Part shown: piece after piece, positions 1 through 64,000 of the stretch
Numbering within the stretch: the stretch's first letter is position 1
How the letters are laid out: each line of letters begins with the position of its first letter
NCBI RefSeq assembly: GCF_963921235.1
Contig: NC_086108.1
Coordinates: 48,858,001 to 48,922,000 of the forward strand
Origin: Mobula hypostoma
Lineage: Eukaryota
Direction: 5' to 3'
DNA length: 64,000 nucleotides
The notes under the pieces: generated by a model
Told to the model about the DNA's origin: nothing
The model's database searches: none
Seen by the model: the letters and a program-made list of their open reading frames with translations, nothing else
Program-made: the position numbers and the translations under genes

Positions 1-214
1 TATTGTTTTCCCAATTCTAAAGGATGTACTTTAACCTGAAACTTTAACTCAGCTTCTTTTTCCACAGGTGCTGCCTGATCTGCTAATTATTTCAGCATTT
101 TCTGCTTTATTTCCTGTATTAGCAGTTTCCCCCCCAATTTTCAGTCTATTCATAATCAATAATGCCTTGGGTTTCAGGATAACTTGTTCTTCTAAGGTGG
201 TAATAGTGAACAGT

Positions 215-640
215 TTTGTGCCTCGCATCTAAGAAAGGATATGCCAGAGGTTACAGGGATGGAAGTGTTAACATGAGCGTTTGACTTCTCTGGGCCTGTA
301 CTTGCTGGAGGTTAGAAGAATGAGGGTGGGGATGGGAGGAGGTGGATCTCATTGAAACCTCCCAAATATTTAATGGCCAAGGTGGAGTAGATTTGGAGAG
401 GATGTTTCCAGCAGTGTGAGAATCTAGAGCTGGAGGGTATGGCCTCAGACTAGAAGGACATCCCTTAGAACAGAGATGAGCAGACATTTCTTGGGTGGTG
501 AATCTGTGGAATTCATTGACGTATATGGCTGTGGAGGCCAAGTCATTGAGTGAAGAGTGTCAAAGGTTACAGGGAGACAGCAGAAAGATGGGGGTGCAAG
601 GATAAATCAGCCATGGTCAATTGGCAGAACAGACTTAATT
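215..640 (+). mobile_element. Old CR1-like 3' remnant (others at ~61660-61960 + and ~62060-63160 -)
   Basis: GGGTGGTGAATCTGTGGAATTC and related motifs shared with the end of 18833-21991. Confidence 0.65.
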
Positions 641-2301
641 AACTCACACTACATAAAGTCTCAGCATTACAACTTCTGATGTTTGTATTCTAGTTCTGTG
701 GAAATAAGTGCTAACATTACATTTGCCTTCCTTATTACTGGCCCAGCTTGCAAATTTCCCTTCAGGGAACCCTGCACTTCATTTAGAAAATCTATACCTT
801 TATTCATAGTCATAAAGTGCAACAGCACATAATCAGGCCCTTTGGCCCATTTTGGCAGTGCCAAACTTATTCTGCCTAGTGCAATCAACCCACACCTGAA
901 CGCCAGCCCTCCATACCACACCTGTCCATGTACTTCACTAAACTTCTCAAAAGTTAAAATCGGATCCATCCATATCCACTCTGAGAAATAGAGTTCCCCT
1001 TGGGTTTTCCTTAAATATTTCTCCTTTCACCCTTAACCTGTGACCTCTAGTTCTTGTCTCAAGGTTTCAAAGGTACACTTAATGTTAGAAATGTATACAA
1101 TTTACATCTTCAAATGCTTTTTCTTCATAACCATCCGTGAAAACAGGAGTGCCCCCAAAGAAGGAATCATAGGTAAATGTTAGAACCCCAAACTGCTTCC
1201 CAGCTCCCCCTCCCACCTGTAAGCAGCAGCAAAACAATGATCCTCCCCCCCAGCATTATTTAAAAAAAAAGCATTAGCACCCACCACCGAGCATTCAAGC
1301 ATGCAGCAGAGATGCAGACATGCATTACCCCAAAGAGTACTTTTCATCCAGTATTCAGCATACCACAGGCTCTCCCTCCCTAATAAGGGAGAAAGAGGTG
1401 TCCCGTTTCACAGCGAGGGGGGAGACAGCAAACAACTCGCTGGTTTACGATGTTAAAAGTCCGTTGCGTTGCTTTTTCCGAGCTCTGTGCCCAAAGATCT
1501 CGGGTCTCTGGGCACACAGCCTTAGATCCTCTGTCTCCCACAACACATTGAACTCCAAAGGCAAGCTAATGTCTTTGGCTGCATCCTCGACATATCAAAT
1601 AGCAGCTAGTCGTGACCTCATTTACCCTATCTTTACCCCTCCTACTTTTGTATACCTCTATCAAATCTCTCCTCATTCTCCACTTCTTTAGTGAATAAAA
1701 TCCTAACCTATCCAACCTTTACTATCAGCTGGTCAATTAAAGCAGACTTAATATAAACCACCCTGAGCAAGTTGTAACTTGCAATTCATTACCCATTACA
1801 GATCTGTTTAAAATAATTTTTTGAAACTTTAACAATGTAATCAGGCACACTGATAATGTTTCAACGTTGCACAGTGCAGTTAACATTAAGGCATGGAATA
1901 TAACATGTTCTTTGTGCCACCCAGTGAATATAGCCCAGAGGCTGGGTTGAATGTACTGGATGCTGGCCATCAGTATATTTTTTCAGTATTAACACCAAAA
2001 CATTTAGCAACACTGAAGGCCTTTGTGCCATTAATGCCGATAAATCTCCTTATTGAAATAATTAACTGGTAAAGTCAGTACAGTTCTCTAAAAGGTTGTA
2101 ATACCCGTTGGAACATAATTAAGCAATTATGACAATCTTGGTCGAAGTTTTTTTTAATCAGCACGTGAATAGCAGAAAATGAAAATCAGTATCTGCAGTT
2201 GCTGGAGATTCTAAGTAAAAACAGAAATGTTGTAACACTCAACAGGTCTGGTGGTATCTGTGGTCAGACTGTACAACCCTGATGCAAACTGGGAAAATGA
2301 A

Positions 2302-2531
2302 ACCACAAAAAATGCTGGTGAACGCAGCAGGCCAGGCAGCATCTCTAGGAAGAGGTACAGTCAACGTTTCGGGCTGAGACCCTTCGTCAGGACTGGTCTA
2401 GGCCCGAAACGCCGACCGTACTTCTTCCTATAGATGCTGCCTGGCCTGCTGTGTTCACCAGCATTTTTTTTTGTGTGTGTTGCTTGAATTTCCAGAATTT
2501 GCAGATTTCCTTGTGTTTGTGTTTTTTTTAA
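2302..2531. mobile_element. Short palindromic PLE-terminus element with a hammerhead motif at 2359-2394 (-)
   Basis: Inverted arms of the PLE 3' end; possible TSD AAAATGAA at 2294-2301 and 2532-2539. Confidence 0.8.
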
Positions 2532-3850
2532 AAAATGAAGACCAGTTAGTTTTGATTTGCACGTGGTGAGGGAGAGATGGGAATATTTTTGTTGGATGAG
2601 GGCAGCGTTGCTGAGGGCATTTCAATGTTTATGGAACTATTCAGTCAAAAGATTAGTGAGTGTGGGTGAAGAGAAAATAAAGGCATATAAAGCTTTGAAA
2701 TAAAGTATCAACAAGGTAGCTTGATAAGCTGGAGTAATTTATAACAATACTGACCATATATAATGAGGAATTTTCCATTGTATATTCCTTCCCCAACCAA
2801 ATTTTAACTTATTTACTCACTAGACTTCAGGCGAGGAGTCTTTACCCTGAAACTTGAATGCTGCTTTTTCTTCCCCCCCCCCCACCCCACAGATGTTCTC
2901 AGTGGTTCCAGTTTTTTGTTATTTCTGACAATTTAGTTTTAAATGGATCTTCAATTGAGTGATAATATCCATTTCCTAAAATCATAATTTTGTTGTGGCC
3001 TTCCTTTAGATTTCTTTTGAATATTTCAATTTCTTGATGTTTATCCTGCTGGTCAGGAAAGTTCTTTCTTTTTCAATCTTTTTATTAGTTTCATAATAAT
3101 AAATATAGCATAGTATTGATACAAAGTTATTGGGAATACATCGTTGTAATTGACATAGTTAAATATAAGACCAGTTGACACTTAAATGTTAAAACTCCCA
3201 ATCATACAGGATGCAGATGAACAATATAAAACAAAAAAAATCTTTTAAAAAATCATGAAAAAAATATAAAAATATAACGCCCTCCCCCCCCCAAAAAAAC
3301 TAACCTAAACAGTGATAATCAACTAAACTGAAAAAAGACATGGGCTGTTATGTCACATCATTTAAAAAAAAAAGGAACCATTAGTGTCATGACTCCGTTC
3401 CTCTCAACAAATATTACAAAGAAATAGAATAAGTTTAGAAAAGGTCAAATTACATCATATGAAAATGTTGAATAAATGGCCTCCTAAGTCTTTTCAAATT
3501 TAATAGAGGGATTATAAAGAACACTTCTAATTTTTTTTCCAAATTTAAACACAGCATAATTTGTGAGAACCAATGAAATGTGGTAGGAGGTTTAATCTCT
3601 TTCCAATTCAGCAAAATGGATCTTCTAGCCATTAATGTCAGAAATGCAATCATCCGACGAACTGAAGAAGTTAAATGACTTGATTCTATCATTGGTAACC
3701 CAAAAATGGCAGTAATTGGCTGAGGTTGTAAATCAATATTCAAAACAGTTGAGATAATATCAAAAATATTTTTCCAATATTTTTTCAACAAAGAACATGA
3801 CCAAAACGTATGGGTTAAAGAAGCTATCTCGGAGTGACATCTATCACATA

Positions 3851-5440
3851 CAGCTTTCCCCCGCCATCCTAAGGTAGAGTGTTCCTATGAAACAGTTCAT
3901 AAGCCGGAATGTCGTAAAGCGAAGAATTAATTACCATTTATTTATATGGGAAAAATTTGTGAGCGTTCGCAGACCCAAAAATAACCTACCAAATCATGCC
4001 AAATAACACATAAAACCTAAAATAACAGTAACATATATTAAAAGCAGGAATGATATGATAAATACACAGCCTACATAAAGTAGAAATACTTTTCCACAAT
4101 CATTGCCAGACTGTTCTCCGTAGCGAAAATCTCACGCAAGTGTTCTCAGCAGAAACACGGCGCAAGCGCTCTCCAGTAACCTTTAAGCTATGAAGCTGCC
4201 AAACCATAGCAAATAACACATAAAAATACACAGCCTATATAAAGTATGTACAGTGTAGTATCACTTACAGGAATCTGGAAGACAGCACTGAGCACACTGA
4301 TGATGTGTTAGGCTGAGTCGTCGAAGGTTGGGGTGGTGCAGTGGCCCCCACCCTCCGGGCAGCAAACTGATACCGATCTGCGAAGCATGCAGGGGTACAG
4401 CGGTGGCCGGGACGCACCCGGCACATCTTTAAGAAACAAGCTGAAACAAACAAGCTAATTAATTAGGTGCCGCCTGGCACATAAATGTCGCAATCGGCAA
4501 TTGCCTCTGATCTGAGCCGACATTTACGTGCCGAGTGGCACCTAATTAATTAGCTTGTTTGTTTCGGCGTGTTTCTTAAAGATGTGCCGGGTGCGTCCCG
4601 GCCACCGCTGTACCCCTGCATGCTTCGCAGATCGGTATCAGTTTGCTGCCCGGAGGGTGGGGGCCACTGAGGTGTCATCTTGTCACCTGTTTCCATCAGG
4701 GCAGGCAGGTCATCTTCTATGTCTGCCTGCCTCGATGTCGAAGGTCGAGGTTCATCGTCTGCTGTGGCTGATGTGGAAGGCTTGCTTGACTGCTGAACCT
4801 TGAGCATTTTTCTATCATACAGTTCTTTGTAAGCACTCAAACCATCTTGCAAATTTGCCCTAAACCGATGTACCCTTTCAAAATTAAAGTGGTACTTTAT
4901 CACTGCAGCGAAAATCTCACGCTGTTGCCTCATGTTCAGTTCCTGGACGACTTCACTTTTGGTCCGTTCGCTACTGCATTGGGTTTTGATTGTTATCCTT
5001 TCCTCTTCCAATTGCATCAGCTCTTCATCTATCAGTTCTTGGTCATGAGATGCCAAAACCTCTTCAACATCATCTTCGTCAGCTTCCACAAGCCAAACTC
5101 ACTTTGTCCTTACTTCATTCACCACGATCGAAACGTTGAATTATGTCTAGTTTTACGCTAAGTGTAACACCCTTACGAGCTCTTTCAGGCTTTTCTGATA
5201 CCTTAGAACTCATCTTGCTAACGGCTGCTCACAGGCACGTGTTTAAGCAATGCCAGCGAGAATGCAGTTCCGAATCCGGGGGAGAGCGGCTGCTCGCGGC
5301 GCACGCTGCTTTTCCCCGCGCGCTGCCTTTTTTTCGTATTAGTGAAAACACCTTCTGTTAACGAAAACAGGTAACTAATATAGGTCTTTCGTAACAGTGA
5401 GGTTTCGTAAAGCGAACGTCCGAAAAGCAGGGGACACCTG
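3851..5440 (-). mobile_element. pogo/Tigger-like internally deleted DNA transposon, nested in the L1
   Basis: TA..TA flanks; imperfect TIRs CAGCTTTCCCC / GGGGACACCTG. HTH-like remnant (KRARKGVTLSVKLDII) and acidic tail (EDDVEEVLASHDQELIDEELMQLEEER); no DDD core seen. Confidence 0.85.
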
Positions 5441-8155
5441 TATAGGATTTATATAAGAATAATAACGAGATAATTTGTCTTTAGACATATGAGTCCCATG
5501 CACTACTTTAAACTGTATCAACACATGTTTAGCACATACAGAGGATTAATTAACTAATTGAAGAATTTTTTCCCATTTTTCAGTCGGTACAATAATCTTA
5601 AGTTCTCTTTCCCAATCAGTCTTAATTTTATTAGATACATCAGGACATAATTTCATAATTGTATTATAAATAATTGCTATAACATGTTTCTGAAAAAGAT
5701 TTAAATCTAAACTTTTTTCCAAAATATCCATTGAATATCAATTCGGAAAGTTAGGAGAAACAGTATTTTAAAAATTTCTAACCTGTAAATATCTAAAAAA
5801 AAAAGTGAGATCTAGGCAGATTATATTTATTAGTTAATTGTTCAAAGGACATAAAACAATTATCCAAAAATAAATCACTAAATTGAACTATGCCTTTAAT
5901 TTTCCAATCCAGATATGCTTGATCCATAATAGAGGGTTGAAAAAAGAAATTAGATGTAATAGGACTTGCTAAAATAAATTGATTCAACTCAAAAAAAATT
6001 TTGAAATTGAAACCATATACGTAAAGTATGTTTAACTATTGGGTTATCCATTTGTTTATACAATTTAGAAAGAGTAAAGGGAAGCAAAGTCCCTAAAATA
6101 GAACCCAACGAAAACCCTTGTAAAGAATTACATTCAAGATTTACCCAATGTGGACTTGAAATTACATCCAAGTCCCATAACCAAAATTTTAAATATCAAA
6201 AGTTAATTGCCCAATAGTAAAATCTAAAATTTGGCAGAGCTAAACCCCCCTCCTTTTTAGATTTCTGTAAATGTCTTTTACCTAACCTAGGATTTTTATT
6301 CTGCCATATATATGAGGAAATTTTGGAATCAACATTATCAAAAAAGGATTTTGGAATAAAAATTGGCACCTTTTAAAATGCATATTAAAAAAAATTTAGG
6401 CAAAATAATAATCTTGATAGCATTGTTCCTACCGATCAATGACAGAGACATTGGTGACCACTTAGTAAACAAAAGTTTAATCTGATCAATTAAAGATAAA
6501 AAAAATTAGCTTTGAATAAATCTTTATGCTTTTTTGTGATTTTTTTTTAAACTCCTAAATACGTAAAAGAATCAGTAACCAATTTGAATGGTGAACATCC
6601 ATAAATAGGAACCTGCAAATTTAGGGGAAATAGTTCACTCTTTTTAAGGTTCAATTTATAACCAGAAAAGTTACTAAATTGAGCCAGCAAAGATAAAATA
6701 ACGGGAATCGATTTCCCAGGATTAGAGCTATATAATAACAAATCATCTGCATATAATGATAATTTATGTATTTCATTTCCACGGGTAATACCAAAGATGT
6801 TAGGTGAGTCTCGTATGTTAATTGCTAAAGGTTCAAGGACGATATCAAATAATAATGGACTAAGAGGGCATCCCTGCCTAGTACTCTGAGATAAACGAAA
6901 AAGGGAGATCTTTGATTATTAGTACCAACCGAAGCTACAGGGGTATGATATATTAATTTAATCCAAGATATAAATATCGGACTAAAATTAACTTTCTCAA
7001 ACACACTAAATAAATATGGCCATTCAACTCTGTGGAAAGCTTTCTCAGCATCTAATGAAATAATACATTCCGGAGTGCTAAGTGAAGGAGTATAAACAAT
7101 ATTCATTAACCTCCTGATATTAAAAGATGAATAATGGTTTTTAATACATCCTGTTTGGTCCACAGAGATAATTTGAGGTAGTACCTTTTCTAACCTAGTT
7201 GCTAATATTTTAGAAAAAATTTTTGAATCTACATTCAAAATAGATATCGGTCTGTATGATGCACAATCAGTAGGATCTTTATTTTTAAGAATTAAAGAAA
7301 TAGAAGCTCCATAAAATGATTGTGGTAATTTACCTAATCTGATTGCTTCTTTAAATATTCTAGACAACCAAGGAGGGGAATGGGGGAAAAAGGCTTTAAA
7401 AATTCCACTGTAAAACCATCAGGACCAGGTGCTTTGCCAGAATTCATTGAAGAAATAACAGCTGTTATTTTTTCATCTGTAATAAGAGTTTCTAATGTTA
7501 AACATTCTTTGGGTGATAATTTCAGAAAGTTCAATTTCCTTAAAAAGTCATGCATGATGTTAGAATCATGAGGAAAATCAGAATGGTATAAAGAGGTATA
7601 AAAACCTTGAAAAGTTTTGTTTATCTCATCATGATCAACTGTCAAAGTATCATCATGTGTACGGATCTTGATAATTTGATGCTTAATTAGTAATTTTCAA
7701 TTGGTTAGCTAATAATTTACCCGATTTATCACTATGAATGTAAAATTCACTTCTACTTTTCATTAATTAATTTTCAATCGAGGATGTTAATAATAAACTG
7801 TGTTTCATTTGAAGTTCGACTCTCTGTTTATAAAGCTCCTTACGAGGAGCAATAGAATATTTCTTATCAATTTCTTTAATTTTGTCAACCAACAGAAGTA
7901 TTTCATTCTCAATATTTTTTTTCAAACCAACGGAATAAGAAATAATCTGTCCACAGATATAAGCTGTAAAAGCATCCCATGCTGTCCTGTTGGAAATTTC
8001 TTCCGTAATACTAGTTGGGGGGAAAAAAGAGATCAATCTGTTCTTTCATAAATTTAACAAAATCTGGGTCTTGAAGCAAATTAGAATTAAATTGCCATTG
8101 TCTAATAGTAGAAGAAGTATCCATTAACTTGATAGAAAGTTTCATTGGAGCATGA

Positions 8156-9151
8156 CCCAGCGCACTGGGTCCAATGTTGTTTGTAATATATATTAATGAT
8201 CTGGGTGATGGGGTGGTAAATTGGATTAGTAAGTATGCAGATGGTACTAAGATAGCTGGTGTTGTGGATGATAAGGTAGGTTTTCAAAACTTGCAGACAG
8301 ATTTAGGACAGTTAGAAGAGTGGGCTGAAAGATGGCAGATGGAGTTTAATGCAGAAAAACGTGAGATGCTACATTTTGGTAGAACTAATCAAAATAGGAC
8401 ATACATGGTAAATGGTAGGGCATTAAAGAATGCTGTATAACAGAGTGATCTAGGAATAATGGTGCATAGTTCCCTGAAGATGGAATCTCATGTGAATAGG
8501 GTAGTGAGGAATGCTTTTGGTTTGCTGGCCTTTATTAATCAGAGCATTGAGTATAGGAGATGGAATGTAATGTTGAATTTGTATAAGGCATTGGTAAGGC
8601 CAAATCTGGAGTATTGTGTACAGTTCTGGTCACGGAATTATAGGAAAGATGTCAATAAAATTGAAAGAGTACAGAGGAGGTTTACTAAAATGTTGCCTGA
8701 GTTTCACCTCCTAAGTTACAGAGAAATGTTGAACAAGTTAGGTCTTTATTCTTTGGAGCGTAGAAGGTTGAGGGGGGACTTGATAGAGGTGTTTAAAATT
8801 ATGAGGGGGATTGATAGAGTTGACGTGGTTAGACTTTTCCCATTGAGAGTGGGTAAGATTCAAACAAGAGGACATGGGTTGAGAGTTAGAGGACAAAAGT
8901 TTAGGGGTAACATGAGGGGGAACATCTTTACTCAGAGAGTGGTAGCTGTGTGGAATGTGCTTCCAGCAGAAGTGGATGAGGCAGGTTTGATGTTGTCGTT
9001 TAAAGTTAAATTGGATAGATATATGGACAGGAAAGGAATGGAGGGTTATGGGCTGAGTGCAGGTCGGTGAGACTAGGATAGGGTAAGAGTTCGGCACGGA
9101 CTAGAAGGGCGGAGATGGCCTGTTTCTGTGCTGCAATTGTTATATGGTTAT
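8156..9151 (+). mobile_element. 5'-truncated CR1-like LINE nested in L1 ORF2
   Basis: KYADGTK and LYKALVRPNLEYCVQFW motifs; GTTATATG tail repeats; ATGA duplicated at 8152-8155 and 9152-9155, interrupting the L1 SDH codons. Confidence 0.9.
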
Positions 9152-12089
9152 ATGATCTGAAATGGCAATAATGTCATAATTGCAATCAATTACAGATGAA
9201 ATTAAATGAGAGTCAATAAAAAAGTAGTCAATTCAAGAATAAGAATGATAAACATGTGAGAAGAATGAAAACTCTTTATCCTTAAGGTGTCGAAATCTCC
9301 AAATTTCTGAAATTCCAGAGTCAATCATAAAAGAGTTAATAAGAGTAGCCACCTTATTTGGTAAAGCCGGACTAGATATGGATCTATCCATCATGGGATT
9401 TAAACAGCAATTAAAATCACCCTCCATTATCAACATATCTTCGTTTAAGTTAGGGAAGGAAGTGAATAAGTGCTTAAAAAATTCAGGATAATTCACATTT
9501 GGAGCATAAACGTTAACCATAGCAACTTTTTTAAATTAAAAAGTAACCCAGTAATTAACAAAAATCTACCACTATGATCTGAAATCATACCTTGATGAGT
9601 AAATGTTATTGAGGGATCTATAAAAATTGAAACTCTTTTCACTTTACCTTGGGAGTTCGAGTGGTACTGTTGTTCTTTCCAAAACCTAAAGAATCTTTGA
9701 TTATCCTCTTTCCTCACATGAGTTTCTTGTGCAAAAATAACGTGAGCATTTAGTCTTTGGAATACTTTAAAAATCTGTTTTTGTTTTATTGGATGGTTTA
9801 AACCATTTGTATTCCAAGAGATAAAATTAACAATGTGAGCCATAACTTAATGTTAACCCTTTGGTATATAAAGAGTTAACCATAATGTAAACTCATGAGA
9901 TCGGAAGAGGAATAAATATTAAGAGCGGGAGCGGAACCGGAAATCACGACACTGCAGACATCTTTGTGGTACTAAATCAGCCCAGTAGAAAAAATTAATA
10001 AGAAAGAAAAAAAGAACCCCCCCACCCTCCACCCCTGAAATCCCCAAGCTAAGCCAGAGAAGGCTAGAGTAAGAACTAATACTAAATCTAACCCCATTTC
10101 TCCAGAAGGTAACTCCAAAAATATATGTTAAAAAGAACCCCCCTGAAATCCAATAAAAAAAATTAAACTGTACTATAATAATCTACATATTATGATTTCT
10201 AAAATGAACGAGAAAAAAAAATAAGTGCCGATACATATGATTAATCGATTAGAAACATAAATAATTGGAAATGGCACTTCAAAAAAGAGGAATTATGGGA
10301 AGAAGAAACTTAAGAAAATGGCGTAGACAGAAAGAACAAAGGAACTTATGAGAAAAGGGAAACAGACCGCCATTTTAATTATACAAAGCTAAAAATAAAG
10401 AAAATGTTCCTCCATACAGTCAAAATTTACCATCAAGTCATTGATGACAATGTCTGAAATCAAATAATTAAAAAATAATGAATTAAAGAAAAGTAAAATC
10501 ATCTGCGGGGAAAATAAACTTTAATTGAGTTATGAAAAGTACCTACACTACTAACCAAAGACGAAAATCTTGAACTTATAAAAGACTTTCTTCATACAAT
10601 AATCGAAGGCTTTTTAAAAAAAAAAGCACCTGAAAAACAGAGCCGATGCTGAGAGCGCAAAACATTAATTAAAGCATGGTATCCGTAGCAGATGAGTAGT
10701 GCTCATCCAAAAAACTTCGAGCCACACTTGTGGAATGGAAGACACGATGAGATCAGTCCGAAAGAGAAATTCTTAAACATGCAGAACACAATTAAGCCGG
10801 TCTGAGATTTTTTTGGTAGCATTCCGACGTCAAAGGTTTAAAAGCCAGCCGTGCCTTTGTTTCTTCGGGACTGTAGTCCTCGACCAAACGGAATTGATGT
10901 TGTCAATATTTAATCATGCCTTGCTGGCGGGCAATACGGATAAGATGTTCTTTAACGCTAACGTAATGGAACCGGAGAATAACTGGCCTCGGTCTAGATT
11001 CAGAGGATACCGGTTTTGGATGCAATGTGCGGTGGGCGCGGTCGAGCAATGGAGGATTATTGGGGAATACAGAACTAAACACATCCTTTAAAAATTGAGA
11101 AAAGAATATTGAAGGGTCTCCTTCCTTGACATCCTCAGGGAGACCAATTATACGTAAGTTCTGTCTTCTAGATCAGTTTTCAAGATCAATAATCTTGGAT
11201 TTAAAATGTTCCAGTTGTTTAGTGGTCAAAGATAAATTCTGCTCCAATTTCTCGATTTTTAAATCTCTCTTCTGAGATTCAGCATCTAATTCAATAATTT
11301 TACTTCGATGTTGTTTAACTTCACAATCAAGCGATTTCAGAGAGTCCGTGATTGACTTTTTCTTTAAAACTTTTATGATGTTGTTCAAATTTCTCAGTTA
11401 AACTTTGATGTTGTTCTTCAAATTTTTCATCTAAAAGCTTCTTCATAATCTCATAAGATAGCTCCGTTTGCTTAGGATCACCTTTTTCCTCCGTTCCCGT
11501 CGGAATCCTTCCCATCTTTTGTTTCACGCACTTTGGATCTTGTACTTATTTTTTTGCTCATTTCTTCAGATTTCACAGTTACAGTTCAAGGAAAGATCAG
11601 TAGTATAGAATAAATCGTCTAGGCAAAAATTAGTTAAGTAAGGGAGATCATAAGTTGAAAGAAAAAGTAACAGGATTGGAGCGAAGCCAAAGACAACTTC
11701 ACTCCATGAGCGCTCCCTGGAGAATCCTCTGGTCAGGAAAGTTGACAGTGAAAATGCAGTAAGATGTGGTTCCAATAGTTTATATTTTATTGAAGTTGCA
11801 GCACCTTTTCACTATTGGGCATTGTAATGTCTTTGGTAATCTTGCGCATTATTAAAGCATCATAGTTTTTAGTGATGGCAACAGAAACAGCAGAGTTGTC
11901 ACAGTGAAAACAGGTGTTTATTTTGGCTTCATTAGATGAATGATGATCATGTTATCATAACTTCAAGATTCTGAAAGTATTGAACTTTGATATCTTTATC
12001 TGCAGCTATATAGTCATACACAGTAATGTACTAGAAAGGGCATTGTACCAAATTGAACTTTAGAAGCATTATGACTGTTTTCCTCAAAC

Positions 12090-12285
12090 AGATGCTGGAA
12101 ATCTTGAGCAACACACGAAATGCTGGATGACCTGAGCGAGTCGAGCAGCATCTGTGGAATAAGCAGGCGATGTTTCAGGCTGAGACACTTCATCAGGACT
12201 GACAGTCTGAAACATTGCCCGTTTATTCTCCTCTATGGATGTTGCCTGACTTGCTAAGTTCCTTAAACATTTTGTGTGTCACTGC
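12090..12285. mobile_element. Older short palindromic PLE-terminus element
   Basis: Same layout as 2302-2531, more diverged. Confidence 0.7.
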
Positions 12286-13304
12286 TTGTCTATTCACTTC
12301 CTGCGACCATAATGTCCATGTAGAAGCTCCCAAAAGTCATGTTACGAACAATCAGGTCAGCTGCTTTATATTTTTAGTCAGAGTCCAATGTTTTAAAAAA
12401 AAAATTGAAAATCTCATGCATGTTCACTTAACTTTCGGATAAGGCTTTGTGCAAAGGAGAACGCCTAATAACTTGGTCATCTGAATACCACACAAACAGC
12501 TCAGAGTCAACACTTTCATTTTGTGTTGAAATGGGAGCAACAAACAATCTGGAGCAACTCAGTGGATCAGGCAGTACCGATGGTGGGTGGGGATGATAGG
12601 TGGCAAGGAATTGTCAGTGTTTTGGGTCGAGAGCCTGCATCAGGACTGGGAGTGAGAAGGAAGATGGTCAGTATAAAGAAAAAGAATGGTGAGACAGGAT
12701 ACCAAGGTGATTGGTGTTCTGAGGAGAAGTGACAGATGATGGATAGGATGTGTCATGGTGGGGGGTTAGGAGTGTGGAGTTGGGAGACAGTTGTAGGTGG
12801 GGGTAGACAGAGATGAAAGCAAAAGGGGTAGATGGAGGAAATTGGGTGGGGGAGAGGAGGGTGAAGGTTGGAGAGAAGGTGATTGGAATACAAAGGAGGT
12901 ATGCAGGTTAAGCAGGTTATAACGTGAACTATAGGTGGATGGCTAAAAGGTGGTGAGGGGGCCTGTTAAGAGAGGGAGGAGGATGTGAACAGGAGAAGCT
13001 GGTGTGGAAACCGTATGGGTTGTGGGTGACTAGAACCGAGAGGTGGACTGGTTTTGGGAGAACTGGAGGTGGGTGGGTAATGGGAGGACTGGAGGGTCAG
13101 GAAAGTTGCCTAAATTAGAAAACATTCATGCCATTAGGATACAGACCAGCTTCAATTCATTATCTTTTGAGTGACTATGTGACAACCTGATAGGGCAACA
13201 CTTCCCTTTTGCATTATGTAGAAACCTCCCTATTACAGGTGTCCCCCACTTTTCGAACGTTCGCTTTACGAAACCTCACTGTTACAAAAGACCTACATTA
13301 GTAC

Positions 13305-14070
13305 AAGCAACACACATCAAAGTTGCTGGTGAACGCAGCGGACCAGGCAGCATCTCTAGGAAGAGGTACAGTCGACGTTTCGGGCCAAGACCCTTCGTCA
13401 GGACTAACTGAAGGAAGAGCTAGTAAGAGATTTGAAAGTGGGAGGGGGAGATCCAAAATGATAGGCGAAGACGAGAGGGGGAGGGATGGAGCCAAGAGCT
13501 GGACAGGTGATTAGCAAAAGGGATATGAGAGGATCATGGGACAGGAGGCCTAAGGAGAAGGAAAAGGGGTGGGGGGGAAAACCCAGAGGATGAGCAAGGG
13601 GTATAGTCAGAGGGACAGAGGGAGAAAAAGGATTCTGATATGCCTATCCACAACCCCATTCTGATATGTCTATCCACGGCCTCCTCTACTGTAACTATGA
13701 AGCCACACTCAGGTGGGAGGAACAACACCTTATATTCCGTCTGGGTAGCCTCCAACCTGATGGCATGAACATTGACTTCTGTAAATTCTGCTAATGCCCC
13801 ACCTCCCCCTCATACCCCATCCGTTATTTATTTATATACACACATTCCTTCTCTCTCTCTCCTTTTTCTCCCTCTGTGCCTCTGACTATACCCCTTGCCC
13901 ATCCTCTGGGTTTCCCCTCCCTCCCCCTTTTCCTTCTCCCTGGGCCTCCTGTCCCATCAGCCCGAAAAGTCGACTGTACGTCTTCCTAGAGATGCTGCCT
14001 GGCCTGCTGCGTTCACCAGAAACTTTGATATGTGTTGCTTGAATTTCCAGTATCTGCAGAATTCCACGTG
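13305..14070. mobile_element. Truncated Penelope-like element with inverted pseudo-LTR
   Basis: TSD CCTACATTAGTA(C) at 13292-13304 and 14071-14083. Minus-strand 3' end 13305-13632, then plus-strand GIY-YIG C-terminus and 3' end with an internal deletion near 13957. Confidence 0.9.
13370..13405 (-). ncRNA. Minimal hammerhead motif, intact core
   Basis: AGUC-CUGACGA-A-GGGUCUUGGCCC-GAAACGUC-GACU. Confidence 0.8.
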
Positions 14071-15924
14071 CCTACATTAGTACCCTGTTTTCGCTAACAG
14101 AAGGTGTTTTCACTGTTACGAAAAAAATCAGCACGTGATAAAAGGCAGTGTGCGCCCCGAGCAGCCGCTCTCCCCCGGATTCGGAACGGCATTGCTTTAA
14201 CACATGCCTGTGAACAGCCGTTTGCAAGATGAGTTCTGAGGTATTGGAAAAGCCTGAAAGAGCTTGTAAGGGTGTTATACTTAGCATAAAACTAGACATA
14301 ATCAAGCGTTTTGATCGTGGTGAACGAAGTAAGGACTAAGTGAGTTTGGCTTGTGGAAGCTGATGAAGATGATGTTGAAGAGGTTTTGGCATCCCATGAC
14401 CAAGAACTGATAGATGAAGAGCTGATGCAATTGGAAGAGGAAAGGATAACATTCAAAACCGAATGCAGTAGCGAAATGAACGTAAAGCAACTGCGTGAGA
14501 TTTTCGCTGCAATGATAAAGTACGACTTTAATTTTGAAAGCATACGTAGGTTTAGGGGATATTTGCAGGATGGTTTGAGTGCTTACAAAGAGCTGTATGA
14601 TAGAAAAATGTGCGAGGCTCAGCAGTCAACCAAGCCTTCCACATCAGCCACAGCAGACGACGAACCTCGACCTTCGACATTGAGGTGGGCAGTCATAGGA
14701 GAAGATGAGCCGCCTGCTCTAATGGAAACAGATGACGATGAGATGACACCCCAGTGTCCCACCACCCCAACCCCCGGGCCACGGAGACATACCAATACGC
14801 GGAGAATGCAGCGGTAGCCGGGAGGCACACAGCACATCTTTAAGAAAAAAGCTGAAATAAACAAGCTAATTAATTATGTGTCGGGCGGCACCTAATTAAT
14901 TAGCTTGTTTATTTCGGCTTTTTTCTTAAAGATGTGCTGTGTACCTTCCGGCTACCGCTGGACCCCTGCGTGCTTCGCGGCAATGTATCGGTCGGCAGCC
15001 TGGAGGGTGGGGGCCACTGCACCACCCAACCTGTGACGACTCAGTCTAACACACCATCATCAGTGTGCTCTGCGCTGTCTTCCCAATTCAGGTTAGTGAT
15101 ACTACACTGTACATACATTATTTCTACTTTATATAGGCTGTGTATTTTTACGTGTTATTTGGTATGATTTGGCAGCTCCATAGTTTAAAGCTTACCGGAC
15201 AGCGCTTGCACCATGTTTTTGCCAACAGTGCTTGCGTGAGATTTTCAGCCGACGGCGCTTGCGTGAGATTTTTGCTACGGAGAACAGTGCCGGCAATGAT
15301 TGTGGAAAAGTATTTCTACTTTATATAGGCTGTGTACTTATCACATTCCTGCTTTTACTTTGTTACTGTTATTTTAGGTTTTATGTGTTATTTGGCATGA
15401 TTTGGTAGGTTATTTTTGGGTCTGCGAACGCTCACAAAATTTTCCCATATAAATAAATGATAATTGCTACTTTGCTTTACAACATTTCAGCTTACGAACT
15501 GTTTCATAGGAACGCTCTACCTGCGGGTGGCAGGGGAACCTCTACTGAGTAGAATTATTGACATGGTTTTTAAAAAAAAATCAACAACTGTTTATCTTTA
15601 TTCATGTAGTAGACTCGAGCAAGTGAAGTGATTCTTTCCAGTTTGTGCAATAACTGCTCAAGATTTGATAAACTGCATAAGTGAATTGTTAATAATAAAC
15701 TATAATTGTTACACTTTGAAACTTTAAGCAGATTTGGCCTTAAGAAAATGAGGTTCTATTCTGGGGAAAATGTCTTCTATCTAACCATGTTTTGTTATTA
15801 TGGATCTGTGTACTCAAAAAAAGTATCATTTTTAATCTTAAAAATGTATAATTTTGTGGTTGAAGTTCATACACACAAGGGTTGAAATGAAGTAACTCAG
15901 TTTGTTTTGTTCTTGTTGTTTCAG

Positions 15925-16000
15925 GCAGAACATGCTGCCAAGTGCAGAGCTTCTGGGATAGCCGTCATCTCGCCGTTCTTTTTCAAGCCTCAAAGTGCAG
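15925..16000 (+). CDS. NPL: N-acetylneuraminate lyase, internal exon (AEHAAKCRASGIAVISPFFFKPQSA)
   Basis: Pyrimidine tract + TTTCAG acceptor; GT donor at 16001. 76 bp. Resembles human [22 protein letters not shown]; phase joins the next exon (G+AT=Asp). Confidence 0.93.
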
Positions 16001-17194
16001 GTTGTTTATTTGTTATTATTCCACACAATTGCAATATTAAATGTAGCTACCTTGTGCAGCTTGTACAATATAAAGTAGATCCATGTAAAATTAGTTTCTT
16101 TGCACAATGGACCCACAATGATATAATTGAAATAGCACTTTATAAATATTTTATTTGTAAAAATCTAATTGAATCATATAATTTGAATGCATCCACATTA
16201 TTTTTGGAGTGAGGGAAAAACTGTAAAGAATATGAATCTGGTTTTGTAATTAAATGAGCCTCTTCATTTCTTTCCACCTCCTACTTGTCTAAAGGGAAAA
16301 TTTTCCTGCTGCACATACCTGAACTCAATGAATTCCCCAACATTTCACCTCGGTGCTCTTGAGAATCAAGGCTTTTGAGTATCACGGCCAGCAGCCGACC
16401 CTTTTTGGTGTCATGTGATTGCGTGTTTATTCTTCTCATGGGACATGGAAATTGCTGATGAGGTAGCATTTAACTTTTCTCCTGATAATACTTGAGGGAT
16501 GTGATGAACCATTGCAAACTTAATGAAGTTTGAATATATATATATTGAAGAATGAATATATATTGTCCCAGAATTTTTACTCCGTTATGTTGAAAAATAC
16601 TTAATTGTCTTAAAATTAGGATTTTCCTGTTGGGGGGAGGAGTCATCTTCATCCATATTGTGGCATCCAGCTGTGGTAATCGATTTGGTGAGAAGTTTGC
16701 AGTTTCTGCTTTTCCTGTACACTTGTCACCATGGCTGTTTTGGTATTGGAGTTTGCAATTCTTGGAGTTCTGCTGGCAAATTTTGAGTTCATTTGGTTGG
16801 CTACTGGACATCTTCAGTGCTACTGGGAGGAGACAGGTGGATCAACTCTTGACATTTCTGGTTCAAGGTGATTGCAGATGGTTCAGCTGTGTTTATTGTA
16901 TTTGGTTACTGGTCTTGCTATCATTGAGCACAAGGGCTGTTCTTCCGTGTTTGTCCACCATCACTCAGTTGTATGTTGGGCTACAACGGCTGTTAATTTT
17001 GAGATTAAGAAGTTCTATTAGTGGTCGGTTTCCTGTGCTGCTTACTTTGCATTTTCTGCATATCAGTTTGGTAAAAACAATATCACAGTTCTGTATATAC
17101 CTGGTGCTACTCTTGGCACTGATTATGCTTGTGAAACTGGGTAAATCTCTTGGCTTGATGGCAATGATACAGTGAGATAAGGTTGAGAAATTAT

Positions 17195-17790
17195 TTCTGC
17201 AGCACACAAAATGCTAGAAGTCAGGCAGTATCTGTGGGAAAGAATAAATGGTCATGGTTTCAGGCTGAGATCCTTAATTGGGACTGGAAAGGAAGGGGGA
17301 ACATTCCAGAATAAAAAGGGAGAGGAGAAGGTGTGCAAGATGGGTGACAGGTGAAGTCATGTGGTTGGGGGTGGGGGGGATGAAGTAAGAAACTGGGAGG
17401 TGATGGGTGTAAAAGGCTGGTGAAAGAATCTGGTGGGAGAGGAAAGTGGACTATGGGAGAAAGAGCAGGAAGAGCACTGGGGAAGGTGATTGGCAGGTGA
17501 AGAGATAACAGGAGAGCCTGAGTGGAAATGGAAGATGGGGGAGAGGTGATCTTACTGGAAGTAGTAGAAATTGATGTTCATACCATCAGGTTGGGGGTGA
17601 CCCAGACAGAAAAGTGTTGCTTCTCCAACCTGAGAGTGGCATTATCGTGGCAGAAGAGGCCATGAATCAATATGTGAGAATGGGCTGGATTTGAAATGGT
17701 TAACCAGCGGGAAATAGCCACCAGATATCTGATGCTCCCGATGCGGCCTCTTCATTGGTGTATCCAGTGCTCCCGAGGCAGCCTAAGAGG
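17195..17790 (-). mobile_element. Old PLE remnant (similar remnants at ~12520-13170, 42330-43260 and 60840-61280)
   Basis: Diverged similarity to the PLE 3' end and GIY-YIG coding region. Confidence 0.65.
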
Positions 17791-18832
17791 AGGTGGTTTG
17801 CTGTTCTTTGACCCACAACCATCAACTGGTTGATCTCCGGCACTTCATTAGAATGAAAAGTCACTGCAGTCCCAATTGGAATTGCTCCCTACACGGTTGC
17901 CATGTGCAAACACCAATTCCCAGGTAAGTACTTGCACCTGTTGTTCTTGGTGTGGCAGCTCATTGTCTGGTGGCAGCATAATCCAGCAGGTGGGAAGCTT
18001 ATTCAGACAGGGCTGGTCCAATTCAATTAGTGCAGACCTGTCTTGTAAATATTGCTCATTGAATCCAGCTATATCACTGTTACTGAGTACTTATTCAATG
18101 GAATTGCTGGGTTTCAGTGTTGATATCGCATCATTTGACTGTCTCAAGAAGTGAAATGGATTCTCTATCGTTTCATGTAGTGACTGAAATCCTGTATGAA
18201 GAATCAGATTAAATGAAACCTTCCATTTAGCCAATATTTGCTAATCCGGGGAGACCTGTATTCAGTGGCTTGCCCTCACGCTCTCTCCCAATTTCTGTTA
18301 TAATTTCTCATTTGATATCCCATGCTGTCTTGCTTTGCTTTTTGCTTTACCCCTCAGAATATTCCCGCTTGCTGCCTTTACTATTTTGTTCTCTTATTTT
18401 GTTTCCAGATAATTTTAGGATTTGAGTTTATCATGTTGCGTGGTGGTATTGGAACACATCTTCACATTATTAGCTGAGGCTTCTGGATGCGAGTGAATTA
18501 GTTTAATTACTACTGTTAAACCTGATTATGACAAGGAACTTGGGACAAACTCTACTGTTTTTTTTGTCATCAGTTTAATGGTGCTAGGTGAACATAGCTT
18601 GGTGCAAGTTAGCATGCAGGAAGAAGTGTTTTGAATAAACTCTGGTTTGCCCGGAGGACTGGTCAGGCCAGCCTGGAACGCAGTGGGCTGGTAAGAGTTA
18701 ACAAAAGTAGTAAGGAAAATGATGACAGTTGGTGAGCTGAGAGTGGATGTGAGTGATTTTATTTAGATTTAAATCGGCAGTCTTATAACTTGGATGTGAG
18801 ATCTGAATCAGGAGTAATAGGACACTATTAAA

Positions 18833-21800
18833 GAGATTTGCGAGGGCTACTGAGGTGACTTTAAACTAGAATGGTTGGGGGGTGGGAATCAAATTAAAGA
18901 GACTAGGAGAGAGGAGGTTAGTTCACAACAGGGGGATGGGAACAAGTGCAGAGAGACAGAAGAGTGTAAAATGAGGGTAGATGCAAAAAGTAGTAAGGTG
19001 AAAAGTAAAAGTGGCAGGCTGGCAAATCCAGGGCAAAAATCAAAAAGGGCCACTTTTCAACATAATTGTATAAGGGCTAGGAGTGTTGTAAAAGCGAGCC
19101 TGAAGGCGTTTTGTGTCAATGCAAGGAGCATTCGTAACAAGATGGATGAATTAAAAGTGCAGATTGTTATTAATGAATATGATATAGTTGGGATCACAGA
19201 GAGATGGCTCCAGGGTGACCAAGGATGGGAGCTCAACATTCAGGGATATTCACTATTCAGGAGGGATAGACATGAAAGAAAAGGAGGTGGGGTAGCATTG
19301 CTGGTTAGAGAGGAGATTAACGCAATAGAAAGGAAGGACATTAGCCAGGAGGATGTGGGATCAATATGGGTAGAGCTGCATAACAATAAGGGGCAGAAAA
19401 TGCTGGTGGGAGTTGTGTACAGGCCACCTAACAGTAGTAGTGAGGTAGGAGATGGTATTAAACAGGAAATTAGAAATGCGTGCAATAAAGGAACAGCAGT
19501 TATAATGGGTGACTTCAATCTACATGTAGATTGGGTGAACCAACTTGGTAAGGGTGCTGAAGAAGAGGATTTCTTGGAATGTATGTGGGATGGTTTTTTG
19601 AACTAACATGCCGAGGGACCAACTAGAGAGCAGGCTATTCTAGTCTGGGTATTGAGCAATGAGGAAGGGTTAATTAGCAATCTTGTCGTGAGAGGCCCCT
19701 TGGGTAAGAGTGACCATAATATGGTGGAGTTCTTCATTAAGATGGAGAGTGACATAGTTAATTCAGAAACAAAGGTTCTGAACTTAAAGAAGGGTAACTT
19801 TGAAGATATGAGATGAGAATTAGCTAAGATAGACTGGCAAATGATACTTAAAGGGTTGACGGTGGATATGCAATGGCAAGCATTTAAAGATCGCATGGAT
19901 GAACTACAACAATTGTTCATCCCAGTTTGGCAAAAGAATAAATCAGGGAAGGTAGTGCACCTGTGGCTGACAAGGGAAATTAGGGATAGTATCAATTCCA
20001 AAGAAGAAGCATACAAATTAGCCAGAAAAAGTGGCTCACCTGAGGACTGGGAGAAACTCAGAGTCCAGCAGAGGAGGACAAAGGGCTTAATTAGGAAAGG
20101 GAATAAAGATTTTGAGAGAAAACTGGCAGGGAACATAAAAACTGACTGTAAAAGCTTTTATAGATATGTAAAAAGGAAAAGATTGGTTAAGGTCCCCTAC
20201 AGACAGAAACAGGTGAATTGATTATGGGGAACAAGGACATGGCAGACCAATTGAATAACTACTTTGGTTCTGTCTTCACTAAGGAGGACATAAATAATCT
20301 TCCGGAAATAGTAGGGGACAGAGGGTCCAGTTAGATGGAGGAACTGAGGGAAATACATGTTAGTAGGGAAGTGGTGTTAGGTAAATTGAAGGGATTAAAG
20401 GCAGATAAATCCCCAGGGCCAGATGGTCTGCATCCCAGAGTGCTTAAGGAAGTAGCCCAAGAAATAGTGGATGCATTAGTGATAATTTTTCAAAACTCTT
20501 TAGATTCTGAATTAGTTCCTGAGGATTGGAGGGTGGCTAATGTAACCCCGCTTTTTAAAAAAGGAGGGAGAGAGAAACTGAGGAATTATAGACCGGTTAG
20601 CCTAACATCGGTGGTGGGAAAAATGCTAGAGTCAGTTATCAAAGATGTGATAACAGCACATTTGGAAAGCGGTGAAATCATCGGACAAAGTCAGTATGGA
20701 TTTGTGAAAGGAAAATCATGTCTGACGAATCTCATAGAATTTTTTGAGGATGTAACGAGTAGAGTGGATAGGGGAGAACCAGTGGATGTGGTATATTTGG
20801 ATTTTCAAAAGGCTTTTGACAAGGTCCCACACAGGAGATTAGTGTGCAAACTTAAAGCACATGGTATTGGGGGTAAGGTATTGATGTGAATAGGGAATTG
20901 GTTGGCAGACAGGAAGCAAAGAGTGGGAATAAACGGGACCTTTTCAGAATGGCAGGCAGTGACTAGTGGGGTACCGCAAGGCTCAGTGCTGGGACCCCAG
21001 TTGTTTACAATATATATTAATGACTTGGATGAGGGAATTAAATGCAGCATCTCCAAGTTTGCGGATGACACGAAGCTGGGTGGCAGTGTTAGCAGTGAGG
21101 AGGATGCTAAGAGGATGCAGGGTGACTTGGATAGGTTGGGTGAATGGGCAAACTCATGGCAGATCCAATTTAATGTGGATAAATGTGAAGTTATCCACTT
21201 TGGTGGCAAAAACAGGAAAACAGATGATCTGAATGGTGGCCAATTAGGAAAAGGGGAGGTGCAACGAGACCTGCGTGTCATTATAAACCAGTCATTGAAA
21301 GTGGGCATGCAGGTACAGTAGGCGGTGAAAAAAGCGAATGGTATGCTGGCATTCATAGCAAGAGGATTCGAGTACAGGAGCAGGGAAGTATTACTGCAAT
21401 TGTACAAGGCCTTGGTGAGACCACACCTGGAGTATTGTGTGCAGTTTTGGCCCCTTAATCTGAGGAAAGATATTCTTGCCATAGAGGGAGTACAAAGAAG
21501 GTTCACCAGATTGATTCCTGGGATGGCAGGACTTTCATATGATGAGAGACTGGATCGACTAGGCTTATACTCGTTGGAATTTAGAAGATTGAGGGGGGAA
21601 TCTTGTTGAAACGTGTAAAATCCTAAAGGGATTGGACAGGCTAGATGCAGGAAGATTGTTCCCGATGTTGGGGAAGTCCAGAACGAGGGATCACAGTTTG
21701 AAGATAAAGGGGAAGCCTTTTGGGACTGAGATGAGGAAAAACTTCTTCACACAGAGAGTGGTGAATCTGTGGAATTCTCTGCCACAGGAAACAGTTGAGG

Positions 21801-21991
21801 CCAGTTCATTGGCTATATTTAAGAGGGAGTTAGATATGGCCCTTGTGGCTACGGGGGTCAGGGGGTATGGAGAGAAGGCTGGGGCGGGGTTCTGAGTTGG
21901 ATGATCAGCCATGATCATACTGAATGGCGGTGCAGGCTCGAAGGGCCGAATGGCCTACTCCCGCACCTATTTTCTATTTTCTGTGTTTCTA
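18833..21991 (+). mobile_element. CR1-like LINE, 5'-truncated, ORF2 with stops and frameshifts
   Basis: APE (VNARS, ITE.W, GDFN, SDHN) and RT (YLDFQKAFDKVPH, GVPQGSVLGP, FADDTK) motifs; short-repeat tail near 21965-21991. Confidence 0.93.
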
Positions 21992-23741
21992 ATTCTGTGT
22001 GGTGTGGTTCAATTGCAGAAGCTGAGCAAGGAGTGGAGCCCGTTGCAAGGGAAGCAATCTGCTAACTGGGATAGAAGATGCTGATGTTAATCTTCCCAAT
22101 ATTTACCAAGGGGAAACTTCTCCATTATATTGAACAGTAATGGTGATAAATTAGTGGTAATGAACTGGAATTGACTTTCTTCAGTACAGAACAGGAAATA
22201 TATGCTCTGAAATTCATGAGGATCAGTATAAATGAAAGGGTTAAGGATGGATCCTTGGGTACTGTAATGTTGGCTTTTCACAAAGGATGGGAAGCTTTTT
22301 GCAGTAGCTCTGGTTACAAATTGAGGAGAGTAAAAATGGAACTGGCAAATGTGGTCAAATGCAACTAGAGTTGTACAGGTATTGAGAGAGAGAGAGAGTG
22401 GTATTGGCAGTTGTGTCAAAGGTTGCAGGCATTAGGAATACTAATGAAATGTAGGTTATATTCATTGTAATGACAAAGGGTGTCAAAGGTAGTTTTGGTC
22501 AGTGATATTTTTGTATTGGTCAAGATTAACCTGAATACAGGGACTCTGAAGAGGAGTTCAAGTACATGGATTTGTAAAGTCATGTGTTGAAATGTTTAGG
22601 GAAAAGAAAGGGAGGTTTGGAAAGGGGCTTGCAAAGTCAGAAGTCTGAAGGATTTTGAGGATAGATGATGAAGGTTATGATCCTGAGGAGATGAAATCAG
22701 CTAAAATGCAGACCACAGAGGGAGGTTGGGTGGTCAGTGGTTCATTGGAAACTGGATTGGGAAATCAGCAGGTGAATTTGCAAGATGGATTTGCAAAGGG
22801 GGTTGGAGAAGATGGGAGTGAAGCTAAAGATGGAAATTTTAGATGAGGATTACCTGGAATTTTCTCCCAATACCAGTTTGAAAAGATCAGGGTGTCTGAG
22901 CTGCACCCAAGAGATGGGCTGATTCAGCTTACTTCTCCACGGCATTTACTCGGCTCTGTGCTGAACTGAGGCAGTGGCCTGCTCCTGAGTCTGCTGCACT
23001 TGTGCCTGCCTTAATGTTTGTGGACTCGTTTTTGGATGCTTCACATCTGAATGCTATTTCCTTGTTTTTATTGATTGCACAATGGCTTTGTTTTCTCTCT
23101 GCACATTGAGTGTTTGACGGTCTTCTGTTTTAATGGGTTCTATTGGGTTGCTTTGTTTTGTGGCTGCCTGTAGGAGACTAATCTCAAGGTTGTATAAAGT
23201 ATACATACTTGGATAATTGTACTTTGAGCTTAGATCTTAACATTTTGGGAATGCCAGAACTGAATTTTCAAGAGTGGCTCAAAACCAATTTTGAAGAAAT
23301 TATCTTGGCCATTGTTTTAATATCACTGAAAACTTCTAGTAATGGTATTAAAATAATTATCCAAATGACTTTCTGCAAGTAACTGTAGATTTCTCACACG
23401 TAACTTGAGGGGAAAGATCTTTTTTTTGTTCTAAGAAACACCAATTAACCGCATTCTTGAAAATTTCAGCCTTTCTGAAACGACTTCATCCCTAACATTT
23501 GCACTTAATATGGATGTGAATTTTAAACCAATTTTACAAAATTTCCCACTCTGTTTTTTCCTCATGTCTTTTGCCACAGCAAGGAGTTCTATCAGTAATT
23601 TTACCATGAGCAACAATAGGGAATTTACCAATAATAAAGAAATTATTATATTTTAACATTACAGAACATTTTACAGTGAAATGCAATGGCTTACAATGTT
23701 CTCATCAGGAATAAAGCTGGTAAACACATTTGTTATTTCAG

Positions 23742-23834
23742 ATGTTTTGGTGGAGTATCTGAAGAAAGTGGCATCATCTGCTCCTGGTGTTCCTTTCTAT
23801 TATTACCATCTTCCTGAAATGACTGGAGTATCTT
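23742..23834 (+). CDS. NPL: NPL exon (DVLVEYLKKVASSAPGVPFYYYHLPEMTGVS)
   Basis: TTTCAG acceptor, GTAAGT donor, 93 bp. Contains the PFYYYH motif with the conserved Tyr of NAL/DHDPS aldolases. Confidence 0.96.
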
Positions 23835-23911
23835 GTAAGTATTGAACTGTACAGCTGGAATTCACAACTGTCATGGTAATTAAAATCCAATAGAGCTTTT
23901 TTTCCTTGCAG

Positions 23912-24057
23912 TCAATGTTGTGGATCTGCTAGATGGGATTGAAAGAAAGATTCCAACCTTCCAGGGGTTGAAGTTCACCAGCAGTGACTTGTTGGATTTT
24001 GGTCTGTGTGTTAACAATTACAAGGATAAGTTTGACTTTCTGTTTGGAAAGGATGAG
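23912..24057 (+). CDS. NPL: NPL exon (FNVVDLLDGIERKIPTFQGLKFTSSDLLDFG...FLFGKDE)
   Basis: TTGCAG acceptor, GTATGG donor. IPTFQGLKF contains the Schiff-base Lys. The preceding intron is only 77 bp. Confidence 0.96.
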
Positions 24058-24164
24058 GTATGGAAGTTTTAATTGATTATTAATTACATTTCATTTATGT
24101 TGCATTAGTCTTTTATTGGAATAATAATATGGCATTTGTGTGTAATGGAAAGAAAGAGAATGAG

Positions 24165-25118
24165 CCTGAAGGCACACAACGATTCAGTAACGGCTTCTTC
24201 TCCTCTGCCGTCCTATTGCTAAATGGACACTGAACTCATGAACACTACCTCACTTTTTTAATATATTATTTGTTTTTTTCACTATTTTTAATCTATTCAA
24301 TATATATCATTATCATCATCGTCATCAGGTGCCATGCCCAGTTTGAGTTTTGACTGCCATGGCCCACACTCTCCTGTTTCGGATCAAGTGGATCAATTCA
24401 TTGGTATTCATTTCCAGTTCTCTGGCTGCTGTCTCCATCATCATTTGTCTTTGTCTTCCTCTTGCTTTCTTCCCTTCAATCTTTCCCATAATTACCGTGC
24501 ATTCTAACTCCTCTTTGCTAATCACATGTCCAATGAAATTGCATTGCCTTTTCATGATCACATACGTCATTTCTCTTTTTGTGTTTGCTCTGTTCATGAC
24601 ATCCTCGTTAGATATTCTTTGCATCCTCCTCAAAAACCACGTTTCTGCTGCTACAATTCGTTTCCTCATGTTACTAGATATTGTCCAACATTCTGAGCCA
24701 TATAACATAACTGGTTAAACGTAACATTTCAGTACCCTGAGGCAGGTTGTCATGCCTAGTTTAGAATTGGTCAGTATACTCTTCATTCTCGTAACGGTGT
24801 CTTTTGCCATCCCTATTCTTCTTTTGATGTCCATGTCGCACCTGCCATCTGATGTCACCCAGCTTCCTAAGTAGCAAAAGTTCTGTACTTGTTTTATGTC
24901 TTCCCCATTTATTCTCAGCCTGTAGATAGGATTCTCCTTCTTTCTGGATATCACCATACATTCTATATTCTATATATGTACAATATATATACTGTAATTG
25001 ATTTACTTAGTTATTTTATTGTTATTTTTCTTCTATAGTGTGTATTGCATTGAACTGCTGCTGCTAAGTTAACAAATTTCACGACGCATGCCGGTGATAA
25101 TAAACCTAATTCTGATTC
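24165..25118. mobile_element. Rex1/Babar-like 3' fragment (+) interrupted by an RTE 3' fragment (-, ~24308-24961)
   Basis: Flanks match the 3' end of 46151-47789. The insert encodes YLGSWVTSDG and LYGSECWT and has a (TGA)n-type tail. Confidence 0.8.
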
Positions 25119-25543
25119 GGAGAAGTGTTTTTGGGAGGGTGGGGTGGAGAGGGGGCATCCATATCCTTCCTAAGATATCCTTCTGGTTTAAGATGGTGCT
25201 ACCGAGCACGTGCAACAGCTCACTGCCAGTTCAAAAGGCAAGAAATTTGACTAAACATTACTAATAACGCCTTTTCTAAAGTAAATTGTGATTGAATTCT
25301 CTCTGCAAACAATGAAGAGGCAAGCGAAGGCAAAGGATGAACCATGCTGATACGGTGCAGAATAAACGCAGATGGTGTGAGTCATTTGGAGAGAAGCTGA
25401 GGCTGTTGAGTTTTGATGCCCATACAACTGACCTGGGTGCAAGATTGGATCTGGGCACTGAGCCAACTTGGAGAAATCAAGCAACATACATCAAAGTTGC
25501 TGGTGAACGCAGCAGGCCAAGCAGTATCTATAGGAAGAGGCGC

Positions 25544-25579
25544 AGTTGACGTTTCAGGCCGAGACCCTTCGTCAGGACT
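25544..25579 (-). ncRNA. Minimal hammerhead motif, stem I mismatch
   Basis: Core intact; AACU replaces GACU. Confidence 0.65.
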
Positions 25580-27685
25580 AACTGAAGGAAGAGTGAGTAA
25601 GGGATTTGAAAGCTGGAGGGGGAGGGGGAGATGCAAAATGATAGGAGAAGACAGGAGGGGGAGGGATAGAGCCGAGAGCTGGACAGGTGATAGGCAAAAG
25701 GGGATACGAGAGGATCATGGGACAGGAGGCCTAGGGAGAAAGACGGGGGGGGGGTGACCCAGAGGATGGGCAAGAGGTATATTCAGAGGGACAGAGGGAG
25801 AAAAAGGAGAGTGAGAGAAAGAATGTGTGCATAAAAATGAGTAACAGCTGGGGTACGAGGGGGAGGTGGGGCCTAGCGGAAGTTAGAGAAGTCAATGTTC
25901 ATGCCATCAGGTTGGAGGCTACCCAGACGGAATATAAGGTGTTGTTCCTCCAACCTGAGTGTGGCTTCATCTTTACAGTAGAGGAGGCCGTGGATAGACA
26001 TGTCAGAATGGGAATGGGATGTGGAATTAAAATGTGTGGCCACTGGGAGATCCTGCTTTCTCTGGCGGACAGAGCGTAGATGTTCAGCAAAGCGGTCTCC
26101 CAGTCTGCGTCGGGTCTCACCAATATATAAAAGGCCACATCGGGAGCACCGGACGCAGTATATCACCCCAGTCGACTCACAGATGAAGTGATGCCTCACC
26201 TGGAAGGACTGTTTGGGGCCCTGAATGGTGGTAAGGGAGGAAGTGTAAGGGCATGTGTAGCACTTGTTCCGCTTACACGGATAAGTGCCAGGAGGGAGAT
26301 CAGTGGGGAGGGATGGGGGGGACGAATGGACAAGGGAGTTGTGTAGGGAGCGATCCCTGCGGAATGCAGAGAGACGGGGGGAGGGAAAGATGTGCTTAGT
26401 GGTGGGATCCCGTTGGAGGTGGCGGAAGTTACGGAGAATAGTATGTTGGACCCGGAGGCTGGTGGGGTGGTAGGTGAGGACCAGGGGAACCCTATTCCTA
26501 GTGGGGTGGTGGGAGGATGGAGTGAGAGCAGATGTACGTGAAATGGAGGAGATGCGTTTAAGAGCAGAGTTGATAGTGGAGGAAGGGAAGCCCCTTTCTT
26601 TAAAAAATGAAGACATCTCCCTCGTCCTAGAATGAAAAGCCTCATCCTGAGAGCAGATGTGGCGGAGACGGAGGAATTGCGAGAAGGGGATGGCGTTTTT
26701 GCAAGAGACAGGGTGAGAAGAGGAATAGTCCAGATAGCTGTGAGAGTCAGTAGGCTTATAGTAGATATCAGTGGATAAGCTGTCTCCAGAGACAGAGACA
26801 GAAAGATCTAGAAAGGGGAGGGAGGTGTCGGAAATAGACCAGGTAAACTTGAGGGCAGGGTGAAAGTTGGAGGCAAAGTTAATAAAGTCAACGAGTTCTG
26901 CATGCGTGCAGGAAGCAGCGCCAATGCAGTCGTCGATATAGCGAAGGAAAAGTGGGGGACAGATACCAGAATAGGCACGAAACATAGATTGTTCCACAAA
27001 CCCAACAAAAAGGCAGGCATAGCTAGGATCCATACTGGTGCCCATAGCTACACCTTTAGTTTGGAGGAAATGGGAGGAGCAAAAGGAGAAATTATTAAGA
27101 GTAAGGACTAATTCCGCTAGACGGAGCAGAGTGGTGGTAGAGGGGAACTGATTAGGTCTGGAATCCAAAAAGAAGCGTAGAGCTTTGAGACCTTCCTGAT
27201 GGGGGATGGAAGTATATAAGGACTGGACATCCATGGTGAAAATAAAGCGGTGGGGGCCAGGGAACTTAAAATCATCGAAAAGTTTAAGAGCGTGAGAAGT
27301 GTCACGAACATAGGTTGGAAGGGATTGAACAAGGGGTGATAAAACAGTGTCGAGGTATGCAGAAACGAGTTCGGTGGGGCAGGAGCAAGCTGAGACAATA
27401 GGTCGGCCAGGACAGGCAGGTTTGTGGATCTTGGGTAGGAGGTAGAAACGGGAAGTGCGGGGTGTCGGAACTATAAGGTTGGTAGCAGTGGATGGGAGAT
27501 CCCCTGAGCGGATAAAGTCGGTGATGGTGTGGGTGACAATGGCCTGGTGCTCCTCTTGTATCCCCTTTTGCCTATCACCTGTCCAGCTCTCGGCTCTATC
27601 CCTCCCCCTCCTGTCTTCTCCTATCATTTTGCATCTCCCCCTCCCCCTCCAGCTTTCAAATCCCTTACTCACTCTTCCTTCAGTT

Positions 27686-27721
27686 AGTCCTGACGAAGGG
27701 TCTCGGCCTGAAACGTCGACT
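27686..27721 (+). ncRNA. Minimal hammerhead motif, intact core
   Basis: AGUC-CUGACGA-A-GGGUCUCGGCCU-GAAACGUC-GACU: stem I AGUC/GACU, stem II, palindromic ACGU in place of stem III, GUC triplet. Confidence 0.8.
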
Positions 27722-29084
27722 GCGCCTCTTCCTTTAGATGCTGCTTGGCCTGCTGCGTTCACCAGCAACTTTGATGTATGTTGCTTGAATTTCCAGCATC
27801 TGCAGAATTCCTGTTGTTTGGAGAAATCAAGAGCAGCTTCGGACCGGGTGGAGAAATCTGTGCCTGGAGCAAGTTGCTAGGCGGTGTGGTCTAGGCCCAG
27901 AGCCTTTTGCTGCAATAGTGCTCAGGTCGTAGTGCGAGGTACAATATGTTGTTTGGCCCATTTAAGCATTGGCCCAGATGGACTGGAAAGACAGGGTGTC
28001 AGGATCGGAAGTGAGGGCCAATCTTGCTCGCTCTCCCATGATGTTTACTCCTCACTCCATGGCACTGAGGCTATGAAGACTGCCCCGGCTGCTGTTAGCT
28101 GTACCTGCTAATATGATGAACTGATATCGAGGCTTTGGGCCTACTCTCGATTACTCCTGTGTTTGGATCTAAGGACTCATTTTGGTTCAGAATGTTGTTC
28201 CTCGCTTCTATTGTTTACATGATTTTTTTCCCCTTTTCTCTGCACATGGGATATTGTTTATTTTAAACTGGGTTATTACAGGTTTCAGGTTCCCTGCTTT
28301 GTGGCTGCTTGGAAGCAAACAAATCTCAAGAGAGTGTTACTTGTACATTTTTTGATAATAAAATGTACTTTGAAACTTTTAATAAAAATTCAGAGAAAAA
28401 AATAAATGCCAAATCAATGTTTCACAAAGAATACTTCAAGTCAACTTGTAATTTGAAGGATGCATTTTTTTTCTTGCAAAGAGTTTCTTTAAATGTTGAT
28501 AGTGTTGTTCCCTTCTGCACCTTGTGGCACTTCGGGTGGCAATCTTTCAGTTCCTTTAGTATTTTTGTCTGTTTATTTATTTATTTATTTGGCGGCACAG
28601 TTGCTAGCTTGATGCTCAACCCAGCACAGTAATATTACTTTATTTATTGAAAGTGCATTCAAGAGCTTTCCATCAGATTAGCATCGTTGGTTTAAAAGAC
28701 AATGGAAGGTGAACCCCAGCAGATAGGAAAAGGCATTCTCTTTGCCTGAGCAAATCCAAGTCGTAAGTACTCGACCATACCAGGAGGAAGAGGAGAACCA
28801 TTCCAGTTTGCTACAGCTCTCCTTGAGTTGTACACTTTAAGTAAATGTGTCTGTCCTTCATTTGTTAGCGGTTTTTTGAACATCTCATTCCTTGGGTATT
28901 TTTTTGATTTCTGCACAGTTTTAAAATTTAGTCACTCAAGGACTAGTGAAATAACAAATTAGTACAGGACATTAATTAAACCCTAGATTTAACAATAGTC
29001 TGTGTTTTAATGCTTTGGTAAAGGAAAACATAGCCAATTATGAGTAAATTTGTGTTTTCTAAATTTATTTACTTTTTTTATTTA

Positions 29085-29300
29085 TTGAGATACAATGTGG
29101 AAAAGGCCCAGCATCCCCTGATTTAACCCTAGCCAAATCATGGGACAACTTACAATGACAAATTAACCTACCAACCAGTGTGTCTTTGGATTGCAGGAGG
29201 AAACCGGAGGAGCCCTATGCAGTCCCAAGCTCCTTACTGGCAGCAGTGGGAATTGAACCTTCACTGTCAAGCGTTCCGTTAATCACTATGCTTCTGTGCT
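29085..29300 (-). mobile_element. Degenerate tRNA-derived SINE (V-SINE-like)
   Basis: The minus strand has a B-box-like GGTTCAATTCC and CTCCGGTTTCCTCC..ATCCAAAGAC, which I recall as the V-domain core. Confidence 0.6.
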
Positions 29301-29575
29301 TCCTTGCTTATTTCTTTCCTTAATGTTTTTATTTCTAAATGTATTTGCAAGATGAAATAACTTGCCTTGAGTCTTCATCAAATCTCTTTAATCATTGTGC
29401 AGAACGAGAGTGAGCAAGCTTTTTAGTGTTAACTTTTATATAGGACCTTTAGTCCTATAAATCAGGTCAGATATACAAGTGTAATAGGTTTGACGTTTCT
29501 CCATTCCCTTCTAGCAATTTGGAAACCTTTGATAGTTTAAAATTTTTTTATATAACCAGAAGTTTTGTTCTCCAG

Positions 29576-29622
29576 ATACTCTTGTCTGCAATAGTATTGG
29601 GAGCAACTGGCGCTGTTGGCAG
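29576..29622 (+). CDS. NPL: NPL exon (ILLSAIVLGATGAVGS)
   Basis: CTCCAG acceptor, GTAACC donor, 47 bp. Matches human QLLSALVMGATGAVGS. Confidence 0.95.
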
Positions 29623-31643
29623 GTAACCTTTGATTTTCATCAAATTTGTATGAATATTTTCAAAGTGATAATAATGAAGTTGCTTGATTACAATCATCAA
29701 TAGGGCATTAGTTTTTGGTGACTTGGTAAGTTCACTTTTTGTTGTGAGGTTCTGGGAATTGTGCCATTATTTTTAGCTATTGCATCCCACCTGCATCCAC
29801 AAGCCACAAGTCATTATGCATTTGGTGTGTTATGCCTTTAATATATTTTAGCATGTCCTCTTTCATCCCAATATCTGGATCTGTACACCTGTTTATGTGC
29901 CTCTTCTTGAAGGAAGGAATAAATGTTGTCTTTCATAAGATGAGTAATCCATTTTGAATCTTTAAGGTAATGTAGTGCTAGTGATGTTACACTGCGGTAA
30001 TTTGGTTGGTGAGGTAATGCGAGATTGTGTTCGAGGTAGGGAACATTGCTTCTAATATGTTGCAGAACAAGGAATTTATTGAGGTTGTTTAGCTGTTGGT
30101 ACTTTTAATCTCCACTTTTTGTCCTTTTATCACTAATTGCCCTTTTTACATTTTTATAGCCTTGGGGTTCCTTTTATTTGCCCTTTTGGGGGCAGGACTT
30201 GCGACCGGCAAATCCTGCTTGCATTGACTACATCTTGAACTACCGGGGAAGACTGTCATGTTTTTAGCTTGTGCTACTCATTTGTTTGTTGGGAGCTCAC
30301 TTTAATTATGTTGATTTAACTACACTCCCTCTCTACAGTAGCTTCCCTGTAAACATGAATGCTCTTTACAAACAAAATCAAAACATTGTAAAGATTAACA
30401 TAACTAGATTTGTTAGTTTAGTACTGAGGCTGTGATTACTGTTCATTGGTAAAAGCACATTTTTTAAACAACGTATAGAACATGATCCTTTTCTATGGCA
30501 GTTTTAAAATTGGTTATTGTCATAAGTAATGGTTACTTTTTTTTTGTTTATGTTTCTGTGGTTGGGTCTCTTACTGCCCACTGACAATCAAGTATCAACT
30601 TAGTTTGGGTAATTCTCCCAGTGGCAGTTTGCAAAAACAAGCAAGAGTTTCTTAGTGTTAAGTTCCTAAATGTTCTGATGGCTCTTTGGGTTGAAGGAGA
30701 GTGTCCTGAGATGGTTAGGATGTTCACAATCCATTAAATGAAATTTTGAAAGGAAAATTACTGACTACAACTTGATTGTCACACCCTTAAAGTTGAGCAG
30801 AACTAAATAAAACCTCCAAAGCAATACTTTGGAGACATTAAAAATCATTTCTAAAATTGCTGTTTAAAATGAAACATTTTGTAAACATTTTTGCTTTTAA
30901 ATGTGAATAAAATATTTCATTTTATAGGCTAATTGTTTAAAATGAAAAGATAGGAATATTTTAAAATGGCTTTCCTCAACTGGCAGATCTACTTCATTTA
31001 GTTCAAGTTGCAGAAGAGTACAAAACAGCTTTTTCTCCCCCATTTACTCTCGCACAGTCTCCTCCCTCACCTCTCTCAAATACATGCAAACCAACAATAA
31101 CTGAGGAAGTGTATGTATGTTTTTGTGTTATGTTACCAATATTTCCTGATGACCACAGGTTATGTCACTGTGTCACATTGTACCCTTAAATGTATCACAG
31201 CATTATTCATAAACCAGTAAATTTCAAAAGGTTTCAAAGGCACATTTAATGTCAGAAATGTATACAATATGTATCCTGAAATGCTTTTTCTTCTCATAAA
31301 AATATTGCCAATTTCCATTTGAAGTACTTGCTGAAGTAAAACCTGCAATTGTTGCCTGTGTATCCGGCTTTCACTTGGTTATTTTTTTGAGGAGGAAATA
31401 AAATTTCATTTATTTAGTCCCTCGAAGGTGGTGCCTTTGGTTATGAGCTATTACTTTTTGTTGTTTTTCATTATTAGCATTTGGGTTTAAGATTTCGGGA
31501 AACTTAATAAATTCTTTAGTAGAAAACCACTAAGGAAACAAAGCCTACACAGGTTTTTAAAATGTTGTTTATTGAATAATTAACAAAATTTAAAACCTTA
31601 AACTTTTCAGTGTTTCTAATTCTAATGTGACATTTTCCTTTAG

Positions 31644-31728
31644 CACATACAATTACATTGGGAAGTTGTATAACCAAATGCTGATGGATATTGAGAGAGG
31701 AGACTACAAATTAGCTGGAGAGCGGCAG
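31644..31728 (+). CDS. NPL: NPL exon (TYNYIGKLYNQMLMDIERGDYKLAGERQ)
   Basis: CTTTAG acceptor, GTAAAT donor, 85 bp. TYNY motif; phase consistent. Confidence 0.94.
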
Positions 31729-32461
31729 GTAAATTAAATCTCATTAACATTTTACTTTTACTAGCACAAAAAGCGTACCCTTTTATATTCTTTCCATTAG
31801 TATTCCATTTTCTAGCATTCATGAAAAAGCAGAAAACTCGCACTGGGAAGATAAAGATGCTTTGCATCAGTTTCAAATGTGAGATGTATACAAATGACTT
31901 GAATCCCTGCTTGGATGTTATTTAGGTTATTGCTGCTGACAGGTCAATACACAATAGCAATTGATCTGGATTATGTTTTGTAGTTGCATCTCAAGTATTC
32001 TAGTCTAAAAGCCTTGTATTTAATAACCCTTTAATTTTCTAATAATTGGTATATCCTTTTGAGTTGCTTCTTTGTAATTTCCACCTTTAAAATAAATGTC
32101 TTCAAATTCCCATTCTTCAACCTTTCAATCTCCATTTTTCTGCACTTGTTTGTTTTTCCTGTGGTATTTTCATATTCTATGGGATCAATACTACAGAAAA
32201 GCAAGCTGCAAAGGAACTGTAGAAGAGTGATAGTGGCCATTGTTCTCACTTGTGATTGTTATCTAAGATTTTTGCAGAATTTTGGTTTGCAAATTGCTGA
32301 TTAGCATTATTTCTAACTGTAATCAAATATTCTGCCAAAATTGGGATCATGCACAAGGTACAATCATTTATTGCATTTTGTACTCTTTGGAAAATGCTTT
32401 ATAAGACACTTAGACTGATGCTGTAACTCCAAGAATGAAATTAGAATGAGATTACACTTAA

Positions 32462-34125
32462 ATAAGTCCGTAAGATATAGGAACAGAATAGGCAATTTGG
32501 CCCATCGAGTCTACTCCACCATTTCATCACATCTGATCCATCTTCCCTCTCAGTCCCAATTTCCTTTTTTCTCCCCGTATCCCTTCATGCCCTGACTAAA
32601 CAAGAATCTATCAGCATCTGCCTAAAATGTACCCAAAGACTTGACCACCACAGCCACCTGTGGCAACAAATTCCTCAGGTTCATCATTCTGGCTAAAGAA
32701 ATTCCTCATCTCTGTTCTAAAAGGACACCCCTCTGCCATCATAGGAAACATCCTCTCATATCCAGTCTGTTGAGGCCTTTCAATACTCGGTAGATTTCAG
32801 TGAGGTCACGCTCATTCTTCTGAACACCAGTGAGGAGAGGTCATCTGAGGAGTGTTTGTTTGCTCTAGGTGAGATTTTCAATCCAGGAATCATTTTTATG
32901 AATGAATAGTCTCCAATGTCAACACATCCTTCTTTGGATAAGGAGCCCAAAACTGCTCACAACACTCTATGTAAGTCCTCAGTGCTTTATAAAGTGTCAA
33001 CATTACATCTTGCTTTTGTATTCTAGTCCTCTGAAATGAATGCTAATGTTGCATTTGCCTTTCTCACCACAGCCTCAAACTGCAAATTAACCTTTAGGGA
33101 ATCGTGTACAAGGATTCTCAAGTCCTTTTTGCACCTCAGTTTTTGTATTTTCTCTCCGTTTAGAAAATAGTCTACACTTTCACTTTCTATCACCAACATG
33201 CATGACCATACACTTCCCAACACTGTAATCCATCTGCCACTTCTTTGCCCATTCTCCTCATCCAAGTCTCTCTACTTCCTCAAAACTACTTGTCCCCCTA
33301 CCTATCTTTGTATCATCCACAAACTTGACCACAAAGCCATCAATTCTGTCATCAAATCATTGACAAATAAAGTAAAAAGAAGTGGTCCCAACACGGACTT
33401 CTGCCAATCAGCCAATGTTCTATCCAAGCTGGTATCTTTCCCGTAATGCCATGGTCTCAACTTGTTAAGTAGCCTCATGTGTGGCCCCTTGTCAAAGGCT
33501 TTCTGAAAACCTAAGTACACAAGACCTACTGATTCTCCTTTGTCTATCCTACTTGTTATTTCTTCAAAGAATTCCAACGGATTTGTCAGGCAAGATTTTG
33601 CCATTAGGGAAACCATGCTGACTCTGGTTTATTTTATCATATGGCTCAAAGTACCTTGACAACTTATCCTTGATAATCGACTCCAACATCTTTCCAACAA
33701 CTGAGGTTAGACTAACCTGCCTATAATGTCCTTTCTTCTCCCTCTTCCCTTCTTAAAAAGTGAAGTGACATTTGCAATTTTCCACTCCTCCAGAACCATG
33801 CCTGGATTAATTGATTCTTGAAAGGTCACTACTGATGCCTTCTATCTCTTCAGCCACCTCTTTCAGAATCCTGGGGTGTATACCATTTGGTCCAGGTGAT
33901 TTATCCACCTTCAGATCTTTGTTTCCCAAGAATCTTCTCTCGAGTAATGGGAATTTCACACACTTCTTCCCCCAGCACACTCTAACTTCCGGCATACTGC
34001 TAGTGTCTTCCACAGTGAAGACCGATGCAAAATAATTATTCAGTTAGTCCACCATTTCCTTGCCCCCCCCCCCATTACTACCTCTCCAGTATCATTTTTG
34101 AGCTGTCCAATACTTACTCTCGCCT
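32462..34125 (-). mobile_element. Old CR1-like LINE remnant
   Basis: KSPGPNGIHPRILKE, KSCLTN, YLGFQKAFDK fragments; many deletions. Confidence 0.85.
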
Positions 34126-35073
34126 CTTTCTTGCTGTGAAATTTGAAAGCTTCAGGCTTTTTTTCTATTGAAGGTTTCATGATATTAAAGGAACTCTTTT
34201 AGTAGGAGGGAAAATCTATTTCCATCAAGAGTCCAGGACAAGGAGGACTAGTTTAAAAATAATAAATAATGAAATCCAGACCTTCTGTGTGATGTAAAAG
34301 CAGAAAATTCTGGAAATGGGGCAAGCAGTGTCTGTGGAGACTAAAACAGAATTAATATATATTCAGCAGATGCTGCCTGATTTCCATAAATTTTTATTTT
34401 TCTTTCATATTCTAGCATAATCATAGCTTTGTTTCTGGTCAACTTCCATACAACAGTTTAGTCTGCCAGTCTAGTCAATAGGCATGTCACTTTAATGGGA
34501 ATCTTTATGGCAGATGATAACAGTTGGCTTTGACTTGGCTAGAAATTTCATTTGTCCAAAAAATGGCCACATCATCCATGGCTTTTGTGTGTTGGTGAAA
34601 GTTGTCTGCCGGAGGTAGAAATTAAGGTTCTCTTTTGAATATTGAGATGGTATCTCTGGGTTTGACAATAGCTGCCATGCAATAGCAGGTGGGAGCTTTG
34701 GAGCTGTTTCCTCTGATGGTAATTTATGATAAAGCAATTATGAATCTTAAATCTGTAACTGATTTTTGCTCTTTTAGTATATATAAAACTAGAGTAGTTA
34801 AGGGATGTAAGTAAAAGAATGATTTAACTGAAATCAGAATGGGATTCTTTGACAAAGTGGCAGCAGCTCTGAATTTATTGTCAAACAAGCAAGGATGTTT
34901 AAATCTGAAGAGAAACTAATGATTTAATTTTTATTAAATAGAATATTTGTGTGTCTTTTAAAAATGTTGCTGGGAATGGGATACCTGCATATTTTCAGCT
35001 TCCTTTCCTGTCACATATATGCATTTAGGACTGCATAATTGGGCACTTTTCTTTGAACTGTTTTCTTTTGCAG

Positions 35074-35113
35074 GCTGTAGTTCAGGAATTCATTGGTTAT
35101 GTGAGCAAACTTG
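35074..35113 (+). CDS. NPL: NPL exon (AVVQEFIGYVSKLG)
   Basis: TTTTGCAG acceptor, GTGAGT donor, 40 bp. Corresponds to human FCIQRFINFVVKLG; phase consistent on both sides. Confidence 0.9.
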
Positions 35114-38100
35114 GTGAGTGGATTGACACATTCAAGATTCTCTCTGGTATAAATGTACTGTTTGAAGTCAGTATTTAATGACACGTGAGTTCTCGTGCTT
35201 AACTGTTCCAAGATGTACTCCTGGTTTGCATTTTGATTGTCTGCACTACAGTGCTGGAGACTCTTTCCCTGTTACAAAACTAAGGTTTGATCCATGACTG
35301 ATCTGCTCACTGCTGTGATGAATATTTTAGAAAAGCAAAATTGTCTTTGAATACTCTCTCTTGATCACTACGCTATAATTCTTTTTGTTAATGTGTGAGT
35401 GCAATATTGATAATAGAAAATTGCCAATCAAATTTGTTTCAGGATATGCCTGAATGTTTTATGGCTGTGGCAGTACTTTATGAAAACGGTCAGTTTTGAA
35501 ATATCAGATTTTCCATGACTTATATCAGTGTTCTGAATTCAATCCATAGTGTATGTTTTTTATAAAAATTAATTTTTAACAATTCCTCAAACATTTTTTG
35601 AAAGATTCTTTAATCTCATCAAAAGGATTCATAAACTTTGGCATTTGTAACAGTGTGCTCCTTTCATGATGTCCCTTCTGTATTGCAGTGAAGAAAATTA
35701 ATTACCTGTGGTTCTTGGTTTCTATTGATGTCAGAAGCTATTAATCTTCTAGGCAAGCAGAAAATTAAGCATTATTTTGTAGTGACAATTTACATAATTG
35801 TTTAATTACTGCCCATTACGCCGCTGGTGTTTAGGGCTGCAATGAAGGTCCTCCATCTCTGTTGTGCCACGGGTGTCGCTCAGGGTCCTCATTTCTGCCT
35901 CTGCAGTACAATGCCAAGTTGTCTTTGGTCTCCCAGGTTTCTTCTACCCTTCAGGGTTCCAGTTGAGTGCTGTCTTGATGAAGTTGGCCTGTCTTCTCAT
36001 CACATGCCCAATCAATCTGCTGCATTTCCTCATAGTTGTGGCCATGTCCCCTTGATGACACTGAAGGTGTAGGGCATGGTTGGAGACCTTGGCCAGAATT
36101 TAGAGGATCTTCTGGAGGTTTTTGGTATGGAATAGCAACAGCTTGGCAAAGTCGTTCTGTCATATGCCAGCATTCTGACCTGTACAAGTGTTGACAGAAC
36201 ACCTCTCTAGTACAGCTTCACCTTGGTGTGGACGCTGTACTCGGTTGATCCCCATATGTTGCTCATTGATCTGAAGATGTTTCCAGCTTTCAGTCTGCAC
36301 TGGATGTCATCCTTGGCCCCACCATCTGCTGAAGGATGCTGCTCAGCTAGGTGAATCTGCATCAGCAGAGTAAGTCGACACCATATGACAGGAGGAGGAT
36401 GACTTGGAGACTTGCATTGAGGTCACGCTCTCGGTCTTTCTCTGGCTGACTCCAAGTCTAACCTATCCACCAAAGTTGCAGGAGCTGAGCTTTCTCTTGC
36501 TTGTGCTGGTAAGTATGTGATAGTAATACAAGGTCATCCGCACAACCGAGCTCTTCTAAAGTAGAGAACAGAGTCCAGCTAATGTCTCCCTGCTTGTTGT
36601 TCATTGAGTGGGTTATGAAACATCACCAACATCCCAGATCCTTGCCTGACTCCTGTCTTGACTTCAAAGCTCAAATTGCGGTCCCCAACTGCAGGTAAAA
36701 TTAGCATAGAAAATGTGGACAAAAGATGGACAATTTTGGAAAGGATCCTATGTGACCTGGGAATTCACAAGCAGCACTCCCTGTGGATGCTATCGAAAGC
36801 CTTTTCAACATCCATGAAATTCACATACAGTTGTCTCTGCCACCCTATACTGTTCTATGATGTTACAGGGTGAAGCTCTGGTCAGTTCAGCCTTCATTCT
36901 TCCTGAACCCAGCTTGCTCTTTCCTCAATCACATATCACAGCATCTAATCCATTGGGCAATGACCTTGGCGAGAATAATGCTGGGCACTGACAAAAGTGT
37001 GATGCCTCACCAGTTGTTGCGATCACTTAGCGCTCCTTTCTTTGGGATCCTAACAATAACTCCCTTTGTCCGGTTCCTGGGTGCTGGTCTCCGTTCCCAG
37101 ATTAGAGTAAACAGTGGTTGTAGGATGAATACTGCAACTTCTGGTTCAGCTTTGAACGTTTGGTGTTCAAATTATATACGGGAGCTTTAATGATTGAATT
37201 GCAGCAACAACCTGTTGGGTGCTTCTGTGATGTTGAGGTCCTCTGCAGCCTCGTGTATATCCAGTTCTTCATCTGCTGTGCTCCATTTGGTAATTCTTTG
37301 AAATACTGTATCGTGCTTCTTGCTGTTTTTTTTCAATGATTGAAACAGACTGTTCCCATCTTTCACGGGACCACTGGATGTGGCCTGGAACTTTCCGCAT
37401 ACCAGTTTTAAAATCTTGTATGTATTTCCCTGCTGCTTTGGCCTCTGCAAGGTCTTCCACGTAGACTCTTTTCCTTTGTTACAAATCCCTTCACTTTCAT
37501 GTTAGCTTCAGTGTATGCTAGTTCAAGTTTCACTTTAATTCCAGTTGGTTTTCCATCTAGCACTTCCTTGATAATTTTCCATCTTTCTTGTATTGCTGTC
37601 CATGTTTCCATTTTTTTCCTTCTTTCCAGCTCTGTATCCTAGACAAGCCTCACTGCTCTTCTTGAAGACTGAGGCAATCGGTTTCCACACTGGCAATCTT
37701 GTCTACTGACACATCCACATCAAGGTATTGCAAGGCCTGGACTCTGTTCTTAAGCTGAACGGTGAATGCAGGTCTCACACAGGTGTCCTTGAGCTTCTCA
37801 ACATTAAATTGTCTCCGTACATGTGCTGTGGTTCCAGTGCCTCTCGGCTTGAGTTTCATCCCAGCTACAACAGGTGGATACTTCCTGTATCTGCTCCTTT
37901 CTTCACCTTTACATCCTGCAAGGATCATCTCCACGTATCATTGATCATCAAATAGTCAATCTGGTTCTTGTCGCATCCATTGGATGAGCACCATGTCAAT
38001 TTGTAGATTTCAGTGTGGAAAGATGGTCCCTTCTTGGATCAGATTGTTCATGGCACAGAATTCCACCATTGTTCATCGTTCCACGTTCATGTATGCCTAT

Positions 38101-38506
38101 GGCCCCAATGAACTGAGTTACTTCCCACTTTCGCATTTTGATCTCCCAGGATTATTATGTCAAGGTCTGGTGTTAATTCTACCTCTGATTGCAGCTCTTC
38201 ATTGAAGGCGCCCTTTTCTTCAATGTTGCTGTGGTTAGTTGGAGCATAGCACTGGATTAGCCATGTTCACTTGCTTCCCTTTCAGCCTGACTCTCACCAG
38301 CCTACTGATTGGTTTCTGCTTGAGGCCTTTTTTCAAAATGACAGCCACACCATCATGATGCTGACATCTTTCCCTTCCAAGTGTAAAACTGTTTCACCAG
38401 TTGCTGCCTTTAGTCTGCCAGACCCAGTCCATCTGTTTTCACTGATGCCCAGACTATGTAGGCTGTAATGATGGATTTCTGCAGTTATTTATGCTGGCAT
38501 GCCAGT

Positions 38507-39075
38507 GTTATATATGGTTGTATGGGGTGTCAGGGAGGGGTAGCACCTCTGGTGGGGGAACATGTCACGTCCTTTTCAGGGCGGTTAGTCCACCTTTGGT
38601 CCCCACCTGGCACTCAGCTGTCACCTGTGGCTCCCCGTAGCTGTTTGCATGCGACAGCGGCCACAACCCGCGGAACGGTTTCGACAAGCCGGCTAAACCA
38701 GATGAGGGCAGCCGACGGGTCTCAAACCCTTGGTGTGATAGAGAGTTGTCTATCCCAGCATGTGAAGACAGACTCCGGCGGATTGAGCGGATGAGACCAA
38801 TGGAAGGTCCAACGGTCAAGAAGGCAGTCTCTGCAAGCGTCGTGGAACGTGTAGAGCAGGACAAGACACAGAAGACGTCCTGGTCATCCACTGCGCCCAG
38901 TCCCATCTCCAGCCATCTAGACTCTGTCTTGCCACTGGATCCAGATGGGAATTGGGAAGAGAGAGTGAGGCTGACGCTGCGCAACTCTCCCTCACTTAAA
39001 TCCAAATCACGCGCTAGTCTCGACACCATCATAATGGTGTCGAGGTCCTCATCGACGTCAACGATGGACGAACAA
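38507..39075 (+). mobile_element. 569-bp non-coding retroposon inserted in the RTE
   Basis: CCAGT duplicated at 38502-38506 and 39076-39080; the host APE-region sequence resumes across it. Structured 5' part and 3' hairpins. Confidence 0.8.
38524..38705 (+). ncRNA. Candidate HDV-like self-cleaving ribozyme
   Basis: Order of elements: P1 GGGGUGU, P2 UCACCUGU, P3 GGC, L3 UCC.., P3' GCC, P1' ACAACCC, P4 CGGUUU/AAGCCG, GCUAA, P2' ACCAGAUGA. P1.1 is imperfect. Confidence 0.5.
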
Positions 39076-39727
39076 CCAGTCATACATTCCAGAAACCAGT
39101 TTTAGTTTGGTCTTGGTGGTGTTCAGGGCTTCCTTCATTGTGCTAGCAGCTTCCACTCTGTGTTCACTACCGTTTGTCATGCAAACTCGGGAATGCCGTC
39201 ACACACAGATATCGAATGAACCTTCATAGCTGTTTTTATAACAATTGTTTTTTGAGTAGCTTATCCCTGAGCTGGACTCCTGAACCTGGAGGACCGGTGG
39301 ACCACTCTTAGTCTGGCCTCTACCCTTTGACCTGTTTGGCACGGGTGACCCTACCAGGAGTCAAAGCACAAGGCCCTGCTGCCAGCTAGCATAACTTACC
39401 AGGTCACTGAGGCACACAAGCCTCCAAACCCAATGACAAGGTTATGGTCCTCTTGCTCCTCATTTGTAATAGTGTGCGGCTTTCTTTTGACATGCCTCCT
39501 GTATTGCTGTAAAGAGAATTTATTACCTGTGATAGTTCCTAGTTTCTATTGATGTGAGAAGTTGTTAATCTTCCGGGCAAGCGGTGAATTGAGCAATTAT
39601 TTTGTAGTGTGACAATTGATCTAGATTTTTAAAAACTATGGATTTGTTTCAAGCAATCTTGAATGAAGGCAGCTGTAAATTTGTATTCAGTACATTATCG
39701 ATTTTATTCCCCCCCCCCCACCCCCAG

Positions 39728-39873
39728 GTTTTGGTGTGGCTGAAAACAAGACGACAATGATACTCATCTCTGACATTCCTTTGGGTCCACCTAGGCTACC
39801 GTTGTTGAAATGCAGTGAGAAGAAGGAGGCAGAAATATTGGCCAAACTGAAGACCCTGGGATGGTTGAGCTAA
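39728..39873 (+). CDS. NPL: NPL last coding exon (GFGVAENKTTMILISDIPLGPPRLPLL...TLGWLS*)
   Basis: C-rich tract + CAG acceptor. GPPRLPL motif; TAA at 39871-39873. Confidence 0.95.
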
Positions 39874-40904
39874 ATAATCCTAATTGTATGGGATGAATCA
39901 TAGATGTGCATTGTCATGAGAAAGTGTCTTTGTTCACAATTTCTAGCTATCATCACTGTATCAGAGACCATTTTATTTGCGTTGGAGAGGGAAAGTAAAT
40001 TGTATTAGTGTAAATTTGGCATAAAACACAGCACCTTTCATGTGGCTAAAATGTGCTGTCTTAATCTACAGGTTCAAAGGCTGAGAAGGCACATGCCAGT
40101 TTTATAACTGTAACTTTCCCACAATTTAACACAATCCTTTTGATTTAAAGTTGCAGAAGTTGTACATTTGGACAAAGCAACATACTTATGGTCAATGCAG
40201 CAGATTACAGGTCACAGTTGAAATGAAAGGGCATCAGAGATTTTACAAATTTTAATCTTGAAAATTAGCCAGTCATTTACTGGTGTGTTACAAGTAATTA
40301 CACATCTGGAACTGGATATTCAGGTGGGGAATGTGAAAGCTTCAGTGAAATGCTTAGAATGGGAAAGGAAGGGAAAATGTTGCATCTATATTTGTGCTGA
40401 AGTGGAATTCAATGTTTAGCTTGCCAACCATTGCAGCAGCTTATTTTTTCTTACAGTAAGAATTTAAAATAAAAATATTTGAGGAAGAGCATGCAAGGGG
40501 ATGGTTGGACAATTAAATTGGATTTAAAACTTGGAATTTAGTGTCAACATCTGAAGCACATGATACCTGTTGGCAAAAGATTGTAAAAATCTGGATCAGC
40601 CTCAGGAGATGGTTCCTTTTGATAAATTACAAGCTTGATTAAATGTATTACTGTTTAAATTTCTCCATCGACAACTTTGCTTTTTGGGTCATAGAAGCTC
40701 CTCATTGAAACCTGTATTCACAGATACTTCGGATCTATTGCTATTCCAATTGTAATCACTCCGTCATGGCAGTGAGTTTGAAACTGTTTTTGGTCATTGT
40801 GTTCCTTGTAACTAAAGCAAATTTGCCCCCATCCAATTTCTGTACTTCACCTCTTCTGCAAGATTTCTAAATGGCAAGTGTAAGGAGTTTATTCACCTTA
40901 GACG

Positions 40905-41100
40905 TTCGTCTAGTTACCTCAAGGTCGCTAGTTCAAGCCTCAGCTGTGGCAGTGTGTTTGTGCCCTTGAGCAAGGCACTTAATCACACATTGCTGTAGTC
41001 TGTGCGAGGAGTGGCACCCCACAGACTTCCAATCTGCGCCTTGTAAGGCATGAAAATGCCCGACGCGGGCCTCTCATAGTCTGTGTCAACATTCCTCTCC
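40905..41100 (+). mobile_element. Short tRNA-related SINE with CORE-like segment
   Basis: B-box-like AGTTCAAGCC followed by GTGCCCTTGAGCAAGGCACTTAA. Confidence 0.55.
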
Positions 41101-43559
41101 CACCTTATCCAACTGAGGGCAGTGGTTCAAAGTGACGGTTAAATTTTAAATCAGCTTTACAATATTGACTTTTATACTAATCTGTTCTGTTGCATAAACC
41201 TATTCAGCCATCAGGGTGTGTTTGTTGATTCTTAAATGAGACAAGTTTAAGGGAAATTATTTAAAACAAAATACTGTTTACATAAAATACAATGCTTTCA
41301 ATTTATTGAGTATTGAAAGTATTGTATTCTTTCCAGATGTTTTCAAGGTTACTTTGAAATAATTTTTAAATTTTGCATTATTTTAGTGTTTTTTAATTAT
41401 GACACATTAATCTGTTTACACTGGTTTAAATGTTAAAGTATATTTGTTTTCCATTTGCTGACGAAAAGTAAACTTGTCAAAATTTGGCATTTGTGTGTTA
41501 TGAAGCAGATTGACCTGTATTTTAATTGCTTATTGAAGAGTTTATGAAGGGAGTAATTTTGGCAGTGTGACTAGACTTGTACTGCTAATTAGTTTTGGCA
41601 ACTTCAAAATTTACATCAACGCCATATGAAAAATTCTGTATACTACATTACAGCAGCAATGCCTTTCATCACAGTAGCCACCATGCATATTTAGTATAAT
41701 CATCATTTACTAATAATTTCTTATTTCAATTGTTTCCTATTCTTGAGGCCTCATTTTATCAGAGGAAGGAAATTGAGTTTTTAAACAAGAAGCTCCTAGG
41801 CTGCACCAGCAAAAAATCTAAACCTGTTACTGGAAAACAAATGTGAAGTGAAACTGGACTTCCGAGTAAACAAAGTGAATTTCCTGTGCAATCAGTAACC
41901 AAGAGAAGATTAATTTCCTGTTAATATTGTGAAAACTACACCTATCACAAATGTGTTTTCTATAGAGAATAAGTATTAAAGTTGAATATTTATTGTGGAC
42001 ATTCTGTATAGGGTGTCCTATCAGTACTAAATGGTGATATTTTGCCTTTGAAATTGTGGGTTCTTGGACACTATTAATAGTGGCAGTGGACAATGAAGCA
42101 GCATGCTGGAAAATTGTAGAAGTAACTATGGTTTTAATTTAAAAATTAAAGATTTTGTGACAATGGCAGATTAGACAAGCTACTTTAGGCTGCAGCATTG
42201 GGAATTACTTCAGTCTAAGCTTTACCTGGCTCATCACTGGATACAGGAAATACCCCTTGTCCTATTCAGACCTCCTCTCAACGTACTTTAAATTACATTG
42301 ACTATTGGTGATGCTTGTACTCATAACATTCTAAAATTTAATTACCTTTGCCATTTTCTGTGCTGTTCTTGCTCTTGCATGGTCCATATGTGACATTTTT
42401 ACTTCCTTAACATCACAAAGGGCAGATTATCCAGCAGTATTTCTTCTAAACCCACCTGTTCCTACGTGTTGACTACATCTTGCTCCCAGTAATAAATTTA
42501 ATTCAATTCTCTCAAATTCTGTTTTAACTGCTGTGATGTGATTTTCTCACATTAGTCTTTAAGATGTCTTCCTTTCTTAACGTCTTCCCTCTTCCCATAG
42601 TTGATAGTGCCACAACCTCATACCGTTTATTTTGGGTGCTACTCTCTTTTTTCCAGCCAGAATATCCTCCTATTATCATTTCCTTTCCTCAGCCCCACAC
42701 CAGATTATGCACTTAACAAATCACTTTCCATATTTTTGGTCACCTTCAACAGGTTTCAGGTACCAGGTTTATCTTTCTTTTTCCTCCCCTTTTCAGCATT
42801 TGAAAATAACTTTCTCCTTTCTGAGACTCTCTGCTCCATCCTTGCATTTCCATCTTAAACACCCCTCCCCCTTTGATACTTCCCCATGCAACCACAGATG
42901 GTGCAACACCTACCCTTTTTACTCTTTGACCCTATCCGGGGATGGATACAATCCCTCCCACTCCCTCAGCAATTCAGTTGCACATCCATTTGGCAGGCAT
43001 GATTAAGTTCCTCTATATAGGGGAAATGCAAATTGGGTGACAGTCTTCTTGAAGACCTCAATTAGGCAAAGGTGACCCTGAGCTTCCAGTGCTCTGACAT
43101 TTAAATCTGAGTCAGAATGAGAGAGAAAATCAATCTGCCTTTAACTGCTATATTGCCTCAGTATTTCTCATTGTCCAATCAAGGAAAATCACTTCATTTT
43201 CAGTTTGGGTACTTGGCAGCCCTTGGGATTTGGTATTGAGTTTAATGATTTCAGATAACCACTTCATTTTTTTTTTTTGGGATGTTGTTTCTTTTGGCTG
43301 GGCTGTTTGGAGCCAGGAGTCTCACAGCTAGATGAACACTAGAAAATAGGAGCAGGATTAGGCCTGCTGGCCTATCGAGTTTGTCCCTCCATAGAGTATG
43401 ACTAAGGTTGATCTTCTCCCCCCCCTTCCCCCATCCCCTCTCTCTCCCCCCCATTGTTCTAGATCCCATAGCCTTCAATTTCCCAATATTTGTTTTTAAA
43501 AAGAAAAAGATTTGTATCTATTTCTAGGTACAGTACTGTGCAAAAGTCTTGGTCAGATA

Positions 43560-44989
43560 CAGCTGCAAGAACAAGTTTGTGAATCCTTTGCAATTATCTA
43601 GTTTTCTGCATTAATTACTCATTAAATGTGGTCTGATCACAATAATGAACAAACATAATCTGCTTAAAACTAATAACACACAAACCATTTTCTTCCTGTC
43701 AATACTGAGTACACCATTTAAGCAATCACAGTCTCGGCTCAAAAAAAGAGTCAAGTTCTGGGGTAATGCCTTCTTTTAAAAAAGCCTGTCAGGTATTCCA
43801 ATTAATGGGGTGAGGTTGGAGGTATGGGTTGTACAGGTGCCCCACCCTATAAAGGAAACACACAAAGTCAGGTTACTGACAGAACCGGCTCTTCTCAAGA
43901 AAGATATGTTTACGTGCATCATGCCTCAACCAAACAGCTTCCAAAGTACCTGAGAAGAAGTAGAATTGTAGAGATGCATGGAGCTGGAAAAGGCTACAAA
44001 GCATTTCTAAAGACCTGGGTGTTCATCAGTCCACAGTAAGAGAAATTGTCCACAAGTGGATGAAACTCAGTACTGTTGCCTCTCTCCCACTGAAGAACAC
44101 TGAACAAGACTGGTATTCATGGAAGGACACCATGGAGGAAACCACTGCTCTCCAGAAAAAAACCCACATTGCCGCATGTCTCAAGTTTGCAAAAGACCAC
44201 CTGGATGTACTACAATGCTTCTAGGACAATGTTATGTGGACAGAAGAGACAAAGGTTGAACTTTTTGGACACTGCACACCAGTACCAAAACCTGATCACA
44301 ACTGTGAAGCCTAGTGGAAGGAGCACCTTAGTTTAGGGTTGTTTTGCTGCCTCTGGTCCTGAACAGCTTGCAATCATTGAGGGAACAATGAATGCAAAAT
44401 TGTATCAAGACATTTTACAGGAGAATGTCAGCATAGTGGTCCATCATCTGAAGCTTAACAGATGTTGGATAATTCAACAAGACAATGATCTGAAACACAA
44501 TAATAAATCAGCAAAACAGAATGGTTTAAAAAGAAAAAATTGTGTTTTGGAATGGCGAAGTCAGAGTCCAGAAATTAACCCAATTGAGATGCTGTATCAT
44601 GGCCTGAAGAGGGCTGTTCATGCAAGGTATCCCAGAAATACTGATGAACTGGAACAGTTTTGTATGGAGGAATGGTCTAAAATTCCTCCTTGCTGTTGTG
44701 CAAGTCTGATCAGCAGCTGCAGGAAACGTTTGGTGGAAGTATTGCAGCTAAAGGAGGTTCCACTAGTTAAATACAAGAGCTCAATTGTTTTTTCCAGCCT
44801 AGACTGTGAATGATTAAACAATATGATCAATAAAGACATGAAAAGTACAGTTGTTTGTGTGCTATTAGTTTAGACAGATTGGTGTTTATCTATTATTGTG
44901 ACTAAGATGAAGATCAGACCACATTTTATGAGAAAATAATACAGAAAACCAGATAATGCAAAAGGTTCACAAACTTTTTCTTGCAATTG
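43560..44989 (+). mobile_element. Tc1-like transposon with long TIRs and a dead transposase
   Basis: TA flanks; termini CAGCTGCAAGAA / TTCTTGCAATTG. QQDNDLKH and WRSQSPEINPIE motifs; frameshifted from the ATG at 43921. Confidence 0.92.
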
Positions 44990-45449
44990 TATATAGAGCT
45001 AAGGTGCCCAAGATTTTTGCAGAGTACTGCAGCAATCTTATATATTCCACTGCACTGCTGCCACAAAAAAAATAATGTTATCTTGGCTGAGTGATGATAA
45101 ACCTGGACAGAGAGTGGGAAGCACAAGAGAAACATTCTTTAATGATCAATAACCTAATTGTTGGGAATCAAATAAACTTGCCTGGTGTCTCAGGGCTGGG
45201 TGTGTCTGTACCCGCACTACACCCCTCCACCCCCCCCCGCCCCGTGCTCCTTCTCTGCTATCTCTCCCGTGGTGCTCCACCCTTCCCATTCTTAAAATTA
45301 TGTCCTCTTGTTCAATATTAACAAAAATGTCGACATTTTTCCTCACACTTTTGTGTGCTTCAATGAGATCACATCATTCTTCCAACCCCGAATATGCAGG
45401 CCTTACCTGTTTAGCCTCTCATTTCAGGAATTAGCGAATTGAACCACAA

Positions 45450-45656
45450 ACATGAAAAAATTTGCAGATACTGGAAGCAACACACAAAGTGCTAGAGGAA
45501 CTCAGCAGGACAGGCAGCATCTATGAATAAGAGTAAACAGTCAACATTTTGGCTAAGACCCTTCATCAGGATCGCAACCTGAAACAGTGACAGTTTACTG
45601 TTTTCCATAGATGCTGCCTGGCCTGCTGAGTTCCTCCAGCATTTTGCATGCGTTGC
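45450..45656. mobile_element. Older short palindromic PLE-terminus element
   Basis: Same layout as 2302-2531; lies inside a CR1-like remnant. Confidence 0.75.
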
Positions 45657-46150
45657 ATTAACGAAGTGAATCCCATTTGAACCGTGTCCAACATAACTTA
45701 TCCTTCCCTGGGTAAGGGGACCAAAAGTGCACTGTACTCCAGTTGTGGCTTCACCATCACTTTATACAATTGTAAAATAAGTACTATTTCTTAATTCCAA
45801 TATATTTACAATAAAAACCCAAATGCCATTTGACCTCATATCTACCAGCTACTTGTATCAATCTGTGAACTTCTAAGTGATTTGAACACAAGAACATCTC
45901 AACCTCTCTGGGAATCACTGATTTGGAATCTTGTTCCACCAAGAATAATCTGCCTTTTCATTTCTGTAACAGAAGTCACTTTCCCATGTTAAACTCCATT
46001 TGCTAAATTTTCACCCACTCACTCTTTACATCTTTTACAGGGTCACAATATCCTTGTTGTAATTTGCACTTCCATGTAGTTTTGTGTCATTGACAAATCT
46101 GTGTACCTTGTTTTCTGTCTTCTTGATAATAAATATAAATAATAATTAAT

Positions 46151-47789
46151 TGGTGACCCTGTGGTCTCTATCTCAGAGGCTGATGTTAGGCTGTCTTTAA
46201 GGAGGGTAAATCTTCGCAAGGCAGAAGGTCCTGATGGAGTACCTGGTAAGGCTCAAAAACTTGTGCCAACCAACTGGCAGGAGTATTCAAGGACGTTTTC
46301 AACCTCTCACTGCTACAGGCGGAAGTTCCCACTTGCTTCAAAAAGGCAACAATTATACCAGTGCCTAAGAAGAATAATGTGAGCTGTCTGAATGACTATT
46401 GCCCGGTAGCACTCGCATCTACAGTGATGAAATGCTTTGAGAGATTAATCATGACTCAACTGAACTCCTGCCTCATCAAGGACCTAACTGTACCCATTGC
46501 AATTTGCCTATCGCCACAATAGGTCAACGGCAGATACAATCTCAATGGCTCTTCACACGGCTTTAGACCACCTGGACAACACAAACATCGATGTCAGGAT
46601 GCTGTTCATCAACTATAGCTCAGCATTTAACACCATCATTCCCACAATCTAGATTGAGAAGTTGCAGAACCTGGGCTTCTGTACCTCCCTCTGCAATTGG
46701 ATCCTCAACTTCATAACCAGAAGACCACAATCTGTGCGGATTGGTGATAATATCTCCTCCTTGCTGACGATCAATGCTGGTGCACGCCAAAGGTGTGTGT
46801 TTAGCCCACTGCTCTACTCTCTATATACCTATGACTGTGTGGCTAGGCATAGCTCAAATACCATCTATAAATTTGCTAATGATACAACCATTGTTGGTAG
46901 TATCTCAGATGGAGACAAGAGGATATGTAGGAACAAGATATGCCAACTAGTGGAATGGTGTCGCAGCAACAACCTTGCACTCAACATCAGTAAGATGAAA
47001 GAGCTGATTGTGGACCTCAGGAGGGTAAGATGAAAGAACACATACCAATCCTCAGAGGAATCAGAAGTGGAGAGAGTGTGCAGTTTCAAGTTCCTGGGTT
47101 TCAAGATCTCTGAGGACCTAATCTGGTCGCAACATATCAATGCAGTTATAAAGAAGGCAAAGCAGCGTCTACACTTAATTAGGCGTTTGAACAGATTTGG
47201 TATATCAACAAATACACTCAAAAATTCTATAAGTATACCGTGGAGAGCATTTTGACAGGCTGCATCACCGTCTGGTATTGGGAGGGTTTTGGGGGGCGGG
47301 GGTGGCGAGGCTACTGCACAAGACCAAAAGAGGCCGCAGAGGTTTGTAAATTTATTCAGCTCCCATCTTGCATACTAGCCTACTAAGTGCCCAGGACATC
47401 TTCAAGGAGCAGTGTCTCAGAAAGGCAGCGTCCATTATTAAGGACCTCCAGCACCCAGGGCATGCCCCCTTCTCATTTTTACCATCATGTAAGAGGTACA
47501 GAAGCCTGAAGGCACACACTCAGCGATTCAGGAACAGCTTCTTCCCCTCTGCCATCCGATTTCTAAATGGACATTGAACGCATGAACACTACCTCATTTT
47601 TTAAATGCACTATTTCTACTTCTTGCAAGATTTTCAATCTATTCAATATACGTATACTGTAATTATTTATTAAATATTATTGTTTTTTTCTTTTTTTCTT
47701 TCATATTATGTATTGGATTGAACTGCTGCTGCTAAATTAACAAATTTCATGACACACGCTGGTGATAATAAACCTGATTCTGAATCTGA
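46151..47789 (+). mobile_element. Rex1/Babar-like LINE, 5'-truncated
   Basis: [42 protein letters not shown] + CTGATT-type tail. Confidence 0.85.
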
Positions 47790-47966
47790 TGGCCAAGAAG
47801 TGGTATATGATATTTCACCGGTAACATTTTTCCAACATGAAAAACACCCATTTATTCCCACTCTTTTTTCCTATGCAATAACCATGGGATTATTGAAAGT
47901 GTTTGAAAATTGATTATTGCATAGAAAACAAAACAAAATAAATATATTTTTCAGATTGGAAGGATA

Positions 47967-48532
47967 TAGTCTGTCCACTTTATTAGGTACAACTGCTTGT
48001 TAATGCAAATATCTAATCAGCCAATCATGTGGCAGCAACTCAATGCATAAAAGCATGCAGACGTGGTCAAGAAGTTCAGTTGTTGTTTAGATCAAACATC
48101 AGAATGTGGAAGAAATGTGATCTAAATGACTGACGATGGAATGATATTTGGTGCCAGACGTGGTGCTTTGAGTATCTCAGAAACTGCTGATCTCCTGGGA
48201 TTTTCATGCACACACAATAGTCTCCAGAGTTTATAGAGAATGGTGCAAGAAACAAAAAAAAAATCCAGTGAGTGGCAGTTATGTGGGTGAGAACACTTTG
48301 TTATGAGAGAAGTCAGAAGAGAATGTCCAGAATGGTTCAAGCTGACAGGAAACCAACAGTAACTCAAATAACCACGTGTTACAACAGCATTGTACAGAAG
48401 AGCATCTCTAAATGCACAATACATGGAACCTTGAAGTGGATGGGCTACAGCAGCAGAAGACCATGAACATACCTTCATTCAGTAGCCACTTTGTTAGGTA
48501 CAGGAGGTTTCTAATAAAGTGACAACTGAGTG
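47967..48532 (+). mobile_element. Non-autonomous Tc1-derived element
   Basis: CCACTTTATTAGG near the left end and CTAATAAAGTG..ACTGAGTG-TA at the right end; transposase N-terminal remnant (TVTQITTCYN..SIS). Confidence 0.7.
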
Positions 48533-50564
48533 TATACAGAGCATTGCCAAATGTCTTGGAAGTCCAAATATATCACACCGACAGGATTTCCTTTATCTAA
48601 TCTATTGGTTACATTGTCAAATGCGATTAGTTGATTTTTTTAAAATCTGCATTCCTAAGTGCCTTGCTAATCTTCTTTGATAGTTGAATACAACATTTCA
48701 CCAACACTAAGTATAAAAACTAATTGTAACCCTTCTGGAATTCAGTGAATTTTTCAAATCATTAACCAATAATATTCAGAGCACCTCTAAAGCTGCTCCC
48801 TTTCAAACCCTTGGCTGCTGATTTGTTTGCTTTTAGTTCTAAATGTTTTCTTCTTATCAGTTTTAATTGGGATTCTCACAAATTCTGTGTGCTATTTTAA
48901 ATAAACCCATCTGTTATCATCAGGATGTTTGCTTCACTGTCTTTCACAGTGCAATCCAATGAACAAAATCGACTTACAGTTGCTGTGTATTTAATGACAG
49001 CAATATTTAAGTAATATTGTAAATATATTTTTGAGTAAGCAATCCTTATTTGTTTACATAATTCATTATGGGTTCTATGTAAAAATGCTCAATTGCATAT
49101 GTCATGATGCTACCATGTGATATGCACTTCACTTAAAGTAAACACTTTTCCTTTCAATTCATTTAATCTGGAGATACAAAACGTGTTAGTGGTGACAAAG
49201 AAATTTGAAACAAACCTGAGACAACTACCTACCCATTGAACTGCAGCAAGGTGTACAAGTTTAAAAAAAAGTACTGTGGGAACAGTGGAGTTAATAAAAA
49301 GCGCAGCTAGTTTTCTTCACAAAAGCAAAGGCGATTGAGTTAATAAAAGGCAGAAAATGGAAGAATTCATGGGTTCATAAACATTGATAACTAAGTTGAT
49401 AATCCTAAAAAAGCAGAAATGGCTGTCTACAACAGAAAGATTGGCACATTTGATTACATAGCAGATAACTAAAATATCTACTGAGCTTACTGAGCAAAAT
49501 TTTAGCACAAACGGAATAACCAATGAGGAACCAACTGAAATGAGCTTTGCTGATTTCATGAAAGTATTGCAGAAACTTTTAGAAACAAAGCCATTGCTGA
49601 TTGAAGAATGCTTTAGGTTCCATACGCAGAATCAAAAGGCAGCCTATTTCCACGTATGTGGCTGTATTGAAGAGATTGTCTGAGCATTGTCAGTTCCATA
49701 ATGGGCTTAACAATGCATTAAGAGATTGCTTAGTTTGTGAAATCTCACAAGAAAGCATTCAAAAATGGCTCCTAACAGAAGCCCACATTTCAAAGAGCAG
49801 TTGAAATAGCTGTATCAGTGGAAACAGTAGACAGATGCACAATTAATTTGCAATCAGGAATGAAAGTGAGCTTGAACAAAATTGCAATGTCTAAACAGAA
49901 ACCGACCTGGCCAAACAAATTGTGTTACCATTGTGACCAGGGATCACATATATCAGACTAATGCAAGTTTAAAATCAAAACTTGCAGAAAATACAACAAA
50001 GTAGGACACGTACAAAGAGCATGTTGGGTGGAAAAAATAAATGGACTGCACAGGGAAGAGAAAAAGATAGAAAGTCAAACTGCTTTTTCAAAAAAGAAGC
50101 CCTGATCTGCATACTGTTGATGAAAAATCTGATGACAGTGACAAAAGACATGGAAGCCTTGGATTTGCAATGTGAAAGCCAGCAATAGACAAGCTTACAC
50201 CAGAAGTGAATGGCAAATTAATTGAAATGGAATTAAGACATAAGCTTAGCTGTTTCAGTCATTCTACAAAACAAATTTGAATGGCTTTTCAAAGATAGTA
50301 AACTGAAGCCTGCAGATATCCAATGAAGAACTTATATTGGAGAAAAGGTAATTCCTGTGGAAGTGGCATTTGTGGCAGTGAAATCTATTAACCAACAAGC
50401 CACATTGGTTAAAATAGGACTAGCATTGTGGGGGCATGACTGGCTGAGACAACAACAGCTTGATTGGACATCCATCCATGACTTGCATGTTACATTCCCT
50501 GAAAAAGAGTCAACCAAAAGCAAATTAAGAAAGGTACTGGATGATGCCACAACTGTCTCCATGC

Positions 50565-51768
50565 TGTACACCATGAACCATTGCCCAACAGAGGGTTGGT
50601 GCCAACCTCTGTGCCTCTGGTTGAAAAGCATATTGGAAGGACCATGCTGCTCAGGGGAGTCGTGAAAGTGACAAAAGCAGTGGTCTGATTATAACAGTTT
50701 TTGTAGGCAACAAATCTGAGAAAGCTTCTGATATGTTAATCCGGCAGTTACTTGTGAAAGCAACACACATCAAAGTTGCTGGTGAACGCAGCAGGCCAGG
50801 CAGCATCTCTAGGAAGAGGTACAGTCAACATTTCGGGCTGAGACCTTTCGTCAGGACTAACTGAAGAAAGAGCTAGTAAGAGATTTAAAAGTGGGAGGGG
50901 GAGGGGGAGATCCAAAATGATAGGAGAAGACAGGAGGGGGAGGGGTGGAGCCAAGAGCTGGACAGGTGATTGGCAAAAGGAGTATGAGAGGATCATGGGA
51001 CAGGAGGCCCAGGGAGAAAGAAAAGGGGGGGGGAACCCAGAGGATGGGTAAGGTGTATAGTGAGAGGGACAGAGGGAGAAAAAGGAGAGAGAGAGAGAGA
51101 AAGAATGTGTGTATATAAATAACGGATGGGATACGAGGGGGAGGTGGGGCATTAGCGGAAGTTAGAGAAGTCAATGTTCATGCCATCAAGTTGGAGGCTA
51201 CCCAGACGGAATATAAGGTGTTGTTCCTCCAACCTGAGTGTGGCTTCATCTACACTCAGGTTGGAGGAGGAACACCTTATATTCCGTCTGGGTAGCCTCC
51301 AACCTGATGGCATGAACATTGACTTCTCAAACTTCCGCTAATGCCCCACCTCCCCCTCGTACCCCATCCATTATTAATGTGTCTTGGTTTTATGCTGGAA
51401 GAGAGTTCAAGGGATTTTGGGAAAGTTGCAAGCATTTAGCTTCTGTGAGTTTAAAGAACCAGAATCTACTCTGAGTGCATTAAGGTTATTGCATGAACTT
51501 CAAGTGGGAGACAAAAAGCTGCTTGTAAAAGTAAATACAAGGACCAAAGCCCAGCTGGATGAATGGAAGGTCAAAAAGAAAGGAGTCAATGGAGATACAA
51601 AAACAGAGGATTCATGAGATAATATGGTGGCTGAGGAAACCAAGAGGAGACATCAGATTACAAAGGGAGCAATAGAAGGATGAATAAGAGAATACTCCAG
51701 TGAACTAAATGCACCTTCCCAGGATCAAGATGTACAAATTAGAGGAAGAAAAAGGAAGGAGAAAAAAA
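50565..51768 (+). pseudogene. RBM25: Processed RBM25 fragment (RRM region), interrupted by a PLE
   Basis: TVFVGNKSEKASDMLIRQLLVK|..LVLCWKRVQG..GKLQAF.FCEFKEPESTL.ALRLLHELQVGDKKLLVKV..TKAQLDEWK..EETKRR..KGAIE..IREYSSELNAPSQ matches human RBM25. No introns; contains stops. The 5' limit is approximate. Confidence 0.92.
50759..51375 (-). mobile_element. Truncated Penelope-like element with fold-back
   Basis: 3' end at 50759; inversion at 51241/51252 with a 10-nt spacer and ~124-bp arms. Confidence 0.9.
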
Positions 51769-52384
51769 GTATCCAGAGCTGTCAGAACCATTTCCTACAA
51801 TCTCAGAGTCAACTTCTACAACCAGTACAGAGGAGGCCCCAGAACTGAGGTTGTTTTCACAGCCACAAGTCTCACCTGCCAAGCAGAGTGACCTCCCTTG
51901 TCAGGAAAGATGTTATCCCAGAAGAGAAAGAAATCCTCCACAGCAATTATATCTTTAGGCTGAATGGGACAGTTTAAAATTGGCTGTGCTGTGGATGTCT
52001 GTATATATTAATTGTATTGTATATACTGTGTATATAGTTGGGATGCAATCTCTGTTGAGTTGGAGTTTATAGCTAAGCAGGGAGGAATGTTGTGTATTTA
52101 ATATTTCAGTAATATTGTAAATATATCGTTTAAATAAGCATTTTTATTTGTTTAAATAATTTGTTCTGGATTATAGGTAAAAATACATGAATTATATACA
52201 TCATGCTGCTATCACGTGATACGTACACGCCTTACTTGAAGTAAACACATTAGACAATGTCTATTAGTAAACAAATTAGACTCACATTTTGGACTTATGT
52301 CATTTCGGTTCAATTATTTTAATGTTTTTGAGATACAAAACATAACAGCCATGTAAAGCATAGTTGCCATTTCTTTGTATAATA

Positions 52385-54585
52385 TGATCGACAGACGGCA
52401 CAATAGCCACTGTTCTACATAACGTCCTTACACATCTGGAGTAGAAGGATGCTTAGTTGAGAATGCTGTTCTTGGACTACAGTTCAGCGTTCAACACCAT
52501 AATTCCCTCCAGGCTTGACAAGAAGCTCAGAGACCTCTGCATTGACCCTGCCTTGTGTAGCTGGATCCTGGACTTCCTGTCAGATCACCAGCAGGTGGTA
52601 GGAATGGGCTCCCTCACCTCCACCCCTCTGACTCTCAACACAGGGGCCCCTCAGGGCCGTGTACTAAGCCCCCTCCTTTACTCCGTGTATACCCATGACT
52701 GTGTCACCACCTACAGCTCTAATCTGCTAATTAAATTTGCCGACAACACTACATTGATTGGCCTAATCTCAAACAATAATGAGGTGGCCTACAGGAAAGG
52801 AGTCATCTCTCTGTCACAGTGGTGTCAAGAAAACAACCTCTCCCTCAATATCACAAAAAAACAAAGGAGTTGGTTGTGGATTACAGGAGGAATGGAGGTG
52901 GGATAAACCCCATTGACGTCAATGGATCTGGGGTTGAGAGGGTGAACAGCTTCAGGTTCCTCATCATGCACATCACCGAGGACCTCACGTGGTCTGTACA
53001 CACCAGCTGTGTGGTGAAAAAGGCACAACAGTGCCTCTTTCACATCAGACGGTTGAGGATGTTTGGTATGGGCCCCCAAATCCTAAAAACTTTCTATAGG
53101 GGCACATTTGAGAACATCCTGGCCAGCTGCATTACTGCCTGCTATGAGAACTGTACTTCCCTCAATCACAGGACTCTGCAGAGAGTGGTGCGGACAGCCC
53201 ATCACATCTGTAGTTGTGGACTTCCCCTGATTCAGGACATTTATGAGGACAGGTTTGAAAAAGGGTTCATAGGATCACTGGGGACCCAAGTCACCCCAAC
53301 CACAATCTATTCCAGCTGCTACCATCCGGGAAATGGTACCACAGCATAAAAGCCAGGACCAACAGGCTCCAAGACAGCTTCTTCCACCAGGCCCTCAGAC
53401 TGATTAACTTACACTGATTTGAGTGTATTTCTGTATTACATTGACTGTTATATTTATTATAAATTATTATAAATTACTATAATTTGCACATTGCGCTTTC
53501 AGATGGAGATGTAGCGTAAAGATGTCATGGTCCGGTCCGTGAAGTCCGCATTCCAGTTCATGGTCCGGTCCATCGACCCTTGCTCCAGGTTTTCCTGTCT
53601 ACCCTGTTTCTATTCCTGTTGAGCAGTAATTGAGGCGGCTGATTCTCGTTGGGACTGGCTGCATAAATATCTCCAGAGGCCAGGGCGTAGCTGCTGGATT
53701 GTTCTTGTCCTTACTCCTCGTATCCCTTCTCCTGTCTTCCGTTTCCTTGCCTGAAGCCTTGCCTTGTCTTGCCGGCAACTCTCGTCTTGCCCTTAAGTTC
53801 TTGCCTCGCCTTGCATTGACTGAAGCCTTGCCTTGTCTTGCCGGTAACTCTCACCTCGCCTGAAGTTCTTGTCTTGCCTTGCATTGACTGAAGCCTTGCC
53901 TTGTATTGCTGGTAACTCTCACCTCGTCTCGCCTGAAGTCTTGTCCTGGAGCCACCCTGAACCTAGTTCCCTTCCTGTCCCTTGCCCTCGTCAGGTAAGC
54001 CAGGCTAGATTGCCATTACCCTGCGGTGGGTCCTGTCCCTTGCCTCCGTCGGGTAAGTCAGGCCAGATTGCCATTACCCTGCGGTGGGTTCTGTCCCTTC
54101 CTTCCGTTGGGTGGAGATCCACGTCCTGCCCAGGAGTACTGCGCCCTTCCTAGGAGGAGCCTCAAGACCCCAAGCCTCGAGCCTCGCCCCAAGCCAAGCT
54201 TCAAGACCCCAAGCCTCAAGCCTCGCCTCCAGTCTCTGGTCTCCAGCCTCGCCTCAAGTCTGAAGACTCCAGCCCCGTCCTGCCTCCCAGCCAAGTCACG
54301 TCCTTGCCTAGTTCTGGGGTCCGAGCCAGAGTCAAGACTCAGGTTCTGGGTCCTTGTCCAGTCTCTGGCTCGGAGTCCAAGCCCTAGCTCCTAGCTCTCT
54401 TGTCCAGTCCTGTTCTGGGTTCCTGGTTTTCGGGTCCATGTCCTAGCCCTCACCCTATATCCTAGTCCTGTCCCTAGTACTTCAGTGTCTGTGTTTTGCA
54501 CTTGGGTCCGTTCCCAGACACCTCCTCATGACAAAAGATTTTTATTGCTCATGTATATGAAGGATGTAAGAAGTAAAGTCAATAA
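52385..54585 (+). mobile_element. Rex1/Babar-like LINE 3' part, interrupted by a solo LTR
   Basis: [33 protein letters not shown]; the 3' UTR resumes after 54538. Confidence 0.85.
53523..54533. mobile_element. Solo LTR (1011 bp) with internal tandem duplications
   Basis: TGTCATG...CATGACA termini; TSD AAAGA at 53518-53522 and 54534-54538. Confidence 0.9.
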
Positions 54586-54928
54586 ATCCTTAATAGAATA
54601 ATGGAATCAACGAGAGACCGCACCATCTGGGTGTTCAACCAGTGTGCAAATATAAAAAAAGAAAATAATCATAAAAAAATAAGCAATAAATATCGAGAGT
54701 CTATTCTGGCCTACTTTTAGTTTTTTCTTGTACATTTCTATTTTTTACAATCCAGATCCATACAAAATACTTATTTATTGGTCTTATATTTGTCGAAAAA
54801 AAAACGTCGCCCAAAATCATCTGCAACAGAGTACATTTACTGTGGGCGTAGCAGTGGTTGTCACAACCGAGCAACTGTGAGCTGTGCACCTGCAGCACTC
54901 GACCGGGGCGGGGGTGCCACGCTTTGCA

Positions 54929-56063
54929 GCCGCCGGACCCGCCCTGTCCACCGATACTGCCGCCGGACCCCCCCGCCCACCGATACTGCCGCCGGACCCC
55001 CCCGCCCACCGATACTGCCGCCGGACCCCCCCGCTCACAGATACTGCCGCCGGACACGCCCCGCCCACCGATACTGCCGCCGGACACGCCCCGCCCACCG
55101 ATACTGCCGCCGGACACGCACCGCCCACCGATACTGCCGCCGGACACGCCCCGCCCACCGATACTGCCGCCGGACACGCCCCGCCCACCGATACTGCCGC
55201 CGGACACCACCCGCCCACCGATACTGCCGCCGGACACCACCCGCCCACCGATACTGCCGCCGGACACGCCCCGCCCACCGATACTGCCGCCGGACACGCC
55301 CCGCCCACCGATACTGCCGCCGGACACGCCCCGCCCACCGATACTGCCGCCGGACACGCCCCGCCCACCGATACTGCCGCCGGACACCACCCGCCCACCG
55401 ATACTGCCGCCGGACACGCCCCGCCCACCGATACTGCCGCCGGACACCACCCGCCCACCGATACTGCCGCCGGACACCACCCGCCCACCGATACTGCCGC
55501 CGGACACCACTCGCCCACTGATACTGCCGCCGGACCCCCCCGCCCACCGATACTGCCGCCGGACACGCACCGCCCACCGATACTGCCGCCGGACACCACC
55601 CGCCCACCGATACTGCCGCCGGACACCACCCGCCCACTGATACTGCCGCCGGACACGCCCCGCCCACCGTTACTGCCGCCGGACCCCCCCGCCCACCGAT
55701 ACTGCCGCCGGACACCACCCGCCCACTGATGCTGCCGCCGGACCCCCCCGCCCACCGATACTGCCGCCGGACACGCCCCGCCCACCGTTACTGCCGCCGG
55801 ACCCCCCCGCCCACTGATACTGCCGCCGGACCCCCCCGCCCACCGATACTGCCGCCGGACACCACCCGCCCACTGATGCTGCCGCCGGACACGCCCCGCC
55901 CACCGATACTGCCGCCGGACCCCCCCGCCCACTGATGCTGCCGCCGGACCCCCCCGCCCACCGATACTGCCGCCGGACACGCCCCGCCCACCGATACTGC
56001 CGCCGGACACGCCCCGCCTACCGATGATGCCGCTGGACACGCCCCGCCCACTGATGCTGCCGG
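54929..56063. repeat. GC-rich minisatellite, ~38 units of 29-30 bp (CCGCCCACCGATACTGCCGCCGGAC + ACGCC/ACCAC/CCCC/ACGCA)
   Basis: Units counted by eye; head-to-tail with no unique spacers. Confidence 0.97.
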
Positions 56064-56640
56064 TTGCTCCTGCGCCTGACGTCACAATGCCCCGCTGCGG
56101 GATCAACCAACGAGGCCACAGAGGGAGGGAGGTGAGGAAGGATAAACAAGATCATCAGATCAAATGATGGACTAAAGCTTTATTGATCAAACTGTAATGT
56201 TCTCGATTATAATAAAAAACAATAATTGCACTAAGGCATCTGTCGAAAAGAGTGTTTTTCATATTCAGACGGACGTTTGTAAGAGTACCCACTCACTGTA
56301 GAAGTTGTCTGCCTGTATGTCTAGCCTGACGCCATTTTGTGCGTGTGTCGGTTCGGGTCTGCTGCTCTGTTCCTGACCGCTGCTGCTGTGTGAGGGTAAG
56401 GGTGAGTGAAAGACCGGGGTCACCTTGGATGGGGATGGCTGGGTTGGTGTCTCGACGACCACGCACGGTTGTTTTGTTAGCGTTTTGTGGCGGCGCAGTT
56501 TGCCACTGGAGGACTGCAGTTGGCGCGCCGCGGTTGCGCACATTGTAACCGGCCTGTAGTCGTCTTTGTGCGGCTGCCGGCAGGATCGATTGACAGTGGC
56601 GATTTGTGATGCGCTTAAAATTTTCTCCGTGTTGGTCAGT
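56064..56640 (+). promoter_or_regulatory. DHX9: Putative DHX9 CpG-rich promoter and non-coding exon 1
   Basis: CpG-dense unique sequence. CRE palindrome TGACGTCA 56077-56084; YY1-type GACGCCATTTTG 56328-56339; donor-like GTAAGG at 56396 and GTGAGT at 56402. Exon assignment is inferred. Confidence 0.7.
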
Positions 56641-57777
56641 ACAGTATTTTGGGAGCTTCGCAGTTTAGAAGTTTTTTTTCAGACTTGCAATGGAAATCGT
56701 TTCTGTTGTCCCTTCTAGAAGATAACTAAGCAATCGTATCTGTTCTGTTTGAAAATGAACAGCGATTTACATCAGTGTGCTGAGGTCGAATGACACGCAG
56801 TCATCTTTTCTGCAACCCTGCATATTGAGTATATATTCGACTACAATTATAATTGGTTATTTGACAGGTGAGCTTGAGTTTTACACGCAAACACGAGGAA
56901 ATCTGCAGATGCTGGAATTTCAAGCAACACACATAAAAGTTGCTGGTGAACGCAGCAGGCCAGGCAACATCTCTAGGAAGAGGTACAGTCGGCGTTTCGG
57001 GCTGAGAGCCTTCGTCAGGACTAACTGAAAGAAGGGCTAGTAAGAGATTTGGGAGGGGGAGATCCAAAATGATAGGGGAACACAGGAGGGGGAGGGATGG
57101 AGCTAAGAGCTGGACAATTGATTAACAAAAGGGATATGAGAGGATCATGGGACAGGAGGCCTAGGGAGAGAGAAAAGGGGGGGGGGAACCCAGAGGATGG
57201 GACAGAGGGAGAAAAAGAATGTGTGTATATAAATAAATAACGGATGGGGTACGAGGGGGAGGTGGGGCATTAGCGGAAGTTTGAGAAGTCAATGTTCATG
57301 CCATCAAGTTGGAGGCTACCCAGACGGAATATAAGGTGTTGTTCCTCCAACCTGAGTGTGGCTTCATCTTTACAGTAGAGGAGGCCGTGGATAGACATGT
57401 CAGAATGGGAATGGGATGTGGAATTAAAATGTGTGGCCACTGGAAGATCCTGCTTTCTCTGGCAGACAGAGCGTAGGTGTTCAACGAAACAATCTCCCAG
57501 TCTCTGTCGTGTCTCGCCAAAATATAGAAGGCCACATCGGGAGCACTGGACGCAGTATATCACCCCAGCGGACTCACAGGTGAAGTGTCGCCTCACCTAG
57601 AAGGACTGTCTGGGGCTCTGAATGGTGGTAAGGGAGGAAGTGTAAGGGCATGTGTAGCACTTGTTCCGCTTGCAAGGATAAGTGCCAGGAGGGAGATCAA
57701 TGGGGAGGGATGGAGGGACGAATCAAACTGTACAGCTCCTCCCTTGGAGGGTCAGACACCCTGAGCCAATAGGCTGG

Positions 57778-58599
57778 GAACAAGTGCTACACATGCCCTT
57801 ACACTTCCTCCCTTACCGCCATTCAGGGCCCCAAACAGTCCTTCCAGGTGGGGCAACACTTCACCTGTGAGTTGACTGGGGTGATATACTGTGTCCGGTG
57901 CTCCCGATGTGGCCTTTTATATATTGGCAAGACCCGACGCAGACTGGGAGACTGCTTTGCTGAACATCTACGCTCTGTCTGCCAGAGAAAGCAGGATCTC
58001 CCAGTGGCCACACATTTTAATTCCACATCCCATTCCCATTCTGACATGTCTATCCACGGCCTCCTCTACTGCAAAGATGAAGCCACACTCAGGTTGGAGG
58101 AACAACACCTTATATTCCGTCTGGGTAGCCTCCAACCTGATGGCATGAACATCGACTTCTCTAACTTCCGCTAAGGCCCCACCTCCCCCTCGTACCCTGT
58201 TACTTATTTTTATGCACACATTCTTTCTCTCACTCTCCTTTTTCTCCCTCTGTCCCTCTGAATATACCTCTTGCCCGTCCTCTGGGTCCCCCCCCCCACC
58301 TTGTCTTTCTTCCTGGACCTCCTGACCCATCATCCTCTCGTATCCCCTTTTGCCTATCACCTGTCCAGCTCTTGGCTCTATCCCTCCCCCTCCTGTCTTC
58401 TCCTATCATTTTGGATCTCCCCCTCCCCCTCCAACTTTCAAATCCCTTGCTCACTCTTCCTTCAGTTAGTCCTGACGAAGGGTCTCGGCCTGAAACGTTG
58501 ACTGCACCTCTTCCTACAGATGCTGCCTGGCCTGCTTCGTTCACCAGCAACTTTGATGTGTGTTGCTTGAATTTCCAGCATCCGCAGAATTCCTGTTGT
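57778..58599 (+). mobile_element. Penelope-like element B (3' 0.8 kb) nested in the LINE tail
   Basis: TSD TAGGCTGG at 57770-57777 and 58600-58607; GIY-YIG ORF 57848-58174; shares subfamily variants with 25482-27817. Confidence 0.92.
58468..58503 (+). ncRNA. Minimal hammerhead motif, GUU variant
   Basis: As 27686-27721 but GAAACGUU. Confidence 0.7.
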
Positions 58600-60700
58600 T
58601 AGGCTGGTACTGAACTTATTTCCTGGCATAATTTACATAATATTTAATAATTTATGGTTTTATATTTCTATATCTATACTCTGTTATTGTTTGGTGCAAC
58701 TGTAACGAAACCCAATTTCCCTCAGGATCAATAAAGTATGACTATGAATGGACAAGATAGTTGCGTAGGGAGCGATCCCTGTGGAAAGCGGGGGGGGAGG
58801 GGGAAGGGAAAGATGTGCTTAGTGGTGGGATCCCGTTGGAGGTGGCGGAAGTTACGGAGAATTATATTTTGGACCCCGGAGGCTGGTGGGGTGGTAGGTG
58901 AGGACAAGGGGAACCCTATTCCTAGTGGGGCAGCGAGAGGATGGAGTGAGAGCAGATGTGCGTGAAATGGGGGAGGTGCGTTTGCGAGCAGAGTTGATGC
59001 TGGAGGAAGGGAAGCCCCTTTCTTTAAAAAAGGAGGACATATCCCTCGTCCTGGAATGAAAAGCCTCATCCTGAGAGCAGATGCGGCGGAGACGGAGGAA
59101 TTGCGAGAAGGGGATGGCATTTTTGCAAGAGACAAGGTGAGAAGAGAAATAGTCCAGAAAGCTGTGAGAGTCAGTAGGCTTATAGTAGACATCAGTGGAT
59201 AAGCTGTCTCCAGAGATAGAGACAAAAAGATCTAGAAAGGGGAGGGAGGTGTCGGAAATGGACCAGGTAAACTTGAGGGCAGGGTGAAAGTTGGAGGCAA
59301 AGTTAATGAAGTCAACGAGCTCAGCATGCGTGCAGGAAGCAGCGCCAATGCAGTCGTTGATGTAGCGAAGGTTCCTGCACGCATGCTGAGCTCGTTGACT
59401 TCATTGACTTTGCCTCCAACTTTCACCCTGCCCTCAAGTTTACCTGTTCCATTACCGACACCTTCCTCACCTTTCTAGATCTTTTTGTCTCTATCTCTGG
59501 AGACAGCTAATCTACTGATGTCCACTGTAAGCCTACTGACTCTCACAGCTATCTGGACTATTCCTCTTCTCACTCTGTCTCTTGCAAAAATGCCATCCCC
59601 TTCTCGCAATTCCTCCGTCTCCGCCGCATCTGCTCTCAGGATGAGGCTTTTCATTCCAGGACGAGGGAGATGTCCTTTTTTAAAGAAAGGGGCTTCCCTT
59701 CCTCCAGCATCAACTCTGTTCTCAAACGCACCTCCCCCATTTCACGCACATCTGCTCTCACTCCATCCTCCCGCCACCCCACTAGGAATACGGTCCTCAC
59801 CTACCACCCCACCAGCCTCCAGGGTCCAAAATATAATTCTCCGTAACTTCCGCCACCTCCAACGGGATCCCACCACTAAGCACATCTTTCCCTACCCCCC
59901 CCGCCCCCCGCTTTCCGCAGGGATCGCTCCCTACGCAACTATCTTGTCCATTCGTCTCCCCCCCGCCCATCCCTCCCCACTGATCTCTGTCCTGGCATTT
60001 ATCCTTGCAAGCGGAACAAGTGCTACACATGCCCTTACATTTCGTCCCTTACCACCATTCAGGGCCCCAGACAGTCCTTCCAGGTGAGGCGACACTTCAC
60101 CTGTGAGTTAGCTGGGTGATATACTGTGTCCGGTGCTCCCGATGTGGCCTTCTATATATTGGCGAGACCCGATGCAGACTGGGAGATCGTTTTGCTGAAC
60201 ACCTACGCTCTGTCCGCCAGAGAAAGCAGGATCTCCCAGTGGCCACACATTTTAATTTCACATCCCATTCCCTTTCTGATATGTCTATCCACGGCCTCCT
60301 CTGCTGTAAAGATGAAGCCACACTCAGGTTGGAGGAACAACACCTTATATTCCATCTGGGTAGCCTCCAACCTGATGGCATGAACATTGACTTCTCAAAC
60401 TTCTGCTAATGCCCCACCTCCCCCTCGTACCCCATCCGTTATTTATTTATATGTACACATTCTTTCTCTCTCTCTCCTTTTTCTCCCTCTGTCCCTCTCA
60501 CTATACCCCTTGCCCATCCTCTGGTTCCCCCCCCCTTTCTTTCTCCCCGGACCTCCTGTCCCATGATCCTCTCATATCCCCTTTGCCAATCACCTGTCCA
60601 GCTCTTGGCTCCATCCCTCCCCCTCCTGTCTTCTCCTATCATTTTGGATCTCCCCCTCCCACTCCCACTTTCAAATCTCTTACTAGCTCTTCCTTCAGTT

Positions 60701-60736
60701 AGTCCTGACGAAGGGTCTCGGCCTGAAACGTCGACT
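60701..60736 (+). ncRNA. Minimal hammerhead motif, intact core
   Basis: Identical to 27686-27721. Confidence 0.8.
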
Positions 60737-61395
60737 GTACCTCTTCCTAGAGATGCTGCCTGGCCTGCTGCGTTCACCAGCAACTTTGATGTGTGTTGCT
60801 TGAATTTCCAGCATCTGCAGATTTCCTTGTGTTTGAGAACTTTTGGATAGTGGGAGGAGGAACAGTGGCACTGGGAACACAGTCAGGGTAGAAACTTAGA
60901 ACAATGGGATAAAACAAGTGGTACTGGATGAAGGGAGATAGCTGAGGATAGAGAATAATGCAAATCACATCTAAATAGGCAGCGATAAATGAAATCCGAA
61001 ATACCGGAAAGAAAGCAAACTGAATACTTAAATTGAGATAAGGCTTGAATACTGCTATTTTGGTGACAAGTCCAGCAGGATGTGGTGTTATTCCTCGAGT
61101 CTGTTTTGCATCATTGCAGCAGTGTATGATTCCAAAGATTGAAATGATTCAGGGAGGGACAATTAATGTAGCAGGTAACTGATAGCTCAGAGTCACTTTT
61201 GTTGATTATGAGGTGTGCCGCAAAACAGTAATCCTGTCTGCTTGGTTTCCTCACCGAGTGGAGACCACATTATGGTCACTGAATATATAATAATTACTTC
61301 TTCCATGTTAGTGTTAAAATTATTCACTTTCTTGTTGTTCATTTCTTTAAGGAGCAAACACTAACATTGATGGTGGCTAATAATCAAGAGGAAGC

Positions 61396-61506
61396 ATGAC
61401 GGACATCAAGAACTTTTTGTATGCTTGGTGTGGAAAGCGCAAGCTTACGCCAAATTATGAAATCCGTGCAGCTGGTAACAAGAACAGACAGAAGTTTGTC
61501 TGTGAG
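61396..61506 (+). CDS. DHX9: DExH-box RNA helicase A, first coding exon (MTDIKNFLYAWCGKRKLTPNYEIRAAGNKNRQKFVCE)
   Basis: Near-identical to the human DHX9 N-terminus MGDVKNFLYAWCGKRKMTPSYEIRAVGNKNRQKFMCE. Acceptor AG at 61350-61351 after a pyrimidine tract; GTATGA donor; lies downstream of NPL as in human. Confidence 0.97.
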
Positions 61507-63164
61507 GTATGACAGTTTTGTGTACTAGCTTGAATTTACAGCATTGAAAATTCGAGTTCAGTCTGAAACTGATTTTGTTTGCGGTACTGTTTTAGATGGG
61601 GAACAAATTATGTGGAAAATGATTATTTCTCTTGTGATAGCTTGATGTTTGAATTTTTTTATGACTACTTGAAAACTAGAGGGCACTGGTTTAAGGTGAG
61701 GGGGCGGAGGCTTAAATGAAATCTGGGGGGTGAATTATTCATGGTAATGGTATTTTTATGGAATAATGGTATTTGGTATGAGCTGGTGGAGACAGGAACA
61801 GCAAGTACTTTTAAGAAGCATCTTGACAGGTACTTGAATAAGCAGGGCATAGAGTAATATAGAATTTATAAAGGCAAGTTGGAATTTTGTAGATAAATGT
61901 GCTGATCACCATAGACACAATGATTAGAGGGCTCGTTTCTGTACAGTACTGCTGTATGACTGATTGGAAGGCAAGGTTTTAATAACAAATTGTGAATTTC
62001 CCTTTAGAAAAGATAAAGTGCTGGAAATACTTAATCAAATAACATGCAAAGATTGGCTCGCCTCTATAGACCATCCCCCAAGTAGATGCAAAAATAGATG
62101 CAAAAAATCCATTTAAGATCTCACCCATCTCTTTGGCTCCATGCATTGATGTCAGTGCTAATCTTCATGAGGACCAGTTTTGTGCCTTGCTATCCTTTTG
62201 CTCTTAATGTGTCCATAGAAGCTCTTGGGAGTTCCCTTCACCCTGTCTGCTAGAGCAACTTCACGTCTTCATTTAGCTCTTCTGATTTTGCCCATTAAGT
62301 GTTCTCTTGCATTTTTTATACTCAAATACATGATTTGTTCCTTGCTCGCTATAGCTGCTATTCACCACCACCTTCTTAACTTGGGCCTCAATATCTCTCG
62401 AAAATCAAGGTTCCCTAAGCCTGTTGGCCTTGCCTTTTATTCTGTCAGGAACATACAAACTGTATTCTCAAATTTTCACTTTTAAATGCCTCCCTCTTAC
62501 TAGCACACCTTTGCCAGAATACAACCTGTCCCAATCCACACTTGCCAGATCTTTTCTAATATTAGCAAAATTGGCCTTTCTCCAATTAAGAATCTCAATC
62601 CAGGGAAGAAATTTATCCTACTTCATAATTTAACTAATGTATCTGAAGTGTTCCCCTACACATACTTCTATCACCTCCCCTATCTTTTGTCCAATAGGAC
62701 TTCCAGTGACGCACTCTGTCTAGTTGTGACCACCATGTATAGATTAAGGAAATTTTCCTTTCCCATCCAGCCCTTTTCCAGTATGGAAGTCCCAGTCAAT
62801 GCAAGTTAAAATCACTTATCACAACCTTGTTTCTTATCTGTGATCTCTCTACAAATTTGCTCATCCAAATCCTGCCAATTGGTGGATGGTCTATAATATA
62901 ATCCCATTAATGTGATGCTCCCTTTCTTATTCCTCAGTTCAATTTATGGAGCTTCAGTAGATGAGCTCTCCAGTCTGTCCTGTCTGAGCATTGTCATGAC
63001 ATTTTCCCTGACATAATGCCACACTTCTACCCTTTAATCCCTCCCATTCTATCGTGCTTAAATCAATGGAACACCAGCACATTGAGCAGCCCATCCTGCC
63101 CCACTTTCAAACAGGTTTCACTAATGGCTATAATGTTATAGTTCCACATGCTCAATCACCTTAC

Positions 63165-64000
63165 CTGCTGTTGGACTCCGGCCATATTATTTGCCAAGGG
63201 AAATCTCACTTGCAATTGTGGTTGTTGTGTACATCCCTCCCTCTGCCAACCCGTCGTCGGCGTGTAACATCATTTACACCGTCATAGCCAGATTACAAAC
63301 CCAGCACCCGAGTGCCCTCATTACCATCTCGGGTGACTTCAACCATGTTACCATGGCTAGAACACTGCCCAACTTCACGCACAATGTGAGCTGCACGACC
63401 AGAGGGGAGAGGACTCTGGATTTGATGTATGCTAACGTTAAGGATGCATACAGCTTCTCTCCCCTCCCTCCATTGGGAAGGTCAGATCACAACCTGGTGC
63501 ATCTAAAACCCTGCTACGTGCCTCTGGTGAAGAGTAAACCTGCAACCTCGAGGACAGTGAGGAACTGGTCAGAGGAGGCTTATGAGGCGCACCAGGGTTG
63601 TTTTGAGGTGACAGACTGGCAGGCACTCTGTGAGCCACATGGAAAGGATATTGATGGGCTCACAGAGTGCATCACTGATTACATCAACTTCTGTGTGGAC
63701 TACAATGTTCCGACAAGAACTGTCCTTTGTCCCCCATGGCTTGTTATTTGAATAACAAAGGACATTAAGGACATCCTGAATGCTAAAAAGAGGGCGTTTA
63801 GAGATGGAAACAGGGAGGAGCTGAGGGCGATACAGAGGCACCTGAAAGCCAGGATCAGGGAGGCTAAAGACAGGTATAGGAGGAAGCTTGAGTGGACTCC
63901 AGCAGAACAACAGGAGAGAGGTCTGGAGTGGGTTAAGGACCATCACTGGGTTCCGGCAAACTAGCAACAGAGGAGCTGAAGGCAGTGTGGACAGGGCCAA
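63165..64000 (+). mobile_element. Rex1/Babar-like LINE, APE domain, runs off the window
   Basis: LRPYYLPRE, VYIPP, GDFNH, TLDL.YAN and GRSDHN motifs. Confidence 0.85.

Follow-up and report, generated by a model that had tools for sequence, protein, structure and literature searches.

A young bipartite RTE derivative with a predicted HDV-like ribozyme head and complementary LINE-end arms at its deletion seam

The closest described relatives of the element reported here are the bipartite, ORF-less RTE derivatives (RTE-N1/N2_Lch, RTESINE1/2, MAR4_MD, WALLSI3 and Bov-A), which likewise consist of the 5' and 3' ends of one LINE without its ORF, carry a microsatellite tail and have amplified on their own (Kojima 2018, PMC5786205). 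The cause of this bipartite structure was stated there to be 'not yet known'; a search of its main text for 'stem' and 'base pair' gave no match, and no pairing between the two parts was met there. According to its supplement, WALLSI1, RTE-1_PSi and RTE-3_AMi have a 5'-UTR box and a tail type in common with our element, hereafter family A. A second point of comparison is provided by the HDV-like ribozymes, for which a descriptor with an L3 core U-C-C-N-C-G and a C in J4/2 is available (PMC6326823).

The window, that is, the whole stretch of 64,000 nucleotides analysed here, belongs to a genome of 3.48 Gb. Positions 55001-56000 have a GC content of 75% and strong skews, unlike the remainder of the window. 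One copy of family A lies within an older RTE LINE carried on the opposite strand (arm5 and arm3 denote two complementary stretches near the ends of an RTE LINE, described below):

35800..38519, minus strand: 3' part of the host, an older RTE LINE of another subgroup, with its own arm3 at 35837-35848 (host-family alignment)
38520..39077, plus strand: bipartite non-autonomous RTE copy of family A, 5'-truncated by about 5 nt, 96.8% identical to the family majority
39081..39455, minus strand: 5' part of the host RTE, with its own arm5 at 39221-39232 (host-family alignment)

A sequence-only reading of this locus had proposed a discrete, non-coding insert without a tRNA head, belonging to a ribozyme-headed, non-autonomous retroposon family. 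Searches for copies, tRNAs, proteins and Pfam domains bear out the first part of this description, the structure of the copies together with the predicted fold supports the second, and the motifs it listed were found in the DNA at the positions it gave. A genome search with the insert yielded 3,961 candidate places, the best 40 of the 3,961 being 95-100% identical and near full length, and an 18-letter motif close to the seam has at least 1,948 exact matches genome-wide, SINE and LINE copies counted together. Family A is young, its 48 aligned copies being 95.6-98.9% identical to their own majority. The tails are CAA/CCAA repeats, and target-site duplications of 7-13 bp flank 53 of 84 copies, 41 of the 53 beginning with A, which is the pattern described for CAA-tailed RTEs (PMC6007223). 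The tRNA search of the insert found no tRNA head, and a head derived from tRNA, 5S or 7SL RNA gave no near-threshold Rfam match; the head is LINE-derived. A 154-codon stop-free frame over the body has no homolog among the longer proteins searched and no Pfam match. Among the rows of sequencing-run matches, 20 of 24 contained part of the element, the four rows examined being contigs; no relative was found among viral contigs. We read the insert as a dead copy of a non-coding bipartite RTE derivative that carries the ends of one RTE LINE only. A SINE subfamily with a tail loop 2 nt shorter and with seam variants was also seen (L099-L128; 171 pattern matches in total, a few of them LINE tails), as were two SINE copies (L084, L085) at the start of contig C13 that look identical and lie 57 kb from each other, probably a tandem or segmental duplication.

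The boundaries of the insert had to be redrawn. A CCAGT target-site duplication and a 17-nt low-complexity leader had been proposed. When the locus was aligned with 20 further host RTE copies, positions 38502-38519, which include 13 of the 17 leader bases, proved to belong to the host, whose sequence resumes at 39081. Therefore, CCAGT is not a clean duplication, the window copy lacks a clean one in the host-copy alignment, and the element extends from about 38520 to 39077.

No partner LINE had been named at the outset, and a search for a LINE sharing both ends was suggested. This search led to an RTE LINE family in the same genome, of which, on the alignments, the element is an internal-deletion derivative. 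A pattern search for a LINE with the identical tail returned 18 matches, all SINE variants or truncations, the tail of the partner differing slightly from that of the SINE. Allowing a different loop length in the tail pattern gave RTE LINEs of the same tail type, and the sequence behind the seam in one of them (L133, a full-length RTE LINE with a 71% match to the element head) then led to the closer family. The partner is about 4.05 kb long and shares its first ~520 nt and last ~44 nt with the element: the majority of eight LINE copies is identical to the SINE at 511 of 522 head positions and 40 of 44 tail positions, with one APE+RT frame in between. All the 5' sequence kept in the element lies upstream of that frame, and no ORF remains. 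The frame encodes a single APE and RT, without ORF1 and with a C-terminal Cys/His motif; the RTE class of the partner was assigned from this layout and from UTR motifs that match, by eye, those of RTE-1_PSi and RTE-3_AMi. Its closest named protein relatives among 120 listed (81%) come from a shark and a turtle, and the genome is accordingly taken as probably that of a cartilaginous fish. Five diagnostic sites split 48 SINE from 30 LINE copies (for example 47:0 versus 4:17), so that the SINE form must have spread from its own masters. No intact-looking partner was seen among the 30 LINE copies; one has a stop-free frame of 1,109 codons (L186:210-3536 (-)), and it is decayed by many substitutions, one of them hitting a zinc-finger cysteine. 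Another copy (L188) has head and tail in opposite orientation, an internal inversion. The youngest RTE family, LY (L273-L282; 97-98% between copies), is younger than the partner family and has a similar tail, so that its protein, as well as that of the partner, may have moved the youngest copies; it combines the same box and tail type with a different, GC-rich head, possibly a 5' switch. In a further family, LC (L283-L292), an HDV-like core whose L3 is short and plain can be made out by eye, and about 100 conserved bases lie upstream of this core.

The LINE-derived 5' part of the element is organized as follows:

38520..38523, plus strand: remnant of the first GGGGTGT repeat; in full copies this repeat corresponds to 38515-38521, supplies the P1 5' strand and forms the 5' end of the family (copy alignment, fold)
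38524..38616, plus strand: J1/2 domain (majority fold), including P1.2, which pairs the second repeat at 38525-38533 with 38607-38615 (pair probabilities 0.92-0.98)
38618..38628, plus strand: P2 5' strand, pairing with 38697-38708; G38620 is private (copies, fold)
38629..38662, plus strand: P3 (38629-31/38660-62), L3 core U-C-C-C-C-G-U (38632-38) and an inserted 6-bp hairpin (38640-38658) (fold)
38663..38671, plus strand: P1 3' strand and P1.1 GG position; A38666 and C38671 are private (copies, fold)
38676..38708, plus strand: P4 (38676-79/38688-91), J4/2 with the putative catalytic C38693, and P2 3' strand, with A38702 private (copies, fold, Rfam)
38709..38975, plus strand: body, from the LINE 5' UTR, non-coding (LINE alignment)

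According to the fold models, the head of family A likely forms an HDV-like ribozyme with an extra hairpin in L3, and would then cut itself. The nested double-pseudoknot set (P1, P1.1, P2, P3 and P4) is complete in the family majorities, those of the older sister family B and of the old LINE family LO included, and in a metagenome contig, L198, and broken in the window copy. The odd bases at 38620, 38666, 38671, 38673 and 38702 each occur in one of 48 aligned copies, the window's own, and the family A majority restores P1, P1.1 and P2. Thus, the GC in place of GG in P1.1, which the sequence-only reading had regarded as unusual, and the mismatches that it noted in P1 and P2 are private decay of this copy, and a consensus without P1/P1.1 pairing, which it had named as fatal to its proposal, is not what the copies give. 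Since its first five bases are gone and P1, P1.1 and P2 are interrupted, the window copy is very likely inactive. The order P2, P3, L3 with its 19-nt hairpin, P4 and C38693 agrees, as had been proposed, with both the copies and the majority fold. A J1/2 hairpin GGUGGGG/CCCCACC did not survive, having a probability of 0.01 in the majority fold and being broken in three relatives. The usual L3 of HDV-like ribozymes is short, 7-8 nt. That of family A is 28 nt long including the 19-nt hairpin, which is found in all five lineages behind a U-C-C-N-N-G-U core. The U-C-C-N-C-G core and the J4/2 C are present in A and in its LINE; in B, LO and L198, the C that precedes the L3 G is replaced by A. The sequence of J4/2 is C-U-A-A, as in RF02682, and G-C-C-A-A in the LO majority. 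Two intact heads scored 12.0 and 12.3 bits against this HDV-class Rfam model, short of its gathering threshold of 44, and the window copy and region gave no relevant Rfam match. Nested folding, a model without pseudoknots, prefers a state lacking P1 by 3.6 kcal/mol.

The family head begins with two tandem GGGGTGT repeats, either of which is able to serve as the P1 5' strand. The sequence-only reading chose the second, with cleavage before G38524, and proposed to check whether copy ends cluster there. This register allows 7/7 pairs in the majorities of A, LINE, LO and B, and a few copies do start at the second repeat. However, of 59 copies selected on their 3' ends, 17 are truncated past the first 30 nt; of the other 42, 36 start at the first repeat (38515), 9 nt upstream, 4 at the second and 2 elsewhere, one of the 36 being the window copy itself, counted through chance matches of host bases. 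The ends do pile up at GGGGTGT, then, at the first of the two repeats and not at G38524. P1 drawn on the first repeat has 7/7 pairs in the same four majorities and also in L198, where this repeat and the P1 3' strand change together from G-C to U-A, leaving the second register with 3/7 pairs; in B, a P4 pair has changed from G-C to C-G. The covariation score of the five real sequences was reached by 0 of 500 shuffles in the first register and by 183 of 500 in the second; it is modest support, because the five sequences are related to one another and contribute three double changes, of which one results from decay of the window copy. It is silent on the competing UGUGGC/GCCACA helix, which never varies. 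With the second repeat bound in P1.2, a forced fold 5.4 kcal/mol worse and no covariation, a P1 on the second repeat was rejected, and we regard it as very improbable. One could also suppose that the head contains no active ribozyme, that an internal polymerase II promoter or a reverse transcriptase stop accounts for its sharp 5' end, and that the fold does another job or is a relic. The length of L3, the Rfam scores far under threshold, the deviant J4/2 of LO, the missing C in B, LO and L198 and the wholly different head of LY would all fit this. Yet lineages that are ~65-76% identical retain all five helices as well as P1.1, the U and G of L3 and the C of J4/2, the element 5' ends coincide with G1 of P1 in 36 of the 42 near-full copies, and RTE ribozymes have been reported to cut at the element 5' end (PMC3774820). 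An inactive head is thus improbable in our judgement, and a ribozyme predicted to cut at the first repeat is retained.

The 3' part of the element contains the junction between the two LINE ends:

38976..39018, plus strand: conserved box of RTE 5' UTRs, with a short closing helix (fold, co-folding)
39019..39029, plus strand: arm5, from the LINE 5' UTR (LINE alignment, fold)
39030..39033, plus strand: deletion seam (~39031/39032), where ~3.5 kb of the LINE including the ORF is missing (LINE alignment)
39034..39044, plus strand: arm3, derived from the 3' end of the LINE and beginning inside the stop codon of the ORF; 11/11 pairs with arm5 (LINE alignment, fold)
39045..39077, plus strand: RTE tail hairpin (39045-39069) and CAA/CCAA-type tail (copies, fold)

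A 3' stem followed by a tail hairpin had been noticed from the sequence, and both are real (z -3.99; 1 of 200 shuffles as good), the stem having 11 bp instead of 10. What had gone unnoticed is that this stem marks the deletion seam: 39019-39044 brings an arm of the LINE 5' UTR together with one that, in the LINE, lies 3.5 kb away from it at the 3' end. Eleven of the 12 LINE copies scored have 8-10 of 10 arm pairs, the twelfth being mis-anchored.

In every RTE family examined, arm5 begins right after the conserved box, arm3 ends right before the tail hairpin, and the arm sequences differ. Material from metagenomes contributed to the set: nine of 75 loci found were examined, six have both ends (L198, L200, L202 and L213-215, L215 being left unscored), and L208, L230 and L241 have no recognisable tail. 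Across eight families, with about 64-68% ORF identity over long alignments, 62 of 80 positions form Watson-Crick pairs in the fixed register and 16-28 when the arms are slid by 1-3 nt, with anchors set by hand after six of the eight families were already known. The summed energy of the cognate duplexes is the best of 40,320 permutations, or of 5,040 when LY is omitted; in this comparison the weaker copies L133 (-9.8) and L213 (-13.4) were replaced by L177 and L214, the LC arms were taken from two copies, and LY and L198 share arm5. Taken singly, the cognate site is the best in only two of seven elements (0, 62, 121, 15, 43, 0 and 25 of ~930-1,000 windows as good). Three sequences were retrieved after the idea had been set down, namely the LY 3' arm, the LC 5' arm and the host majority, and they fit: LY has 11/12 pairs, LC a two-part helix, and the host majority 11/11 pairs plus six further ones, the host copy in the window keeping 10/12. 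On co-folding, box helix, arm helix and tail hairpin stand in series in five of the eight families. The same register can be read, by eye and without a null, in LINEs of the supplement to PMC5786205: RTE-3_AMi (9/9 pairs), BovB (8/8), RTE-1_PSi (9/9, one pair being changed on both sides in a compensatory manner) and RTE1_LA (7 pairs, one G-U). In this supplement, read in the same way, WALLSI1 (8/9), BOVA2 (9/9), SINE-1_Pmo, HaSE1 and MonoRep87B (11/11) have a seam hairpin, weaker in WALLSI2, SINE2-1_EC and SINE2-2_ACar.

Could the complementarity be due to chance, or to the hand-set anchors? Six families were already known when the anchors were set, many of the sites are not unique when taken singly and the published cases were counted by eye, all of which would be expected if so. 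Against this stand the exact register, the differing arm sequences, the first rank among permutations and the fit of the later-retrieved and published families, which make chance hardly credible. A different question is what the helix does. It may be real and lie outside protein recognition, serving translation, RNA stability or post-termination release, with bipartite elements arising as a mere by-product of reverse transcriptase jumps at the helix. The ORF stop does lie at or inside arm3, 10-16 nt before the tail, in six of the eight families. Moreover, the sister family B (L061-L080), which is older, ~540 bp long, about 66-87% identical between copies and 76% identical to A, and has the same ribozyme head, retains box and tail, separated by only 5 nt, and has no arm helix (majority; 5 of 20 copies matched by pattern). 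Internal deletions are also present in 7 of the 20 host-family matches (L293-L312), with seams that differ; six of the seven rejoin within ~16 nt of arm3, the rejoining points clustering just above it, and the 5' breakpoints are biased by the query. These deletions, read from the alignments, would be expected from jumps at the helix no less than from selection for a signal. One of them (L295) has lost part of arm3, and since B has no helix at all, the helix cannot always be needed in a short element; judging from family B, adjacency of box and tail can be enough. On the other hand, the box that precedes arm5 has been retained in families A and B, and also in tRNA- or 5S-headed SINEs that lack the remainder of the 5' UTR (PMC5786205 Table 1, Fig. 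S1), and non-coding elements have no use for a translation signal. The by-product and recognition roles are not mutually exclusive, and we hold a helix without any part in recognition to be unlikely.

The explanation that we favour, a bipartite RTE derivative, likely cut by a ribozyme and likely copied in trans, with arms that pair the LINE end to end and a birth by reverse transcriptase jump, has as a whole a probability of about 0.7. A read-through host transcript would be trimmed by the HDV-like ribozyme, which would cut the element RNA out at its first G; the L3 hairpin would sit where L3 loops out at its 3' end and would thus leave the U-C-C-N-C-G core undisturbed. In the LINE RNA, a long-range helix between arm5 and arm3 would leave the ORF as a loop and bring the 5'-UTR box directly next to the tail hairpin, and the RTE protein would bind the joined box-helix-tail unit. 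Useful deletion products would then have to keep both halves, as we propose. The deletion could have arisen when the reverse transcriptase jumped across the base of the loop, so that what had been a long-range helix became the local hairpin 39019-39044, and the RTE protein, acting in trans, would copy the element back by target-primed reverse transcription. Extended to RTE as a clade, the proposal becomes an even bet: RTE RNAs in general would close by a sequence-variable 9-14-bp helix between the end of the 5'-UTR box and the first bases past the stop, the box, helix and tail acting as a composite signal and as a full-length check, and this would be the cause of the bipartite RTE SINEs with a seam hairpin, from Bov-A to WALLSI, family A having in addition an HDV-like ribozyme with an L3 helix.

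If true, a conserved end-to-end helix would give a concrete cause for the frequent bipartite derivatives of RTE. It also predicts that tails filed as 'unknown 3'' are RTE 3' ends; thus, the 'unknown 3' part' of MonoRep87A/B is probably one, because arm pairing and tail hairpin are found there in the RTE register (PMC5786205 Fig. S1). In gene insertion with RTE-1_MD, the payload is placed between the 5' UTR and the 3' UTR of the element (PMC13708176), and a pairing rule therefore bears on template design. The L3 hairpin, if the ribozyme is active, widens the descriptors used to search for HDV-like ribozymes.

Family A belongs to a known class, the bipartite non-autonomous RTE elements, and differs from those described by a longer 5' part (~520 nt) and a full ribozyme fold. 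With the HDV-like ribozymes of R2, L1Tc/NARTc and RTE (PMC3774820, PMC6765202, PMC4035085), it shares the nested double pseudoknot, G1, the position at the element 5' end, two G-C pairs in P1.1, the U-C-C-N-C-G L3, the J4/2 C and a long structured J1/2. Unlike them, it carries at the 3' end of L3 an insertion that forms a conserved 6-bp hairpin, and it uses a duplicated P1-like repeat for P1.2. In Ty1 and flaviviruses, complementary arms at both RNA ends are needed for replication. These represent other element classes with other priming, and their 5'-3' pairing is an analogy only. The ribozyme-fold variant and the proposed clade-wide end pairing are new as far as the literature was searched: neither end pairing nor an L3 helix was found in the accessible parts of a set including PMC6007223, PMC7245038, PMC13295347, PMC13708176, PMC6765202, PMC4035085, PMC13635239, PMC3774820, PMC6326823 and bioRxiv 2022.11.04.512097, with Ruminski 2011, Gogolevsky 2008, patents and Repbase/Dfam entries outside its scope. 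Finally, the 3'-terminal hairpin of RTE LINEs and Au-like SINEs, which shows compensatory changes and was proposed as a reverse transcriptase signal (PMC6007223), is the same local tail hairpin as that of family A, where, in contrast, a second, long-range helix directly abuts it and brings in the 5'-UTR box.

Follow-up and report, generated by a model that had tools for sequence, protein, structure and literature searches.

A dead Gypsy copy with spliced RBM25 in place of its pol core, from an abundant non-autonomous family

How does a piece of RBM25, a core splicing gene, come to lie between the two LTRs of a retrotransposon, and did it multiply with them? This question is raised by a locus in 64,000 nucleotides of repeat-rich vertebrate DNA from Mobula hypostoma, the whole of which is referred to here as the window. 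The element copy at 48981-52347, the only one of its kind in this 64-kb window, is an old, dead member of an abundant non-autonomous Gypsy family carrying spliced RBM25. It is highly probable that the family is chimeric and non-autonomous, and that it arose through one template-switch capture of RBM25, followed by multiplication as an LTR element. The capture route and its mechanism are known (Tan et al. 2016, PMC5131818); what is new is the family itself, whose unusual aspect, for a vertebrate, is the scale of its copy number.

The element consists of the following features.

48981..49184, + strand: 5' LTR; right end degraded and approximate; 158 of 194 aligned bases equal to the 3' LTR
49190..49199, + strand: primer-binding-site-like motif starting TGG (sequence; X1 contigs leaving the LTR end begin with a similar motif)
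49419..50221, + strand: decayed gag with two CCHC-type zinc knuckles at about 49923-50042 (tblastn with P0287 and P0288)
50222..50557, + strand: remains of the aspartic protease region plus the pre-RT linker (58 homologues; tblastn; Pfam protease domains on homologues)
50546..50557, + strand: putative 5' switch zone of four codons (ATTV), compatible with RBM25 as well as with the Gypsy linker in a single frame
50546..50757, + strand: RBM25 5' piece (tblastn with P0242, P0122 and P0241)
50758..51375, no strand assigned: high-copy repeat containing an inverted repeat, inserted later; about 8 window copies, flanks contiguous
51376..51768, + strand: RBM25 3' piece, comprising the remainder of the RRM plus the following exon and interrupted by stops at 51615 and 51681
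51770..51958, + strand: C-terminal tail of the Gypsy integrase, in a different frame from RBM25 (tblastn with P0287 and P0294)
52075..52087, + strand: polypurine tract, immediately before the 3' LTR (sequence)
52088..52347, + strand: 3' LTR, TG...CA (LTR alignment; loose contig ends pile up at both edges)

The order LTR, gag, protease, RBM25, integrase tail and purine tract, as well as the strand and content of these parts, agree with the original prediction (tblastn, LTR alignment). The two LTRs, compared over 194 aligned bases, have a K2P distance of 0.22 and are further separated by indels of 53 nt and 9 nt. The cis-signals are intact, including the motif at 49190..49199, which we take to be the primer binding site. 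The gag, its zinc knuckles and the protease match fish and frog Gypsy polyproteins (tblastn, E 2e-35 for P0287 and 6e-20 for P0285); the start of gag at 49419 is taken from translation, the knuckles correspond to Pfam zf-CCHC on the homologue P0288, and the region contains many stops and frameshifts. Among the 58 homologues of the protease region, those with names are annotated as Pol or K02A2.6-like and come from fish, frog and coral; their domains follow the Gypsy order of protease, RT, RNase H and integrase (Pfam on P0285 and P0294). From the two zinc knuckles we assume that the element, from which RT is absent, belongs to the Mag clade.

Gypsy homologues match the window up to 50557 and then solely at 51773-51955 (tblastn), where the tail weakly matches their last 50-55 residues (E 1.6e-4 and 0.009); a direct word search using this tail gave 0 of 18 candidates. 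In P0294 (1012 aa), residues about 200-957, which contain RT, RNase H and integrase (Pfam), have no match in the window. Because about 760 residues of this relative have no counterpart there, pol has been replaced rather than interrupted, as had been claimed for the RT-integrase core. Pfam on 9 window frames returned nothing beyond an RRM below threshold and a spurious UBX, a PDB search matched only other RRMs, Rfam had no match inside the element and no tRNA was detected in the 64-kb window. The 5-bp flanks of the whole element agree at 2 of 5 bases, which is as compatible with a decayed target-site duplication (TSD) as with none; given the lack of a clear TSD and the two indels between the LTRs, two copies may have recombined to give this one.

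With regard to the RBM25 cargo, its presence was correctly predicted, whereas its extent had to be revised: it starts at about 50546, some 19 nt to the left of the 50565 first given, and amounts to about 605 nt (212 + 393) instead of ~590 bp. It lies on the same strand as the element, in sense and intron-free, and there is no poly(A) or TSD around it (sequence, tblastn, contig depth), as had been noted. The 5' piece comprises the end of the upstream exon, an extra coding segment and the VLVPT exon with the start of the RRM, and exhibits frameshifts near 50596 and 50637. The 3' piece ends ~5 nt before an exon end, the exon ends being taken from intron read-through proteins. The best match is an RBM25-like protein of Heptranchias perlo (83% identity, E 3e-59); other matches show 60-72% identity and are mostly from bony fish (120 listed of 225), and the named ones among those 120 are RBM25, RBM25-like or RRM/PWI/uncharacterised proteins. 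The closer match to a shark points to a host that is most probably a cartilaginous fish. Alignment to mammalian matches places the cargo at about residues 49-241 of human RBM25. According to the available part of a published description, the RRM comprises residues 87-164, with the RE/RD and PWI regions elsewhere (PMC3553564). The cargo includes the RRM in full but neither the RE/RD nor the PWI region.

At least three splice sites are crossed by the cargo, as judged from read-through and isoform proteins that come mostly from bony vertebrates, the shark introns being deduced. Among the 282 RBM25 search proteins, the AFGF...NG exon occurs alone in 57, with V following in 52 of these; 13 proteins end at GKLQ, two begin at KCG, two begin at VLVP, and six exhibit a 5-residue insert after GKLQ. 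Two shark isoforms show differences immediately before VLVP and continue with unrelated residues beyond KKEE. In the window, all of these putative splice sites are crossed without an intron, which bears out the proposed origin from a spliced mRNA; the parental gene appears to have introns in this region, with exon ends deduced from proteins.

The extra segment of 16-20 residues, which may be a cassette exon or an exon extension, is found in P0122, P0241 and P0242 and at 50555-50596 of the window. It is present in three of 284 proteins (two from Heptranchias, one other), and in one of the 149 that span the region. As the window at 50546-50596 matches residues 12-28 of P0242 at 16 of 17 positions (tblastn, frame 2), the captured RNA was an isoform with this extra coding segment before the VLVPT exon, and the fragment keeps an old RBM25 isoform. 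No protein combining Gypsy and RBM25 parts was found: the 58 Gypsy homologues reach RBM25 only by short run-ons of the protease alignment, and the RBM25 matches align to the RBM25 part only, except for a few stray extensions.

The two junctions suggest how the capture may have taken place. At the 5' side, RBM25 begins in frame with gag-protease, both partners being in frame 2 at 50546-50557 (tblastn). The last residue of the four-codon zone, V, is present in 16 of 19 parsed Gypsy homologues, while most of the distant homologues lack the other three shared residues; as the first residue, A, occurs in just three of the 19, the closest ones, this overlap is no more than suggestive. The A-run at the 3' side (51762-51768) does not represent a poly(A) tail, since another letter is found in 95% (at 51764) and 91% (at 51768) of the X1 contig depth. 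In run X8, 47 contigs enter the tail from another sequence, which shares a 10-nt purine-rich stretch with the majority form of the RBM25 end (agreement 0.49, possibly mixed); these contigs may represent the uncaptured element. Template switching as the route of capture is inferred: the overlap at the 5' side is visible at protein level only, and that at the 3' side depends on a consensus of mixed loose ends.

According to this model, a Gypsy LTR retrotransposon in a cartilaginous-fish ancestor would have packaged a spliced RBM25 mRNA along with its own RNA. While reverse transcribing the integrase tail, the enzyme would have switched to this mRNA, copied ~600 nt of it, and resumed on the element just after the protease, probably via short shared stretches. 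The product retained both LTRs, the primer site, the purine tract, gag and protease, and lost RT, RNase H and the integrase core. An intact relative would then have copied it in trans many times over, a multiplicity that is seen at the 3' junction. In this process, RBM25 was most likely carried along as a passenger.

The existence of other copies was examined for the 3' half of the element, using contigs of four runs (X1, X5, X8 and X15) aligned to 51345-52400 at 80% likeness. Words of this half occur in 20 runs from 10 studies, at 0.25-0.63 in DNA or untyped runs of organisms A-F, and none of the runs containing them is labelled RNA. The contigs that align to this ~1-kb stretch number 16,552 in X1, 19,626 in X5 and 13,789 in X8, which represent three organisms, and most are less than 95% alike; they are short, and none covers the whole stretch. 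The median depth of the RBM25 bins relative to the tail is 0.63 in X1, 0.97 in X5 and 0.62 in X8. In X1, the RBM25 depth is 766-3,449 times that of unique flank (median 1,708), a figure which by itself is not a copy number; overlapping contigs can inflate depth up to 15-fold. A calibration on random letters under 18 settings, using a star model without indels, gave a summed contig depth per copy of 0.45-15, so that the X1 median corresponds to 110-3,800 copies, or roughly 100 to a few thousand. The element has therefore probably multiplied to hundreds of copies or more.

That it was RBM25-derived DNA that spread, as the original prediction had suspected for the chimera, is supported at the 3' junction, which diverged contigs cross. 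Six of the 32 listed contigs extend over it with at least 31 letters on each side (one in X1, three in X5, two in X15 and none in X8, where two listed contigs reach 20 letters past it); since all six are only 80-86% alike, that is 14-20% diverged, they represent other copies. The two X15 contigs are no evidence of transcription, because this run is typed as RNA by guess only. At sites 2-6 nt away from the junction, the majority letter is present in 103-109 X1 contigs (at most 128 counted). The RBM25 depth stops where the match of the window stops and goes on into the tail, and contigs that continue unlike the stretch make up only 3-7% of the aligned DNA-run contigs. Among the 24 of 3,183 loose-end rows listed, in which the family masks the exon edges of the parental gene, ends with mixed flanks are observed before 52088 (181-210 contigs in each of three runs) and behind 52347 (114-119 contigs in X1 and X5), a pattern that solo LTRs or intact relatives would produce equally. 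Many copies with the same internal structure are thus present for the 3' half of the element (51345-52400).

A contig of X1 is identical to the 3' LTR and its flank at depth 8, which marks X1 as the species or sample of the window, so this run is not independent for the locus. X5 carries the same LTR-flank join with 9 differences, and the insertion is therefore older than the split of organisms A and B. In X8, the last 12 flank bases are uncovered, which makes this run uninformative on the point.

Several other origins were weighed against the template-switch capture. The locus might be a single dead retrocopy or a set of DNA-duplication copies, the depth being due to RBM25 pseudogenes and Gypsy tails that are unrelated but aligned side by side. 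The shortness of the contigs, none of which spans the whole stretch, and the inflation of depth by overlap would allow this. Nevertheless, we regard it as very unlikely: diverged contigs cross the 3' junction in three of the four runs, X1 contigs carry the majority letter at sites within a few nucleotides of it, the depth passes from the end of the RBM25 match into the tail, both LTR ends have mixed flanks, and even the worst-case calibration leaves ~100 copies. A LINE-made processed pseudogene of RBM25 that landed in a Gypsy copy, with a deletion then removing the 3' part of the pseudogene and most of pol before the LTR element spread, is unlikely, though less so. LINE RT fragments are located close by, 5' truncation is consistent with LINE copying, as is well established, and a deletion can likewise use microhomology and would erase the poly(A) and one TSD. 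This route requires two events, however, and does not predict that RBM25 and the element should overlap at the 5' junction, whose four codons suit both partners in frame, whereas two-sided truncation with replacement of pol is the reported pattern of template switching. The hallmarks of a LINE pseudogene, namely poly(A), TSD, an intact 3' end and contiguous flanks, are absent, and what was found differs from the single copy with poly(A) or TSD and contiguous Gypsy flanks that would characterize an ordinary retrocopy.

The 618-nt insert between the two RBM25 pieces bears on a further alternative, a DNA-level relic of the RBM25 gene in which the insert is a leftover intron. It is located 1 nt from a former RBM25 exon junction, as an intron would be; this reading is hardly conceivable all the same, as the insert lacks GT-AG ends and belongs to a repeat of which the window contains about 8 further copies or part-copies (84-97% identity, with a common 5' end), and as the other RBM25 exon junctions are joined without an intron. 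The insert was accordingly dropped as an intron candidate. RBM25 codons are contiguous across its flanks. Pfam on a related ORF of the insert and Rfam on the insert itself gave no match; it is presumably Penelope-like. Template-switch capture, with this repeat inserted later, remains the preferred reading.

The copy is dead, in agreement with the original prediction, as indicated by its stops, frameshifts, later repeat insertion and neutral-looking decay. In the RBM25 3' piece, 15 of 19 majority-difference sites are residue-changing, compared with 72% by chance; these 19 are among the 40 of 175 majority-difference sites listed for the stretch. Of 129 residues, 23 in this copy depart from both shark-type proteins, 14 of them at listed sites, and the majority letter restores the shark residue in 12 of these 14 codons. 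Only this copy carries the two stops at 51615 and 51681, and the differences listed for this piece include no common frameshift. As residue changes are near chance and majority letters shark-like, the family began close to RBM25 and this copy decayed unconstrained.

A function of the cargo is conceivable but doubtful. A Gag-protease-RRM polyprotein could have aided RNA packaging or processing and outcompeted the intact parent, or the hundreds of RBM25-like copies could now produce small RNAs that act on the host RBM25 or are tolerated because of it. The in-frame 5' join, the retention of exactly the RRM, the majority letters near shark RBM25 and the private stops speak for it; an in-frame join is expected by chance in one case out of three, and this copy has two frameshifts before the RRM. 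If true, this would be a vertebrate retrotransposon family succeeding through a stolen splicing-factor domain.

Other repeats surround the element. The repeat inserted in the RBM25 piece recurs in head-to-head copies at 56890-58600 and 60310-60801, with at least 8 part-copies in the window. Two decayed LINE RT fragments are located at 46146-47600 and 52360-53440, the second beginning ~15 nt downstream of the 3' LTR. Another family has left a 1-kb solo LTR (53523-54533, TG...CA) with a perfect 5-bp target-site duplication and internal repeats of 58-69 nt. It is followed at 54900-56130 by a GC-rich tandem array of ~40 copies of 29-30 nt units, with long open frames on both strands. The region 58746-59953 is a 1.2-kb near-perfect palindrome, possibly a foldback element, with arms 94-97% complementary and a 19-nt centre. 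A DNA transposon relic at 43557-44992 has terminal inverted repeats around a DDE_3-like frame (E 7e-5).

An LTR element with a piece of host mRNA can thus match an ordinary repeat family in abundance in a vertebrate, far above the known few-copy cases. Hundreds of natural copies make it possible to test whether a captured cargo is selected while its element is active, and how small-RNA silencing deals with a repeat matching a core splicing gene. RBM25-like copies can also confound RBM25 expression and annotation in these fishes. As retrocopy surveys, in the parts available, discard candidates with at least 40% repeat overlap, families of captured mRNA can be missed. Our literature search found no account of an RBM25-carrying Gypsy family, nor of such scale in any vertebrate. 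RBM25 paired with shark, ray, retrocopy or retrotransposon yielded no report among the matches listed, a coverage far from exhaustive, and "RBM" is absent from the available main text of four recent genome preprints. Host pieces within repeat consensus sequences have been surveyed (PMC3597677), and the available part of that survey does not mention the RRM. In cartilaginous fishes, the top retrocopy parents are given as MIPOL1, SUDS3, SDF2L1, SLU7 and ZNF276 in the part of the source available (10.64898/2026.06.26.734816); speculatively, their retrocopies could be other element-borne fragments.

Among known systems, the K02A2.6-like Gypsy elements of fish and frog (P0285, P0287 and P0294) are similar in their gag with two zinc knuckles, protease, pre-RT linker and RYP-type tail, but possess the RT, RNase H and integrase core that are absent in the RBM25 element. 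The following comparisons are based on the available parts of the respective papers. CrocERV29 (KIT-ligand) and CrocERV31 (nectin3) are likewise old vertebrate LTR elements that captured host mRNA and multiplied in several species, and in CrocERV31 nectin3 replaces a viral gene (PMC4299795). They are, however, retroviral, with 9 and 6 copies and whole ORFs under purifying selection (PMC4299795), whereas the present family is Gypsy and carries a fragment in place of the pol core. Pxyfem, the W-linked PxyMasc retrocopies of Plutella xylostella, resembles it as a partial cDNA next to LTR remnants, shows microsimilarity at a switch point, and differs in its tandem arrays, with 11 copies tied to one LTR fragment; silencing of the parent gene by such copies has been shown (PMC9674220).

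The LTR-mediated animal retrocopies of Tan et al. 2016 (PMC5131818), re-mobilised at few sites, are comparable in that a partial, spliced, sense mRNA replaces internal ORFs within one discontinuous LTR element, lacks poly(A), is truncated on both sides and can move again as a non-autonomous element. The same features are found here: an intron-free mRNA piece, discontinuous flanks, no poly(A) or TSD around the piece, and both LTRs. In contrast, re-amplification in that study, which covered no shark or ray, is limited to two cases in Drosophila, each at two or more sites (18 sites for all 9 retrocopies together), whereas the Gypsy-RBM25 family appears to comprise about 100 to a few thousand copies and to be common to at least three organisms.
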